From positions 1-64,000 of the forward strand of contig JBHLLT010000010.1 in NCBI GenBank assembly GCA_048938855.1: 64,000 nucleotides of DNA, given 5' to 3'. Each line of letters starts with the position of its first letter. Positions within the stretch are counted from its first letter, which is position 1. Below are positions 1-64,000 of this stretch, one piece after another. The notes beneath the pieces were generated by a model. That model made no database searches. It worked only from the letters and a program-made list of their open reading frames with translations, and was not told the origin of the DNA. The translations under genes and the position numbers were made by a program. Origin of the DNA: Promethearchaeota archaeon (GTDB lineage Archaea > Asgardarchaeota > Lokiarchaeia > Sigyniarchaeales > SOKP01).

Positions 1-783
1 AGGGAAGGAAATGTTTTAGTTGTTGGTTCTGGACAATCAGGAATGCAAATTGCTGAAGAATTATACAAATCTGGCAAGAAAGTGTTTCTTTCAATCGGAA
101 GTACCAAAAGAATTCCTAGATCATATAGAGGTAAAGATTTAACTTATTGGGGAATAAAACTCAAAATGTATGACAAAACTGTTGACGAATTAGATGATTT
201 ATCAGAACGTCTGGTTAGTAATGCACATGTTTCAGGTGTAAATGGAGGACATACGGTTAATTTACATAGATATGCCAAAGATGGTGTGACTCTATTAGCA
301 AGAATTGTTCGATCTAATGATTTTAAGTTATATTTTGATAAAAATTTACACCAGTTATTAATTAATACAGACAGTTTGGAAAAAGAAATATGCCCTGCAA
401 TTGATAAATTAATTGAAGAAAATAATTTGGATGCACCAGAAGAAGAGTTGGAAGTTTTAAATGATGGATTTAATCAACAAATCATTGAAGAGTTAGATTT
501 GAGAGAATCTAATATAAATACCATTATTTGGGCCACTGGTTATACTCGTGACTATTCTTTTATAAAAATTGATAAAAAAATTATTGATGAAATGGGTTTT
601 CCTATTCAAAAAAGAGGAGTTTCCGAAGAAAATGGGCTTTTCTTTATCGGAACCGTTTGGTTACATAAAATTGGATCTAGTTTACTTTATGGAGTCGGAG
701 AGGATGCAGAATATATTGTTAAACAAATCTGCTCTAGCAATTATTCTCCAACAAATAATAAAGAAATCCTAATATCTAATTAA
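1..783 (+). CDS. Flavin-dependent monooxygenase / FAD-NAD(P) oxidoreductase (FMO-like), 5'-truncated by the window edge
   Basis: Frame is open from base 1: REGNVLVVGSGQSGMQIAEEL (GxGxSG dinucleotide motif). Also has IIWATGY and GLFFIG motifs typical of FMO-like proteins. Confidence 0.8.
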   Translation, partial: REGNVLVVGSGQSGMQIAEELYKSGKKVFLSIGSTKRIPRSYRGKDLTYWGIKLKMYDKTVDELDDLSERLVSNAHVSGVNGGHTVNLHRYAKDGVTLLARIVRSNDFKLYFDKNLHQLLINTDSLEKEICPAIDKLIEENNLDAPEEELEVLNDGFNQQIIEELDLRESNINTIIWATGYTRDYSFIKIDKKIIDEMGFPIQKRGVSEENGLFFIGTVWLHKIGSSLLYGVGEDAEYIVKQICSSNYSPTNNKEILISN

Positions 784-1072
784 ATATATTTTTTTCACTT
801 TTACAATTGCGGTATTAAAATTATTATTTTTATTAAAATTATTGATTTACTTATGGAAGCGCTATTTAACTTAGATGAATTATAATGAACTCATAAATTT
901 CTATTATTTCAAATAAACTATTATTTTTATTTCTGGTATATTATAATTTATAAATATATCTTATCAACTCCTTTCCTTTTGCAATACAATTCTGCACAAG
1001 TAGTTTGAAATATTATCCGAATTAATATATTGTCTATTTCTGCCAAGCTTTACAAAAATTGGAGGTTTTAAT

Positions 1073-1444
1073 ATGGAAAACAACAAATTAGAAATAACTG
1101 CCATAATGAAGATACCAAGGGGTAAGCTTAAAGAATTCAAGCAACTCGCAGCTGAGACAATTAGAGTGACCCATGAAAAAGATACGGGAACAATTAAGTA
1201 TGACATTTTTATTAATAGTGACGAGACAGAAAGTGAAATTCGGATGGTATATGAGAACTTAGAAGCTTTTCTCGAGCACTCGGTTAATTTAAGCGAGATT
1301 CTAGAAAAAATTTATATTGATTTCCCAGTAGATCATGTGAATATCTACGGTCAACCCTCACCGGAGCTTCTAGAAGCATTAAAAGGCGTTGATATTAGGG
1401 TTTATTCATTTTCCTTAGGACTTGAAGAGTTTATTGAAAATTAA
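1073..1444 (+). CDS. Antibiotic biosynthesis monooxygenase (ABM) / putative quinol monooxygenase family protein
   Basis: Dimeric alpha-beta barrel pattern (IPRGKLKEFK...EKDTGTIKYD...YENLEAFLEH). GGAGG SD upstream. Confidence 0.7.
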   Translation: MENNKLEITAIMKIPRGKLKEFKQLAAETIRVTHEKDTGTIKYDIFINSDETESEIRMVYENLEAFLEHSVNLSEILEKIYIDFPVDHVNIYGQPSPELLEALKGVDIRVYSFSLGLEEFIEN

Positions 1445-1618
1445 AAATTTCTTTTATTCTTTCAATAGAATTATCTTTGAAATTAGAGTCTGAATTTTCC
1501 TTTCCAACCTTAGAAGGATAGGAACACCAAAATCAAATGGAAAATAGCTTTTTCATTTAAAAAAAGTATATAAATTAATATTTGATTCTAACTTAGATAT
1601 GAATAGGTTGATTTTTAA

Positions 1619-2293
1619 ATGTCAGAAATTTACGTTCCGATTGATTTTTCAAACGCTCGAGATGTAATTCCTCCTGGTGAAGATATTATTTATAGCACTA
1701 TTTGTGCTGGAAAAGGCGAATTTTTAGAGGGCACCAAGAGTACAACCTATAAATGGGAGTCTCACTTTTTACTCACCGATAAAGGTGTAGCCTTCACCAT
1801 CCCATTAGATGTTAGCCACACCAAAAAACAGATAAAAAATTTGAATCCAAGAGCAGAACATTACCTAGAATGGCATAATATTATTGTAGTTCCCGGTCGT
1901 ACCGGAGATAAACCTGGATTTATAGTTGATAAAATAGAAAATGAAATAAAAATAACTTGTTTCTTTGAACTTGTACGAAATCCTAATTTCGAATCTGAAG
2001 AAAAATTTCAAGACAGAAAACAATTGTTTTTCGACAAATTTAAACCCATACAAGAACAGAAAAGGAATGATATAATTGAAAAATTCTATGAATTCAAAAA
2101 AGAAAATCCAGACTATAATTGGTTTGCTGAAGATAGCCGAAAAGAATTACTGAAGTTGTTTCCTATAAATAAAAGCATATACTTAGAAGTTGTTGAGAGG
2201 ATTTCCAAAGAAGAAAAAGCTGCTAAAAAAGCAGAAAAACAAAGATTAAAAGAAGAGAAAAAACGGCAAAAAGAAGCAAAAAAAGGAAAATGA
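1619..2293 (+). CDS. Hypothetical protein, possible PH-like N-terminal domain and Lys/Glu-rich C-terminal tail
   Basis: 224-aa ORF. IPPGEDIIYS...HFLLTDKGVAF resembles PH-like beta strands; KKAEKQRLKEEKKRQKEAKKGK tail. Confidence 0.55.
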   Translation: MSEIYVPIDFSNARDVIPPGEDIIYSTICAGKGEFLEGTKSTTYKWESHFLLTDKGVAFTIPLDVSHTKKQIKNLNPRAEHYLEWHNIIVVPGRTGDKPGFIVDKIENEIKITCFFELVRNPNFESEEKFQDRKQLFFDKFKPIQEQKRNDIIEKFYEFKKENPDYNWFAEDSRKELLKLFPINKSIYLEVVERISKEEKAAKKAEKQRLKEEKKRQKEAKKGK

Positions 2294-2447
2294 TTACGAA
2301 AAAAGCTAAAAAACCCTGAATTTACTTTTCCATTCCAATTTCACAGAAAATTGGGACAAAATTTTAAAAGAATGTATAAATATTGCATTCTAAGATCCAA
2401 TGTAATTGAATAGAAACATCAAGATATAAAAATAAGAGGTGCTAAGT

Positions 2448-2810
2448 ATGCCATATCTCAAAATACAAATAAATCAAGACTTTGATGAAGAAAAAAAAGC
2501 AGAAATAATGGATAAAATCTCAAAACTGGTAGCAAAAAAATTAGGTAAACCTGAAAGTATGATTATGGTTGCACTTGAGACTGCTACAAAGATGGTGTTT
2601 GGAGGGACAAATGAACCGACCATATTTATGGAACTGAAGAGTGTTGGTTTACCTGAGTCAAAAACAAGTGATTTATCTGAATCATTATGTGATTTTGCAG
2701 AACAACATTTGAATGTTAAAAAAGAAAGAATATACATTGAATTTGCTGATGCAGTAAAATCAATGTTTGGCTGGAAGGGGAAAAACATATTAGAATTATT
2801 TCCAGATTAA
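2448..2810 (+). CDS. MIF / phenylpyruvate tautomerase family protein
   Basis: ATG at 2448 gives MPYLKIQ, exposing the catalytic Pro1. LGKPE, FGG..EP, ELKSVG, RIYIEF and GWKG match the MIF pattern. Confidence 0.85.
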   Translation: MPYLKIQINQDFDEEKKAEIMDKISKLVAKKLGKPESMIMVALETATKMVFGGTNEPTIFMELKSVGLPESKTSDLSESLCDFAEQHLNVKKERIYIEFADAVKSMFGWKGKNILELFPD

Positions 2811-2955
2811 TTTTACCTCAAAAGATATAAAAGAACAACTTAAATGGGCTATCAACGGAATCGATATCGTTGGATGTGAGCTAACCCAAAATATAGCGAA
2901 AAAGCTAAAAGAAAAATAGAAAGAAAAAATAAGTTAAAAAAATTGATTAAAATTA

Positions 2956-4641
2956 TTAATACATATCTGGAGGCATTCCCATTCCTCCCATACCTCCAGG
3001 GGGCATTCCCATTCCTCCCATACCTCCGGGTGGCATTCCACCAGGGGGCATAGCAGATTTAGCAGATGCAATCACATCGTCGATGCGAAGAATCATAGAG
3101 GTAGCTTCAGTGGAGCTTTTAATAGCTTGAACTTTGACTACAGTTGGTTCGACAACGCCGATGGAGGACATATCATCCACTACATTTCCAGTATCAAGGT
3201 CATGACCAGCGAATTTATTACCTTTTTGATGAGAGGCTCGTAATTTCATGAGAGTATCAATTTGGTCAAGTCCAGCATTTTCAGCGAGTGTTTTAGGGAT
3301 GATATCAAGCGAGTCAGCGAAAACTTCGACAGCAAGTTGTTCACGTCCACCAAGGGTTGAGGCATATTTTCTGAGTTGTATAGCAGTTTCGATTTCTGGA
3401 GCGCCACCGCCGCCGACAAGTTTTTGATCTTCAACTACGTCTCTGACGACGCAGAGTGCATCGTGAATTGCTCGTTCAACTTCATCGACGATGAGTTCAG
3501 TTCCACCTCTGATAAGGATTACAACAGATTTAGGGTCTTTACATTCTTCGATGAAAATCCAGGAGTCGTTCATAATTTTACGTTCTTCGACTAGTCCAGC
3601 CCATCCAAGATTTTCTGGGGTGACATCATCCAGATTAGTAAAAATCATACCACCAGTTGCTTTTGAGAGTTTTTCAATATCAGATTTCTTGACACGTCTG
3701 ACAGCCATAATTCCTGCTCTAGTAAGGAAGTGTTGAGCCATATCATCAATACCTTTTTGGCAGATGACAACAGTTGCACCAGATTTTTGGATTTTTTCGA
3801 CCATTGTTCTTAACATATGTTCTTCTTCGTCTAGGAATTGTTGAATTTGTTCTGGGCTGGTAATTTGAAGTTTAGTATCAAATTCTGTTTTTTCAATTTC
3901 AATTGCGGATTGAAGTAAGAGAATTTTAGCATCTTTCACACTTTTTGGCATACCAGGGCTTACAACTTCTTTATCTAAGATAATACCTTTAATCAAGTGG
4001 GTATCGTCAATTGAGTCTCCTTCTTTCTTTTGAATTTGGACTTTTTCAATATCAGCAACCCAACGCTCATCCTCATCTTTTTCAGAAATAGCTTTAATAG
4101 CATTCATACAAATTTTAGCAAGTTTCTCTTTGGATTCAGAGACAATTTTACTTGACATACAAGTCATAGCAGCATTTTTTAGACCCTGTTCATCTTCAAT
4201 ACCGCTATTAATGGAAATTTTTTCTAAGATTTCAATAGCTTTATCCGCAGCTTTTCGAAAACCTTCAGTGATTACAGTTGGATGAATCTTCTGTTCTAGA
4301 AGTTTTTTAGCTCTTTTTAATAATTCTCCTGCTAGAATTACTGATGTTGTTGTACCATCACCAACTTCGGAGTCTTGAGTTTTAGCAACTTCTACCATCA
4401 TCTTAGCAGCTGGATGTTGTACATCAATTTCTTTTAAAATTGTAGCACCGTCATTTGTAATCACTACATCACCAAATTGGTCAACTAACATTTTATCCAT
4501 ACCTCTTGGTCCTAATGAGGTACGTACAGCTTCTGCGATAACGATAGCAGCAGCAATGTTATTTTGCATAGCATCTCTGCCGCGTTGTCTTTCTGTACCT
4601 TCTTTCATTATTAATACGGGTGTTCCGCCTAATTGTGCCAT
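2956..4641 (-). CDS. ths: Thermosome (group II chaperonin) subunit
   Basis: [30 protein letters not shown] motifs and a Gly/Met-rich tail. Confidence 0.98.
2972..3050 (-). repeat. 30-nt-period coding tandem repeat encoding the ([10 protein letters not shown])n chaperonin tail
   Basis: ggcattcccattcctcccatacctcc occurs at 2972-2997 and 3002-3027, followed by partial MPPGG copies. Confidence 0.9.
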
Positions 4642-4871
4642 TATTTTTCACTTTTAGTTAATTTAATTCTTAAATAATTTTTATGATATTTCTTTTCTTT
4701 ATATAGATCTCTAAGTCATAAAATTAAAAAAGTTTACGAATTTCAAAATCTAACTATAAGACATCTGAGTTTAATTTTTTTACTTTTTACCTATGGTTTT
4801 TTAAGTATTATTTCTATAACAAGGCTAGAGATCTATCAAAAAATAATGAAATCTAGAAAAATCAAGAAAAG

Positions 4872-6218
4872 ATGGAAGTAAGGGAATATGTTGTTATAAA
4901 TGATGAGAAATTCTACATTGAGAACGATAGACTTTATATTAGCAAAGTTGAAGTAGAAAATTTTGAAGATATTAAAGGGCTTGAAAATCTTAAATCATTA
5001 AAAGAATTAACGCTTAGACATCTTGGATTAAAGAATCTAAATAATTCAATTGGAAATCTCAAATCTCTAGAGTTATTATATCTTGACTTTAATTTATTAA
5101 CGGATCTTCCAGAAGCTTTAGGTACTCTTCATTATCTTAAAAGGTTGCATTTAAGGCACAATAAACTTAAAAGGTTTCCAGATTGTATTAAAGACCTGAA
5201 ATCAATCGAATATCTTGATTTAAGTAGCAATAAAGGGATGAAAGACTTATACAAAATAAAAAGTCTTGAAAACTTTAAAACTTTGGATACTTTAGCTCTT
5301 GATAGAGTTGGTTTGAAAAAATTACCCGAATCAATTGGAAATCTCGAATCCTTGGAAAATTTATTTCTTAAAAATAATCTGTTAACTAATCTTCCAGAAA
5401 CCTTAAGAAATCTTTCTAATTTAAAATATTTAGCAATTGGAGATAATAAGTTCAAAAAGATCCCTAAATGTATAGGAGATCTAACTTCTCTTGAAGATCT
5501 TGAACTTAGTGGAAATGATGGTATTAAAAATTTGGTTTTATTAAGCAAATTACCCCTATTATATTCCCTAGATTTAGGATTTTGCGCTTTAGGAGAGATA
5601 CCAAATAATCTATGCAACTTAAAGAAACTCCGTGTCTTAAATTTGAGTGGTAATAATTTAAATCATGTTCCTAGCAAATTTGACAATTTAAACTTACTTG
5701 AAGGGATTGGAATTAGTGATAATAATTTTCGAATTTTCCCTGAAATTTTAACTCATTTAACTGCATTAAAAAAAGTTTGGTGCAGGAAATCTAATATTTT
5801 TAAATTACCTGATTCATTTAGTAATCTTGAAAATTTAAATGATTTATCCCTAAATTTTAACTATTTAACTCGACTTCCTGACTCAATAGGAGATTTAACG
5901 TCTTTAGAATTATTACGGTTAGGATATAATCATCTTGGGGGACTTCCAGAAAGTATAGGAAATCTAGAATCAATTACAAATTTGTCTCTCCAAGGAAATA
6001 AATTAAAGACTCTGCCTAGGTCAATAGGAAACCTTCAAAATCTTCATGAATTAGATCTTAGAGAAAACCAGATAAAATTTCTTCCTGAAACAATATTAAA
6101 TTGTGGTTCACTTGAGTTATTGAGCCTTACCTCAAATCCAATATCTACAAGACGAGATCCGAAGACTTTAGACCTTTTAAAAGAATTAAGCGATAATAAT
6201 GTAGCAGTTCTTCTTTAA
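4872..6218 (+). CDS. Leucine-rich repeat protein
   Basis: Many LxxLxLxxNxLxxLPxxIGxL repeats of about 23 aa across the protein. Confidence 0.95.
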   Translation: MEVREYVVINDEKFYIENDRLYISKVEVENFEDIKGLENLKSLKELTLRHLGLKNLNNSIGNLKSLELLYLDFNLLTDLPEALGTLHYLKRLHLRHNKLKRFPDCIKDLKSIEYLDLSSNKGMKDLYKIKSLENFKTLDTLALDRVGLKKLPESIGNLESLENLFLKNNLLTNLPETLRNLSNLKYLAIGDNKFKKIPKCIGDLTSLEDLELSGNDGIKNLVLLSKLPLLYSLDLGFCALGEIPNNLCNLKKLRVLNLSGNNLNHVPSKFDNLNLLEGIGISDNNFRIFPEILTHLTALKKVWCRKSNIFKLPDSFSNLENLNDLSLNFNYLTRLPDSIGDLTSLELLRLGYNHLGGLPESIGNLESITNLSLQGNKLKTLPRSIGNLQNLHELDLRENQIKFLPETILNCGSLELLSLTSNPISTRRDPKTLDLLKELSDNNVAVLL

Positions 6219-6313
6219 TTTATTTTAATATCCCATGATTTAAAAGTCAAATTAATCAAAAAAAATAAAAAGAAGTTAAAAATTTATTTTGAGATGCGTA
6301 TTGGTTTTAATAC

Positions 6314-7657
6314 TTAGCTTCCCCCCAGCATTCCTTTAAGAATTTCTTCCATTACGATTCCAGTTTGCACTCCGACGGACATTGATTCTTCGTATTGTGT
6401 AGGGTCCCATTCATCTGCGGGGATAATATACCCTAATTCATCGTTAGCTAACCCAATCTGGAATTTATACTTACCAGTCATGGCTTCTCTCAACCGATAT
6501 CCTATACTGGGTAAAACCTCTCCCGGCATTGTAATGATCTGAGCTTTGCCAATATTAATTACATTGACTTCTGTCATTAGGGATCCCATCGGGGGGACGT
6601 CGGGGTTATACCAAGGTGAGGATCTTTGAAGTATACCTATACTCATTGCGTAGTAAAATACTGGGTTTTCTAATGGAACTTCAAACACAACTTTTTCTAG
6701 GTTAAATTTTTGCTTCCAACTTGGAAAATATGTACCCCAAGAATAGCTTTTGCGAGATTTTAAGGCTTTAATTGTTGCACATGCAAGTGTATTACCAATT
6801 TCTTCTGCTTTTCCGAATGTGTGCTCTTCCACATCTGGAGTTATCATTCCTCCAAGTGCTCCGTTAAAAAAAATTGCGATTCCTCCCAATTTATCTTCGA
6901 TTTTATTACGTAGATAACCTACGTAATCTGCTGATATTTCCAGATTATCTGACCATAGCACTTCTGGATGACCTGCATAGTTTATCATTGTAGCGATAGT
7001 ATCACCCTTTCTGCTTTGTACATTCATTACTTCCAAATTTGGATAGACTCTACCCTCATCCCTGGAATTCTTCATCAATCCAGGCACTAACGCTGAAGCA
7101 AATCGTATATAAGCACTTTCCATATTTTGATATGCATGGCTTATACATTGCTTAATTTGATTTGCTATGAATTCCATATATGGCCAGTTAACTCCAGGTG
7201 TTGGATAGGGAAGGTTCCAGAGTCCTAACGTGTCGGGTCCTGAATGTGTATGAGTGCAAGCAATTATAATATTGTCTGCGTCTATATCATATTCATCTTC
7301 TATTTCTGTTCTTATTAAATCAACCTGATCGATAAAATACCCGATTAAATCGAGTGCTACAAATACTATTGTAGTACCGTGATAATTTAGAATTAAGCAC
7401 CTAGCATAAATATCATCATGAACTGCAGAAGCAGGTCTTTCACCAAGGTCTCCAAATCCAGCTAAAAAAACTGGCGATCCATCGGGATTGATAGGAATAC
7501 CTTCTTCAGTCGTTTCTGGTGTTATTGGTAAAACGTATGCACCCGCTGTTAATCTCCATTGAGGTCTTCCACAAGCTACAGTACCTACCGGAATAACAGT
7601 TATTAAAAATCCGACAATAAACAAGAGGATTGACATTTTTAATTTATTTTTAGGCAT
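6314..7657 (-). CDS. Secreted neutral/alkaline ceramidase-family amidohydrolase
   Basis: N-terminal signal peptide ending VGTVAC. Motifs HDDIYARCL, CTHTHSGPD, NYAGHPE, PGE, GLANDELGYI and YEE. SD GAGGTGA at 7665-7671. Confidence 0.8.
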   Translation of the reverse strand: MPKNKLKMSILLFIVGFLITVIPVGTVACGRPQWRLTAGAYVLPITPETTEEGIPINPDGSPVFLAGFGDLGERPASAVHDDIYARCLILNYHGTTIVFVALDLIGYFIDQVDLIRTEIEDEYDIDADNIIIACTHTHSGPDTLGLWNLPYPTPGVNWPYMEFIANQIKQCISHAYQNMESAYIRFASALVPGLMKNSRDEGRVYPNLEVMNVQSRKGDTIATMINYAGHPEVLWSDNLEISADYVGYLRNKIEDKLGGIAIFFNGALGGMITPDVEEHTFGKAEEIGNTLACATIKALKSRKSYSWGTYFPSWKQKFNLEKVVFEVPLENPVFYYAMSIGILQRSSPWYNPDVPPMGSLMTEVNVINIGKAQIITMPGEVLPSIGYRLREAMTGKYKFQIGLANDELGYIIPADEWDPTQYEESMSVGVQTGIVMEEILKGMLGGS

Positions 7658-7693
7658 AATTTCGTCACCTCTAGGATATTATTATTAGGTCTG

Positions 7694-7733
7694 TATTTAA
7701 ATGTTATTCAATAGGATAACATCATTATGTTAT
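7694..7733 (-). promoter_or_regulatory. TATA box plus three alternating ATAACAT/ATGTTAT half-sites upstream of the ceramidase-like gene
   Basis: Minus-strand TTTAAATA at 7701-7694. atgttat at 7701-7707, ataacat at 7716-7722, atgttat at 7727-7733. Confidence 0.45.
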
Positions 7734-7880
7734 GCAAAATTATAGGTTACGTTGATTTGAATGTAAATATCGTATTTAGCAATCTTATTTTTCCACTATT
7801 TCAAGAATTCAATAAGGTAGGAGACATAAAATAATTAAGTTAAGAGATAAATACTATTTACAAAAAAATAGAAGATAAGG

Positions 7881-8042
7881 TTATTTAGTAAGCTCTCTTC
7901 GCTTTAATCGAAGATCTTTCCCATGGCATCTTCTGCATTTTTTTGCTCTAATTGGATTTAGTGCGCCACATCTTCTGCATACAGATTTTTCCAATAAATG
8001 GTATCTCGCTATTCTACGTTTTACAGGGTCATCAATGGGCAT
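7881..8042 (-). CDS. rpl40e: 50S ribosomal protein eL40 (not in ORF track)
   Basis: Translated by hand: MPIDDPVKRRIARYHLLEKSVCRRCGALNPIRAKKCRRCHGKDLRLKRRELTK. CxxC-x10-CxxC-x4-LRxK pattern of eL40; no ubiquitin fusion. Confidence 0.95.
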   Translation of the reverse strand: MPIDDPVKRRIARYHLLEKSVCRRCGALNPIRAKKCRRCHGKDLRLKRRELTK

Positions 8043-8232
8043 ATTGTTCAGCTCGATTTCTTTCCAGTTTCTTAGTTTTAAATATAGGATTTATAAAAGT
8101 AAGAATAATTTTTAAAACACATGATTCAAAATAAAATTTTTGTTTAGAATATGGCAAAATAAGATAAAATTAAAATTCTATGATTAATAGATCTACAAAT
8201 ACTTTACATTAATTAAGATAAGTTGAGCTAAT

Positions 8233-8427
8233 ATGCCACGAGAAATTTTTGATGAAAAAAAGTTTCTAGAGATTTCTGAATTTGCAATTCATTGCCGAGT
8301 TAAGCGATTAAAAGAAGTGGTGAAATTAAAATTGAGAACTAAGAAGATTCTTTATACTTACAAAACAGATCCTGCAAGTGCAGAGAGATTATTAAGAAAT
8401 ATTAGCTGTGATATTATAGAATTATAA
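8233..8427 (+). CDS. rpl38e: 50S ribosomal protein eL38
   Basis: MPREI...KKFLE...VKLKLRTKKILYT signature. Divergent from rpl40e. Confidence 0.9.
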   Translation: MPREIFDEKKFLEISEFAIHCRVKRLKEVVKLKLRTKKILYTYKTDPASAERLLRNISCDIIEL

Positions 8428-8569
8428 GAAACGTTTATTTAATTTTATTAGTATTCTTCTAAAATTTACAATAACTTCCATATAAAACTGGTTTTCTGAA
8501 AAAGATAATTATATATTACTCTATAATTATTTTATTTTTAAGAAAATAGCTAAAAAAAGTAATTTAAAC

Positions 8570-9490
8570 GTGATTCAAGCACTTTATATTTTTCAAAGTA
8601 ACTCAAAAGATCTTATATACAATAAGAGTTTTCAAAGTGATGAAAAATTGGAGATGTTTGATTCATTCTTTTCAGCTCTACAATCATTTGTATCAGAACT
8701 TACAGAAAGCAGTTCGGAATCGTTAAATACTATTGAATTAGGCCAATATTTTGTAATTATTACTCGCATCTTAGAAATATCGTCTGATTTAGTTATAATT
8801 ACTGATAAAGCAGATATAAAAGAAGTTCAGAAATTAATTCCAAAAATAAATCAAATTATTCTAAATTATCAAGATTTATTTATTAATTGGGATCGTCAGC
8901 CAGAAAAACTTGAAATGTTTGACTTAAAGATAATACAACTAATTTTGTCTGATAAAAAATTAATTGCGGGATCATCCTTAACATCTGAACAGAGTACAAT
9001 TTTAAAATCAATCTGGGAACAAAAAGGTAGTTTATCTGATCAATTAAGAGAAGATTTATCAAAAGAGAGAGCAATCTTAAGTCATGAATATTTAACTGAA
9101 CAAAATTTTATCAAGAAATATGAAATTTCAAAGAAATTGATTGAAATATCTGAAAAACTTCATGACGATGAAAAATTTATTGAATATCAGACAGAATCAA
9201 AGTCACTTAAAGACGAGATTAAAGACCGAAAAATTAGACTACAATATTATCTAGATAAAATTAACGAATCATTAAAATATTCTAAATATGCTGAAACATA
9301 TTCATATCTCTATTCATTTTGTATTAAACTTGAAAACTTTATTAATCCCGAGCTTATAATGAAATATAAAATTCTTGCTAAACATTTACTTAACAGAGAT
9401 AAATTCTCAAAAGATGATTTTAAAAAGTATCTTCAGGAAATCTCAATAATTAAAGAAGAAGTAAATGAGCGTTTATTTCTGGGCTCATAA
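8570..9490 (+). CDS. Longin-like N-terminal domain protein with helical C-terminus
   Basis: IQALYIF...LIYNKSF...FDSFFSALQSFVSEL...LNTIELG matches the Asgard longin-like pattern. Confidence 0.65.
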   Translation: MIQALYIFQSNSKDLIYNKSFQSDEKLEMFDSFFSALQSFVSELTESSSESLNTIELGQYFVIITRILEISSDLVIITDKADIKEVQKLIPKINQIILNYQDLFINWDRQPEKLEMFDLKIIQLILSDKKLIAGSSLTSEQSTILKSIWEQKGSLSDQLREDLSKERAILSHEYLTEQNFIKKYEISKKLIEISEKLHDDEKFIEYQTESKSLKDEIKDRKIRLQYYLDKINESLKYSKYAETYSYLYSFCIKLENFINPELIMKYKILAKHLLNRDKFSKDDFKKYLQEISIIKEEVNERLFLGS

Positions 9491-9731
9491 GAAAGTACCT
9501 TAACTTAATAAGTGAATTCCCCAAAGTTATAAACCTCTTTTTCACAATAATTAGGCAATGAAACTGTTATAATTGTTTTTAAATATATACTTTAAGAATC
9601 CTTATGAAAAAATTTAATTAACAATTTTAAATAGATCTCAATTGTATTATTAAATATCATAATGAGATATAGGGAATATTTATATTGTGAAATTTTTAAT
9701 TTGGTATAAAGTCAATCTGGTTTAGAACATA

Positions 9732-10244
9732 ATGAAAGTATTACCTGCTGACAAAACTTGCATCAATTCGGGCTTTTTATGTAGCAATTGTCAAGCTAGG
9801 CTTGATGCTGGAGAGATTACTGAATTTGAGATTGAGATGGCTAAGGATTTGCTCCACTTGGAAGAAGAGGATGAAGAATTTGCTTTTCTTAAAGAAATTT
9901 CCTTCTATAAAGCAATTGATTATGAAGATTTAATAATAATAGTAGTAGGCAAGAAGGATAAATTAAGACTAACTCCAGATTTGATATCATGGATTAAAGA
10001 AACATATGAGGTTGACGAATTAATATTTATTGAAAAAACTAATAAACCTCGTCCAGTTGTAGAAGCTTTAATCAATCCATATAAGTTAAAATCTTTAAAC
10101 GAGATATTCTTAGCTACAGGTGATATTCAATTCAGAGCAGTCCTTTGGGAGGAGGATAGAGAAAAAATATTATTTACTAAAGAAGAGCTTGAAGAACTAA
10201 TTTTTGAATTGACGGGAAATATTACTAGAGTAGAATTTCAATAA
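9732..10244 (+). CDS. Archaeal NusA-like transcription factor with N-terminal Cys motif
   Basis: [11 protein letters not shown]...GEITEFE N-terminus followed by two KH-like regions. Confidence 0.7.
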
Positions 10245-10291
10245 TTAAAAAGATTTATTTAACTAACTTCTTAATACTTAATAGATTTATC

Positions 10292-10648
10292 GTGGAAGAA
10301 TATAAACAAGTTATATTAGTCAGAACAGATTTGAAAATGGGAACAGGAAAAAAATGTGCACAGTCTTGTCATGCTAGTGTAACTGCTTCTGATTTAGTAC
10401 GTGTCCAAAACAAAACAATATGGAAGAATTGGAAGAATTCAGGACAGAAAAAGGTGGTATTAAAGATCCAAAATATAGAACAACTAAAAGAAATATTAAT
10501 CAAGCTTGAATCTAAAAAAATTACTTATTTTGTCGTAAGTGATGCGGGATTAACTCAGTTAACTCCGGGTACAACAACAGCAGTAGGTATAGGTCCTATT
10601 TTATCAACTGAGATTGATAAAATTACTGGAGATTTAAAATTATTATAA
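10292..10648 (+). CDS. pth2: Peptidyl-tRNA hydrolase Pth2
   Basis: [59 protein letters not shown]. Confidence 0.97.
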
Positions 10649-10670
10649 AACCAAATTATAGGATTGAAAA

Positions 10671-12056
10671 TTGTCTGAAAAAGAAATTGACACCTATCTT
10701 TTTTTAAGCAATGATGACAGAGAGGTAGAACGGTTTGTAGGAATTGAGGCATTTGCCACAAACTATATACCGGGGATAAAAGGAGAGTATAAGAAAAACA
10801 TCAAGGATTTTATTGTTAAAGAAATTGATAAAAATGGAAAAATACTTAACATAAAAGAGGACTATACACTCTCCTCATTCTCAGAAGAATTGAAAGATAA
10901 ATATACAACCTTTAATTTAATAAAAATCAATAAGGATACATTCGAAGCAATAAGAAAAATTAGTAAAACTTTGAAGATTCCTTACAACTACTTTAAATAT
11001 TCAGGATTAAAAGATAAGTTCTCCATTTCAGTTCAACAAATCTCTATAAAGGGTAATTATATTGATCAATTAAAAAAGATAAAAGTAAATGACATTTTTA
11101 TTAGATGTATACATCCAACAAGAAAGCCTATAAAATTGGGGAGTCATCTTGGAAATAATTTTACAATTGTAATAAGAAACTTAGCTTCAAATAAGAAATT
11201 AAGCAATCATGCAGAGAAAATTATAAATTATCTAAATGAATTTGGATTTCCTAATTATTTTGGACTTCAAAGATTTGGCAGTTATAGACCTAATTCGCAC
11301 ATAGTTGGACGATATCTTTTAAAGGGAGATTTCAAAAAGGCTTTTGAAGAATTTGTATCAACAACATATTCAACTGAGTCTATAGAATCAAAAACAGCAA
11401 GACGTGAATTCAGAATTAGTGGTAATCTTGAAAAAGCATACGATGAATTTCCAAAAAATTTGAATTATGAAAGAAATATGATTGAATATCTTATGAATAA
11501 TCCTAAGGATTATGAGGGAAGTATTAATACATTACCGTCTGATCTTATAAAATTATTAATAAGTTCTTTTCAATCCTATATTTTTAACCGAATGGTTTCT
11601 AAAAGAGTAGAAAAAGGTATTCCGTTATTTAGACCAGTAAATGGAGATGTTATCAGCATCTTAGATGATTTTAATGGAAATATTACTCCAGTAAAATATG
11701 TTTATGGTAAATCTTACGATTTGTATTTAAACAAAGCACTGAATCTAAATCGAGCAACCATAATAGTTCCGATTATTGGGATTGATACTAATTTAGACAA
11801 ATATCCGCTAATGAACTCATTATATGAAGATATTGTTAAACAAGAAAACTTCAAAAAGGACATTTTTAGCAATAACATAATTATGGAAAGAGAATTTAAG
11901 GGATCTATTAGAGCGTTAACAGTTAAACCTACAATGTTAAAAGTTTTGAAGTTCACGAATGATGATCTTAATCCTGGAAAGTATAAAATTAAAATAGAAT
12001 TTTCACTTCAAAGAGGGAGTTATGCAACAATGTTAATTAGAGAGCTTATGAAGTAA
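10671..12056 (+). CDS. truD: tRNA pseudouridine(13) synthase TruD/Pus7
   Basis: DFIVKEI, SGLKDK (catalytic Asp), GNNFTI, FPNYFGLQRFG, SFQSYIFN, GSYATMLIRE. Confidence 0.95.
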   Translation: MSEKEIDTYLFLSNDDREVERFVGIEAFATNYIPGIKGEYKKNIKDFIVKEIDKNGKILNIKEDYTLSSFSEELKDKYTTFNLIKINKDTFEAIRKISKTLKIPYNYFKYSGLKDKFSISVQQISIKGNYIDQLKKIKVNDIFIRCIHPTRKPIKLGSHLGNNFTIVIRNLASNKKLSNHAEKIINYLNEFGFPNYFGLQRFGSYRPNSHIVGRYLLKGDFKKAFEEFVSTTYSTESIESKTARREFRISGNLEKAYDEFPKNLNYERNMIEYLMNNPKDYEGSINTLPSDLIKLLISSFQSYIFNRMVSKRVEKGIPLFRPVNGDVISILDDFNGNITPVKYVYGKSYDLYLNKALNLNRATIIVPIIGIDTNLDKYPLMNSLYEDIVKQENFKKDIFSNNIIMEREFKGSIRALTVKPTMLKVLKFTNDDLNPGKYKIKIEFSLQRGSYATMLIRELMK

Positions 12057-13536
12057 TTTTAACCTCAAAATTCCTTATTGTTTCAAACCCAAAAATATCA
12101 AATGTCTTTATTACAATATGATGATTTCCTGGTTCTTTATACTGGTATGAGCTTGATTTTAAGTTTAATTTTCTATTTTTAGGTGTTCTGTAAGATGACC
12201 ACATGATTTTAAAACTACTTCCATTAGGTTCAAAATCTATTGCCCAATAGTCAACCCAATCAGAAAAAATGGTAACATTTTCTTTGATTTGATTTGATAA
12301 TAATTCCATAAAAGGTATATTATAATCTACTAATTCTATCTCAACATTATAAGCATTCTGATGTATTCGCACTTTAAAACTTGGAGGTTCAGTGATATCA
12401 AATTTACTAACTATGTTATTATTTTTTCTTAAAAATGCAACAGGTATTGACTCCATATCCTTTTTTTCTCCATGTGCCAGGATTTTAAACGAACACGGAT
12501 CTTTTTGGTATCTTTTATTCCAATTTAAAATATCATTACTTTCCCGTAGATTTAAAATTCTTTTCTTTGCTAAGTGAATTGCATAGTTGTTTGAGTCACA
12601 TCCAATCCATTTTCTTCCTAATTTTTCTGCTACTGCTAAAGTAGTACCTGATCCACAAAAAAAATCAGCTACCAAATCTTTTTCATTAGTAGAGGCCAAG
12701 ATAATCCTACTCAAGAGACGTTCTGGTTTTTGAGTAGAAAAACCTTGATATTCAGATGTATTTGCTCTAATATAAGGAATGTCATTCCAGAGATCCCTCG
12801 GAAAAATTCCTTCTTTTTCTATGTATACTTTTTGAGATAATTTTTTTCCATTATGACTGCCCCCTCTATAGTAAAATGTTCCTTTATCATCCTTCTTTAA
12901 TGCATTTTTTACTCGAGCAGAAAATTTTTGATATATCTTAGGATTATCATTAAACGTATAATCGTCAGATTTTGAATAGAAAAGAATAGTATCATAAGAC
13001 CTTATAAAAAACCTTCTTGTTTTAACTGAAGCAGCAGGATAAGCCCATATTATTTCATTTCTAAAATTCTCATATCCAAAAATTTCATCCATTATAAGTT
13101 TTATATAATGAGAAATATGCCAATCTAAATGTACATATATAGAACCTCTATAAGCTAATAATTCTTTCATTAAGATTAGCCTTTCATATAAAAAGTCTAT
13201 ATATGCGTCTATTCCTTTATTCCATTTATCCTTATAAGCAATATTATTGATAAAATTTCCACTTTCACCAATTTGGACTTTTAAATTGAAATCATTACCT
13301 GTAGCAAAGGGGGGATCAATATATATTAAAGAGATTTTATTCCTATATTCTTCTAATAAAGCATTTAGGACTAACATATTTTCTCCTAATATGAGCAAGT
13401 TAAACCATTTTTCTTCAGTTTTAAAATCCATTCCAAAATGAGGATAGATATCAAAAGTATGAAGAAAGTCTGTTTGTTGGCTTATTGTTAAATTATTTTT
13501 TTGTTTTTTTTTACCATTCCATTCCAAAATTACCAT
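12046..13536 (-). CDS. Beta-class amino-DNA methyltransferase (type III Mod-like), no cognate restriction gene adjacent
   Basis: LIYIDPPF (motif IV) precedes TQKPE and DFFCGSGTT (motif I). C-terminal DWVDYWAIDF domain. Confidence 0.9.
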   Translation of the reverse strand: MVILEWNGKKKQKNNLTISQQTDFLHTFDIYPHFGMDFKTEEKWFNLLILGENMLVLNALLEEYRNKISLIYIDPPFATGNDFNLKVQIGESGNFINNIAYKDKWNKGIDAYIDFLYERLILMKELLAYRGSIYVHLDWHISHYIKLIMDEIFGYENFRNEIIWAYPAASVKTRRFFIRSYDTILFYSKSDDYTFNDNPKIYQKFSARVKNALKKDDKGTFYYRGGSHNGKKLSQKVYIEKEGIFPRDLWNDIPYIRANTSEYQGFSTQKPERLLSRIILASTNEKDLVADFFCGSGTTLAVAEKLGRKWIGCDSNNYAIHLAKKRILNLRESNDILNWNKRYQKDPCSFKILAHGEKKDMESIPVAFLRKNNNIVSKFDITEPPSFKVRIHQNAYNVEIELVDYNIPFMELLSNQIKENVTIFSDWVDYWAIDFEPNGSSFKIMWSSYRTPKNRKLNLKSSSYQYKEPGNHHIVIKTFDIFGFETIRNFEVKITS

Positions 13537-13630
13537 ATATAAAAGATAGGAATGAAAAAATTTAATTTTTAATTTAACTTTTAAAATTATATTTTTTTTG
13601 AAAATAATTATAAATTGAAGCGAAAATAAG

Positions 13631-14947
13631 TTGGATCAATTAGGAGATTGGAGAAAAACTCATTATACTAAAGATGTAACCAAAGATTTAGCTGGTAAAG
13701 AAGTCATTTTAGGGGGTTGGGTCCGAAATTATAGAAATCTGGGAGGATTAAAATTTATCTCCTTACAGGACAAATATGGGGAGCGTCAAATTACTTTAAA
13801 AAAGGGAGTCGTTTCGGATGAAATTTTTGAGAAGACTAAAGTTAGTTATCAATATTGTATAATGATAAAAGGAACAGTAAAAGTGTTTAAAGAAGCACCA
13901 GGGGGAGTAGAGATCATCCCATCTGAAATCAAAATTTTAAATACAACACCGGAAAAGCTTCCTATAGATATGACAGGTGAAACAGTATCTGAATTAGACC
14001 TTAGGTTAAATCACAGAGCATTAGATCTTAGATCCCTTAAAAATCAAGCAATATTTGAAATTAGAGGTGAATTACTTAGATCTGTTCGGAAATTTTTGTT
14101 TGAAAGAGAATTTACTGAGATAACAACACCTAAAATAATAGCTTCTGCAACTGAGGGAGGTACTGAGTTATTTCCTATTATTTATTTTGAGAAGGAGGCA
14201 TTTCTCACTCAATCTGCACAATTATATAAGGAACAATTGACTGGAGTCTTTGAAAGGGTTTTTGAAATTAGTGACTGTTTCAGAGCTGAAAAGTCTCGCA
14301 CAAAAAGACATATATGTGAAATTTTTACTTTAGATGTGGAAATTTCATTTTCAACTATGGTAGATGTTCTTAAACTGTTAGAAGAAATGGTTCAAAATGC
14401 TATTAAAGATATTAGAGAAAAGCAAATGCCTGCGTTAGAATTTTTAGAAGTAGAAAAACAGACAAATATCCCAGAGATCCCTTTTCCAAGATATAGATAT
14501 GAAGAAATCATTGAGCTAATAAATAATAAATTTGGTTTTGAGATAGAGTTTGGAGAAGATATTTCAACTGAAGCCTACCGAAAATTAGGTGAAGAACTCA
14601 CTGGATATTATTATATTACTCATTGGCCAATGTCTATCAAACCTTTTTATATTATGCCTTCAGAAAATCCTAAATATAGCGAATCTTTTGATCTGCAAAA
14701 AGGAATGCTGGAACTGACATCAGGGGGTAGTAGAGTTCATAATAAAGACCAGTTAACACAAGCTCTTGAAGAAAAAGGACTCAATCCTCTTTCATTTAAG
14801 ACACATCTTAATGCTTTTGAATATGGAATGCCTCCGCACGGAGGATTTGGTCTTGGAATTGATAGGTGGCTCACGATATTATGTGGGTTAGACGATATAC
14901 GAGAAGTAGTAATGTATCCAAGAACTCCTGATCGACTTACACCTTAA
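13631..14947 (+). CDS. aspS: Aspartate--tRNA ligase, archaeal type
   Basis: OB-fold N-terminus, ATEGG, QSAQLYKE, FRAEKS..RH, GMPPHGGFGLGIDR, YPR. Confidence 0.97.
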   Translation: MDQLGDWRKTHYTKDVTKDLAGKEVILGGWVRNYRNLGGLKFISLQDKYGERQITLKKGVVSDEIFEKTKVSYQYCIMIKGTVKVFKEAPGGVEIIPSEIKILNTTPEKLPIDMTGETVSELDLRLNHRALDLRSLKNQAIFEIRGELLRSVRKFLFEREFTEITTPKIIASATEGGTELFPIIYFEKEAFLTQSAQLYKEQLTGVFERVFEISDCFRAEKSRTKRHICEIFTLDVEISFSTMVDVLKLLEEMVQNAIKDIREKQMPALEFLEVEKQTNIPEIPFPRYRYEEIIELINNKFGFEIEFGEDISTEAYRKLGEELTGYYYITHWPMSIKPFYIMPSENPKYSESFDLQKGMLELTSGGSRVHNKDQLTQALEEKGLNPLSFKTHLNAFEYGMPPHGGFGLGIDRWLTILCGLDDIREVVMYPRTPDRLTP

Positions 14948-14982
14948 TTTTAATCTATATAATTAACCCAAATTGAAAAATA

Positions 14983-15900
14983 ATGTCTAATAATTATATT
15001 GAGGATTATATTAAAGCCGGAAAAGGAGTTATTGCAGCTAAAAAATTAGCTAAAAAAATTATCAAACCCGGGCAATTATTTCTAGAGATTGCAAATAAAT
15101 GTGAAGCTGAAATAATAAAAAGTGGATGTGAGTTGTCATTCCCTATAAATATGTCCTTAAATGAAGTTGCAGCTCATTATAGCCCTCCGATTGGTGATCA
15201 AACAAAAATTCCAGAAAAAGGATTACTTAAGATAGATATTGGTGCACATTTTAATGGATATATTGCTGATTCAGCCTTTACAATTAATATCGATGAGGAT
15301 CCAAAGTTACAAAATTATGTTGACGCAGCTAAAGAAGCACTTCAAGCTGCAATTGATATATTTAATCCAGGTGTTAAATTATATGAATTAGGTGAAGTAA
15401 TTGCGGAAAAAATCATTAATCGAGGCTTACGACCAATAACAAACTTAGGAGGTCATGAATTAAAACAATATAATCTCCATGCTGGACCTTTCATTCCAAA
15501 TTATAAAGAAAAAATGCATAATCAAATAATTAAAATTGGAGATGCTTATGCTTGCGAGCCATTTGCTACATCTGGAATTGGAAAAGTAGATAATGGAAAA
15601 AATTGGTTTATACTTCGTTTTCTGAAAAAAGTGAAAAAAAATATGTCTTATGAGCATCTAGCTTATATGGATAAGATTGAACAGAATTTCAAACAGCTAC
15701 CATTTTCCCCTAGATGGATAGAAAATAATCAAATTATACCTTCAAAAAAAATCCAAAGAACTCTTGAACTTTTTATTGGTAAAAGAATATTAGATAAATA
15801 CCATATTTTAATTGAAAAAACTAATGAACCCGTTGCACAAGAAGAACATACTATTGTAATTGATATGGATGGTAAAAAAATTGTCACTACTAAAGAATGA
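14983..15900 (+). CDS. map: Type II methionine aminopeptidase
   Basis: SFPINMSLNEVAAHYSP, KIDIGAHFNGYIADSAFT, NLGGH, EPFATSG, AQEEHT. Confidence 0.97.
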   Translation: MSNNYIEDYIKAGKGVIAAKKLAKKIIKPGQLFLEIANKCEAEIIKSGCELSFPINMSLNEVAAHYSPPIGDQTKIPEKGLLKIDIGAHFNGYIADSAFTINIDEDPKLQNYVDAAKEALQAAIDIFNPGVKLYELGEVIAEKIINRGLRPITNLGGHELKQYNLHAGPFIPNYKEKMHNQIIKIGDAYACEPFATSGIGKVDNGKNWFILRFLKKVKKNMSYEHLAYMDKIEQNFKQLPFSPRWIENNQIIPSKKIQRTLELFIGKRILDKYHILIEKTNEPVAQEEHTIVIDMDGKKIVTTKE

Positions 15901-16732
15901 TTTTAAAAAACAGTTATCTATTGTTATTTTATGTGCTGGAGAGGGGAAAAGACTTAAGCAAATTACTAAAATTTTACCAAAGCCATTAATAAAAATTGAA
16001 AATTTAAATAATATTTCAATTCTACATCATCTTATTAATAATTTAATTAAATTGGAGATTAATAATATTGGAGTAGTTATTGGACATTTAGGAACCTCAA
16101 TACACCAATTTATTTCAACGCTTGAGATAAATGAACCATCAATAAAAGCTAAAATAAATATAATTGATTCAGAGGATCAGTATAAATTAGGTCCATTATA
16201 CTCTCTTTTGTCAATAACAAAAAACAAAAATTTCTTTAAATCAAAAACTCATTATCTAATTCTTCCGGGTGATACAATATTTGGTTACAATTTATTAAAA
16301 GAAGTTTTAGTTAAAGTTTCTGATAGCTTTAACACTATCCAAAACTCACCTTTAGTTTTTTATAGAAAAATTGGATTCAAGAAATTGAAAGAAACATATA
16401 AGCTAAATAGAGTAATCTCTGTTGCTGATATTACAAAATTCGGTTCAGAAACCAAATTAAAAAGAATTTCTCATTTAAAATTAAAGGATATTCCATCAAA
16501 TGATATCATTTATCAATTGATTCCTATAATAATATTAAGCTATGAAAATATTAATGAAATCCACGAGTTAAATCAAAAAGTTCCACTAAATACTATTTGG
16601 AAAGCTTTAAATGAACTTAATTTCGAAGGAAAAAAAATATTTGCTTCTAAAATTGAAAGCAAATCTAATTTTTACGATATAGATTATAAAATTGATTTAA
16701 TGAACCTAAAAAAAAAAAGAAAAGGACAATAG
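15860..16732 (+). CDS. NTP-transferase (sugar-phosphate nucleotidyltransferase-like) protein; true start probably TTG 15881
   Basis: ILCAGEGKRL...LPKPL, PGD and DID motifs. The 3' end overlaps the terminator of the antisense candidate ncRNA. Confidence 0.75.
   Translation: MIWMVKKLSLLKNDFKKQLSIVILCAGEGKRLKQITKILPKPLIKIENLNNISILHHLINNLIKLEINNIGVVIGHLGTSIHQFISTLEINEPSIKAKINIIDSEDQYKLGPLYSLLSITKNKNFFKSKTHYLILPGDTIFGYNLLKEVLVKVSDSFNTIQNSPLVFYRKIGFKKLKETYKLNRVISVADITKFGSETKLKRISHLKLKDIPSNDIIYQLIPIIILSYENINEIHELNQKVPLNTIWKALNELNFEGKKIFASKIESKSNFYDIDYKIDLMNLKKKRKGQ
16708..16718 (-). terminator. Oligo(U)11 terminator of the candidate ncRNA
   Basis: A11 on the plus strand directly after the 3' strand of the closing helix. 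Confidence 0.5.
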
Positions 16733-17168
16733 GTGCTCCGATTATTCTATTGGTTCAAGGGAACTAAAGAATGGTAATCCATTGAAGCAATCACGGAATC
16801 AAAGCTCCTATTCATTTCACTGATTTATTGGTATTATGTTTTGATGTCTCATGTTTCAAAATTTATATCTTATATTCAACAAGAGCTCAAATTTTCTAGT
16901 TTTGTCATATACCAAAATCGTGTATAGTTAAATAATATAAACACCTGCTCCAAAGTGCCGATTAAAAATATGTTAAATATATGTATCGATGTCCTAAGCA
17001 CTAAAGGAACAAATAGACTAATTTTTGAGTGAAGTAAGGTAAATTTGAATCGAGGGATGTGAATCAAAAAAATGTCACAAATAAGAAAATGGTTTATTAG
17101 ATTGTAATCACTTAATCGGTGTAAAAACCGTAATTTTGTATCTAATTCCAATGCAAATTGTCCTTTTC
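16719..17168 (-). ncRNA. Candidate ~450-nt structured ncRNA of unknown family
   Basis: Perfect 12-bp end pairing (16719-16730 with 17157-17168), TATA at -31/-24, U11 tail, and about ten nested helices with most G-U pairs favouring the minus strand. Confidence 0.6.
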
Positions 17169-17191
17169 AACTTAATATATGATTATTTGAG

Positions 17192-17209
17192 TATTTAAAT
17201 CTTCTTATT
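17192..17209 (-). promoter_or_regulatory. BRE/TATA promoter of the candidate ncRNA
   Basis: Minus strand aataagaaga-TTTAAATA (17199-17192), 24 nt upstream of the closing helix at 17168. Confidence 0.55.
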
Positions 17210-17311
17210 AAGAGTTAAAATAGGTTCCATGGTATTTTGGACAAATTAATAACAATTTTTTGTATTTATTTAAAGAAATATAAATATCCGAAATGACATT
17301 ATTTATAAAAC

Positions 17312-17686
17312 ATGAGTATACCAATTAAGATTGAATTATTTGGAATTGGTACTATAGAAGGAAATATAATCCGACATATTGCCCCTCTTACTGCAGATGC
17401 TATAATTAGTAAATTGCCGCTTGTTTTAAGAGGACGATTTAGTTTTGGCTCAAAGAAATATTGGACATTGCCGGGAGTGGAAATATATAAAGGACCTAAT
17501 TCTAAATCCACAGATATTGTAGAAAAAGGAGAAATTCTCTATAATCCAAAAACCGATGAATTATTAATAGCTTTAGAAGATATTGAAATGGCAAACAAAG
17601 TAAATAAAATTGGAAAAGTAGAATCTAACCTTGAAATATTATTAAAAGCAAGAAATGGCTTGAATACAAAAATCATTAGAAAATAA
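17312..17686 (+). CDS. Cyclophilin-like fold protein (DUF369/TM1367-like)
   Basis: APLTADAI..KLP, KGEILYNP..DELLI and VNKIGKV pattern. Confidence 0.7.
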   Translation: MSIPIKIELFGIGTIEGNIIRHIAPLTADAIISKLPLVLRGRFSFGSKKYWTLPGVEIYKGPNSKSTDIVEKGEILYNPKTDELLIALEDIEMANKVNKIGKVESNLEILLKARNGLNTKIIRK

Positions 17687-17693
17687 CAAGATA

Positions 17694-18512
17694 ATGGCTA
17701 TTCCAAAGAAGTTAATGATTGTATTTACAGGATTTTATATTGCTGTAATTATCTATATACTTTTATTTCTATTTGTTCCAAGTTTCCAAGATTTTGTAAT
17801 CAATGCTAGACAAAATTTAACAATCATAACACAAGGTTCAAATTACTTTTGGGCACTATTTATTTCATTTGGGATATGTTTTTTGGGTTCAGCATCCATT
17901 GGATTCCCAATTCCTTTTCCATTTGTTTTGTTTTCACTTTCGAATTCAGTTTATCTTAAATATAATAATCTTGGATTAGAATTGCTGCAAATACTTCAAA
18001 ATGGTTTTTTTTGGCTAGAGATACTAGGATTGGCAATAGTAGGGGGATTAGGAAGCGTTTTAGGAGAATTTACAGGATATGCCGTTGGATATGGCACAAA
18101 AAAAATAGCTGAAGAAAGAAAATCTGATTTAGTTAAAAATGTTGATGGATTTGGAAAATTGGTATTAGAAAATAAAAAACGCACACCAATCTACATATTC
18201 TTGTTTGCACTGACTCCCCTTCCAGATGATATCTTATTCTTACCTCTTGGAATGATAAAATACCCTTTCTGGAAATGCATTATTCCTGGCTGGTTGGGAA
18301 AGAATTTTACGACTTTATTGTATTGTTTTTGGCCTATTTTAGTAGCCCTAGGTGCTCAAGGAATTCAAACTGATGATATTCCAAGCATAATAACAGAAGC
18401 AATATTACTTTTGGTTACAATAACAGTAATGTTTTTTATCATGTCATTTGATTGGTCAAAATACCTAAAGAAAAGGAGTCTTAGAAAGAAGGTACAGACA
18501 ATTACAGAATAA
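17694..18512 (+). CDS. VTT/DedA (SNARE-associated) family membrane protein
   Basis: GGLGSVLGEFTGYAVG, FALTPLPDDILFLPLG..KYPFWK, and multiple TM segments. Confidence 0.85.
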   Translation: MAIPKKLMIVFTGFYIAVIIYILLFLFVPSFQDFVINARQNLTIITQGSNYFWALFISFGICFLGSASIGFPIPFPFVLFSLSNSVYLKYNNLGLELLQILQNGFFWLEILGLAIVGGLGSVLGEFTGYAVGYGTKKIAEERKSDLVKNVDGFGKLVLENKKRTPIYIFLFALTPLPDDILFLPLGMIKYPFWKCIIPGWLGKNFTTLLYCFWPILVALGAQGIQTDDIPSIITEAILLLVTITVMFFIMSFDWSKYLKKRSLRKKVQTITE

Positions 18513-18524
18513 AAAAATCATGCA

Positions 18525-18692
18525 TTATTTACCATTTTCTAAACAATTCTTACAAACGAATACCGTCTTTCTTTTCTTCTCAGAGTTTTCATCATAATAA
18601 ATTCGTTTATAAATGAAATTGTTACACACGTGACATACTTCTCTTAATCGGGTCTCTTCCAATAATGGCCCTAAATGTTCAAAATTTGCCAT
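18525..18692 (-). CDS. 55-aa Zn-ribbon protein (not in ORF track)
   Basis: MANFEHLGPLLEETRLREVCHVCNNFIYKRIYYDENSEKKRKTVFVCKNCLENGK, with CxxC-x23-CxxC. The ATG lies 2 nt after the stop of the Alba-like gene. Confidence 0.75.
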   Translation of the reverse strand: MANFEHLGPLLEETRLREVCHVCNNFIYKRIYYDENSEKKRKTVFVCKNCLENGK

Positions 18693-18694
18693 AT

Positions 18695-19018
18695 TTAAGT
18701 AATTGATTTAGTTTGAAGAGTAATTTCAATATTAGAAACTATTTCTTTCTTTTTGTTAAATTTATTAGTTCTATTCTGGTGTTTGTATGATCTATTATTG
18801 AAGTAAGGACGACTTCCCAGAGACACATTTGAGATTTCTAATCTAGGAAACATACGACTTTTCAAAATTTCAGCTACTTCTACCGCAGTACTGATTTCTT
18901 CTCCTTCACCCTTTATCAATAATGACTTTCTCCCCCCAGAAAATGCAAAAATTGCGTCTTTTATAGACTTGTCTTTATCATTTCTATGTTTTATTATAAT
19001 TGTAGTTTCATTAACCAT
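18695..19018 (-). CDS. Divergent Alba-family nucleic-acid-binding protein
   Basis: LLIKGEGEEISTAVEVAEIL...NVSLGS...VSNIEITL aligns to the Alba pattern (KARGxAISxAVDVAE...VSxIEI). ATG at 19018. Confidence 0.75.
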   Translation of the reverse strand: MVNETTIIIKHRNDKDKSIKDAIFAFSGGRKSLLIKGEGEEISTAVEVAEILKSRMFPRLEISNVSLGSRPYFNNRSYKHQNRTNKFNKKKEIVSNIEITLQTKSIT

Positions 19019-19169
19019 GAATATCAATAACCGTGAAAATTTTATACTTTTATTAAAAAGAAGCTATTTCTTAATAATCGTATTATATATATAAAATTTT
19101 ATTAACGTTTCTAATTTGATTATATCTTTTTATCTTTTTAAAGTTTGATAATTACTTAATATAATAAAA

Positions 19170-20300
19170 TCATCCAAATGCTTCTAAATCTAATTTCGAT
19201 CTTTTATTCAATTCATCTAAAATTTTAAAATATTCAGAACTTCTCTCTTCAAAATATTCAATAACTTTCCTTTCATCTGTGTCTAGATAGGAATAATATG
19301 GAAAAATAATATCAATACGCTTTGAAAAATCCTCCATTAATTTATCATACCATTCATTTGGTTTCTGTAATAAGCTTAGAATTTTTTTTGATAACTTTTT
19401 TCTTCTATTCTCATATTTTTCTTTATCATTTTTTCCAATCAATCCATCTAATTCATCATAAGCTGAAGCTATTACTTTTTCTATTTTTTCTCTAAATTTT
19501 GGTATACGATATGATTTTTTAAAAAATTCAGGATCCCACTCATATAAATACTTTTCATCATCCTCAGCGATATCCTCATCATCTGTAATAATAATATCTT
19601 CCTTAGGTACTAATATTAACCCATAATTCCTTTGTAACTGAGCTAGAGCTTTTTTTCGGAGAACCTCATCAATATATTCAATTTCTTTTAAAACCTTATC
19701 AATGTTTCTATTTACATCTTTTATAACCTTTTCAATTTTCTCAAGCATTTTTTTCTCTTCTAATTCACATTTCATTTCAATTAAATTATAAGATGAGGAA
19801 AGACCTAACTCAGGATCTTTTAATCTTAAACCTGCCATTCCTAGTACATGTTGACTGGAACCCTTCTTACAATGATCAAAAATTAACCCTACAGCGTAAG
19901 GATTAGGGATCTGATAACCGAGTTGAGTCATACAGTCGATAGGACTGTAAAAAAATCCAAATCCGGGGTGAGTGTGAAACCAACCTATAATAAAATCCTT
20001 TTTTTCGTCTTGAATAGATCGTTCATACACAGTTGCATCAATTTGAGACATATCAACATATTGTTTATTTTCGAATTGTACTCCTGCTCTACTGCCAACA
20101 ACCATCGGAATTGCGTCTTTCACGATCACTGTTGCATTTTCTTCAATAGAGCCCACTAATATACCATATACTTCACGCCACTTATCTGGATTTTGATTGT
20201 CATCAGCATACCTTATCGCATACCCCACAATCCTCTCATATGCTTTTACTGTTAATAATACCGGTGCGTGAAAGGGGTCAATTTTTTTACTTTTCTTCAT
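19170..20300 (-). CDS. MPN+/JAMM metalloprotease (Rpn11/CSN5-like) with long helical C-terminus
   Basis: EVYGILVG...GWFHTHPGFGFFYSPIDCMTQ gives an intact E/HxH/S/D JAMM motif. Confidence 0.9.
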   Translation of the reverse strand: MKKSKKIDPFHAPVLLTVKAYERIVGYAIRYADDNQNPDKWREVYGILVGSIEENATVIVKDAIPMVVGSRAGVQFENKQYVDMSQIDATVYERSIQDEKKDFIIGWFHTHPGFGFFYSPIDCMTQLGYQIPNPYAVGLIFDHCKKGSSQHVLGMAGLRLKDPELGLSSSYNLIEMKCELEEKKMLEKIEKVIKDVNRNIDKVLKEIEYIDEVLRKKALAQLQRNYGLILVPKEDIIITDDEDIAEDDEKYLYEWDPEFFKKSYRIPKFREKIEKVIASAYDELDGLIGKNDKEKYENRRKKLSKKILSLLQKPNEWYDKLMEDFSKRIDIIFPYYSYLDTDERKVIEYFEERSSEYFKILDELNKRSKLDLEAFG

Positions 20301-20418
20301 AACTTCAAAATTTAGTGCTACTTTATCATATATTGTATTAAATTTAATTCTTAATCTATATAGAATTTAAACAAAGTCAAAATATTTAAATTATATTTAA
20401 TGGAATTTTTATTTAAAA

Positions 20419-20958
20419 ATGAAAGTAATAGCAATTTGCGGTCTTCCCGGTTCTGGTAAAACAACTGCAATTGAAGCAATTAAAGATTTAGGGATAATTG
20501 TAACTATGGGTGATGTCGTTCGAGAGGAAGTTAAAAATAGGAATTTAGAACCCTCTGGAAATAATATAGGTAAAATTGCTAAAGAACTTCGTGAAAAAAA
20601 TGGTCCCGCAATCATTGCTGAAAAATGTGTAGAATTGGTAAAAAGAAAGAATGAAAAAATTATTTTCATTGATGGTGTTAGATCTATTTCTGAAGTCATG
20701 GTCTTTAGAAAATACTGGACTTTCCCTATTATAGCTATTATAGTTGAGGAAGAAAAGAGATTCAAACACCTTTTTGAAAGGAATCGAAGTGATGATCCAA
20801 AGACTTTGGAAGATCTGAAAGAGAGAGATAAAAGAGAAATTGAATTTGGCCTCGATAAGGTTCTAGAAATTGCTGAATATAGAATATATAATAATTCTTC
20901 CATTGAGGATTTAAAGAAAAAAACAAGAAAAATTGTGTTGGAAATTATACAAAACTAA
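20419..20958 (+). CDS. P-loop kinase, archaeal UPF0200/dephospho-CoA-kinase-like
   Basis: GLPGSGKT, MGDVVREE, IDGVRS, RSDD, RDKRE. Confidence 0.85.
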   Translation: MKVIAICGLPGSGKTTAIEAIKDLGIIVTMGDVVREEVKNRNLEPSGNNIGKIAKELREKNGPAIIAEKCVELVKRKNEKIIFIDGVRSISEVMVFRKYWTFPIIAIIVEEEKRFKHLFERNRSDDPKTLEDLKERDKREIEFGLDKVLEIAEYRIYNNSSIEDLKKKTRKIVLEIIQN

Positions 20959-20973
20959 TGAACATTATTAAAC

Positions 20974-21888
20974 TCATTTTAAGTAATCAACAATAATCTT
21001 TGCTAATGAGACCTTACATACTTCATTATCAATTGAATCTGTTCCAATAATTTCATCTGCACCAGCCTTTATTATCTTAAATTTTGCTTGTCCTAGTAAT
21101 AATGCATGACTTGCGACAGCAAAAACTTTTTCAGCTCCACAATCTTTCGCTAATTCTATCGCAGATGTCATTGTGCCCCCTGTAGAAATAATATCATCTG
21201 CTATAACAACATTTTTATCTTTAAGATTTAATGTACCACTCATTTTTATTTCACCAGTTTTAACATCTCTTACTTTTTCAAATACTTCTACTGGTACATC
21301 TTCGCCGAAGTGGTTAGCAAAAGCTCTAGATCTCTCAACAGCACCTTTATCGGGGGCTACTACTACAATATTTTGGATACTTTTTGATTTGATATAATCC
21401 GCAAGTAATTTCATAGAATCAATATTAATTGCTTTACATGAACACTCAGTTAAAACAATTGGTGCATGAACATCTACAGAATATAGTTCGTCTATTCCTA
21501 GATTATTAATCATAGTGATAACTACATTTGCGAATTGACTCTCTCCTGGTCTGAATATTTTGTCTTGGCGTGAATAAGCCAAATAAGGAATGACAGCAAC
21601 AATTTTTGAAGCACCCATACGTTTAACTGAATCGATCATCATAAAAAGTTCCATTAGTCTATCATTTTGATTACCAGAAGCACTAGGTCCCGTTGATTGT
21701 ACAATAATCACTTCCTTTCCTGCAATTAACGTTTCATCTTCGATGTTAATTCTAAGATAGCTTTCTCCATCTGGAAATTTTTTAACTTCAGTATTTATTG
21801 ATTCAATACCGAGTTCATGAGCTATTTTAACTCCAAGAATTTGTGAGGCTGGTCCAACAATTACTATTTTTTCCAAAAATTTCACCAA
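20974..21888 (-). CDS. prs: Ribose-phosphate pyrophosphokinase
   Basis: KFPDGE, PYLAYSRQD, VDVH, APDKGA, DDIISTGGT. Confidence 0.97.
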   Translation of the reverse strand: MVKFLEKIVIVGPASQILGVKIAHELGIESINTEVKKFPDGESYLRINIEDETLIAGKEVIIVQSTGPSASGNQNDRLMELFMMIDSVKRMGASKIVAVIPYLAYSRQDKIFRPGESQFANVVITMINNLGIDELYSVDVHAPIVLTECSCKAINIDSMKLLADYIKSKSIQNIVVVAPDKGAVERSRAFANHFGEDVPVEVFEKVRDVKTGEIKMSGTLNLKDKNVVIADDIISTGGTMTSAIELAKDCGAEKVFAVASHALLLGQAKFKIIKAGADEIIGTDSIDNEVCKVSLAKIIVDYLK

Positions 21889-21927
21889 CTAATGTGATAA
21901 TTGATATATAATTTATAATTCCCTCTC

Positions 21928-22659
21928 TTATAATTCTTTCAAGAATTCTATAATATGTTTAAATAGATGATCTTTATGACTTTCAAATGAATGGCCTCCA
22001 TTTTCATAAACTAACACGTTCTCTTCGCTTAATCCTAAATGCTCCTTAATTTCAAGAACATTGCTAAATGGAATTTTTTTATCATCCTTGCAATGAGCAA
22101 TAAGGATTCTTTCATTATTGCTTGGATTATTTATTAGAAAATATTTTGGACTTATTATTTTAGACATGTTTACTTTAAGATCACTAGGAATTTTTATTTG
22201 AACGGTTGAATAATCATATCTAGCGCAGAGAGCTATTAATTTTTTTACGCGATCGTCTTTAAAACCATATGTTAAAACTATAGCACCCCCATAACTTCTT
22301 CCAAAAAGAAAAATATTTTTTTCTAAAATTCTATTGGATTGATTCTCCAAAACCCAACTTACAACTTCATAAACATCTGAAAATATTTTTGGAGTTAATC
22401 TATAGAGTTCAAATTTATCGATATTGTTTCTATTCTCTCCATGACCTCTATAATCATAAGATAAAACATAGTATTTCTCTTTTGCAAATCTATCAATAAA
22501 ATCTTTAACAAAATCGCTACCTCGATGAGCTAGAAAACCAGATAAAAGAATAATCCATGGAGCTTTTAATGGAGTGTCTGGTGTATAATAGATTGTTCCT
22601 TTCAGCTTGATATTATCTTTTATAGGAATATCAACATCTTCAAATTCCAAATTTTGCAT
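21928..22659 (-). CDS. Alpha/beta hydrolase
   Basis: DYRGHG, GRSYGG nucleophile elbow, Asp in HCKDD, GGH. Confidence 0.9.
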   Translation of the reverse strand: MQNLEFEDVDIPIKDNIKLKGTIYYTPDTPLKAPWIILLSGFLAHRGSDFVKDFIDRFAKEKYYVLSYDYRGHGENRNNIDKFELYRLTPKIFSDVYEVVSWVLENQSNRILEKNIFLFGRSYGGAIVLTYGFKDDRVKKLIALCARYDYSTVQIKIPSDLKVNMSKIISPKYFLINNPSNNERILIAHCKDDKKIPFSNVLEIKEHLGLSEENVLVYENGGHSFESHKDHLFKHIIEFLKEL

Positions 22660-22661
22660 GA

Positions 22662-23108
22662 TTAACAGAATTGTTTATTATAGTTATATTTTTTAATCGC
22701 ATTTTTTAATGTCATAAGCACTAAATTAACATAATGGATTTCATCGGGGGGTATTCCCTTCAGAGCTTTGATTAAATTATCAGGTTTTAATTTTATTGCA
22801 TAATCAATTGACTTTCTTGTGATCATGATTGTCAATTGCGAGGCTATTGCAATCACTACACCACACCCATCTGTTATAAAATTAGCTTTAACAATAATAT
22901 TATTCTCAATTTTTAAGTATATTCCTAGGAAATCTCCATTCTGTTCATCTTGGCTTTCTTCATATACAGTTATTTCTTCAAGAAGAGGTTTTCCCCAATT
23001 CTGAGGACTATAAAATAATTCTACTATTTTTTTACTGTGATCTTTGATATCTTTTTTAATTATTCTATTCTGTAGTTTTTTTACGAATTCATCAAATTCA
23101 TTTGTCAT
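22662..23108 (-). CDS. IscU/NifU-N-like scaffold protein, degenerate
   Basis: PQNWG, (N)GD..IYLKI, F.TDGC, GIPPDEIH. Only one of the three Cys ligands is retained. Confidence 0.75.
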   Translation of the reverse strand: MTNEFDEFVKKLQNRIIKKDIKDHSKKIVELFYSPQNWGKPLLEEITVYEESQDEQNGDFLGIYLKIENNIIVKANFITDGCGVVIAIASQLTIMITRKSIDYAIKLKPDNLIKALKGIPPDEIHYVNLVLMTLKNAIKKYNYNKQFC

Positions 23109-23205
23109 TGTTTATCAATGAAGAGAAAATAACTTAATACATTATTACATTCTTTCATAAATAAGAATTTAATTTTTATATTCTTTATAAAACTGTGGTC
23201 GATAA

Positions 23206-23685
23206 TTGGACTTCAAAGATTTCCATGATGGTTTGCTTTCAATTTCTTTAATTATATTTATCTTTTCAATAACGCTTATGATAACTTCAATTGTATTAAA
23301 TCCATTTATAGGAGGTCAATCACAAGAAAGAGATTTAATAATTATTTTAAGTTCAATAAATATTTTATTTTCAATTTATTATATCTGGAATGTCATTAAG
23401 TTAGAAAAAGTTTTTAGATTAGAGACTAAAAATATTATAAGATTTGCTAAAAGGATAGGGATTATCACTTTAATTTATCTACCCCATGTCGTTCTATTTA
23501 TCTTCCTTCTTTTTCAAAATTTAAATAATTTAGAATTTTTAATGATCGCTATTATTATTCTTATGGAGAGTTTTTTGATTGGAGTTGTATTAAAAGAAGT
23601 TTATGATATAATATTTATAGAAGAATCTCAAAGAGACACTAAAATCGAATTAGATCGCAAAAAGTATATCAAAACTAGGAAATAA
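23206..23685 (+). CDS. Hypothetical 4-TM membrane protein
   Basis: 159-aa ORF with four hydrophobic segments. Confidence 0.6.
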   Translation: MDFKDFHDGLLSISLIIFIFSITLMITSIVLNPFIGGQSQERDLIIILSSINILFSIYYIWNVIKLEKVFRLETKNIIRFAKRIGIITLIYLPHVVLFIFLLFQNLNNLEFLMIAIIILMESFLIGVVLKEVYDIIFIEESQRDTKIELDRKKYIKTRK

Positions 23686-23734
23686 CCTAAATTTCATGAA
23701 AAAATTAAAGTTGAAATAAGATTGTATTATTATT

Positions 23735-24964
23735 TTATCTTTTGGCTAACTTCTCTATAGCTGAATCAATCATTTTTAATTTGGTAGAATATTTCTCCAT
23801 AAGATCAGCAAATTTTTCAACATCGATCTCATTATTTTCTTTTAATGATTTTAATTCATTTATAGTTCTAATGACTCCTGCTTTTTGATCGATTAGCTTC
23901 TCTTTTTTACTATAGGGGATTTTGTCTTCCAATTTCTTTTTTTGGTATGATTTAAATCTTTTAATATTTAGATCTTTTGGCACAAATTTGGTAAGATAAA
24001 TTATACTTTTTGGGACAAAAGGGGCGAGATTTTCTGGAATAATAATTATTGGTTCGGGATCTTGTATCTTTTTTATTTCTTCATAATCTAATTGCTCTAA
24101 ATCATTTTCTTTTAGATTGTCTTTCACAATTGATAGATTTAACTCAATATTTTCTTTTTCTTCGCTTGAAAGTGATAATGTATTTAACATTTCCTCCCAA
24201 ATATCTTTTGCTTTTACGAAATACCATGAAGCTTTTTGGTGTAATTTTGATACCTTCTCTTTATTAATTGTCGTAATTGAAGATTCTAAGGATGCACGTG
24301 CCTTAAGAAAGCAAGCTTTTCCCATATCATAATGAAATTGAGCTCTAATTTGTTGTTTCTTTTTCTCTTCATGCTTTTTCAAATAGAATAGTCGCTTTGA
24401 TAACATACTAAGACCAGCATATAGTTTTGATGCAAAATAAATATTGTTATTAGTTTCTTCTCTTAATGCTGCAATACTCTGGGCGATAATTCTAGATTCC
24501 TCTGAATTTAACTCAAGGGTTTCAGAACTAAGAACTTCTCCCTTTTCTTTTTGATATACAACAGCAGCACTAAAATAAGCAGATGTTTTATACATTTTAC
24601 TACATTCTGTCATTGCTATAATTGCATTTTCCCATTCCTCTTCTTCTTCATATTTTTCAGATAATATGGAATAGGCCTTTGCCATAATCCATAAAGCACG
24701 TGAGCATTCAAACATGATATCTTGAACTTCTATTTCTTTATTTGCCTTAGGATCATAAAAAGTGGGAGTTATATCTAATTCTTTTAATATTTCTACATGA
24801 TTCTCATTTTTATAATTTATATTGAGAATCTTAGTATATTCTAATATTAAATTTAAATCATCCAAACTAAATTGTTCATCTTCTTTTTCTAAAGCATCTT
24901 CTAAATGTTTAGTTTTAAAGTGAAGATACCTTATTCTTCTCATGGTTTCTTCATCAAAAATCAT
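23735..24964 (-). CDS. Hypothetical all-helical (TPR/solenoid-like) protein
   Basis: 409-aa ORF with Ala/Tyr-rich amphipathic helices and a short C-terminal helical domain. Confidence 0.6.
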   Translation of the reverse strand: MIFDEETMRRIRYLHFKTKHLEDALEKEDEQFSLDDLNLILEYTKILNINYKNENHVEILKELDITPTFYDPKANKEIEVQDIMFECSRALWIMAKAYSILSEKYEEEEEWENAIIAMTECSKMYKTSAYFSAAVVYQKEKGEVLSSETLELNSEESRIIAQSIAALREETNNNIYFASKLYAGLSMLSKRLFYLKKHEEKKKQQIRAQFHYDMGKACFLKARASLESSITTINKEKVSKLHQKASWYFVKAKDIWEEMLNTLSLSSEEKENIELNLSIVKDNLKENDLEQLDYEEIKKIQDPEPIIIIPENLAPFVPKSIIYLTKFVPKDLNIKRFKSYQKKKLEDKIPYSKKEKLIDQKAGVIRTINELKSLKENNEIDVEKFADLMEKYSTKLKMIDSAIEKLAKR

Positions 24965-25127
24965 ATCAGAACCAGCAATTTTTCAATAAATTTTAGTTAC
25001 TTAACATTATTTTATTGTTGCTTTAAAATCTTTTGATGAAATTTTTAAGTCCATTAAGAATTTTGAATAATAAGTTTCAATGATTTATTTATAAGTTTGC
25101 AGAACAATTTATAAAAAACGGTGGAAA

Positions 25128-26432
25128 TTGAAAAAAAATAGATTATTTATTTTTGAATTTGTTTCTGGCGGTGGTTTTTCTAACACAGCTATTCCAACTT
25201 CACTTTTTTGTGAAGGCTTTGGTATGCTAAGATCGATAATTGAAGATTTTAGTTTATTGGATTTTGAAATTTATTCAATGATTGATTACAGGATATCCTT
25301 TCTATCTGAATTGATCAAGACTGATAATCTAATAGAGGTTAACAAACAAGATAATTTTATAAAATTATTTAAGGATTTAGTAAGAAAATGTGAATATGTA
25401 TTTATCATTGCTCCAGAATCTTCTAACATTCTATATAATCTAACAAAAATTGTCAAGAAATATGATAAAACTATCTTGAGTACAAATTTAAAAGGAATAG
25501 AATATGGGACATCAAAACTCAAAACTTATAAAATATTTAAAAGAAATAAAATTTTAACTCCTAAAACATATGTAATACCCTATAAAAAGCAAGTTCTTGA
25601 TATTGAGTTTATAGTCCATAAATTTAGTAAATTAGAAGCACCTATTATTATTAAGCCCGAAGATGGAGTTGGAGCAGAATGTATTCACTATTTTGAAAAA
25701 GAATCTCAAATACTAAATTTTTTCACAGAATATGTTCCAGATTTAGAAACAAAAAGGAGATATGTAATCCAAGAATTTATCAATGGAAGAGATTTAAGCC
25801 TATCTTTAATAGGATCCCCAAATTTATATGTAAATCCCTTAATTTTAAGTGTGAATACTCAAAATATTGATATCAAGAATAAGTTTTCTGAATATTATGG
25901 AGGGTATACCCCCGTTGAAAATCATATAGAACTTTTTAATCAGATATCATTTATTACTAATAAATTAACTAGCCTTAAAATTGAAGGTTACTTTGGAATT
26001 GATTTCATAGAGGATAATAATAAATCTACTGTTTTAATTGAAATAAATCCTAGATTAACTACATCATATATAGGATTAAGAAGAATACTAAATTTCAATT
26101 GTGCGGAATTAATCTTTAATTCTAAGTTCAAAAATGTCGATGAATTTCAAATTGATATTAACAAATTTTCTTACTTTACACGTATTGATTTTGTTATTAA
26201 TAATTTTGAAAAAAGAAATTTAAAATATAATGATTTGATGCCTCTATTAATGAAAGAAATTCCTGAAATTATTACTCCTCCTATTTCGCTTAATGAAAAT
26301 AATCAATTCTCTTGTTTTATTGCTACACAAACATTAGATTTAGATTCATCAAAAGTTAGAATTAATGAAATTATTACGACAATAGAGAATTTGAACTTTA
26401 GTGTCATTAAACCAAAAAAACTAATATTATAG
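25128..26432 (+). CDS. ATP-grasp ligase, MfnD (tyramine--glutamate ligase)-like
   Basis: FEFVSGGG...EG..ML, IIAPE, IIKPEDGVG, QEFING, GYFGIDF, EINPRLTTSY. Confidence 0.8.
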   Translation: MKKNRLFIFEFVSGGGFSNTAIPTSLFCEGFGMLRSIIEDFSLLDFEIYSMIDYRISFLSELIKTDNLIEVNKQDNFIKLFKDLVRKCEYVFIIAPESSNILYNLTKIVKKYDKTILSTNLKGIEYGTSKLKTYKIFKRNKILTPKTYVIPYKKQVLDIEFIVHKFSKLEAPIIIKPEDGVGAECIHYFEKESQILNFFTEYVPDLETKRRYVIQEFINGRDLSLSLIGSPNLYVNPLILSVNTQNIDIKNKFSEYYGGYTPVENHIELFNQISFITNKLTSLKIEGYFGIDFIEDNNKSTVLIEINPRLTTSYIGLRRILNFNCAELIFNSKFKNVDEFQIDINKFSYFTRIDFVINNFEKRNLKYNDLMPLLMKEIPEIITPPISLNENNQFSCFIATQTLDLDSSKVRINEIITTIENLNFSVIKPKKLIL

Positions 26433-27297
26433 TAAAGCCTCCATAATGAAGTAAAAGTGAAATTATTAGACTGCTTTCGATTTTTAATCCTTTTTTGACA
26501 CATAAACTATATGATAAAAGCCATAAAGACCATACCTGAAAAATGATTAATAGAACTTTATCTAATAAATTAAAGACACTTAAGCTTAATAAGTCAAATA
26601 TATTAAATATTAGATGAATAATAAGATAAAAAATCATTGGATATAGAATTATAGCAAAAGAAATTAAAAATTCTGTTATGCTTTCATTCTTTTTGTAAAG
26701 AAATCGAGAAATGAACTCAACTATTATGAAAAATATAAAAAAGTTTGCTATAAAGCTTAAACTGATTAATATCTGCAAAGGGATATCTAGATTATATTGA
26801 CTAAAGTCGATAAAAAACAATAAGAATGAATAAAAACCATTTAATGCACAAAAAATAATTCCTAAAATGATTATTGATATTGAAATAGTGAGTGAGTATT
26901 TCTTATCCTTTTTATCAAATTGGATAAATCTCTTTGATGTTATCCACATTAATTTACGCAATATCGGAGATTTTAATTCACGATGAGCAAAATCTGGAGT
27001 TTTTATTGTTTCTATATTATTTTTTAAGGAATTATATGCGTACATTCCCAATTCTTTCAAATAATATTTCTTATCTTGTTTCTGTTCAACCAATTCTGAT
27101 AATGTATCTAGATGATGGTATATTGTTCCAGTACTTACCCCAAGTTCTTTTTTAAGTTTAGTAAAAGTACTAAATTCATTCTCTCCGATAATTTTTATTA
27201 TTTTTCTTCGGATATCATGACTTAGGGCATAATAATAACTTGCTTCAGCATCTCGTCCATTTGGTTCATTCTCAGGTTCATTAGTCTTATTTGAAAT
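26407..27297 (-). CDS. ArsR-like winged-helix domain fused to a multi-pass membrane domain; extended 68 codons upstream of the ORF-track start, putative ATT start
   Basis: The in-frame upstream sequence encodes ALSHDIRRKIIKII...FTKLKKELGVSTGTIYHHLDTL (HTH). In-frame TAA at 27306-27304 and GGAGGG 9 nt before ATT 27297. Confidence 0.8.
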   Translation of the reverse strand: MSNKTNEPENEPNGRDAEASYYYALSHDIRRKIIKIIGENEFSTFTKLKKELGVSTGTIYHHLDTLSELVEQKQDKKYYLKELGMYAYNSLKNNIETIKTPDFAHRELKSPILRKLMWITSKRFIQFDKKDKKYSLTISISIIILGIIFCALNGFYSFLLFFIDFSQYNLDIPLQILISLSFIANFFIFFIIVEFISRFLYKKNESITEFLISFAIILYPMIFYLIIHLIFNIFDLLSLSVFNLLDKVLLIIFQVWSLWLLSYSLCVKKGLKIESSLIISLLLHYGGFTIILVFLV

Positions 27298-27299
27298 TC

Positions 27300-27722
27300 T
27301 TAATTACCCTCCGTTCGCTTTTCGATTGTCAACAACATATTTAGTATATTAATTAGTATTAATAGAAATCCTGCAATTCCCAAATAGAAGCCTATACCAG
27401 GATTAAAGAAAGAGGTAATCTCTTGCGCAATGTGATCAATAAAAAATAATACAAAAAATCCTAATCCTATTACAAATATAATAACAGACTTAACCTTTAA
27501 TTCAATTTTATATAAAACTAAAATACTTGCGATCAAACAAATAATTCCGCTTAATAATGGAAATAAATACAGAAAAGAGTCTTCTATAGGAGTTACGCTA
27601 ATGAGAATATATAACTGGATTAAATTATAGTCCGAGAACCATGAAAAAAATTCAGATAAGATTAAAATGATCGAACCAATTAAACCAATAATATATCCAT
27701 TAAAATATTTCTTGAGTTCCAT
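27300..27722 (-). CDS. Hypothetical 4-TM membrane protein
   Basis: Hydrophobic 140-aa ORF (FSWF, GIGFYL). Its stop lies 2 nt before the wHTH-membrane gene. Confidence 0.65.
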   Translation of the reverse strand: MELKKYFNGYIIGLIGSIILILSEFFSWFSDYNLIQLYILISVTPIEDSFLYLFPLLSGIICLIASILVLYKIELKVKSVIIFVIGLGFFVLFFIDHIAQEITSFFNPGIGFYLGIAGFLLILINILNMLLTIEKRTEGN

Positions 27723-27855
27723 AAAATTTCAGAAAAGTTTTTATTAAAAATTAAAAAATTATAAAAATCCAAAAAGAATAATATTAAAATAAATTTCGAA
27801 AATTTTAATTTATCTTATCATTTTCAGATTAATCCGAATAAAGAATTGAGCTAAC

Positions 27856-29271
27856 ATGGCATCACAATCAAATTTGGATATTGAAACGGAATCGATTGAT
27901 CTTTTTAACTACTTAAAAATGGAGATTCCGTTAGAAGACATAAAAGATTATGCTTCCCCAAGGCGTATTACTTCTATAGATTTTGTTAAAGGATTCGCTA
28001 TAATTTTTATAATATTAGCCCACACAGCAAGTGGTTGGCTTGATTTCGATTCATATTATGTATATGGATTGATGTTTGCTTTACTAGATATTTTAGGACC
28101 CTCTTTGTTTGTATTTCTTTCAGCACTCAGTGTGATATTTAGTATTAAAAGAAAGGAAGGACTTGTACATCCTAAAATAATCCGAAATCGAGTTTTTACA
28201 CGAGGGCTTGTAATGATAATAATTGGAATGCTCACTAACATTGTGATTATAGAACCAGGCGTGGGATTTAGGATTGCAATATATGGTTGGAATATAATTA
28301 CATTTATTGGAGTCTCTCAGATTATTTCTTATTATATACTAAAATGGTCGAAATCTGTGCGTATCTCACTCGGAATTTTGATTATTATTGTTTCTCCTTC
28401 AATAAGAGCTATTCTTTATTTAGGAAAATCGGCAGGTATTCCAATTTTAAGTCCAATCATAGCATTCTTCCATTATATTATTACTTCACCAACCCCTCAT
28501 TTAACCCTACTGCCTTGGATTTCAATTTCATTTCTTTCTACTATTTTTGGTGAATATATCTATGAAGCAATGAATAAAGGAACTAAAGATGCATATACTG
28601 GCTTATTTAGGATATTTTTTGTATGGGGGACGATTTTTGTTTTAATTGGTATTTTTGCATATTATCCTAATGGTTTAAATTTCTTAATATGGGAACCCGG
28701 ATGGACATTAGAAACTCCTGCAACTGTGGTTGGGGGATTAAGTGAATATCCTCATTTAGTTAATCTGCTTTACGCTAATTTACAAGATTTCTTCGTGATA
28801 CCTGGAATGCCAAATTTCCTAATTAGAGGTACTAGTGCTAATATGTTTTATAATCAAGGAGCGGCATTGCTGATTATATCAGTTTTTTTTTACTTTATTG
28901 ATATCAAAAATAAATCCAATAATTTTACCAATATGCTAATATATTTTGGAAAAATCTCGCTAAGCTTATTCCTGATACATTTCTTGTTTATTCCCATGTT
29001 CCTTCGTCAATTCAATATTCCCTTCTTTCTAATGGTTAGTCTCTCATATATTGGGTTCCTCGGGATTTTTATGTATATTTGGATGGAATATGGTAAAGGT
29101 GTAGGCTCTCCAGAGTGGTTAATGGTCCAATTAGGTCGAGTCGGTCAGAAGTCAGGTGAAGCTGTCAAAAAAACTACTAAAAAGATGTATGCTAAAATTA
29201 AGAAACGTGAAAAGGTTAAAAAGATGGAAGATTTTATGAAAAAATTGAGTAAAGATAGTGGAGACGAATAA
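27856..29271 (+). CDS. HGSNAT/DUF1624-like transmembrane acyltransferase, paralog 1
   Basis: RITSIDFVKGFAI..IILAH, PSLFVFLS, WNI..FIG, LLPW and about 10 TM segments. Confidence 0.8.
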   Translation: MASQSNLDIETESIDLFNYLKMEIPLEDIKDYASPRRITSIDFVKGFAIIFIILAHTASGWLDFDSYYVYGLMFALLDILGPSLFVFLSALSVIFSIKRKEGLVHPKIIRNRVFTRGLVMIIIGMLTNIVIIEPGVGFRIAIYGWNIITFIGVSQIISYYILKWSKSVRISLGILIIIVSPSIRAILYLGKSAGIPILSPIIAFFHYIITSPTPHLTLLPWISISFLSTIFGEYIYEAMNKGTKDAYTGLFRIFFVWGTIFVLIGIFAYYPNGLNFLIWEPGWTLETPATVVGGLSEYPHLVNLLYANLQDFFVIPGMPNFLIRGTSANMFYNQGAALLIISVFFYFIDIKNKSNNFTNMLIYFGKISLSLFLIHFLFIPMFLRQFNIPFFLMVSLSYIGFLGIFMYIWMEYGKGVGSPEWLMVQLGRVGQKSGEAVKKTTKKMYAKIKKREKVKKMEDFMKKLSKDSGDE

Positions 29272-29313
29272 ATTCTTTAAATCATTAAATTAATGTAAAA
29301 ATTTTGAATACTA

Positions 29314-30606
29314 ATGTATAAAACCCGTCTTTTTTTTTTAATAGCCTCTATTGTAAATCTGCTCTATTTGATATTAACTTTCATTTTTTTCTATTTTTTG
29401 GATAGTCCACTGATGAATATGAGTGAAAATGACTTTCTTTCATATTATTACGCAGGTAGCAACGTTATTTTAGATTTACCTAACTTATATAATTCTTTGC
29501 TTTCACCATTTCCTTTTAGGTATTTTCCTATTTCCGCTTATTTTTTTACTCCTTTTTCAATACTGGGATTAGAGATAGGCTATTTTGTTTTCCAAGTTAT
29601 CAATTTCTTTCTTAACATATTGATTATTTATTTAATGTACAAGATCATTCAAACATATAAAAGATTTTCGAAGAACTCTAATTTTAACTACAAACTTAAT
29701 TCTTTTAAAGAAATTTTTAATCGGGAAGAAAACGAATCAATTCTTCATCAATATGGAGTTTTTTTAATAGCATTACCATCGTTTATGAATTATTTTTTAG
29801 GTCAGATTAATATTATGGTATCTATTTTTATCCTTTCTTCGCTGTATTATTTCTTAAAAGGAAATGTTAAGGATGATTTTATTGGGGGGATCCTAATTGG
29901 ATTAGGAATTATGATACGCCCTACTTTGATTTTATTATTACCTTTTCTATTGATACTTAATTTTAATAGAAAAAGCAAGAGATTTACATTTAAACTTAAA
30001 CGATCCGTAATTAGATTGTTAGGAACCGTTATTTTAATCATGGTTTCTGGAATATATTTTATAGTTTATCCTCAAATGTTTGCTGATTTCATAAATGTTA
30101 ACCTGACTGGCGAATACACCTATGCTATAGAAGGCGGTATTGAAATAAATCCATCTTTCAGTCTTACTAGGATTGTTTTAATTATCTTTGAATTAAGTAA
30201 TACCGAAGTTAGTGGATTTCTGATTTTTAGTATTATATCGTTAATAATATTAATACCTATATATTTTTTGTATATCCAAGATACTGATTACCCACTTAAT
30301 TTAATCAATGGTTATTTTGTTGGACTCACAGTATTATTAATTGTATATTTTGATTCTTGGCCTCACCATATTGTAGTTTTGACACCATTTATTATTTTTT
30401 TCCTGCTTATGAATAAGAACTTCAAGTTTTATGGAATGGTTAAATATCTTCATTATCTTATTGCCATACTTATGGTTGCATTCTGGGGAATCTTCTATTT
30501 GACATATCAATTCTTCCCATTTAACATTGGTGGTTTAATATTGATGATTTTACTCTATTATTGTTTAATTTTATATTATAGAAATCAATTTAGATTAAAA
30601 CAATAG
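29314..30606 (+). CDS. GT87 (GT-C fold, lipid-phosphate-sugar-dependent) glycosyltransferase
   Basis: NDF..YYYAG...LY...FRYFP..AYFF.PF, GQIN, G..IGLG..IRP, NPSFS, SWPHH; multi-pass. Confidence 0.8.
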   Translation: MYKTRLFFLIASIVNLLYLILTFIFFYFLDSPLMNMSENDFLSYYYAGSNVILDLPNLYNSLLSPFPFRYFPISAYFFTPFSILGLEIGYFVFQVINFFLNILIIYLMYKIIQTYKRFSKNSNFNYKLNSFKEIFNREENESILHQYGVFLIALPSFMNYFLGQINIMVSIFILSSLYYFLKGNVKDDFIGGILIGLGIMIRPTLILLLPFLLILNFNRKSKRFTFKLKRSVIRLLGTVILIMVSGIYFIVYPQMFADFINVNLTGEYTYAIEGGIEINPSFSLTRIVLIIFELSNTEVSGFLIFSIISLIILIPIYFLYIQDTDYPLNLINGYFVGLTVLLIVYFDSWPHHIVVLTPFIIFFLLMNKNFKFYGMVKYLHYLIAILMVAFWGIFYLTYQFFPFNIGGLILMILLYYCLILYYRNQFRLKQ

Positions 30607-30670
30607 AAGATTTGAAGTTGTTTCATTTGATTGTTAGAACTTTTACTAATATAAAGTACAAATTTCAACG

Positions 30671-30722
30671 ATAAAGAAGGTTTTAATAAAGAAAGTTTTA
30701 AATAAAGAAGGTTTTAAATAAA
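30671..30722 (+). repeat. Triple tandem 15-16-bp repeat ATAAAGAA(G/A)GTTTTA(A) containing a BRE/TATA-like element
   Basis: Copies start at 30671, 30686 and 30702, plus a partial ATAAA at 30718; about 90 nt upstream of HGSNAT-like paralog 2. Confidence 0.8.
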
Positions 30723-30809
30723 TAATCCTCCAATTCTAGTAATATAGAATTTTAGTTAGGAAATTGTTTTGTTTTATTTTATTAAAATTTAACGTGGGAA
30801 GGATAAAAG

Positions 30810-32090
30810 ATGTCGATGACAATTGAGGAAGAATTCAATAATAATGAGATTAAAAATGATGCATCTAAACGTATTGCTTCAATAGATTTTGTTAAGGGAT
30901 TTGCTTTAGTCTGGATAATTTTAGCTCATGCAGGTGTTAGTTGGCTTGATAGTGATTGGCAATACGTCTATGGACTTGTTTTCGCTTTTATGGATGTTCT
31001 AGGTCCTTCATTATTCGTTTTTCTCTCAGCTCTTAGTGTTATTTTCAGCCTCAAGAGAAAAAAAGAATTGGTCTCTAAAAAAACAATTCGTAATGGCATT
31101 TTTATTAGAGGAGGAATGATTATCATAATTGGTAGTTTATTCAATCCCATGTCTCTGATGACTGCTGGAGTTACAGTTCCTTTTCCTGCTAATTTATGGG
31201 GTTGGAACATATTAATGTTTATTGGCTTCTCTCAAATTTTTTCCTACTATATCATTAAACTCAACAAGACTGCTCGAGCTGTAATTGGAATATTAATAAT
31301 TTATTTTTCTCCTTGGATTCGAGATTTGCTTTATGAATTCAAGGGCACGTCTCCAATAATTGCAATATTACATTTTATTATTACATCTCCGCTTCCTCAA
31401 GTACCACTTTTACCATATCTAGCAGTCTGTTTTATGTCTACAATCTTTGGAGAGTTCTTATACGAAGCAATGATGAAAGGGACGAAAAAAGCATATTTTA
31501 AATTATTTCGCATATTCTTCATTTATGGGATTTTTTTTACTCTATTAGGAATATTCATAGTAGTTCCGAGAGGAGCTGCTTTAAATATATGGGAAAATGG
31601 ACTATCTCGAGTAGTTGCTGCTCCAGCTTCGAATCTTCATGCAGCTCCAGGATTTATAGTAGAACAAGAATATCTACATATTCACTTACTCCAGATCGCT
31701 AATCAACAAGATTATTATCATTTTAATGCAATGCCAATTTTTATGGTGCGATGTACTGGTCAAAATATGTTTTATAATATTGGTGTAGCTTTTATTCTTA
31801 TTGCAGTATGCTTTTATATTATTGATATTAAAAAACACACCAATGATGTTGTAAAATTGGTGCTATTTTACGGAAAAACTAGCTTGTCTCTTTTTTTGAT
31901 TCAATATTTATTCTTACCTCTATATGGTGCCCAATTTTCAATTATATTTTATCCTATTGTCTGGGTTGGATATTGCGGATTTCTAGGATTACTAATGTAT
32001 ATGTGGTTGAAATTTTTCAGTGGTGTAGGAACACCAGAATGGATTGTGAGAAAAATCAGCCGCGGTGGAAAAAGGAAGAAAAAATTGTAA
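30810..32090 (+). CDS. HGSNAT/DUF1624-like transmembrane acyltransferase, paralog 2
   Basis: RIASIDFVKGFAL..IILAH, GPSLFVFLSALSVIFS; clearly paralogous to 27856-29271. Confidence 0.8.
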   Translation: MSMTIEEEFNNNEIKNDASKRIASIDFVKGFALVWIILAHAGVSWLDSDWQYVYGLVFAFMDVLGPSLFVFLSALSVIFSLKRKKELVSKKTIRNGIFIRGGMIIIIGSLFNPMSLMTAGVTVPFPANLWGWNILMFIGFSQIFSYYIIKLNKTARAVIGILIIYFSPWIRDLLYEFKGTSPIIAILHFIITSPLPQVPLLPYLAVCFMSTIFGEFLYEAMMKGTKKAYFKLFRIFFIYGIFFTLLGIFIVVPRGAALNIWENGLSRVVAAPASNLHAAPGFIVEQEYLHIHLLQIANQQDYYHFNAMPIFMVRCTGQNMFYNIGVAFILIAVCFYIIDIKKHTNDVVKLVLFYGKTSLSLFLIQYLFLPLYGAQFSIIFYPIVWVGYCGFLGLLMYMWLKFFSGVGTPEWIVRKISRGGKRKKKL

Positions 32091-32413
32091 CGACAACTTC
32101 TCTTTTTATAAAAAAATAATATCTATTAAGTTATCAATTGTTAGCTCTACTTGATGAACTCAAAATTCTTATAACACATTCTTTTAATAAGATTAGGCCC
32201 CAATTTTTTCCATATCGTAAAGTAAATAATTTAAATATAAAAATCTCATTTAGAGGAACAAAAAATTAGGTAGAGTATATTATAAAGATATAAATATCTT
32301 TAAAAGATATTATGAAATTATAAGCAAGCATTTTTATTCATAATTTTTAAAATTATATCACTTAATTTTCAAATAAGTACTCTAAATATTAATTTTACAA
32401 TATGTGATTAATC

Positions 32414-32935
32414 ATGAGCCAAGATCCTCAATATAGATTCAAAGTAACTCTTTTTGGGCCTGGTGGTGTAGGTAAAACATCTCTTCTATTGCGTTATATA
32501 AAAGATTTTTTTAGTGACGATCTTAAAAAAACTATAGGAAGCAGTTTTCTTATTAAGGATGTAGAAATTGATGATAAAAGTATACGTCTGCTTTTATGGG
32601 ATTTAGGTGGGCAACCTCAATTTCACAAACTCAGATCGATATATTTTAAAGGGAGTAATGCTAGCATTGGTGTTTTTGATTTGTCATCAAGTCAAACCCT
32701 TCTAAAAATTCCTGGTTGGATAAGTACTATAAAAAAATCAGTATTAAAAACAATTCCTATGCTACTTATAGGTAATAAAGCTGATTTAGAACGAGATGTT
32801 GATCGTGAAGAAGCAGAAGATTTAGCTAAAAGGTTAAATTGTGAATATATGGAAACTTCAGCAAAAACAGGAGAAAACGTGGAAAGTGCATTTGAAAAGA
32901 TCGCAAAAGCGTGTCTTCAAGATTTAAGCGAATAA
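32414..32935 (+). CDS. Rab-like small GTPase (Ras superfamily)
   Basis: G1 GPGGVGKT, G2 TIG, G3 WDLGGQ, G4 NKAD, G5 ETSAK. RabF-like LLLWD and RSIYFKGS. Confidence 0.95.
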   Translation: MSQDPQYRFKVTLFGPGGVGKTSLLLRYIKDFFSDDLKKTIGSSFLIKDVEIDDKSIRLLLWDLGGQPQFHKLRSIYFKGSNASIGVFDLSSSQTLLKIPGWISTIKKSVLKTIPMLLIGNKADLERDVDREEAEDLAKRLNCEYMETSAKTGENVESAFEKIAKACLQDLSE

Positions 32936-32950
32936 GTAACTCTATACCCA

Positions 32951-33574
32951 CTAATCATTAATAATATTTAATTTTTTAAGTTCATTCAATAATTCTTCTG
33001 AATTGGTAAATTTTATACCATTTATTCCTAATTCTTTAGCAGATTTTACATTATTCAATCCATCGTCTATATAAACAATTTGTTTTGGTTTACAACCTGC
33101 CTTTTTGATGGCATACTCAAAAACTCTAGGGTTTGGTTTAATTAAATGAGTTTCATGGGATAAAATCAATTCATCAAACCAATCAATAAATTCCCATCCT
33201 TTCTGTAATATAAAATCCCAGTGACTAGAATTAACATTAGATAAAGCAATTAGCTTATACTGGTTTCTATCTTTTATTTTTCTAAGTAATTCCACAACTT
33301 TAGTATTATAACCAGATATAATACTATTAAAAGCATTAAAAAAATCAGTTTGATCTAACATACAAACTTGGAGGAGATCACAAGCAAGCTGATAAAATTC
33401 ATCATTAGTCATATCCCCTTGATGATACATATCAGATTGTCTAAAAAACTCTAACATGATAGGTGTTTGAGGTTTATTTAAAGGAGATTGAATAATTATA
33501 CTATTATAAAAGTTGGAAAAATCTAAATCTATAATAACGCCTCCTAAATCAAAAATAATAGCCTTAACTTTCAT
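32951..33574 (-). CDS. HAD-superfamily phosphatase (YihX-like)
   Basis: FDLGGV, LSN, KP, YIDD. Confidence 0.9.
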   Translation of the reverse strand: MKVKAIIFDLGGVIIDLDFSNFYNSIIIQSPLNKPQTPIMLEFFRQSDMYHQGDMTNDEFYQLACDLLQVCMLDQTDFFNAFNSIISGYNTKVVELLRKIKDRNQYKLIALSNVNSSHWDFILQKGWEFIDWFDELILSHETHLIKPNPRVFEYAIKKAGCKPKQIVYIDDGLNNVKSAKELGINGIKFTNSEELLNELKKLNIIND

Positions 33575-33651
33575 AACAATAAAAATAGATTCTTTATGCT
33601 TAAAATAACAGATCGCATATATATTTTTTTAAATAGATATTAAGAGTTGGC

Positions 33652-35712
33652 TTAATGTCTAAAATAAATTCTTGTCGAAATCTTCCTGAATGGTATTGGT
33701 AATTTATATTTTGGAAAATTTCTTGTATCATCTTCAAGTAAATCTAGTAAATGATCTAATTTCACATTATTTATCTGTTCTGAAGTTTGTTTTTTTAGTC
33801 CAAAAGGTTTACCTATTAGTCTTTTTCTAATTGATATTGTTTGATTCTCTTGTTCCTTTTTACCAATAATTATTGTATAGGGGATCCATTCAATTTCAGA
33901 CTGTCTTATCTTCTTTCCTACAGTTTCTTCTCTATCATCAAAATCTGCTCTAAACTCTTCTCCATTAATAATATTTAATAATTTTTCAGCATATTCATTT
34001 TGCTCATCGCTAACAGATATAATTCGGACTTGTATTGGAGATAACCATGTTTTAAATCCTGGAACTAATTTATGTTTATTTCGAATAGCAGATTCGATCA
34101 AACCCCATAATATTCTTTCTACTGCTCCAGTCGGAGAATTATGGAGAATTATTGGATATTTTACTATACCATCAGTATCAATAAAGGAAATATTATATTT
34201 TTCTCTTTTTATACCGTCATTGTCTACCATAAATTCTAATGAGCTTTCAACATCAATTTGATTGGTAGCTAAGGTAGCACTCCTGTTTTGATTAGATAAT
34301 ACATTTCTTTCAAATTTTAAAATATAGTAGTAATATCGTTGTTCCCATAATTCTAATAATGCAGGATATTTTTCTGTTCTTATTAAATTAATAATCCAGT
34401 CCTTATTTTCAGTATAAAATTCATTGGTTACTCGGAAAATAACAAAAGTTTTAATACCTAAGTCTTTTTCAAGTTCTCTAATTAATTCATATTGTTTGAT
34501 AAACTCATCTACGGAAGATTCAATATCTCTACAAAGCGTATGCATATCTGGCATGATAAAACCACGCAATCTTCTTAAACCTGATAGCTCACCTTCTTGT
34601 TCTCTTCGAAAATCATATTGTTCATATTCATATGCTCTTAATGGAAAATAATGAGGTTTTAAATTCATTTGGGAGAATAAATCAAATAAAAGAAAATCAC
34701 TAGCATATCTTAAGAGATACCTATCTTTGCCCGATTCAAGCCAATAACTTCTCGCGGGAAATCGAGCGGTTTGCGCAGTTAGTTTTTTCTTTTTAACAGT
34801 ATACATTATTGGAGTATCAATGAGTATTGCCCCATAATCAATTAATCTGTCTTCTATAAAATTTTTTATTAAGTTCTTCATAATCACTCCTTTTGTATAC
34901 CACCTTAAATTCCCTGCATCTGTATTGGGATCAAAATCTACTAATTCAAATTCTTTCATCATTTTTATATGAATTGGCTCAATAGCCTTATCTACTTTCC
35001 TTGAACCTAATTCAGATTTTAGAAATGAACGAAATTCTTGGTCCTTTATTTCTTTAGGAAATACCACTTCATTTTCATTAACAATATTTAGATCTAATTC
35101 TTTTCCCGATGTTGTAATAATCTTGAATACTGAATTTTTTATTTGTTCTTCTGGTTTTATTGCTAATTTTACATCTCTATACATTTCTGCCATTTCATGT
35201 CCTAAACAATTAATTTTAAATGATTTATACCATCCAAATGGAGAAAATTTAGCTTCTATTCCTCTGTCGTTTAAATTCTTTGCTATTTTTGGGCAAACTT
35301 CCATAGCATTTTGCTCGCTACTTAAAAATTTGCTTAAATGTGCCCAAGGATATACTAAGACTTTATCGATGTGGTAAAACTCACGATCTTTAATAAGTTC
35401 TACAATTTTTTTTGATTTTCCCTTTAATTCACCCTTCTCAATCTTCTGATTATACACTCTGATTTCTTCATTTCTTTCTCTAACTTTCTCTGGAAAACCA
35501 GTAATTTGTAATATTGCAGCTTCAATTTCCTCTGCTCCTTGTTTTGCTATTAAATTTGTATCATATGTATCTTGATCTTCGACAGAAATAAAACAAACGA
35601 GTATTAATCCTTCCATTTTTATTATTTCTTCTGAAAATTCCTGAGGATTACTGGTTGCTTCTTTATTCTTAACAACTTCAACATCTTGAGAGTGAATTAA
35701 TAATATTTTCAT
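33652..35712 (-). CDS. thrS: Threonine--tRNA ligase, archaeal type with N-terminal DTD-like editing domain
   Basis: MKILLIHS, YPWAHLS, PFGWYKSF, FRREQEGELSGLRRLR, MPDMH, ILHNSPTGAVER, anticodon-binding domain. Confidence 0.96.
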   Translation of the reverse strand: MKILLIHSQDVEVVKNKEATSNPQEFSEEIIKMEGLILVCFISVEDQDTYDTNLIAKQGAEEIEAAILQITGFPEKVRERNEEIRVYNQKIEKGELKGKSKKIVELIKDREFYHIDKVLVYPWAHLSKFLSSEQNAMEVCPKIAKNLNDRGIEAKFSPFGWYKSFKINCLGHEMAEMYRDVKLAIKPEEQIKNSVFKIITTSGKELDLNIVNENEVVFPKEIKDQEFRSFLKSELGSRKVDKAIEPIHIKMMKEFELVDFDPNTDAGNLRWYTKGVIMKNLIKNFIEDRLIDYGAILIDTPIMYTVKKKKLTAQTARFPARSYWLESGKDRYLLRYASDFLLFDLFSQMNLKPHYFPLRAYEYEQYDFRREQEGELSGLRRLRGFIMPDMHTLCRDIESSVDEFIKQYELIRELEKDLGIKTFVIFRVTNEFYTENKDWIINLIRTEKYPALLELWEQRYYYYILKFERNVLSNQNRSATLATNQIDVESSLEFMVDNDGIKREKYNISFIDTDGIVKYPIILHNSPTGAVERILWGLIESAIRNKHKLVPGFKTWLSPIQVRIISVSDEQNEYAEKLLNIINGEEFRADFDDREETVGKKIRQSEIEWIPYTIIIGKKEQENQTISIRKRLIGKPFGLKKQTSEQINNVKLDHLLDLLEDDTRNFPKYKLPIPFRKISTRIYFRH

Positions 35713-35816
35713 GATAGATCTTTACATTAGCCTTTTAATTTGTATGATATAATAAATTCTAAATATTTTTCTTACTTTTGATAAATAATTATATTCAAAA
35801 TTCAAATTAATTATTA

Positions 35817-36449
35817 TTGAAATTAAATTCTATTATTATGAATCTTAAAAAAGCTTTTTCAGACATAAGTGAGTTATTAGAGATATTATATCATGATAGG
35901 GAAGAGATTTTAAAATTATCTCGAGACATAATTAGAGATTGTAGTATTGCTATAAAAAATGTTCATAGAAAAGAATTTGATAACTTCAATGAACGATTAA
36001 ATTTAATTAAGAGTAAACATCAAGATTTAGTTATATTAGTTAATAAAAACCCTGGAATTTTCTTCAAATATTTGCAAACTCCAGAACAAGAATTTGCTGA
36101 ATCTCGTGTATTTTATTCAATTATTCGAAAGGAAGAGATTCCGTCACCTTCTGATTTAAATATTAATCCTTTAAATTATCTATTAGGGTTAGCTGATGTT
36201 GTCGGAGAATTAAGAAGGTATGCATTAGACAATATAAGAAATTCTCGTGTTGAAGATTTAAATATTATACTAGAAGATATGGATGAGATCTATACAAATT
36301 TGTTTACACTTGATTACCCTACAGGTATAACTCAAGATTTAAGACATAAGGTAGATGTTGCGAGAAATCTAATTGAAAAAACAAGAGGTGATATTTCTCT
36401 CGCAATACAAATGGATGAAGTGAAAAGATGTTTTGAAAACAATATCTAA
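35817..36449 (+). CDS. Translin/Trax-family protein
   Basis: REEILKLSR, QEFAE, YLLGLADVVGELRR, LRHKVD. Confidence 0.85.
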   Translation: MKLNSIIMNLKKAFSDISELLEILYHDREEILKLSRDIIRDCSIAIKNVHRKEFDNFNERLNLIKSKHQDLVILVNKNPGIFFKYLQTPEQEFAESRVFYSIIRKEEIPSPSDLNINPLNYLLGLADVVGELRRYALDNIRNSRVEDLNIILEDMDEIYTNLFTLDYPTGITQDLRHKVDVARNLIEKTRGDISLAIQMDEVKRCFENNI

Positions 36450-36486
36450 TACCGAATTACCGTATTTAGAATATAAGGAATTAAAG

Positions 36487-36942
36487 ATGAATAATCCAAA
36501 AAAAAAAGTATTAGTTGCTGGTACATTCGATCTTATTCATGCAGGACATATTTATCTTATTAATGAGGCAGCAAAACTAGGTGATGTATTTGTAGTTGTT
36601 GCTACAGATAAAAATCGAGAAATATTTTCGGGTCAACGTCCAATTATTCCTCAAGAACATAGATTAGAGATAATAAGGAATTTGAAACATGTAAAAGATG
36701 CTCGATTAGGAAGAAGTGATAATGATACGCTCAAAACGGTTGAAGAAATCAACCCTGATATTATTCTTTTAGGACCAGATCAAAAATATAGTATTGAAAC
36801 ACTAAAAAAAGGTCTAGCAGAAAAAGGATTAAGTCATATCGAGATTAGAAGACTTGAAAAATATTATGATAAATATGAATTACATAGTTCTAGTTTAATT
36901 AAACAAAAAATTATTGAAAAGAGTAAAGAGAATAAGAAATAG
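36487..36942 (+). CDS. ribL: Archaeal FAD synthetase
   Basis: GTFDLIHAGH, VVATD, PDIILLGPDQ, SSSLIK. Directly upstream of riboflavin kinase. Confidence 0.85.
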   Translation: MNNPKKKVLVAGTFDLIHAGHIYLINEAAKLGDVFVVVATDKNREIFSGQRPIIPQEHRLEIIRNLKHVKDARLGRSDNDTLKTVEEINPDIILLGPDQKYSIETLKKGLAEKGLSHIEIRRLEKYYDKYELHSSSLIKQKIIEKSKENKK

Positions 36943-36952
36943 ACCACATATT

Positions 36953-37681
36953 ATGGAAGTTAAAGATATTATTTCATCAGAGAATTATGCAAATTGGTTT
37001 GCACTTTATAAACTTTGTCAAATTATTGGAAGTCGGAAATCCATTCATATAAATAGTGTTGAATTTGGGAAGATCCTTAACATATCTCAGCAAACAGCGT
37101 CCAGAAGAATAAGCCAATTAGAGGAAATAGGTTGGATCCAAAGAAAAATTTCGGGAAAAGAACAAATTATCAGAATCACAAAGAAAGGTGCTGATGTTAT
37201 GCTTGCAATGTATAAAGACCTAAAGCAAATCCTTGAAGATATCTTAATAGTGGGAGAAGTTACTGAAGGTATGGGAGAGGGAGGTTATTATGTTAGAATT
37301 AAAGAGTATTATGAGCAATTTAAAAAAAAATTAGGATTTACTCCATATTATGGAACATTAAATCTACAATTAAGTGATCTTAACAAAGAATTATTGGATG
37401 AAAATTTAAAAACTCGAATGCCTATTAGAATAATTGGATTTGAAAAAGAGGAAGAAGATGAAGGAGGCTTAGTAAAACGGACATATGGATCAGTAGATTG
37501 TTACAGTTGCATTATTTCTCGTCTTGATGATCAGGACATTAAAATAGATGCTGCTATACTAAAAATTAAAAGAACCCACCATAAAAAAAATATTGTAGAA
37601 ATACTAGCTTCTCCATTTTTAAGAGATAAACTTGCTTTAAAAGATGGTGAAAGAATAAGAATCGAGTTTTCTAAGGAATAA
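36953..37681 (+). CDS. ribK: CTP-dependent riboflavin kinase with N-terminal wHTH (RbkR type)
   Basis: ISQQTASRR HTH; GEVTEGMGEGGYY, GFTPYYGTLN, RTHH, LRDKLAL.DG. Confidence 0.93.
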   Translation: MEVKDIISSENYANWFALYKLCQIIGSRKSIHINSVEFGKILNISQQTASRRISQLEEIGWIQRKISGKEQIIRITKKGADVMLAMYKDLKQILEDILIVGEVTEGMGEGGYYVRIKEYYEQFKKKLGFTPYYGTLNLQLSDLNKELLDENLKTRMPIRIIGFEKEEEDEGGLVKRTYGSVDCYSCIISRLDDQDIKIDAAILKIKRTHHKKNIVEILASPFLRDKLALKDGERIRIEFSKE

Positions 37682-37707
37682 GCCTATAAATTATTTCTAC
37701 CTCATAA

Positions 37708-38325
37708 TCAATTATTTTTCTTTTTAATTGCATAAAAAATCTTTACCAATCTAAAAGTATATGTTCCTAAAACGAGGAACATAAAGATAAATAAAAATAG
37801 ATTTAATAAATTGCAAAAATAACTGATTACAGAGATTACTACAAGGTAAAATAATCTTTCTGATCTTGCCATGAGTCCAATATCGAAATCCCCTTTAAAA
37901 AACACTTCAGCTCTAGCTCTTGTATAACTGATCATAATAGAAGCGGAGAAGGATATTAAAATAATTAGTTTCATATCAAAAAAATTCCAAAGTAATTGAT
38001 CTTTTGAGTAAAAGTACAAGCCCAAGAAAATAAAAAATTCAGAAATCCTATCCATAAATGAATCAAAAAATCCCCCAAATTTTGATGTATTGTTAGTTAA
38101 TCGAGCGATTGTTCCATCACATCCATCCATAATTCCTGTAATAAATACAAAAATAGAAAAATATAGAAGACTTCGAAAAAAACCTAGGGTAACAAAACTT
38201 ATTATAGAAAAACAAAGCATAATCACTGTGGCGAAATTCGGTGTGATCCCTATTCTGATAAAACCTTTTGAGATTAGTCTAACAAGTGGTTTAAAAAGAT
38301 ATCTAAGTCTAAATTTTGAAGGCAT
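37708..38325 (-). CDS. CDP-alcohol phosphatidyltransferase (archaetidylinositol-phosphate synthase-like)
   Basis: TPN..T, DGCDGTIAR...G..FDSFMDR, SYTRARAE, G.MARSER. Confidence 0.9.
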   Translation of the reverse strand: MPSKFRLRYLFKPLVRLISKGFIRIGITPNFATVIMLCFSIISFVTLGFFRSLLYFSIFVFITGIMDGCDGTIARLTNNTSKFGGFFDSFMDRISEFFIFLGLYFYSKDQLLWNFFDMKLIILISFSASIMISYTRARAEVFFKGDFDIGLMARSERLFYLVVISVISYFCNLLNLFLFIFMFLVLGTYTFRLVKIFYAIKKKNN

Positions 38326-38449
38326 TTTTTAAATAGTTTTATAGGATAAGTTAAAATATATTTCACATTATAAAATAACATAGTTTTTTTATTTTAGATA
38401 TATTAAATGCATATATTAACAATTTAAACAATAAGGAGATCGAAAGACT

Positions 38450-38755
38450 ATGAAATTACGGTTGGTTTTACAGACAAGGACAAGAAAAGATAAAAACATA
38501 ATATTAAAATTTCCGATATCGCCAAGTAAACATATTGGTTTTATTAATTTTATAAATTTGGCATTAAAACAAGATATACCAATAGAATTATCCTTTGAAA
38601 AGATATCAAAAACTGGTGAACGGGAGGAAAGTAAGATTGTTGGGCAATTTAAACTAAAAGGAAAAGCTGATTCACAGTTATATGCATTAGAAGAGGAAAT
38701 TCAAGATGCAGAACGTAAAAGAAAAAAAATTCAGCAAAAGAGAAAATTACCTTAA
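38450..38755 (+). CDS. Hypothetical basic protein
   Basis: 101-aa ORF with AGGAG SD upstream. Confidence 0.6.
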   Translation: MKLRLVLQTRTRKDKNIILKFPISPSKHIGFINFINLALKQDIPIELSFEKISKTGEREESKIVGQFKLKGKADSQLYALEEEIQDAERKRKKIQQKRKLP

Positions 38756-38780
38756 GAAATTGTTAACTCAAGTAAATATA

Positions 38781-40892
38781 TTAATTAATTTTTCTATAAT
38801 CAAACTCCCAAGTCTTTTTGACATAGAGTGAATCATTTATTGTATCATAGATAATTGCTCTTTCACTTAATCCCCCAATATCTTCAGCTTCTACTTCAAT
38901 TTGATGTTTATTTAATTGATCTTTAACAGCATCAATATTTTCTTGATATGTCATATCATAATCTAAAAATAATTTTGCTCCTCCAATAACTAATGCTCTA
39001 ATATTTGAATTTTTTCCTCCATGAAATATGATATTATTATACAAGTCTTTAACTCCTGTATCAATAAATGTATGAGGGAAAAGGAAGTGATAACCTTGTT
39101 TTGAAGCTGATGAAGAAGGTAACGACATATTGGATATAGCAAAAATGTTATTCACAGGATCCTTAAGTATTATACAAATTCCTGATCCTAAACCTTTTAT
39201 GACAAATTTTGTTGCAAGGTCATTTTTATCAAATGAATTGATTAATCCATAGTATCCCATGGGAATATTTAGTTCCCTTTTATCGTTTGGTTTATCTATA
39301 CGATCCATACGTTTTTCATCAAAAATATTGAAACTTTCTTCTGTTTCATTGCCATCTTTTGAAAATTCTTTCATTTGAACTTCATTTATCAAAAATTGTC
39401 GAGTATAATCTCCAGCTTTTATTATTCGGTGTTCAAATTGTTTTTCCTTTTGTTCTATTAATCTCTCTCTTTGATCTACTCGTTTTGTGAGCCGTTCTAA
39501 AATTTCTATGCGATCTTTAACTTCTTCTTCTTTCTCTTTAAGTTCTTTAATCAAATCATTTAATTTCTTTCTCTTTCTTTCAATTTTATTATATTTTTCA
39601 TCAATATATGTAATTCTCTCTTCGATTGCTTTTTCACGTTGCTCTAAAAGCAACTCACGTTGCCGTAACTTTTTGTCCCATTGTTTTAATGAAGATATTT
39701 TTGATTCGTTTTTATTATCATTCATTGATTCTTTTAATTGATTTTTATGATGTTTAAAACCATATCGATTTATTCCGTTATTAATGTCGATGCTAGTAAT
39801 CTTTACTTCTGTTTCTATATTCTCAAGTTTATTCAAATCATTGATATTTATTTCAGGTTTAGAAGTGTTTTTCTTAATTTTTATTTTAGTGTCATTTGAT
39901 ATACTATTAGATTTTGCTTTTATTTTTGGTTGATTATATTTACTATTAACAACTTCACTTATTCTACACATTGACTTTGTTTTAATTGGCTTAATAATCT
40001 CAATTTCAGAATATTTATAGTTTTTAAATAGATTAGAAATTTCATTTTTGAAATTAGCAGTGTGAGAAGAAAAGTTTTTTATATAAAAACGATCTCGCAT
40101 ATTAATTGACTTAAAATTAGTAATTTTAAGAGGAAGGGTCTCAGAGCCTCCTAATATTAGTAAACCTCCATCATAAAGCCGTGATTCTATCGTTTGTAAA
40201 AGTTTTTCTCTTGCAAATTGATTTATATAAATAAAAAAATTCCTGCAAAAGATAATATCATATTTTCCTTTTTTTTGATGTCCCTTTGTAATGTCTTCCT
40301 GAATAAATTCAACCTTACTTTTAATATCTTCTGAAAGATTAAACCTTGGACCAAAATCAGTGTCTTCTTTTGAAAAATAAGCTTTTAAATATATGTCTGG
40401 AGTTTCATGTACTGGATAATCTCCATAAACACCTTCTTTTGCAATTTTAAGAGCTGCTGGATCAATATCTGATGCTATTATTTCAAAGTCAGGGAAATTT
40501 TTATCAGCCTTCTTCAATCGGTCCAAGATCATTGCAATAGAATAGGGTTCATCTCCAGTAGCACATGGTGCTGACCATATTCGAATAATCCTATTTGAGT
40601 ATTTAACATAGGATTTGATAAAATTCTCAAAATTTTTGAAAGCCTTATAATTTCTGAAGAAGTAAGTATAGTTAATAGTGAATTTATCCAAAAAAAGGTC
40701 AATTTCAATAGGATTTTCACGAATATATTTTATATAATCTTGATAGTAATTTAGATTTAAGTTTTTCATCCTAAAATCGATACGTTTTTCAAGAAATTTT
40801 CTCTGATAATGTTCAAATTTCATTCCTGTTACAGTTCTTAACTCCTCTATAAGAGCATCTATGGATGAAGGATTAATTGATGATACGGAAAT
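38781..40892 (-). CDS. CheR methyltransferase - coiled coil - CheD-like fusion protein; putative ATT start at 40892 (first ATG 40823)
   Basis: CheR: TINYTYFFRN, RIWSAPCATGDEPYS, ASDID, DIIFCRN, LGGSE. CheD-like: GLGSGICI..KD, MSLP, FIDTG, IGGAKLF, EDIGG..ER. The in-frame upstream LIEELRTVTG completes the CheR N-terminal helix. Confidence 0.85.
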   Translation of the reverse strand: MSVSSINPSSIDALIEELRTVTGMKFEHYQRKFLEKRIDFRMKNLNLNYYQDYIKYIRENPIEIDLFLDKFTINYTYFFRNYKAFKNFENFIKSYVKYSNRIIRIWSAPCATGDEPYSIAMILDRLKKADKNFPDFEIIASDIDPAALKIAKEGVYGDYPVHETPDIYLKAYFSKEDTDFGPRFNLSEDIKSKVEFIQEDITKGHQKKGKYDIIFCRNFFIYINQFAREKLLQTIESRLYDGGLLILGGSETLPLKITNFKSINMRDRFYIKNFSSHTANFKNEISNLFKNYKYSEIEIIKPIKTKSMCRISEVVNSKYNQPKIKAKSNSISNDTKIKIKKNTSKPEININDLNKLENIETEVKITSIDINNGINRYGFKHHKNQLKESMNDNKNESKISSLKQWDKKLRQRELLLEQREKAIEERITYIDEKYNKIERKRKKLNDLIKELKEKEEEVKDRIEILERLTKRVDQRERLIEQKEKQFEHRIIKAGDYTRQFLINEVQMKEFSKDGNETEESFNIFDEKRMDRIDKPNDKRELNIPMGYYGLINSFDKNDLATKFVIKGLGSGICIILKDPVNNIFAISNMSLPSSSASKQGYHFLFPHTFIDTGVKDLYNNIIFHGGKNSNIRALVIGGAKLFLDYDMTYQENIDAVKDQLNKHQIEVEAEDIGGLSERAIIYDTINDSLYVKKTWEFDYRKIN

Positions 40893-41074
40893 TTTTTACA
40901 CCAAAACGCCTGCTATTAAGATTTTTTACTCTATTACCATAAAAATGTAATATTATTAATATTTTAGGGAAGAGAAATTTGTGATTGAGGGCGTAACAAA
41001 ACAGAACAACAGATTTTGTGGTAAAAAAATTTTAAGTATTAATTTTTTGAATCGTTGTAATAAAATCATAAAGA

Positions 41075-41824
41075 TTAATTTAGAGAGATGAAACCTAGTT
41101 TAATGAGATTTTTACATATATTATATACTTGATTTTGTTGTATATTTAGACTACCGGATATTTGAGTTATCGATTTTCTTCCATCTATTTGATCATAAAC
41201 CTTAAATGAATTTTCTCCTGTTAAATAATATCTCGGATTTATTTTTTTAGCAGTAGTGAAAATGGGTACATAATTATAATATTCAGGAGTTATTTCTACT
41301 GACTCCGATTCAATTAGTTTTTTTTGAATTTCAACTGGTTCGCGTTCAAAACTTCTTATCCAATCAACAACTTGATCATTATATTGAGCTTGCTCGTATT
41401 TTTGCTCCTCTTCAATAATACGTTCAATAACAGCATGGAATGATTCAAAACTGTTTAATCTTCCATTCCACTTTAAAATTTGATCGATCTCAAATTCTTT
41501 TAAAAATAAATCAGAAATTTTTTTTAAAATCTCTTGCACATCATTATGATTAGATTTTTTATCATATGTAGCAAGATAAATTAAATCAGGAATGATCTTG
41601 TCTTTTAAAAAAGAAAGCTTTAAATTATTATTCGAAAGTTTTAATTCACTTATTGTTCCTAAATCCTCAAATGAATCAGAAAATGAATTTAATGCTGAAA
41701 AAAACCCCGATACCATTATTAAATCATCTATTTCTGAAAATACATTTTTAATATTAGTTGAATTACACAAACTCTTAGATAATAGTGGTAATCCATCTTT
41801 TATAATCAGTACGTCGCAAATCAT
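41075..41824 (-). CDS. Longin-like domain protein with C-terminal winged helix
   Basis: VLIIKDGLPLL...MVSGFFSALNSFS...ISELKL; C-terminal IDGRKSITQIS...VYNICKNLIKLGFI. Confidence 0.7.
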   Translation of the reverse strand: MICDVLIIKDGLPLLSKSLCNSTNIKNVFSEIDDLIMVSGFFSALNSFSDSFEDLGTISELKLSNNNLKLSFLKDKIIPDLIYLATYDKKSNHNDVQEILKKISDLFLKEFEIDQILKWNGRLNSFESFHAVIERIIEEEQKYEQAQYNDQVVDWIRSFEREPVEIQKKLIESESVEITPEYYNYVPIFTTAKKINPRYYLTGENSFKVYDQIDGRKSITQISGSLNIQQNQVYNICKNLIKLGFISLN

Positions 41825-42045
41825 TAAACTCAGAAAAAAATCTCTTTTCTTTTTATAAAACTATTGCTGCCTTTCTTCGATTAATATATTTATGAAAATG
41901 AAAAAAAAAAAGAATTATAATACTTCAGTGATATCAGAATAATATAATTAGTCGTATAATAACAAGTTTTTAGGAGTACATTCTTGAATTTTCTTATCTT
42001 GTGAAAAACAATATGTTTAGAATTAAAATATGGAGCTGATATGTA

Positions 42046-42801
42046 TTGAAAGCGGTAATACTATGTGCTGGTTATGGAAAACGTCTAAAACCGTACACAG
42101 ATACATTTCAAAAATCTATGCTCCCTATTAATAACAAACCTCTTTTAGAATATGTTTTAAATGGTCTAATCTATGCAGGTTTTAAAGATTTCATTTTCGT
42201 TGTAGGTTATAAAAAAGAACAAATTTTGAATTATTTTAAAAATGGAGAGAATTGGAATATAAACATACAATACGTTGAACAAAAAAAGCTAAACGGTACC
42301 GGAGGAGCTTTATTAAAATGTCAAAGTGTTATAAATAATTCACACTTTTTCTTGACTTGGGGAGATATATTAGTACCTTATTCTGTGTATAAAGAAATAT
42401 TAGAAAAATTCAATCAAGAACATTATAATTTTATTTTAATATCTAACTATACAGATGATCCGTTTAAAGGAGCAGCTGTTTATATTAAACATGATTACTG
42501 CATAGATATTATTGAAAAGCCATCCCAAAGTGAATCTAAGTCAAAATTTAATAATACTGGAATTTTTATATTATCAAAAGAGATTTTTGAAATATTAAGT
42601 ACTCTCAAACCATCTAAACGTGGTGAAATTGAATTTACTGATGCATTAAGGATTGGAATTAAATCAAGAAAGTGGAAAGTCCGAGTCCTAAAAATGAAAA
42701 AAAATCAATTTCGAGGAGATTTTGGAGATAGAGACACTTATGAGAATTTAAAAGAAGAATCAACTTGGTTGAAAGAAATAATTAATGACAAAAAAGATTG
42801 A
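42046..42801 (+). CDS. Sugar-phosphate nucleotidyltransferase
   Basis: AVILCAGYGKRLKPYT, LNGTGGA, WGD, IIEKP, SKRGEIEFTDA. Confidence 0.9.
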   Translation: MKAVILCAGYGKRLKPYTDTFQKSMLPINNKPLLEYVLNGLIYAGFKDFIFVVGYKKEQILNYFKNGENWNINIQYVEQKKLNGTGGALLKCQSVINNSHFFLTWGDILVPYSVYKEILEKFNQEHYNFILISNYTDDPFKGAAVYIKHDYCIDIIEKPSQSESKSKFNNTGIFILSKEIFEILSTLKPSKRGEIEFTDALRIGIKSRKWKVRVLKMKKNQFRGDFGDRDTYENLKEESTWLKEIINDKKD

Positions 42802-42941
42802 GAAATTTCAAACTTCTGTTCGAAATCTATGCTATCCAAAGCTCAAAAAAATACACCTTTTTATATTGGATCTTAGAAGTAATAATGAAAAAAGAAATCT
42901 ATTCTGATTAGAATTAAAGAAAATATAAAGGGATTCCAAGA

Positions 42942-43457
42942 GTGAACCAAATTCTTGAGCGAAAACGAGTTATTATTTTCATTGATCATGCTAACTTATT
43001 CCATAATATCGAAAAATTAAACATTCGGATTAACTATTTGAAGTTGAGAGATATTTTTAAAGGGAATCATCATTTAGTCGGTCTCTTTATGTATATGGGA
43101 ATCCCAGATAAGATTTTACCTAAAAAACTTAATTTTTTGAAATATTTGCAAGCGCAAGGATTTGTTATTCAACCAAAACCGGTTATAATTTCCCCGAATG
43201 GTGTTAAAAAACAGAAAGGAGTTGATATCTTTATTTATAAAGATATTGTAGAATTAGCCGAAGATGATACATATGACAAAGCAATTTTAGTCAGTGGAGA
43301 CTCAGATTTTTTAGATATAGTCCGAAAATTAAAAGAACTAAAAAAGGAAATTGAAATTTGGAGTTTTAAGAAATCAATCTCTCGATTATTAATAGAAGAA
43401 GCTGGTAAAAAAAATGTGTACTTTATTGATGATATCATAGACAAAATAAAATATTAA
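42942..43457 (+). CDS. NYN (LabA/DUF88, PIN-like) domain protein
   Basis: FIDHANL, QKGVD, LVSGDSDF. Confidence 0.9.
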   Translation: MNQILERKRVIIFIDHANLFHNIEKLNIRINYLKLRDIFKGNHHLVGLFMYMGIPDKILPKKLNFLKYLQAQGFVIQPKPVIISPNGVKKQKGVDIFIYKDIVELAEDDTYDKAILVSGDSDFLDIVRKLKELKKEIEIWSFKKSISRLLIEEAGKKNVYFIDDIIDKIKY

Positions 43458-43514
43458 GAAAAAAAGGTAGTAGTTTAAAAAGAATGCTAAAGAATAAAAG
43501 TTGTTTTTCTAAAC

Positions 43515-43627
43515 AAACTTCTCCTTTATGAGAGAATGTGAGAAGAATTTCTAATTAAATCATTCGCTAATCTCTTTTCCCTTCGAAAAAAATCTTCTCA
43601 AAAGTTCTCTCTTTTTAGAGGAAGTTT
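43515..43627. repeat. Imperfect ~110-bp inverted repeat
   Basis: aaacttc/gaagttt (43515/43621), gagagaa/ttctctc (43530/43605), tgagaaga/tcttctca (43539/43593). Confidence 0.55.
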
Positions 43628-43737
43628 TTATTTTTCTCTCTTCAAAAATTGGACTATTTAAAAAATAATAACAAAGAATTTTTATTTCTAAATATAATAA
43701 ATTCTATTATCAAAATTTTAAAATTAATGGAAAAAAA

Positions 43738-44307
43738 ATGAGTGAAAACGATAAATATAGGCACCGCTATTATTATAAGGAGTCATATGAAGCGGCTATC
43801 GGAACGTTAGCTACAGGATGTGTTTTTCTTTTTGTTGCAATTGTATCACTTGTTCTTAGAGCTATCCCTATAGACTTTATTGGACTTTCTGCATGGGGAT
43901 ATTGGCTTTTTATACCCGCATTTTTCATTTTTATAGGAGGATTTAACCAGCTTTACAGGAATGCAAAATATAAAAGAATTGTGAAGAATGCTCTTATCCA
44001 AAGAAATTTTCAAGGCACATACAAGCTAGAACATATTGCATTGGAAATTGGCATGAAACCAAGTATCCTACTACGTGTACTATTAGATCTAAGAAATCAG
44101 GGAGTAGTGAAATATAGTTTTGATCCTGAAACAGGACAAATTATCTTAGGCCAGCCAATCACATATACCCAAGCATCTGAATATGTTCCACCTCCTAAAA
44201 AAATTGAGGAGCCTTTAGAAACTGAAGGAAAAAATTATTGTGTTTATTGTGGTCATAAATTAGAGTCAACTGGAAATTTTTGTCCAAATTGTGGGTCTAA
44301 ACTGTAA
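43738..44307 (+). CDS. Membrane protein with winged-helix-like region and C-terminal Zn ribbon
   Basis: Two TM helices, LEHIALEIGM...LLDLRNQG, and CVYCG...FCPNCG. Confidence 0.75.
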   Translation: MSENDKYRHRYYYKESYEAAIGTLATGCVFLFVAIVSLVLRAIPIDFIGLSAWGYWLFIPAFFIFIGGFNQLYRNAKYKRIVKNALIQRNFQGTYKLEHIALEIGMKPSILLRVLLDLRNQGVVKYSFDPETGQIILGQPITYTQASEYVPPPKKIEEPLETEGKNYCVYCGHKLESTGNFCPNCGSKL

Positions 44308-44506
44308 TTATTTGTTTAGGTTAACTATAATTTTCTTTTTTTTTTTAAATTACTCCTTGTTAAAAATAAAATCGGCATTAATCTTGTTATTTATTCTCTC
44401 TCTCTAGCAAATATATTTGGAAATATTTATCAATTCAAAAGCAGATAATCTCAATGAAAGTTATCATCACATTAAAAAAGAAATAAAAATAAAATTATAT
44501 TTAAAT

Positions 44507-45931
44507 TTAGGATACCAGTTTTGCCTTTTTCTCAGAGTGTAGTTTCTTAGCATCTTCAGTTAATTGAGTATATCTTTCTTTATTGATTGGGAAATAACTC
44601 ATTGCTATTATTCCAATAATTAAAAATATTATTGGAAATATAACCATGAGACTTCGAAGACCAAATTCTACCCCATATGTTGCTGTGCTAAGATCGAAGA
44701 TATTCCAATCAGTACCAATGAATACTAGTCCTATTGAGAGAAATACAACTACATTGGAAAATTTTACAATGAAACCGTTTATTCCATAAAAATTACCCTC
44801 TCTTCTTGCTCCCGTTTTTAATTCATCCTCATCAATAATAGCCGCAATTGTAATGTCTCTTACAATTAATACTCCAGCTAACCCTATTCCTAATAAGAAG
44901 AAGAATATAAAACCTAAGAGTACTCCTCTAATAAACATGAGAGGTATAAGTGTTGCTATAAACACTATTAAAGATAATAGATAAGATCCTTTAGCACCAA
45001 GTTTATTTACTAATATACGCCATGGAAATACAAATATAGCAGCCGAAACAAAACCAGTACCAAGTATTAAAGATAATATTAAAGCATCTTGAACACCTAA
45101 ACAAATAGCTCCATAAATTGGCATTAGAGTAGGTATCATATTAAATGCATACCATAATGCAAAATTCCCACAAACATATAGTCTGAACGACTTATATCCA
45201 AAAGTATATTTTAATGATTGTTTAAATGATGGAACTCTTTCATAATCTTTAGAAAACTCAATTCTTTCTTTTAGTCCAAATTTAATAAAAATAAACCCCC
45301 CTATTGCGCAAATCACTGAAATTGCCACTGCAGCGAATATATACTGTAAATGTGTAGTTCCAATAGGTACACCTTCACTGGTGTAATTATCAATGAACAA
45401 TCCAGGCAATAAAAAAGCAATCAATAATGCTATCACTTGAAAAAATTGGATTGAATTATTAGCTTTTGACCTTTGATCCAAATCACGAAACATCTCTGGA
45501 AATAAACTAGTTTGGTTTAATGAATACATTGTATAGAAAAGCTCCCAAATTACAATTATTATTAAGAAGTATATAAAAGATACAATATCAGATCCTCTAG
45601 GTGCAGTAAATAGTAGTATATTTATAACTAATAGGGGAATTATACCCATTATGATGAATGGTTTTCTACGACCCATTTTAAAGTGTGATCTATCAGAAAT
45701 AGCACCGAGCATGGGATCATTAAAAGCATTCCATATTGACCATATTATGAAACCAAGAGATATGAATACTGCTGGCAATTCTATTATAGAATAATAGAAT
45801 GTAAATATCAGGAAAGTAAAAAATTGTAAAATTATTACATCTGTAAAGCCAGCAAAACTATAAAAAACAGCTTTTTTTAAGGTATATTCTTCTTCCACCT
45901 TGTTTTGTTTTTGAGACATAATTTTTTCCAA
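44507..45931 (-). CDS. MFS glycoside-pentoside-hexuronide (MelB-like) transporter
   Basis: WNAFNDPMLGAISDR...GRRKPF, LFPEM, IIDEDELKTGARREG. Confidence 0.92.
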   Translation of the reverse strand: MEKIMSQKQNKVEEEYTLKKAVFYSFAGFTDVIILQFFTFLIFTFYYSIIELPAVFISLGFIIWSIWNAFNDPMLGAISDRSHFKMGRRKPFIIMGIIPLLVINILLFTAPRGSDIVSFIYFLIIIVIWELFYTMYSLNQTSLFPEMFRDLDQRSKANNSIQFFQVIALLIAFLLPGLFIDNYTSEGVPIGTTHLQYIFAAVAISVICAIGGFIFIKFGLKERIEFSKDYERVPSFKQSLKYTFGYKSFRLYVCGNFALWYAFNMIPTLMPIYGAICLGVQDALILSLILGTGFVSAAIFVFPWRILVNKLGAKGSYLLSLIVFIATLIPLMFIRGVLLGFIFFFLLGIGLAGVLIVRDITIAAIIDEDELKTGARREGNFYGINGFIVKFSNVVVFLSIGLVFIGTDWNIFDLSTATYGVEFGLRSLMVIFPIIFLIIGIIAMSYFPINKERYTQLTEDAKKLHSEKKAKLVS

Positions 45932-46153
45932 TCTGTTTATAATTTTTAGAAAGATGAATGCAAATAATTAATATTATTTTGTTCTTATCATTTATAAAAA
46001 TTCAATCTACTGAATATTTTATTATAAATTTTCAATAATATACTGGGCTACAACCAGCTATTCATATTTCCACTAAATTCAGAGAGGCTTTTTTTTTAAA
46101 TACCATATCGGTTTTAAATATATCAAATTGAATTTTCTCTGAGATGAAATATA

Positions 46154-46621
46154 ATTTCTAAAGGCTTTATCAATAAAGATTCCATTGATATATCTATTGA
46201 AAATACTTCTACACAGGCTGATCCTAATAACTTCAACCCTAATGAAATTCAACAATTTGAAAAAAATAAAATATCTAAATTACTCTCAGAGTTATTTAAC
46301 GAAGTAAAGTCCAAAGAGGATTTAAACTACATATCAAATATTTTGGCAAATATTCTTAACGAGAATAATATAAAATGTCAAAGTGAGACTGAGAAAAACA
46401 GATCCCCTTTTAATATAATTAGTATTGATGAATTCAAAAAGACAAAATCTATTATCTCAAGCGCAGAAAACGAATACCTTTCCATTTTGAATGATCTTCA
46501 TGCAATTTTATTAAACTGCTCTGAATTTTCAAATTCCCAAAAACTAGATTTTTGTACAAACCAACGGTATTTTATGAAAAAATATTTGAAAGAAATCTTA
46601 TTTAAGCTGAAATTGGTTTAA
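46154..46621 (+). CDS. Hypothetical protein; ORF-track frame is open 63 codons further upstream, to a putative ATT start
   Basis: No in-frame stop between TGA at 46145-46147 and TTG at 46343. ATT-TCT at 46154. Confidence 0.45.
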   Translation: MSKGFINKDSIDISIENTSTQADPNNFNPNEIQQFEKNKISKLLSELFNEVKSKEDLNYISNILANILNENNIKCQSETEKNRSPFNIISIDEFKKTKSIISSAENEYLSILNDLHAILLNCSEFSNSQKLDFCTNQRYFMKKYLKEILFKLKLV

Positions 46622-46671
46622 TTCTTGAGATTCTAATTACAGAAAAAAGGAAAAAGAAAAATTAAAATTTA

Positions 46672-47379
46672 TTAAGTCTTTAAACCTAGATACATCCAGA
46701 TGGCAAATGTAGCCATAAGAACTCTAACCACACCAATAGCGAGAGGGATAATGAGAATTGAGTCTAATGCCCCACATACTACGAAAATTATAAAACCAAT
46801 TGATAGAAATGTAAACTTTTTCCTCAAAGTACCTGTTGCTTGTTTTGCTTTTATTGCCATTCCTATTCCTAAAAAAACTAACGCTGATACTAAAAATACG
46901 GCTACTAAAATAAAGGTTGGATGAGCTCTATTAAAATCTGCATCGATAATACCATTAGGGAACCTAAGTCCTATAAATTCAAATGATTGAAGAGGTTGAG
47001 TCCATAGAAAATATTCAAATATAACCCCTAAGACTACAAATATTCCTACAAGTATCCATTTTCTTTTAGGCATTATTAGTTCACCCCCTAAATACATAGC
47101 AAAAAACAGAGCTGGTGCAACCCAAGTATAACTTAAAAATACATAAATAACTGGTGGAGTGCCTGGGAGATTAGTATCCGTAATCAATTTCAAGAAAAAG
47201 TCAACAGTTGGGCCCAACCATAAAAAACCTACGAAAATCATAACCAAACCTGCTATCGAAAGCAGTTTTGCCTTCAATTTTATCGATTTAAAGAGAGAAA
47301 GGAAGCCGAATATTACTGACGAAGAAACTATAAGTGAAGCAGTTATTCCATCTAATAAGCCTTCAAAACCAATTGCCAT
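46672..47379 (-). CDS. Hypothetical 7-TM membrane protein
   Basis: 235-aa ORF with about seven hydrophobic segments. Confidence 0.7.
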   Translation of the reverse strand: MAIGFEGLLDGITASLIVSSSVIFGFLSLFKSIKLKAKLLSIAGLVMIFVGFLWLGPTVDFFLKLITDTNLPGTPPVIYVFLSYTWVAPALFFAMYLGGELIMPKRKWILVGIFVVLGVIFEYFLWTQPLQSFEFIGLRFPNGIIDADFNRAHPTFILVAVFLVSALVFLGIGMAIKAKQATGTLRKKFTFLSIGFIIFVVCGALDSILIIPLAIGVVRVLMATFAIWMYLGLKT

Positions 47380-47517
47380 TCTTATTCACATTTTTATACA
47401 ATTTTAAAATTATATATTTATTTATTTTATTTTTATTTATAATTATATTTTTTTTGATAATAAAAAAATGTAATATTGTTGATTAAAAGATATATTTTTT
47501 CCACAATCTTGACTTTT

Positions 47518-48075
47518 TTATGCAAGTTTCTTATAGAAAAAGGATTTTAATTTCTTTTCACCAATCTCATGCTCTAATCTATATTCAATCTTCAATAAAG
47601 AATCGAATCCTTCTAGTGGATATTTATGCGATATGAAAATCGTTCCAATTTTTGCGGTACTAAATACATGTTTAAGATATTTCTGCATTGAAGGTAACAG
47701 ATAGATGTAAATATAGTCATATTTCTTTAAATTTAGTAAATAAAAATCTCCTAATTTTAATTTAATATTTCTAAATAACCTTTTACTATAGGTTCCTTCT
47801 TTTTTTAACGATCTTATTCTACTATTTGCCTCATTGATTAATTTATGATTAATTTCAATTCCATAAGATTTGATCCGATGATTTAAAGCAGTAAAAATTA
47901 TAACAGAGCCATTTCCTGCTCCTAAATCAATCAACTTTTGTTTTGAGTTATTCACCAGTCCAAATTTATGTTTTAAAGTCCAGATAATTTCATCTATATA
48001 TTTATAATCTGTTTCTAAAAAAGGTAAATCTAATTGCGAATGAAATTTCTCAAAATTCATTTGTTTCTTCTTCAA
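47518..48075 (-). CDS. Class I SAM-dependent methyltransferase (FAM173/DOT1-like protein lysine MTase family)
   Basis: LPFLET, LIDLGAGNG, GIEIN, GDF, YIYLLP, ISHKYPL. Confidence 0.75.
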   Translation of the reverse strand: MKKKQMNFEKFHSQLDLPFLETDYKYIDEIIWTLKHKFGLVNNSKQKLIDLGAGNGSVIIFTALNHRIKSYGIEINHKLINEANSRIRSLKKEGTYSKRLFRNIKLKLGDFYLLNLKKYDYIYIYLLPSMQKYLKHVFSTAKIGTIFISHKYPLEGFDSLLKIEYRLEHEIGEKKLKSFFYKKLA

Positions 48076-48301
48076 TTTACACTCATTGGTTTTTTAGATA
48101 AAATCTTGGGAGATCTAAAATATTATAATTGAAATTGTTTAATAAATAGCTTTTTTATTTATAAAAAAAAGACGTTATATTAATTCCGAGTTTTCCTAAT
48201 ATTAAAAGGTGTAAAAACTAAATAGTTCCAAGGTCTGACTTTAATACAATGTAACCTTTTAATATTTTAAAATTTCTTTTTATTATATTAGCATTCTAGT
48301 C

Positions 48302-49306
48302 ATGGCAAATATATTAATAACTGGGGGTACTGGTTTTATTGGAGTTCCTTTAGTAAAAAATCTCTATAATTTAGGACATAACCTAAAGTTATTAATTAGA
48401 AAGACAAGCAATACAGAGGCCTTTCAAGATTTGAATAACATTGAATATGTTATCGGTGATATTCGAGATCTTGATAGTTTAAGTCAAATCGCAAATAAAA
48501 TTGATATAATTTATCATTTAGCAGCAAACACCCAAATTTGGTCAAAAGATAAATCAATATATGAAGAAATAAATATTAGTGGTTCTGAAAACATCGCTAA
48601 AGTAGCATTAGAAAAAAATATCCTCTTAATTTTTATTAGTTCATTCTTTGCTATTGGTCCGTATAATTGTGGCGAAGAACCTCCTAATTTTGAAACACAT
48701 GAGAGAGACTTAGATTATTTTATGGATTATGAAAAATCTAAATGTGATAGCACCAAATTAATTCAAGACTATAAAGAAAAGGGATTAAAATGCATTATTT
48801 TCTATCCAGGTTTTGTATATGGACCAGGAGATCTTAATTTTTATGGAAAATTAACAATAGACCTTATTTTAGGAAAACTTCTTGGAGTTCCTAAAACTTC
48901 TGTTTCCAACTTTAGTATGGCTTACCTTTATGACATTGTAGAGCCTATGATAAATGTGATTGGTAGAAATGAATTAATAGGGAATGAATATTTTTTAGGT
49001 GGTGAAACAGTCTCAACAATCGATTACTTTGACTCAGTAGCCAAAATTGCTGGAGTGAAAAAGCCAAGAAAATTCCCCTTATCGATTGCTTTGTTGTATG
49101 GAAGATTGTGTGAACTTAGAGCTAAGATTTCAAAAAATAGAACTCCTTATATTACATGCGCCTTGATGAAAATGGCGACATACGATTGGGCATATTCATC
49201 TCAAAAAGCTATTGAAGATCTAGGATATGCAATAACTCCTTTTAAAGAGGGTTTAGAAAAAACAGTTGAATGGTATATGGATTATATAGAGAAAGGAACA
49301 AAATAA
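48302..49306 (+). CDS. NAD-dependent epimerase/dehydratase (extended SDR, HpnA/DFR-like)
   Basis: TGGTGFIG, YHLAA, YEKSK, VYGPGD, SSQKAIEDLGY. Confidence 0.9.
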   Translation: MANILITGGTGFIGVPLVKNLYNLGHNLKLLIRKTSNTEAFQDLNNIEYVIGDIRDLDSLSQIANKIDIIYHLAANTQIWSKDKSIYEEINISGSENIAKVALEKNILLIFISSFFAIGPYNCGEEPPNFETHERDLDYFMDYEKSKCDSTKLIQDYKEKGLKCIIFYPGFVYGPGDLNFYGKLTIDLILGKLLGVPKTSVSNFSMAYLYDIVEPMINVIGRNELIGNEYFLGGETVSTIDYFDSVAKIAGVKKPRKFPLSIALLYGRLCELRAKISKNRTPYITCALMKMATYDWAYSSQKAIEDLGYAITPFKEGLEKTVEWYMDYIEKGTK

Positions 49307-49321
49307 AGAGTAGGATAAAAA

Positions 49322-49801
49322 TTGTTAGAAGATGAGATGACGAGTCAAATTATAGATAAAAAAGCTTATAAGACAGAATTAGCCAGAAAATATACGCTTT
49401 TTCTTTCAAAATATCCTGAGATTTTTTCTGATTTGATTAATGGGTCAAACTTTGATTTTGCACTTTATAATTCATTTGAAGCATATGATGATGAGTCTCC
49501 GGCTGATATATTTAATGTATATCGAAATGAAAATGGAATTGAAATAAAACCCGGGAGAGCTATCGAGTCAGATTTGGAATTAGCACTTTCTGTAAATGCT
49601 GTTGAAAAATTAATCCAAACAAAAACGAAAGCAGAATATGCACAACTTTTAGGATCTTTTTATAATAATCCAGATGAGCAAAAAGGGTGGATTGACTTTA
49701 CATTACATAAAAGAACGCAAACTATAATTGAGATGGGCTACGGAAGATTTGCTCAAACTGCTGGTATCCTTGAAAATGATGGTAGTATAATAAAACTTTA
49801 A
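49322..49801 (+). CDS. Hypothetical protein, possible SCP2-like lipid-binding fold
   Basis: IEIKPGRAIESDLELALSVNAVEKLI resembles the SCP2 beta-D(L)xL-helix segment. Confidence 0.5.
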   Translation: MLEDEMTSQIIDKKAYKTELARKYTLFLSKYPEIFSDLINGSNFDFALYNSFEAYDDESPADIFNVYRNENGIEIKPGRAIESDLELALSVNAVEKLIQTKTKAEYAQLLGSFYNNPDEQKGWIDFTLHKRTQTIIEMGYGRFAQTAGILENDGSIIKL

Positions 49802-49849
49802 AAATCTTTGTTTTGAATTTAAAAAATTAAAAATTTCTTGTTTATAAAA

Positions 49850-51343
49850 ATGTCAAAATCACAAGAGTTAAGTATTAGAAATAAATACACTGGTGAACTT
49901 ATAGGAACTGTTCCTGCAGATACACCGGAAACAGTTCGAAAAAAAATAAAAAAAGTATATAATAAGCAAAACCTCCTAAATAAAATGGATTTTTTTGAAC
50001 GGGCTCAACTTCTTTCGAAATTTGCCAGTAAATTACGTTTTAAGAAAAAAAAATTGAAAGATATGATTGTAGCAGAAGGAGGATTGCCAATAAAGTATTC
50101 TGAATGGGAGCTTAATGTAGTAACTAATGGTTTTAAATTTTGTGATTGGTATTATCAGTTTTTAAAAGAAAAACCTTTAACTAGTATTGAAGGAGAACAA
50201 CTCGTTAGAATAAGATATCTTCCTCATGGTCTAGCAGCATGCATTTCTCCTCGTAATACTCCCATAAGTTTACCACTCTATCAATTAGGAGCAAACTATT
50301 TAGTCGGCAATGGAGCTATTGTTAAGCCATCCACAGCTTGCCCTTTAACTATGATAGAGGCATATTCTATGATGGAAGAAATGGATTTACCTGCCCTTGA
50401 GGCTTTAGATTTGGTGATAGCTCCTGGTGAATGGGCGGTGGATGAATTTATCAAATCTCCTTTAATTAAAACTTTAATGACGATTACAGCTTCTCATACA
50501 GCAAAAGATATATTAGTTCGTTATGGAAGATTTTTGAAGAAAACTGTTGATAAATCAATGGGAGTTCCCATGTACACTCAACCGTTTAAACATTTCTTTT
50601 TTGAATGTGCGGGAAACGATGCAGGGATAGTCATGGATGATGTAAATTTAGAACAGGTGGCTAAATGGAATGCCATGGCTAGTTATACTAATTCAGGACA
50701 ACAATGTTTTTCGATGAAAAGAATTATCGTACATAAAGATATATATGACGATTATATCGAATGTCTTATCAAAGAAATTGAAGGGTTAAAATATGGAGAT
50801 CCCACTGACCCTGATGTAGATATTGGCCCATTGGGAAGCAGGAAAATCTTAATGATGATGGAAGTAATGGTAGCTGACGCTAAAAAATACGGGGCTAAAA
50901 TATACACAGGTGGCGATAAGATAGATACTGGAGAAGAATATGGGCTATTTTATAAACCAACTTTAATAGAAATAAAACCTGAATTATGTGAAGATTTAAC
51001 TAAAGCTCCATTCCTATGGCGAGAAGAAGCCTTTGGTCCTGTTCGTTCCATTACTAAAGCTAATGATATGAAAGATGCCATAAGGTTAGCAAATACTAGC
51101 AATTATGGTATGAGAGCGGTAACATACACTTCAAATCTTAAAAATATAGAGATTTTTAAGAATGAATTAGAAGCCGCAAATATTTACATAAACGCCAGAC
51201 CTATGCTCGTTGATATAACAGTTTCTCTTGGAGGTATTAAAGATTCTGCTTACCCTGCTGGTTGTAAGTATTATCCACAAGAATTAGTATATGGAAAATA
51301 CATTTATGACGGTACCTCAATTAACTTGGAGAAAATAAAATAG
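49850..51343 (+). CDS. Aldehyde dehydrogenase, divergent
   Basis: RN.YTGE.IG, VKPS, ECAGND, SGQQCFS (catalytic Cys), DIGPL, EEAFGPV, YGM, GGIKDS. Confidence 0.9.
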   Translation: MSKSQELSIRNKYTGELIGTVPADTPETVRKKIKKVYNKQNLLNKMDFFERAQLLSKFASKLRFKKKKLKDMIVAEGGLPIKYSEWELNVVTNGFKFCDWYYQFLKEKPLTSIEGEQLVRIRYLPHGLAACISPRNTPISLPLYQLGANYLVGNGAIVKPSTACPLTMIEAYSMMEEMDLPALEALDLVIAPGEWAVDEFIKSPLIKTLMTITASHTAKDILVRYGRFLKKTVDKSMGVPMYTQPFKHFFFECAGNDAGIVMDDVNLEQVAKWNAMASYTNSGQQCFSMKRIIVHKDIYDDYIECLIKEIEGLKYGDPTDPDVDIGPLGSRKILMMMEVMVADAKKYGAKIYTGGDKIDTGEEYGLFYKPTLIEIKPELCEDLTKAPFLWREEAFGPVRSITKANDMKDAIRLANTSNYGMRAVTYTSNLKNIEIFKNELEAANIYINARPMLVDITVSLGGIKDSAYPAGCKYYPQELVYGKYIYDGTSINLEKIK

Positions 51344-51354
51344 CTGTACGACTC

Positions 51355-51762
51355 ATGGATTCTAAAGAATTATTTTCTAAATTAAAATCTTATTTTCCTC
51401 ACAACACTGATTTAATGAGACATTTAAGTGTAAATGCATGTTGGGAATACATTATTACAGAAAATTCATTAAACGAAAAAATTCCTAAACTACAATATTA
51501 TTTATACAAAAAAAATGAAGAACAATTAGAGATGGTTAAAAAAAATCCGGGGATTAAACCGGATTTAATTCTATATTTTACTGAGAATGCTATTTTGAAA
51601 CTAATAACAAACAATCCTATAGCTGAGGATTATTATCTTCATTATCACAAAATGATGTATAATCCTCATTCTGAAAAACAAGTGGATAATAAAATCAATA
51701 AACCTAGGTTAAAACTTCTTAAACTAGGCTATCAGAAATGGCAAAAAGACTTTAAATTCTGA
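51355..51762 (+). CDS. Hypothetical protein, possible SCP2-like fold, similar to 49322-49801
   Basis: KPDLILYFTENAILKLI parallels ESDLELALSVNAVEKLI. Both have a C-terminal L/I..GY..(W/F) motif. Confidence 0.5.
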   Translation: MDSKELFSKLKSYFPHNTDLMRHLSVNACWEYIITENSLNEKIPKLQYYLYKKNEEQLEMVKKNPGIKPDLILYFTENAILKLITNNPIAEDYYLHYHKMMYNPHSEKQVDNKINKPRLKLLKLGYQKWQKDFKF

Positions 51763-51859
51763 AAAAAACAGATTCAATATACACTTTCACTTTTTTATAA
51801 AGTAATTCTTATATTATTTTGAGACTTAATAATTTCTATTAAAACTAATATAATGAGAA

Positions 51860-53284
51860 TTGAAAATGAATAAAGAAGAAATTTGTTATCTGGCTGCGTT
51901 TGAGCTATTAGAAAAAATTAAAACTCAAGAAATATCATCCCAAGAGATAACAGAAATTGTTATAGAAAGAATTGAAAAAATCAATCCTGTAATTAATGCT
52001 TATTGTACACCTACATTTGATATGGCAAGAGAAGCTGCCAAAAAAGCAGATGATGCTGTTAAAAAGGGTGAGAAATTAGGATTATTACATGGAATCCCCA
52101 CTTCAATCAAAGATGAAATGCCAATTAAAGGAGTAAGAACAACTTTTGGATCAAGATTATACGAGAATAATATCCCCAATGAGGATGATGCATGTGTAGA
52201 AAGACTAAAAGACGCAGGAAGTGTAATTCTAGGAAAAACCAATATGAGCCCCTTTGGTTTTTTACACATAACTGATAATTTAATCTTTGGAGAAACTCGA
52301 AACCCATGGGATTTAGAACGAACTCCTGGTGGATCAAGCGGTGGGGCGGGAGCAGCTATAGCTTCTGGTTTAGGATATCTAGCATTGGCAGCTGATGGAG
52401 GTGGTTCAATTCGAGTTCCCTCTTGTTTATGTGGAGTTTATGGGATTAAACCAAGTTTCGGAAGAGTTCCTGTATATCCAACACATGGAGTACATTTTGA
52501 ATCATTAATTCATTATGGTCCGATTGTAAGGTATGTAAAGGATGCTGCTTTAATGTTGGATGCAATAAAGGGCCCACATTATGGAGATATGTATTCTTTA
52601 CCAGATCAATATATTAGTTATTCTGAAAAACTCGATGAAAAACCAAAAGAATTGAAGATAGGATATTCTCTAGATTTAGGATTTGCAAAAGTTCTTGATT
52701 CAAAAATTAAAGAAAATTTCTTAAATATTATTCAAAAATTTGAAGAATTTGGTTGGAATGTTGATTCAGCAAAAATTAAGATTAGAAATCCTGAAAGAAT
52801 TCTTATAACATATCATTCTGTTTTATTTGGTTATGATTTAATGACTAAATTGAGGGATTCCCGGGAACTGATACATCCAGGTCTTATTAAAGCTGCTGAA
52901 GCGGGATTAACGGCTACCGTGGGTGATTTTGCAAGATCGATGTCTCGACGCAAAGCGATATTTGAGAAATTTTATCAATTTTTTAACAATTATGACCTTT
53001 TATTAACACCTACAACTGGTTTGCCTGCATTTGAACTAGGAATACTATTTCCAACTCAAATTGATGGAAAAATGGTATCACCCACAGCATGGGCTCCTCT
53101 TGTGTCAGTGTTTAATATGACTGGTAACCCCGCCGCTTCTATCCCATGTGGTTGGTCTAATGAAGGTTTACCAATTGGTATGCAAATAGTTGGAAAACGC
53201 TTTGATGATTTAACAGTACTTCAAGTATCAAAAGCTTTTGAGGAGATAGCTCCTTGGCAAGACAAAAGACCAAAATTTGCATAA
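51860..53284 (+). CDS. Amidase signature family enzyme
   Basis: SIKD, GKTN, PGGSSGG, DGGGSIRVP (Ser-cisSer-Lys triad), GLPIGMQ. Confidence 0.95.
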   Translation: MKMNKEEICYLAAFELLEKIKTQEISSQEITEIVIERIEKINPVINAYCTPTFDMAREAAKKADDAVKKGEKLGLLHGIPTSIKDEMPIKGVRTTFGSRLYENNIPNEDDACVERLKDAGSVILGKTNMSPFGFLHITDNLIFGETRNPWDLERTPGGSSGGAGAAIASGLGYLALAADGGGSIRVPSCLCGVYGIKPSFGRVPVYPTHGVHFESLIHYGPIVRYVKDAALMLDAIKGPHYGDMYSLPDQYISYSEKLDEKPKELKIGYSLDLGFAKVLDSKIKENFLNIIQKFEEFGWNVDSAKIKIRNPERILITYHSVLFGYDLMTKLRDSRELIHPGLIKAAEAGLTATVGDFARSMSRRKAIFEKFYQFFNNYDLLLTPTTGLPAFELGILFPTQIDGKMVSPTAWAPLVSVFNMTGNPAASIPCGWSNEGLPIGMQIVGKRFDDLTVLQVSKAFEEIAPWQDKRPKFA

Positions 53285-53324
53285 CCTTTATTTTTTTTTA
53301 TTTTATTCTTTGTTTTTTCAAAGG

Positions 53325-54413
53325 TTAAAATGATTTCATGTTAGAAGTCGTAATATATGAGGAATCTCCGATTGTAATACTCTTCTTTATTAAATCCTCT
53401 AAAATGGTAAAATCTCCCACAATACTTTCTGAAGATATTATTTTTTTCAAATTGGCTCCATCCCCAATAACAGATTCAGATAAAATACATTTTTCTAAAA
53501 CCACATTATCTCCAATAGATAGATTTGGACCTATAACTGAGTCTTTTATTTTACAATTTTCACCAATATAGACCGGAGGAACAATTTTTGAGTCGATAAT
53601 ATTACCAGAACGAAATAATTTCTCATATGTGGGATCATGGATTTTTACTTCTTCTAATAATAAACGATTTCCTGCTATTAGACTCTCAGGTCGACCAAAA
53701 TCTAAAATATACTTTTTCATTTCATTGACTTTTAATTTAAAGCCTTCTTCAATTAATTGTTGAATAACAGGTGTAATGCTATGTTCTTGTCCGTTTTCTA
53801 ATGGTATTTTACTCTGTTCTTCTAATAATTCAAATAATCGTGGTGTAATACTCATTCCAAACAAATAAGCACCTGATACAGCTAGATTGGATTTAGGCTT
53901 TTCTGGTTTTTCTACAATATTTTTAACACTTCCTGCTCCGTTTAATTCAATCACACCATAATATTGTGGATTCTCTACTTGTTTAACATTTATCACACCA
54001 TCACAAATATCTTGATGAAAATTTAATAATATCTGTGAATAATCCTCAATAGGAAGTCTATCGCTCAAAAAGACAAAACAATCGTCATTTTGAGCAAGAT
54101 CTTTAGCCAATAAAATTGCATCTCCAAGACCACTAAAGAATGGTGTATCTGCTTCATAACCCAGTGGTTCTTGCTCTCTGAAGTGGAGTTCAAAATAATC
54201 TGAATGATTATTTTTAAGATACTCCATAATTTGCCTTTTTTTATAACCAACGATAAAACAGATTTTAGTTCCTTTAGGGAAGGAATTTTTCAATTTATTA
54301 AGTATATGATCAATTAACCTTTTTCCAGCAATCTTCAAGAAAGCTTTTGGCTTAGAATATGTAAACGGCTGAAGTCTTTTACCCACTCCAGCTAGTGGTG
54401 CAATAAGAATCAT
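53325..54413 (-). CDS. Sugar-1-phosphate nucleotidyltransferase with C-terminal beta-helix (glucose-1-P thymidylyltransferase long-form-like)
   Basis: AGVGKRLQPFT..PK, GLGDA, YGV, VEKP, DFG, hexapeptide repeats. Confidence 0.9.
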   Translation of the reverse strand: MILIAPLAGVGKRLQPFTYSKPKAFLKIAGKRLIDHILNKLKNSFPKGTKICFIVGYKKRQIMEYLKNNHSDYFELHFREQEPLGYEADTPFFSGLGDAILLAKDLAQNDDCFVFLSDRLPIEDYSQILLNFHQDICDGVINVKQVENPQYYGVIELNGAGSVKNIVEKPEKPKSNLAVSGAYLFGMSITPRLFELLEEQSKIPLENGQEHSITPVIQQLIEEGFKLKVNEMKKYILDFGRPESLIAGNRLLLEEVKIHDPTYEKLFRSGNIIDSKIVPPVYIGENCKIKDSVIGPNLSIGDNVVLEKCILSESVIGDGANLKKIISSESIVGDFTILEDLIKKSITIGDSSYITTSNMKSF

Positions 54414-54500
54414 TCTTTTAATTCTAAAGATGTCTAATTTGTAATATAAAAATTATAAAAATTGATAAAATAAAAAGTATTTTGAAACAATTTTATAGTT

Positions 54501-55034
54501 TCACAATATTTTAATTAGTTTATCTAAAGTATCATAATATTCCGCTTCTTTTAGCTTTTCCTTAAGGCTGCTTTTTAGCTTTCTTAAATAATAATTATCT
54601 GAATTTGTTCTATTTGCACCATGTATCAATTTATTCATAGCAATTCTTACTTTCTCATCTAGAATTTTTGGTGGAATTTCTTTGTATTTGTTAATTAAAT
54701 CTATTTTCTCGTCATGTAGTGTAGACTTTTCCCTATTTTCTGATAATCTGGTTAATATTGAATTCAAATTTCTTATCCACATTTCAATTTTATCAATATC
54801 GCCTTTTAGATAAGTTCTTTGGTTTAACCAATCTTTAAATTCTAGAGTTTCTTTTAGAAATTTATCGATTTCAGAATTTTCACTCGTCTTTTCTGTCTCT
54901 TTTTTTACTATATCTCGGATCTTTTTTTTCTTTAATTCTTGAACTTCCTCTTTTGAGAGTTGCTTAAAGGCTTTTTCTCTTTTAATTTTTTGCTCCTCTG
55001 AATCCTTTTCATTAAGCCATTTATCTATTGACAT
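54501..55034 (-). CDS. Hypothetical charged helical protein
   Basis: 177-aa ORF starting MSIDKWL. Confidence 0.6.
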   Translation of the reverse strand: MSIDKWLNEKDSEEQKIKREKAFKQLSKEEVQELKKKKIRDIVKKETEKTSENSEIDKFLKETLEFKDWLNQRTYLKGDIDKIEMWIRNLNSILTRLSENREKSTLHDEKIDLINKYKEIPPKILDEKVRIAMNKLIHGANRTNSDNYYLRKLKSSLKEKLKEAEYYDTLDKLIKIL

Positions 55035-55172
55035 CTTTAGTCTCAGTTACATTAAATATATTTATCATTATTTTGTTTATTATTAAGTATTTAACAGAAA
55101 CGAATGTAGCTTTCTTATATTATATTTCGGATAAATTAAAATTAAGAATTAGTTTATTTAATTATTGACAAG

Positions 55173-55943
55173 ATGAATATTAAAGGCATTATTTTTGATT
55201 TTGGTTTTACGTTATTTTATTTTGATAATCCTTCAGTTGAAAGATATTATGAATGTTTTAAAAAAGGATTAATGAAATCCATTGATATTTTGAAAGAAAA
55301 GAAAGTTTGGAGTGAGAAATTATCAAATGATTCGTTTGAAAAAAAGTTTGCTAAAAGCAGACAACATTTTTTTAGAAAGAGTATAAAAACCAAAACTGAA
55401 TTTCCAACATCGTTGATTTTTCAGAGAGTTTTAGAAACTTTAAAAGAAGAAAACATTATAAATGATATTGAGCATATTGATGAAAAAACTTATAATAAAT
55501 TAGCTGAGACTTATCATTCCTGTGAAGAAGATGAGTGGGAACCCTTTGAAAAATCAAGAGAAACACTAGAATTATTAATAAAAAAGCACATAAAACTCGC
55601 TTTAATTTCTAATCATCCGCATCACCAAACAATTGAAAATATGCTAAAAAAACATGATTTTGTAAAATATTTTGATTGTATTTTAACATCTGCTAAATAC
55701 GGAAGAAGAAAGCCAGATCCCAATATCTTTCTCTACACTCTCGAGCAGATAGGATTAAAGGACCATGCTAATTCTGTAGTAATGTGTGGAGATGAATATG
55801 CTGATATAATTGGAGCCCAAAGAGCTAATTTACAATTTATATTGCTTGAAAGAAAATATAAATTTCCTTTTGAAAAAGAAATTAATATATCAAATTTAAG
55901 AAAAATCAGTAATATTTCAGAAATTTTAAACTACATTTGTTAA
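55173..55943 (+). CDS. HAD-superfamily hydrolase
   Basis: FDFGFTL, ISN, RKPDP, GDEYADIIGA. Confidence 0.9.
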   Translation: MNIKGIIFDFGFTLFYFDNPSVERYYECFKKGLMKSIDILKEKKVWSEKLSNDSFEKKFAKSRQHFFRKSIKTKTEFPTSLIFQRVLETLKEENIINDIEHIDEKTYNKLAETYHSCEEDEWEPFEKSRETLELLIKKHIKLALISNHPHHQTIENMLKKHDFVKYFDCILTSAKYGRRKPDPNIFLYTLEQIGLKDHANSVVMCGDEYADIIGAQRANLQFILLERKYKFPFEKEINISNLRKISNISEILNYIC

Positions 55944-55960
55944 TAAAAGGTAAATTTTAA

Positions 55961-56090
55961 TGGCCCGGGGGGGATTTGAACCCTCGATATCTGGCTCCGT
56001 TAGCCCAGAAATAATAATTTATTGCTGTCAAGCCAGCGCCGTAGATAAAAGCCCTGGGGGCTAATTCTATCCATACTAGACTACCGGGCC
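55961..56090 (-). tRNA. tRNA-Arg(GCG) with two BHB introns (positions 22/23 and 34/35)
   Basis: Exons 56090-56067, 56040-56029 and 55999-55961 splice to 75 nt: GGCCCGG/CCGGGCC acceptor stem, CTGGC/GCCAG anticodon stem, loop TT-GCG-GA, TTCAAAT T-loop. Both introns form BHB motifs. Confidence 0.88.
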
Positions 56091-56155
56091 ATGTAATCCT
56101 TAAAATGTATTACTATATTATAATTATTATCTAATGGTACCTAATAGTTAAAAGT

Positions 56156-56818
56156 ATGTCTGATCAGTATTGCGTTATATTTGATATGGATGGTGTTTTA
56201 GCAGACACTGGACCTATTCATTTTGAAAGTTGGGTTAAAATGGCAGCAGAAATTGGTGTGAAATTTACAAGAGATTTATTTGAAGAAACTTTTGGTCAAC
56301 AGTCGCCTACCATTACACGTAAATTAGTAGGGGCAGATGTGGATGAAGATCTTGTGGAAAAATGGGCTAGTCTTAAAGAGAAATACTATCGAGAGATGGT
56401 AAAAGAAAAACTAGAGCCTTTACCCGGCGTAGTAAGAATTATTAAAGAATTAAAAACAGAAGGCTTTAAATTGGCTATAGGTTCTAGTGGTCCACTTGAA
56501 AATGTGGAATTACTATTATCTCGACTAAATATTAAGCCATTTTTTGATGTGATAATTACTGCAGCAGATATTAAGAAGGGCAAACCTGAACCAGATGTAT
56601 TTCTTACTGCTGCAAAAAAATTAGATATCATACCAAAAAATTGTATTGTCATTGAAGATGCACCAGTTGGTTTAGAAGCTGCCAAAAGAGCAGGTATGAT
56701 TTCAATAGCTCTTACAACGACCCATAATAAAGCAGAACTCATTGGTGCTAACTTAATAATTAAGGATCCAACTGAGATTAGCATTAGGGATATTAAAAAT
56801 CTATTTGAATTGAGTTAA
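56156..56818 (+). CDS. HAD phosphatase, beta-phosphoglucomutase family
   Basis: FDMDGVL, SSG, GKPEPDVF, IEDAPVG. Confidence 0.92.
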   Translation: MSDQYCVIFDMDGVLADTGPIHFESWVKMAAEIGVKFTRDLFEETFGQQSPTITRKLVGADVDEDLVEKWASLKEKYYREMVKEKLEPLPGVVRIIKELKTEGFKLAIGSSGPLENVELLLSRLNIKPFFDVIITAADIKKGKPEPDVFLTAAKKLDIIPKNCIVIEDAPVGLEAAKRAGMISIALTTTHNKAELIGANLIIKDPTEISIRDIKNLFELS

Positions 56819-56910
56819 AATATCAAATAAAATGAAATTTTATATTTTTTACAATAATACTTCAATTATATTAAATTCTTAAAACTACAATCAAAAAAAG
56901 GTTTAATTTT

Positions 56911-57876
56911 ATGGTAAAAACAAAAGTAACAGAAATGCTGGGTATAAAATATCCTATTTTCTGTGGAAATATGATGAATATTAGTTATCCCTCATTTGCC
57001 GCTGCATGTTCAAATGCGGGTGCTCTTGGAATTATGGCTTCTGTAATGTACAGAAAACCAGAAGAATTACGGGAGGCACTCATAGAACTTAAATCTTTAA
57101 CAGACAAACCAATTGCTGTAAATGTAAATTTATTTCCCATGTTAAAGCCAATTAAACAGATAGATCACGTAAAGGTGATGTTAGATGAAGGAATTAAGAT
57201 TATCGAGACTTCTGGTCATCAAGCGCCTGATAAATATATTCCCCTGTTTAAAGAGCACCAAGTCACTTGGATCCATAAATGTGCTGGAGTTCGCTATGCA
57301 CAAAAGGCAGCTTCATTAGGTGCGGACATTGTCGAAGTAGTTGGTTGGGAAAATGGTGGTGCAACAGGACGTTATGATATTGGAACATTAGTATTGACTC
57401 CTGCTACTATTGATGCTATAGATATACCTGTTGTAGCTGGAGGTGGTATTTCAGATGGCAGGGGTGTAGCTGCAGTATTAGCATTAGGCGCAGAAGCGGC
57501 GCTTATGGGCACTCGTATCATGGCTACTCAAGAATGTCCTATACACGATAATTTAAAACAAGCTTTTATAAATGCTTCAGTCTATGATACTATGCTTATT
57601 ATGCGATCTCTTAATGCTACTCATCGAGTATGGAATAATCAAGCAGCACAAAAAGTTATTGAGTTAGAGAAATCTAAAAGTAATCAAATGGACATATTTA
57701 ATGCTGCTGCCGGTGCTAAATCTAAGATGATGTATGAAGAAGGCAATTTAGATGTGGGTGTAGTTTCACTTGGTCAAGGTGTAGGGCTTATTCACGATAT
57801 TCCCACAGTAAAAGATTTAATTGAACGGATTATGAACGAAACCAATAAAATCATTCAAAATCTTTCTAAATTATAA
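56911..57876 (+). CDS. Nitronate monooxygenase / FabK-like FMN oxidoreductase
   Basis: TEMLGIKYPI, SNAGALG, TDKPIAVN, GWENGG, VVAGGGISDGRG, MGTR, GQGVGLI. Confidence 0.9.
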   Translation: MVKTKVTEMLGIKYPIFCGNMMNISYPSFAAACSNAGALGIMASVMYRKPEELREALIELKSLTDKPIAVNVNLFPMLKPIKQIDHVKVMLDEGIKIIETSGHQAPDKYIPLFKEHQVTWIHKCAGVRYAQKAASLGADIVEVVGWENGGATGRYDIGTLVLTPATIDAIDIPVVAGGGISDGRGVAAVLALGAEAALMGTRIMATQECPIHDNLKQAFINASVYDTMLIMRSLNATHRVWNNQAAQKVIELEKSKSNQMDIFNAAAGAKSKMMYEEGNLDVGVVSLGQGVGLIHDIPTVKDLIERIMNETNKIIQNLSKL

Positions 57877-57944
57877 CTTTAAATTTAAATTTGTTTTTTA
57901 TTTTAAATATTCATTGATGATCCAAAATTAACAGAATAGAATTT

Positions 57945-59705
57945 ATGTCTGATAAAGATATTAAACAATTACTTTGGTTATATGGCCTGAAAAATGCGGT
58001 CAAATTTAATGGGCATCCAAATAAAAAAGCAATAATGGGAAAGTTAATGGCTTCTAAACCTGACTTAAGAACCCAAACTAAAGTCATAATTCCTATGTTA
58101 GATCAAGTCATAAATATAATTTTAAAGTTAGATTTAGAACAGCAAAAGAAAAAGCTATTGGAATTGGATCCTCATGCTTTAGATAAACAAGAAAAAATTG
58201 AAGAAATTAAAGAATTGCCTGAATTACCGAACCTCTCTGAATATAAAAAAATTGTTATGCGTTTAGCTCCCTATCCAAGTGGGGCATTACACATAGGAAA
58301 CGCTAGAATGATTATATTAAACCATGAGTATACTAAGAAATATAATGGTGAACTTATTCTTTTTTATGATGATACAATTGGGAGTCCTAAGTCCTTGCGA
58401 GACAGTCCTAAAGCAAAATATGTATTACCAGAAGCTTATGATTTAATAAGGGAGGGTTTAGAATGGTTAGGGGTAAAATATAACAAAGTGTATTATAAAA
58501 GTGATAGATTAGAGATTTTTTATGATTATTGTGAGAAATTAATTAAAGATAATATTGCTTATGTTTGTTTTTGTTCTGCTGGTGATTTCCGTGAAAAATA
58601 CAAGAAAAACCAATCAAATTGTCCTCATAGAGATCAGCCTATCGAAAAAAATTTAGAAGAATGGAATGCTATGCTTAGTAGAAAATATTCTGAAGGCGAA
58701 GTTGTTGTTAGATTAAAAACTGGTATGGATCAAAAAGATCCAGCTTTAAGAGATCAGATTATAATGAGAATTTCAGAAGCAGAACACCCAAGAGTGGGTA
58801 ATAAATATATGGTTTGGCCTATGCTTGAATATTCCTGGGCAATTGACGATTATTTAATTGGTGCAACTCATATACTAAGAGGGAATGACTTAGTTAAAGA
58901 AGGAAAAATAGAAGAATTTATCTGGGATCATTTTGGTTGGAGAAAGGCTGAATTAATATATTATGGAAGAATTAATTTTGCTGATATGAAATTGAGTAAG
59001 ACTGAATCTAGAAATAACATTCAGAGTGGAAAATATGAAGGATGGGAAGATCCTAGAACATGGAGTTTACAATCTCTCAGAAAAAGAGGGATAAAACCGG
59101 AAGCATTAAGAGAAGCATTATTAGAACTGGGTTTATCGCAATCAGGAATAACATTTTCAGTAAATTGGTTGTACTCGAAAAATCAAGATATTATAGATGA
59201 GATCTCAAATAGATATTTTTATGTTGAAAATCCGATATCAATGATTATTGACAATATTACTGAAAATGAGTATATTGCAAAGCCCCTATTACATCCGACA
59301 GAACCGAAAAAAGGAAAGAGAATTATAAAATGCAAAACAAGAGATAACCAATTAAATCTATTAATTTCTTTATCAGATGCAAAGAAAATTAAGAAGGATC
59401 AAGTTGTTCGGTTAAAAGATTTAATAAATATAAAGATTAATTCTATTGATTTGAATAAAAATATAATTTTTGCTTCATACCATAGTAAAGAATTAGATAG
59501 AGAATTATCAATTATTCATTGGGTTCCTCAGGATGAAAATATTGAGGTCTCCATCCTAAATCCTAATGGTGCTTTATCAAAAGGCAAGGGTGAGTTGAAC
59601 CTTTTAGAAATTCCTATGAATCAAACAATCCAATTTGAACGTTTTGGATTTGTTAATCCTATAAAATGTGAAGATAATCATCTCTATTGTTATTTTACGC
59701 ATTAG
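57945..59705 (+). CDS. gltX: Glutamate--tRNA ligase, archaeal type
   Basis: RLAPYPSGALHIGN, THILRG, LSKT, WEDPR, IQFERFGF. Confidence 0.97.
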   Translation: MSDKDIKQLLWLYGLKNAVKFNGHPNKKAIMGKLMASKPDLRTQTKVIIPMLDQVINIILKLDLEQQKKKLLELDPHALDKQEKIEEIKELPELPNLSEYKKIVMRLAPYPSGALHIGNARMIILNHEYTKKYNGELILFYDDTIGSPKSLRDSPKAKYVLPEAYDLIREGLEWLGVKYNKVYYKSDRLEIFYDYCEKLIKDNIAYVCFCSAGDFREKYKKNQSNCPHRDQPIEKNLEEWNAMLSRKYSEGEVVVRLKTGMDQKDPALRDQIIMRISEAEHPRVGNKYMVWPMLEYSWAIDDYLIGATHILRGNDLVKEGKIEEFIWDHFGWRKAELIYYGRINFADMKLSKTESRNNIQSGKYEGWEDPRTWSLQSLRKRGIKPEALREALLELGLSQSGITFSVNWLYSKNQDIIDEISNRYFYVENPISMIIDNITENEYIAKPLLHPTEPKKGKRIIKCKTRDNQLNLLISLSDAKKIKKDQVVRLKDLINIKINSIDLNKNIIFASYHSKELDRELSIIHWVPQDENIEVSILNPNGALSKGKGELNLLEIPMNQTIQFERFGFVNPIKCEDNHLYCYFTH

Positions 59706-59894
59706 ATAATACTGATTATAAGAAACCAAAACATGATTTTAGCCCTTAATTTATCAAAATTTGTCGACAAATTATTTCTATAAAAACACATCAGAATATT
59801 GTGTAATTATAGATTAAGAGGATAAAATTTTAATAAATAAATAGCAATTTGTAACTCTATATAAATATTAAATTTAGTTGGGATAATATTTTTC

Positions 59895-61808
59895 ATGCGG
59901 TATTTGCCTTGTAAAAAATGTGGTTCTGGTTTGGCGATCGTGAAAGGATCTGTAGGCCAATGTCCTTATTGCGGAGCAAAAACCCTTTATATGGAGGCAA
60001 TTTACTCTTTTAAGTATTATCTATCAGAAATTTTAAATCTCACGTTGTATAAAACTGAAAAACCTGCTAAAGTCTCAGAACTCGAGAGAAGAAGAACTCT
60101 AATTGAAAATTTTTACTATAATCTTAAAGCTGATTTTGACGAATATAGACATTTAATAATTACTAAATTAGATATGATAAGCATCGATCCTTTGAAACTG
60201 TTCCACACAATTCGTACTGCTGGTAATTTTGGGATCATAATTGAGGAGATCATTTTACCTGATATAGATGATGAGGTAAATAGAAAGAAGTATAAAGAGT
60301 TCAAAGATAACTCTTTTATTATCCATAAATCATTAATCGCCTTATATTATAGTTATTTAGCTAAAAATTCATTATCTATTGAACATTGTAAGAAATATTA
60401 TAAACTTGCAGAAAATAACTATCGAAATATTGTAGATTTCTGTAATATTAGTAAACTTGAATATATAAAGTCTAATATTTATAAGAATAAAGAGATTTAT
60501 GTTATTCTTTCAGAATTTACTGCTATACTAAGAGGTCTTCTAAATAATAATCCAAAGTTTTATTCTGATAAATTGGAAGATTTACTTGATAGATTAATTA
60601 AAACTAAAGTAGATGAATTTCGAAAGTATAATTTATATAATCAAATCGAAAATATTTATCAGTTAGAACGTGAAACAAGTGTTGTTTTAGAAAAAGTAAA
60701 AATTGATTGTCCATTGCTGTCGACTGATAATTTAGAAGAAAACCTTATATTTAATAATGAAGAAAATATGGAGAAGCTTAATAGTGTTCGGAATTGGATT
60801 GAGACGGTTTCTGAGAGATACCAAAGATATCAAAGGAACCTTTTAAAACTACATTCTGGAAAATTAGTTAAGTACTTGGAATCTTATCGTACAGAATTTA
60901 TCAGTTATAAAGACAAAAATATTCAAAAATTCAATACTTTGTTAGAAGTTATGATATTAAAAGCTCTTGAGGGGTATAACACTGAAACTGCTGAACTTTT
61001 GAATAATCTTAGTGATTTTTTACAAGAAGATAAGTTAAATGAAAAAATTATTGATAAATTTGAAATTGAGTATAACGATTTAATCCAATTAGATGATCTC
61101 TTAAAAAATTTTATCAAAAGTCTTTTCAAGAAACCTTTACTTCGAAACCTCGAAGCAGAATATTACAAGAAATTAATGTCGTTAATCTTAACCAAACATA
61201 CAGAATTTGATAATTATATCTTGAAATATATTAATTATATGTTTCAACGGTTTGAAGAAGCAAGAGGTAAAAAAATTCTCACTTTAGAAGAACAAAAAAG
61301 CCAATTTAATTCAAATGTAAAGCCCAATCTTAAAAAACTTATTAAAATGAGTTTTAATCTAAATGATAAAGCTATACCATACCCTCTTTTCATAGATCTC
61401 AAAGTACAAAATAAAAAACTTAAATTAAATCACCCAGAAATTATCACAGTCTCAATTGAGAATCCTAATTTAAGTGAAATTAAAGATATAAAAATTTACT
61501 TCTTTATGTCTCATTCATTTGAATCTAAATTAGAGTTTACTAGCATTAAAAGATTAAAGTCTAATGAAATTTCAAAAATCAAGACTAAAATTATTCCAAA
61601 AAAAATTGGTAGTTTTCTTTTTATGGTAATGATAGAATATCAGCATATTAATAAAACATTTTGGATGCCTTCATTAAAGCTCGAATTAGAAGTTGAAAGA
61701 GATGAAGAACTCGCTAAATATGTTCAATATCAATTATCTAAATCAGGATTTTTACAAAGCGATATTGAAATAAATAGGATCAATAGGTTTATGAGAATTA
61801 GTATTTAA
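59895..61808 (+). CDS. Hypothetical protein: N-terminal Zn ribbon, long helical core, C-terminal beta-sandwich
   Basis: CKKCG...CPYCG; ITVSIENP...IKIYF...IKTKIIP..IG.F...IEY is an Ig-like pattern. Confidence 0.7.
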   Translation: MRYLPCKKCGSGLAIVKGSVGQCPYCGAKTLYMEAIYSFKYYLSEILNLTLYKTEKPAKVSELERRRTLIENFYYNLKADFDEYRHLIITKLDMISIDPLKLFHTIRTAGNFGIIIEEIILPDIDDEVNRKKYKEFKDNSFIIHKSLIALYYSYLAKNSLSIEHCKKYYKLAENNYRNIVDFCNISKLEYIKSNIYKNKEIYVILSEFTAILRGLLNNNPKFYSDKLEDLLDRLIKTKVDEFRKYNLYNQIENIYQLERETSVVLEKVKIDCPLLSTDNLEENLIFNNEENMEKLNSVRNWIETVSERYQRYQRNLLKLHSGKLVKYLESYRTEFISYKDKNIQKFNTLLEVMILKALEGYNTETAELLNNLSDFLQEDKLNEKIIDKFEIEYNDLIQLDDLLKNFIKSLFKKPLLRNLEAEYYKKLMSLILTKHTEFDNYILKYINYMFQRFEEARGKKILTLEEQKSQFNSNVKPNLKKLIKMSFNLNDKAIPYPLFIDLKVQNKKLKLNHPEIITVSIENPNLSEIKDIKIYFFMSHSFESKLEFTSIKRLKSNEISKIKTKIIPKKIGSFLFMVMIEYQHINKTFWMPSLKLELEVERDEELAKYVQYQLSKSGFLQSDIEINRINRFMRISI

Positions 61809-61893
61809 AATTAGCTTTCTACCACTTATTTTAACGATTTTAAATTTGAAACATAAAGCTTTTAGTAATTAACTTTCTTACTCTAAATAGATA

Positions 61894-63030
61894 ATGACGG
61901 ATAAAGAAATTCAAGATTCTGAACAAGAGTCAAAAATCTCAAATTCTGAGGATACAAAAGATATTAGTGATAGTTCTTGGACTTTTTGCCCTGTTTGTGG
62001 TAATGAAATACCCAAAATTCAGAAGCTTAAATTTTGTTTTAAATGCGGAACGGATCTTAAATATCTCAAGGAACATAAACAGTTAAAACCAACTGACGCA
62101 AATAGTCCTTATATTCAAACAAGGAACTACCCCCAACATGAGATTCCACTAATTTCTTATGGTCCTCTAAAAATTGAAGATGATGAGATTATTAACACAA
62201 AAAATCATGAATTATGGGGAACAGGAGCTTCTATAGGAATCTCCCTTGGTGCCTTTTTTGCTATGAATTTTGCTACGGCAGGAATTCTTGTAATAATGGT
62301 CTTCATGTCTTTTGATTTAGAGGCATTAGTCGAAATTGTCGCAAATCCATATTTCGTTGCCATTAGTTCCTTATTTGAATTGATCTTTGTATTATTTCCG
62401 GTATTATATGTAGGGAAATATCTCAGAAATCCTTCTTTAAAAAATAGGTTGGGATTACTAGGTTTTACCTCAAAAGGGTTGGATAGGAAAGGAATAGTCA
62501 AAGAGATATACATAGGTTTAGGATTTGCTGTTGCTGCATATTTCTTAGTTTTTGGAGTTTCATTTTTGACTGAGATAATCCTTGAATTTATTTTTGGAAT
62601 TCAGATTATACAGGATATAAATTCTGGTGCAGGTGGCGCGGGAATTGTTTTTATACAAGGTGATATTTTAAGTATAGTTCTCTTATCTGTGGTAATGATA
62701 TTAATAATTGGAACATCTGAGGAAATTTTATTCAGAGGATTTATGCAAAAAGGATTGACACGGAGTCTAGGAAGTAAAGGAGGTATAATACTAACAGCAT
62801 TCATTTTTGCTATGATTCATGTATTAGGAGTAGTGCTCTTGTTTATAGATGCACCAATATATCTTCTTATTTCATTTCTTCTATCGTTTTTTCCTTATTT
62901 TGCAGTTTCAATTTTATTAGGTTTAATTTATTATTGGAGAAAAGAGAATCTGATAGCGGTCATAATAACTCATGGCGTTTATGATGCATTGACAATAATA
63001 GTAGCATATATTTCTCTTTATGGTTTCTAA
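61894..63030 (+). CDS. CPBP (Abi/CAAX type II) intramembrane metalloprotease with N-terminal double Zn ribbon
   Basis: FCPVCG...FCFKCG; SEEILFRG, FAMIH, HGVYD. Confidence 0.9.
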   Translation: MTDKEIQDSEQESKISNSEDTKDISDSSWTFCPVCGNEIPKIQKLKFCFKCGTDLKYLKEHKQLKPTDANSPYIQTRNYPQHEIPLISYGPLKIEDDEIINTKNHELWGTGASIGISLGAFFAMNFATAGILVIMVFMSFDLEALVEIVANPYFVAISSLFELIFVLFPVLYVGKYLRNPSLKNRLGLLGFTSKGLDRKGIVKEIYIGLGFAVAAYFLVFGVSFLTEIILEFIFGIQIIQDINSGAGGAGIVFIQGDILSIVLLSVVMILIIGTSEEILFRGFMQKGLTRSLGSKGGIILTAFIFAMIHVLGVVLLFIDAPIYLLISFLLSFFPYFAVSILLGLIYYWRKENLIAVIITHGVYDALTIIVAYISLYGF

Positions 63031-63048
63031 AACATAAAACTACTGAAT

Positions 63049-63912
63049 ATGAATATACTACAAAAATATGAAATAAAGGCAAAAAATAATCCACCCATAA
63101 CTATTGGAATGGGATTTGGAAATTTTACATTTCATAGCCAGAAAATCATAGCTGCAAGTATAGATTTTCTAAAAAATTTTAACTCTAATATTTCTATTTA
63201 TGGAAAAAAAGAAATTCTCCCAAAAAGCTTAAAGCAAATTTCAGAACGGACAGAGGTTTCAAGATTAAAATTTATTGAAAGCCAAGATCCCGAAAGAGCT
63301 GCAATTGAATCTTTAAAACAAAATTCTATTCAAGCTTTAATTAGAGGGTCCTTTAGTTCAAGCAAATTTTTAAAAAGTCTTAAAGATACTCTAAATATTA
63401 CTGTAATCAATAGGCTAGCAATTTTAGAAACAGTAAAAGAGGATCAATTTTTCTACGGACCAGTTGGGATTGATGAATGTAATAATGTAGAAAATAAAAT
63501 TACCTATATAGAAAATGCTCTTAAGGAATTTCAAGAAATTGAGATCGTACCTAAAATAAGTATTTTGAGTGGTGGTAGGTTAAGTGATATTGGGCGAGAT
63601 ACTAAAGTTAACCAAACTATAAAAGATGCGATTAAAATCATTGATTCCTTGAAGAAAAAATACCCCGAGTTAATGATCTCTCACAATGAAATATTAATTG
63701 AAGAAGCTCTTGAAAATGACTCAAACCTGATTATTGCCCCTGATGGAATATCTGGAAATTTAGTTTATCGTACGTTAGTTCATTTAGGCGGAGGAAAAGC
63801 TTATGGAGCGATTTACATGGGCATTGGAAAGCCTATAATTGATACATCACGAGTAGGAGATTATTCTGAATTTTATGGCGCCCTAGTGTTAGCACTTGCT
63901 CTAAGTAACTAA
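63049..63912 (+). CDS. mtxX: MtxX / methanogenesis marker protein 4 family
   Basis: ALIRGS, RLAILE, GPVGIDE, LSGGRLSDIGR, ILIE, IIAPDGISGNL.YRTL, DTSR. Confidence 0.88.
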   Translation: MNILQKYEIKAKNNPPITIGMGFGNFTFHSQKIIAASIDFLKNFNSNISIYGKKEILPKSLKQISERTEVSRLKFIESQDPERAAIESLKQNSIQALIRGSFSSSKFLKSLKDTLNITVINRLAILETVKEDQFFYGPVGIDECNNVENKITYIENALKEFQEIEIVPKISILSGGRLSDIGRDTKVNQTIKDAIKIIDSLKKKYPELMISHNEILIEEALENDSNLIIAPDGISGNLVYRTLVHLGGGKAYGAIYMGIGKPIIDTSRVGDYSEFYGALVLALALSN

Positions 63913-64000
63913 TTTATCCTTAAATAATTAAATACTCATTTAAAATTCATTAATTAACGTTGAATAATCTTTTTCTTCTTCCGATGCATGTAAGTACATA

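Follow-up and report, generated by a model that had tools for sequence, protein, structure and literature searches.

Archaea have rRNA, RNase P RNA and SRP RNA as their large housekeeping RNAs with stand-alone genes. Among other RNAs, 7SK, 6S, CsrB and the Sm/Lsm-bound RNAs have paired or protected ends and separate protein-binding modules. In bacteria, OLE, ROOL and GOLLD are described as large orphan non-coding RNAs with ornate folds, and the kink-turn of OLE is reported to bind protein (PMC9723947; bioRxiv 10.1101/2024.12.08.627333).

Here we analyse a locus of an Asgard archaeon, inferred to be Loki-type, that lies within a 64,000-nt stretch of DNA, the whole of which is referred to as the window. 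An original prediction, made from the sequence alone, had inferred at this locus a large stable non-coding RNA (ncRNA) of unknown family, an inference that our analysis supports. Positions 17168-16719 of the minus strand are a real single-copy gene for a folded ncRNA of approximately 450 bases. Complete units were recovered from 98 genomes covering 13/13 genera of the host's family (f1), with lengths of 343-632 nt (median 482). The RNA is a new family without match to any described RNA family.

Comparison with known RNA kinds

The Rfam search that had been proposed as a check gave no real match for the host copy or for 14 divergent homologs, only chance hits, and no description of the RNA was found in the literature that was searched. 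The motifs that the original prediction had reported as missing (CR-I/CR-V, the SRP helix-8 motif, C/D boxes and a T-arm) were each detected in only 0-4 of the 98 homologs. Archaeal RNase P RNA (RF00373) and RNase MRP RNA (RF00030) resemble the ncRNA in several respects, including a stand-alone single-copy gene, a helix P1 closing a multi-arm fold, length-variable helices and a similar size. However, the ncRNA lacks CR-I (0/98 homologs), CR-V (pattern in 4/98) and the P4 pseudoknot motif (MRP P4 motif in 0/98), and no covariance model matches it: RF00373 had no match at the locus, which was also missed by a genome search with RF00030 at E values up to 10. An RNase P RNA gene is located elsewhere (C20:5911-6235, 135 bits). 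With archaeal SRP RNA (RF01857) the ncRNA shares paired ends, an own promoter and the layout of a stable RNA, but not the helix-8 loop with GNRA, which was found in 0/98 homologs. RF01857 gave no match at the locus, and a full-length SRP RNA match with the helix-8 loop lies at C70:155534-155862 (E 5e-16, 72 bits, below the gathering score).

Other known kinds of RNA were also searched for. The rRNA models did not match the locus or the 14 homologs; a 5S-like gene is found on C13, and the 23S rRNA of genome G065 is full length, leaving no gap for an rRNA fragment. As regards tmRNA, ARAGORN found none in the genome, the T-arm pattern occurs in 1/98 homologs and there is no conserved ORF. Indeed, the 91-aa ORF of the locus shows no coding conservation, in agreement with a non-coding unit as predicted: in the ten closest relatives, only 6-44 codons of it remain. 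As for box C/D guide RNAs, the C box was detected in 1/98 homologs. Concerning Y RNA features, the Ro60 protein (TROVE, PF05731) was not found in genome G000 or in two other f1 genomes, and the P1 core has no bulge. A reverse transcriptase (PF00078, RVT_1), the cognate enzyme of a telomerase, retron or DRT template RNA, was not found in G000 (97% complete) or in two other f1 genomes either.

OLE, ROOL and GOLLD are similar to the 350-630-nt ncRNA in size, ornate fold and unknown function. In contrast, the ncRNA is archaeal and AU-rich, its interior is far less conserved, it is found in one family only, and there is no sequence or model match. The paired or protected ends, U-rich tail and separate protein-binding modules of 7SK, 6S, CsrB and the Sm/Lsm-bound RNAs also have counterparts in the ncRNA, but the motifs and dedicated proteins of those RNAs are not shown here, and the U tract of the ncRNA lies in a hairpin loop and not between helices.

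Several observations were made on other structural RNA genes of family f1. The 5S rRNA gene appears to be circularly permuted (G000:C13:40715-40905, minus strand, locus L244; also L214 and L222-L233): the half from loop C to loop E precedes the rest, a 4-nt loop caps helix I, and the two ends are joined by an additional helix. Insertions in loop C or helix IV occur in some of the copies. The junction pattern of the permuted gene was present in 49/131 f1 genomes (six genera) and in 0/19 genomes of other families; the 5S model RF00001 gives only 28-31 bits on f1, below the cut-off, or no score, and f2 genomes are canonical. A permuted 5S rRNA has been described in brown-algal mitochondria (PMC4267664), and no archaeal report was found in literature searches. 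A link between the permuted 5S rRNA and the large RNA is not shown. In addition, a tRNA with a GAA (Phe) anticodon at G000:C49:244714-244820 (plus strand, locus L243), labelled tRNA-Ser(tga) by ARAGORN, carries an insertion in the D-arm region that is probably a non-canonical intron, and a tRNA-like sequence with a long insertion, probably intron-containing, lies near 244200-244330 of G000:C34 (minus strand). An 11-nt identity of the 5' motif of the ncRNA within the tRNA-Phe intron was considered as a target and is probably due to chance. In G000, whose 16S and 23S rRNA genes appear unassembled, ARAGORN calls only 13 tRNAs, one of them a tRNA-SeC(tca).

The RNA gene and its surroundings

The ncRNA (16719..17168, minus strand) comprises 450 nt plus a U tail, with predicted ends, and is supported by homologs and by RNA-library contigs inside the stretch. 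Its proposed promoter proved exact at the predicted positions: a TATA box at 17192..17199, 31 nt upstream of the start, is flanked by a purine-rich BRE-like element at 17200..17206 (both on the minus strand), and the first G corresponds to 17168, near which the start had been placed. The BRE-like element is read from the sequence, and TATA-flanking positions are conserved in alignment A1. The spacing of the TATA box is fixed in 98/98 homologs, with the first paired base 29-32 nt away (the detector allowed 27-33). The 12-nt paired ends followed by U11 were also confirmed. The two arms of P1, at 17157..17168 (5' strand) and 16719..16730 (3' strand), are perfectly complementary (12/12), and the terminator-like U11 tract occupies 16718-16708 (minus strand). 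A U-rich tail follows P1 in the homologs, with the caveat that the U content of the tail also served as a detection criterion.

The unit had been described as complete within the gap between its two neighbours, which holds for all but its 3' end: the last 14 nt, including the 3' strand of P1, and the U tract overlap the final codons and stop of the NTP-transferase ORF. This NTP-transferase-family gene (15860..16732, plus strand; PF00483, E 1.6e-9) converges on the 3' end of the RNA and is given as context, no partnership being shown. On the other side, a divergent cyclophilin-like gene (17312..17686, plus strand; PF18050, E 6e-6) is likewise context. The RNA unit lies downstream of truD, aspS and map. 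The NTP-transferase gene adjoins the RNA in most genera but not in g12; in g17, the RNA has no cyclophilin-like gene beside it and does not overlap any coding DNA, and both the TATA box and the P1 helix are still retained. Thus, coding does not explain the conservation of the helix, and, since the neighbours vary in g12 and g17, the RNA is the constant element of the locus. A 17-nt inverted repeat with a 10-nt spacer is located at 16630-16673, within the NTP-transferase ORF and approximately 35 nt past the U tract. An Alba gene and a gene encoding a JAB/MPN-domain protein are found in 18695-20300, 1.5-3 kb from the RNA, with no link shown.

The comparison of folding energy with shuffled sequences, also proposed originally, gave a minimum free energy of -89.8 kcal/mol for the minus strand (z = -2.9; 0/100 shuffles as good). 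The plus strand folds about equally well (z = -2.6), and therefore folding energy cannot assign the strand. The assignment to the minus strand is based on the fixed TATA-to-start distance, the U tract and the wobble pairs: across homologs, the P1 core contains 16 G-U cells and zero A-C cells, and U-G pairs conserved in the 3' hairpin point in the same direction. Folding z-scores of the homologs span -0.9 to -3.6, and the G+C content of the RNA is close to the genome mean of 30%.

Words of the unit are contained in 17 RNA runs, one of which covers more than half of it. Four RNA runs from four studies, chosen because the stretch was present in them, were mapped onto 15200-18200. A contig of 246 nt from run X1 is identical to 16901-17146, one of 236 nt from X2 shows 10 differences, and X6 and X15 yielded contigs of relatives, mostly <95% alike, with a depth of up to 610. 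One X15 contig stops following the locus at 17168, where it passes into sequence similar to the interior of the RNA itself, which hints weakly at the 5' end. Contigs of this kind indicate presence in RNA libraries, never strand, ends or level. With regard to the discrete minus-strand species to be looked for in RNA-seq data, they give the presence of the sequence but neither its strand nor its ends. The flanking genes had no RNA contigs in the mapped runs, which carries no evidential weight because these runs were selected for containing the RNA stretch. The runs with only a small share of the unit that were not mapped were likewise left out of the evidence.

Conserved frame and variable arms

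Homologs were recovered by locating the neighbour genes across the order, fetching the intervals between them and detecting units in these intervals. The homologs are usually convergent on the same NTP-transferase gene, and BLAST found the RNA in 23/24 genomes of the host genus. This syntenic comparison, suggested with the original prediction, revealed loci that are conserved and covarying across f1, the largest family of the class (134/160 other genomes compared). In families f2-f7, neither the cyclophilin-like nor the NTP-transferase loci yielded the RNA, and it was not found in the single-contig f2 genomes presumed to be the cultured strains. In f2-f4, model R1 gave promoter-level matches only, but no more than 148 candidates were scored out of as many as 14,000 in a genome; a loose pattern outside f1 occurred at control level, with two candidates lacking the terminal helix. 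The RNA is thus 'not found', rather than 'absent', outside f1, as these searches are weak for a diverged RNA.

Other elements were observed at loci of this type. In family f2, a short cysteine-rich zinc-ribbon-like ORF takes the place of the RNA downstream of the NTP-transferase ortholog at L110-L113, and a tRNA with a CCU anticodon is found at the locus of this ortholog in G038 and G053. Downstream of an NTP-transferase-like gene, G051 (L116) has a 21-nt unit repeated in tandem, along with an assembly gap. Genome G113 carries its full RNA at L052 and, upstream of a cyclophilin-like gene, a second locus (L051, C87) with the promoter and only the 5' ~150 nt, without U tract, which is either a shortened copy or contamination of the bin.

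In the 9-bp core of P1, double-sided changes across genera are firm at 5/9 pairs (positions 1, 2, 4, 6 and 9). Positions 1, 2 and 9 each change from G-C to A-U, position 4 from C-G to U-A, G-C and A-U, and position 6 from A-U to G-C and U-A; positions 5 and 7 exhibit one-sided changes only. In the host's clade, P1 has been re-formed in a shifted register, using the start of the U tract. The sequence of P1 is itself conserved, beyond pairing alone. Directly 3' of P1, a signature motif, (U)GCA(U/A)UGG(W)(W), at 17146..17155 (minus strand) is present in 95/98 homologs; within CA(U/A)UGG, the C, the A and the first G are invariant in the 95 carriers, and CATTGG is the most enriched 6-mer of the family. 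According to a FastTree phylogeny of the 3' part, the 5' CAUUGG domain has been lost three times independently in g1 (L028; L032; L138 together with L151), with P1 and P4-P6 kept. In several g1 members, the GG of the motif has a potential pairing partner within P2. A pairing of the motif with CCGA of P3 was considered and rejected: some lineages would allow it, but it is in competition with the P3 hairpin and does not work in the host's clade.

The interior helices, all given here on the minus strand, were evaluated by counting paired cells in 11 close relatives (74-100% identity), and most of those originally proposed are kept. The P2 domain (17096..17146) is formed by attagat/atctaat (73/77 cells paired) and encloses the cggt/accg hairpin at 17117-17130 (43/44); its register differs in more distant relatives. 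P3 (17058..17079) is a hairpin formed by tgtga/tcaca (54/55) with a U-rich loop (U7 at 17066-17072). Its stem sequence has been fully replaced between lineages, whereas pairing and the U-rich loop stay. A run of five or more U at nt 80-150 is present in 81/98 homologs, and g13 and g18-g20 have no U loop. The AU7G tract suggested as an Sm-binding site does exist at 17073-17065, but it forms a hairpin loop. It is thus not the single-stranded RAU4-6GR between two helices that defines an Sm-class snRNA, and the strict RAU4-6GR pattern occurs anywhere in only 26/98 homologs, so that the Sm proposal is only partly borne out. Sm-like genes number three or four per genome, without binding data.

P4 (16946..17011) is a long irregular hairpin whose proposal stands for the inner stem (55/55 cells) but less so for the outer stem, whose register varies (47/66); P4 is absent from some short homologs. 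The helix ttcact/agtgaa, which had been thought to close a multiloop, is paired in only 34/66 cells and remains unsupported. The P5 arm (16828..16915), which includes ttggtat/ataccaa (65/77 cells) and for which 69/77 paired cells are also recorded, is kink-turn-like, with tandem G-A pairs (16877-16876 with 16857-16856) and a GAGACA motif (16850-16845). GAGACA-like motifs were found in 41/41 g1, 26/27 g14 and 5/6 g16 homologs; a strict kink-turn-like pattern was found in 20/98 homologs versus 2% of shuffles, and it is absent from several genera. A box H/ACA guide RNA has a hairpin with a pocket and a kink-turn, followed by a single-stranded ACA ~14 nt from the pocket; P5 contains both a kink-turn-like loop and an ACA, but these are only ~8 nt apart, inside a longer helix, and there is no model match. 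The branched 3' domain predicted beside P1 corresponds to the P6 hairpin domain (16731..16812), which has conserved U-G and U-U pairs. Its outer helix is paired in 95/99 cells of the close relatives and in 95% of cells over 26 sequences from 3 genera, with changes that are mostly one-sided wobble; in these 26 sequences, double-sided changes do not exceed the shuffle control. RNAalifold recovered little from cross-genus alignments, as the interiors align poorly across genera. Whole arms are optional, gained, lost or sequence-swapped while the frame stays.

Possible function of the RNA

We tentatively favour, without being able to show a partner, the interpretation of the RNA as a stable modular scaffold or sponge that binds proteins; this function is inferred. 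The RNA would be the stable core of a ribonucleoprotein, rather than a message, a ribozyme or a mobile element, and would act in the modular manner of 7SK, 6S, CsrB or OLE RNA. P1 and the U tail may protect the ends and form a handle read by protein, a role suggested for P1 by the conservation of its sequence and not of its pairing alone. Sm-like (SmAP) rings could bind to the U-rich P3 loop and the tail, L7Ae could bind to the tandem G-A loop of P5, and further proteins might be accommodated by the U-G/U-U helices of P6 and by the CAUUGG module, with no binding data for any of them. The likely effect would be the storage, sequestration or assembly of bound proteins. This interpretation is based on the rigid frame, the dispensable modular arms, the features of protein-binding type, the presence of Sm-like genes and the lack of a catalytic motif or RNA target; the optional arms, the 343-632-nt range and the losses of the CAUUGG domain are easier to reconcile with a modular scaffold than with a catalytic core or a single guide. 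Nevertheless, the scarcity of the strict kink-turn-like pattern, the lineages without U loop, the P6 covariation at control level, the ordinary G+C content and the weak z-scores of some homologs all count against it, as does the near-invariant single-stranded hexamer, which is also expected of a guide RNA.

The latter possibility, a trans-pairing guide or RNA chaperone in which CA(U/A)UGG pairs with another RNA (the NCCA end of tRNAs or a pre-rRNA site) and the remaining fold binds processing proteins, is conceivable, if clearly less probable. The UGGN of T-box antiterminators pairs with the NCCA end of tRNAs, and in the 95 carriers four positions of the motif show little or no variation, with CATTGG heading the enriched 6-mers. 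However, no shared target site was found in the 16S 5' part, 23S or rRNA flanks of the same genomes, the complements of the motif in G000 intergenic DNA look like chance, and a motif query of small RNAs in G000 gave no partner; moreover, the motif has been lost three times and its GG can pair in cis within P2 in several g1 members. Descent from RNase P/MRP (or SRP) RNA, as a diverged and possibly permuted paralog that has lost its motifs and retains a catalytic or targeting role, would account for the similar layout (own promoter, P1, variable arms and U tail), and family f1 appears to tolerate permuted structural RNA genes, as seen for 5S rRNA. This origin is very unlikely in view of the absence of CR-I, the MRP P4 motif and the SRP helix-8 loop from all 98 homologs, the lack of an RF00030 match at the locus even at E up to 10, and the presence of RNase P and SRP RNA genes elsewhere.

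In most genera the RNA converges on the NTP-transferase gene, and in many it overlaps the stop of this gene, a position that could also suggest antisense or terminator-level regulation of the convergent aspS-map-NTP-transferase genes. Such regulation is improbable, as there is no overlap in g17, the NTP-transferase gene is not adjacent in g12, and antisense action needs no conserved 350-630-nt fold. Similarly, sequence-conserved terminal inverted repeats flanking a variable AU-rich interior are what a domesticated or fossil non-autonomous element (MITE or IS remnant) would leave, its repeats mimicking P1. We give hardly any credence to this origin: the unit occurs in one copy and at the same site across 13 genera, as the original prediction required of a unit that is not a MITE, its TATA spacing is fixed, departures from P1 pairing are G-U and not A-C, and no transposase is encoded among the neighbouring ORFs examined. 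An active mobile element is largely refuted.

Beyond the modular scaffold itself, a speculative and rather unlikely extension is an Asgard-specific large RNP, in which a dedicated RNA bearing a short recognition motif is the scaffold for Sm-like rings and L7Ae. It would be the prokaryotic counterpart of eukaryotic particles of the snRNP, 7SK or MRP type and might serve the family's unusual RNA processing (permuted 5S rRNA gene, intron-bearing tRNAs). Because it has been found in a single family, the RNA may have originated within that lineage rather than being an ancestor of a eukaryotic RNA. The deletion variants without the CAUUGG domain (L028, L032, L138 and L151) are useful for spotting a co-lost partner protein. 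A further single-copy large RNA throughout f1, visible in sediment metatranscriptomes, means a new RNA class close to the eukaryotic lineage, and offers a concrete object for asking whether the Sm-like and L7Ae proteins of Asgard archaea form snRNP-like particles.
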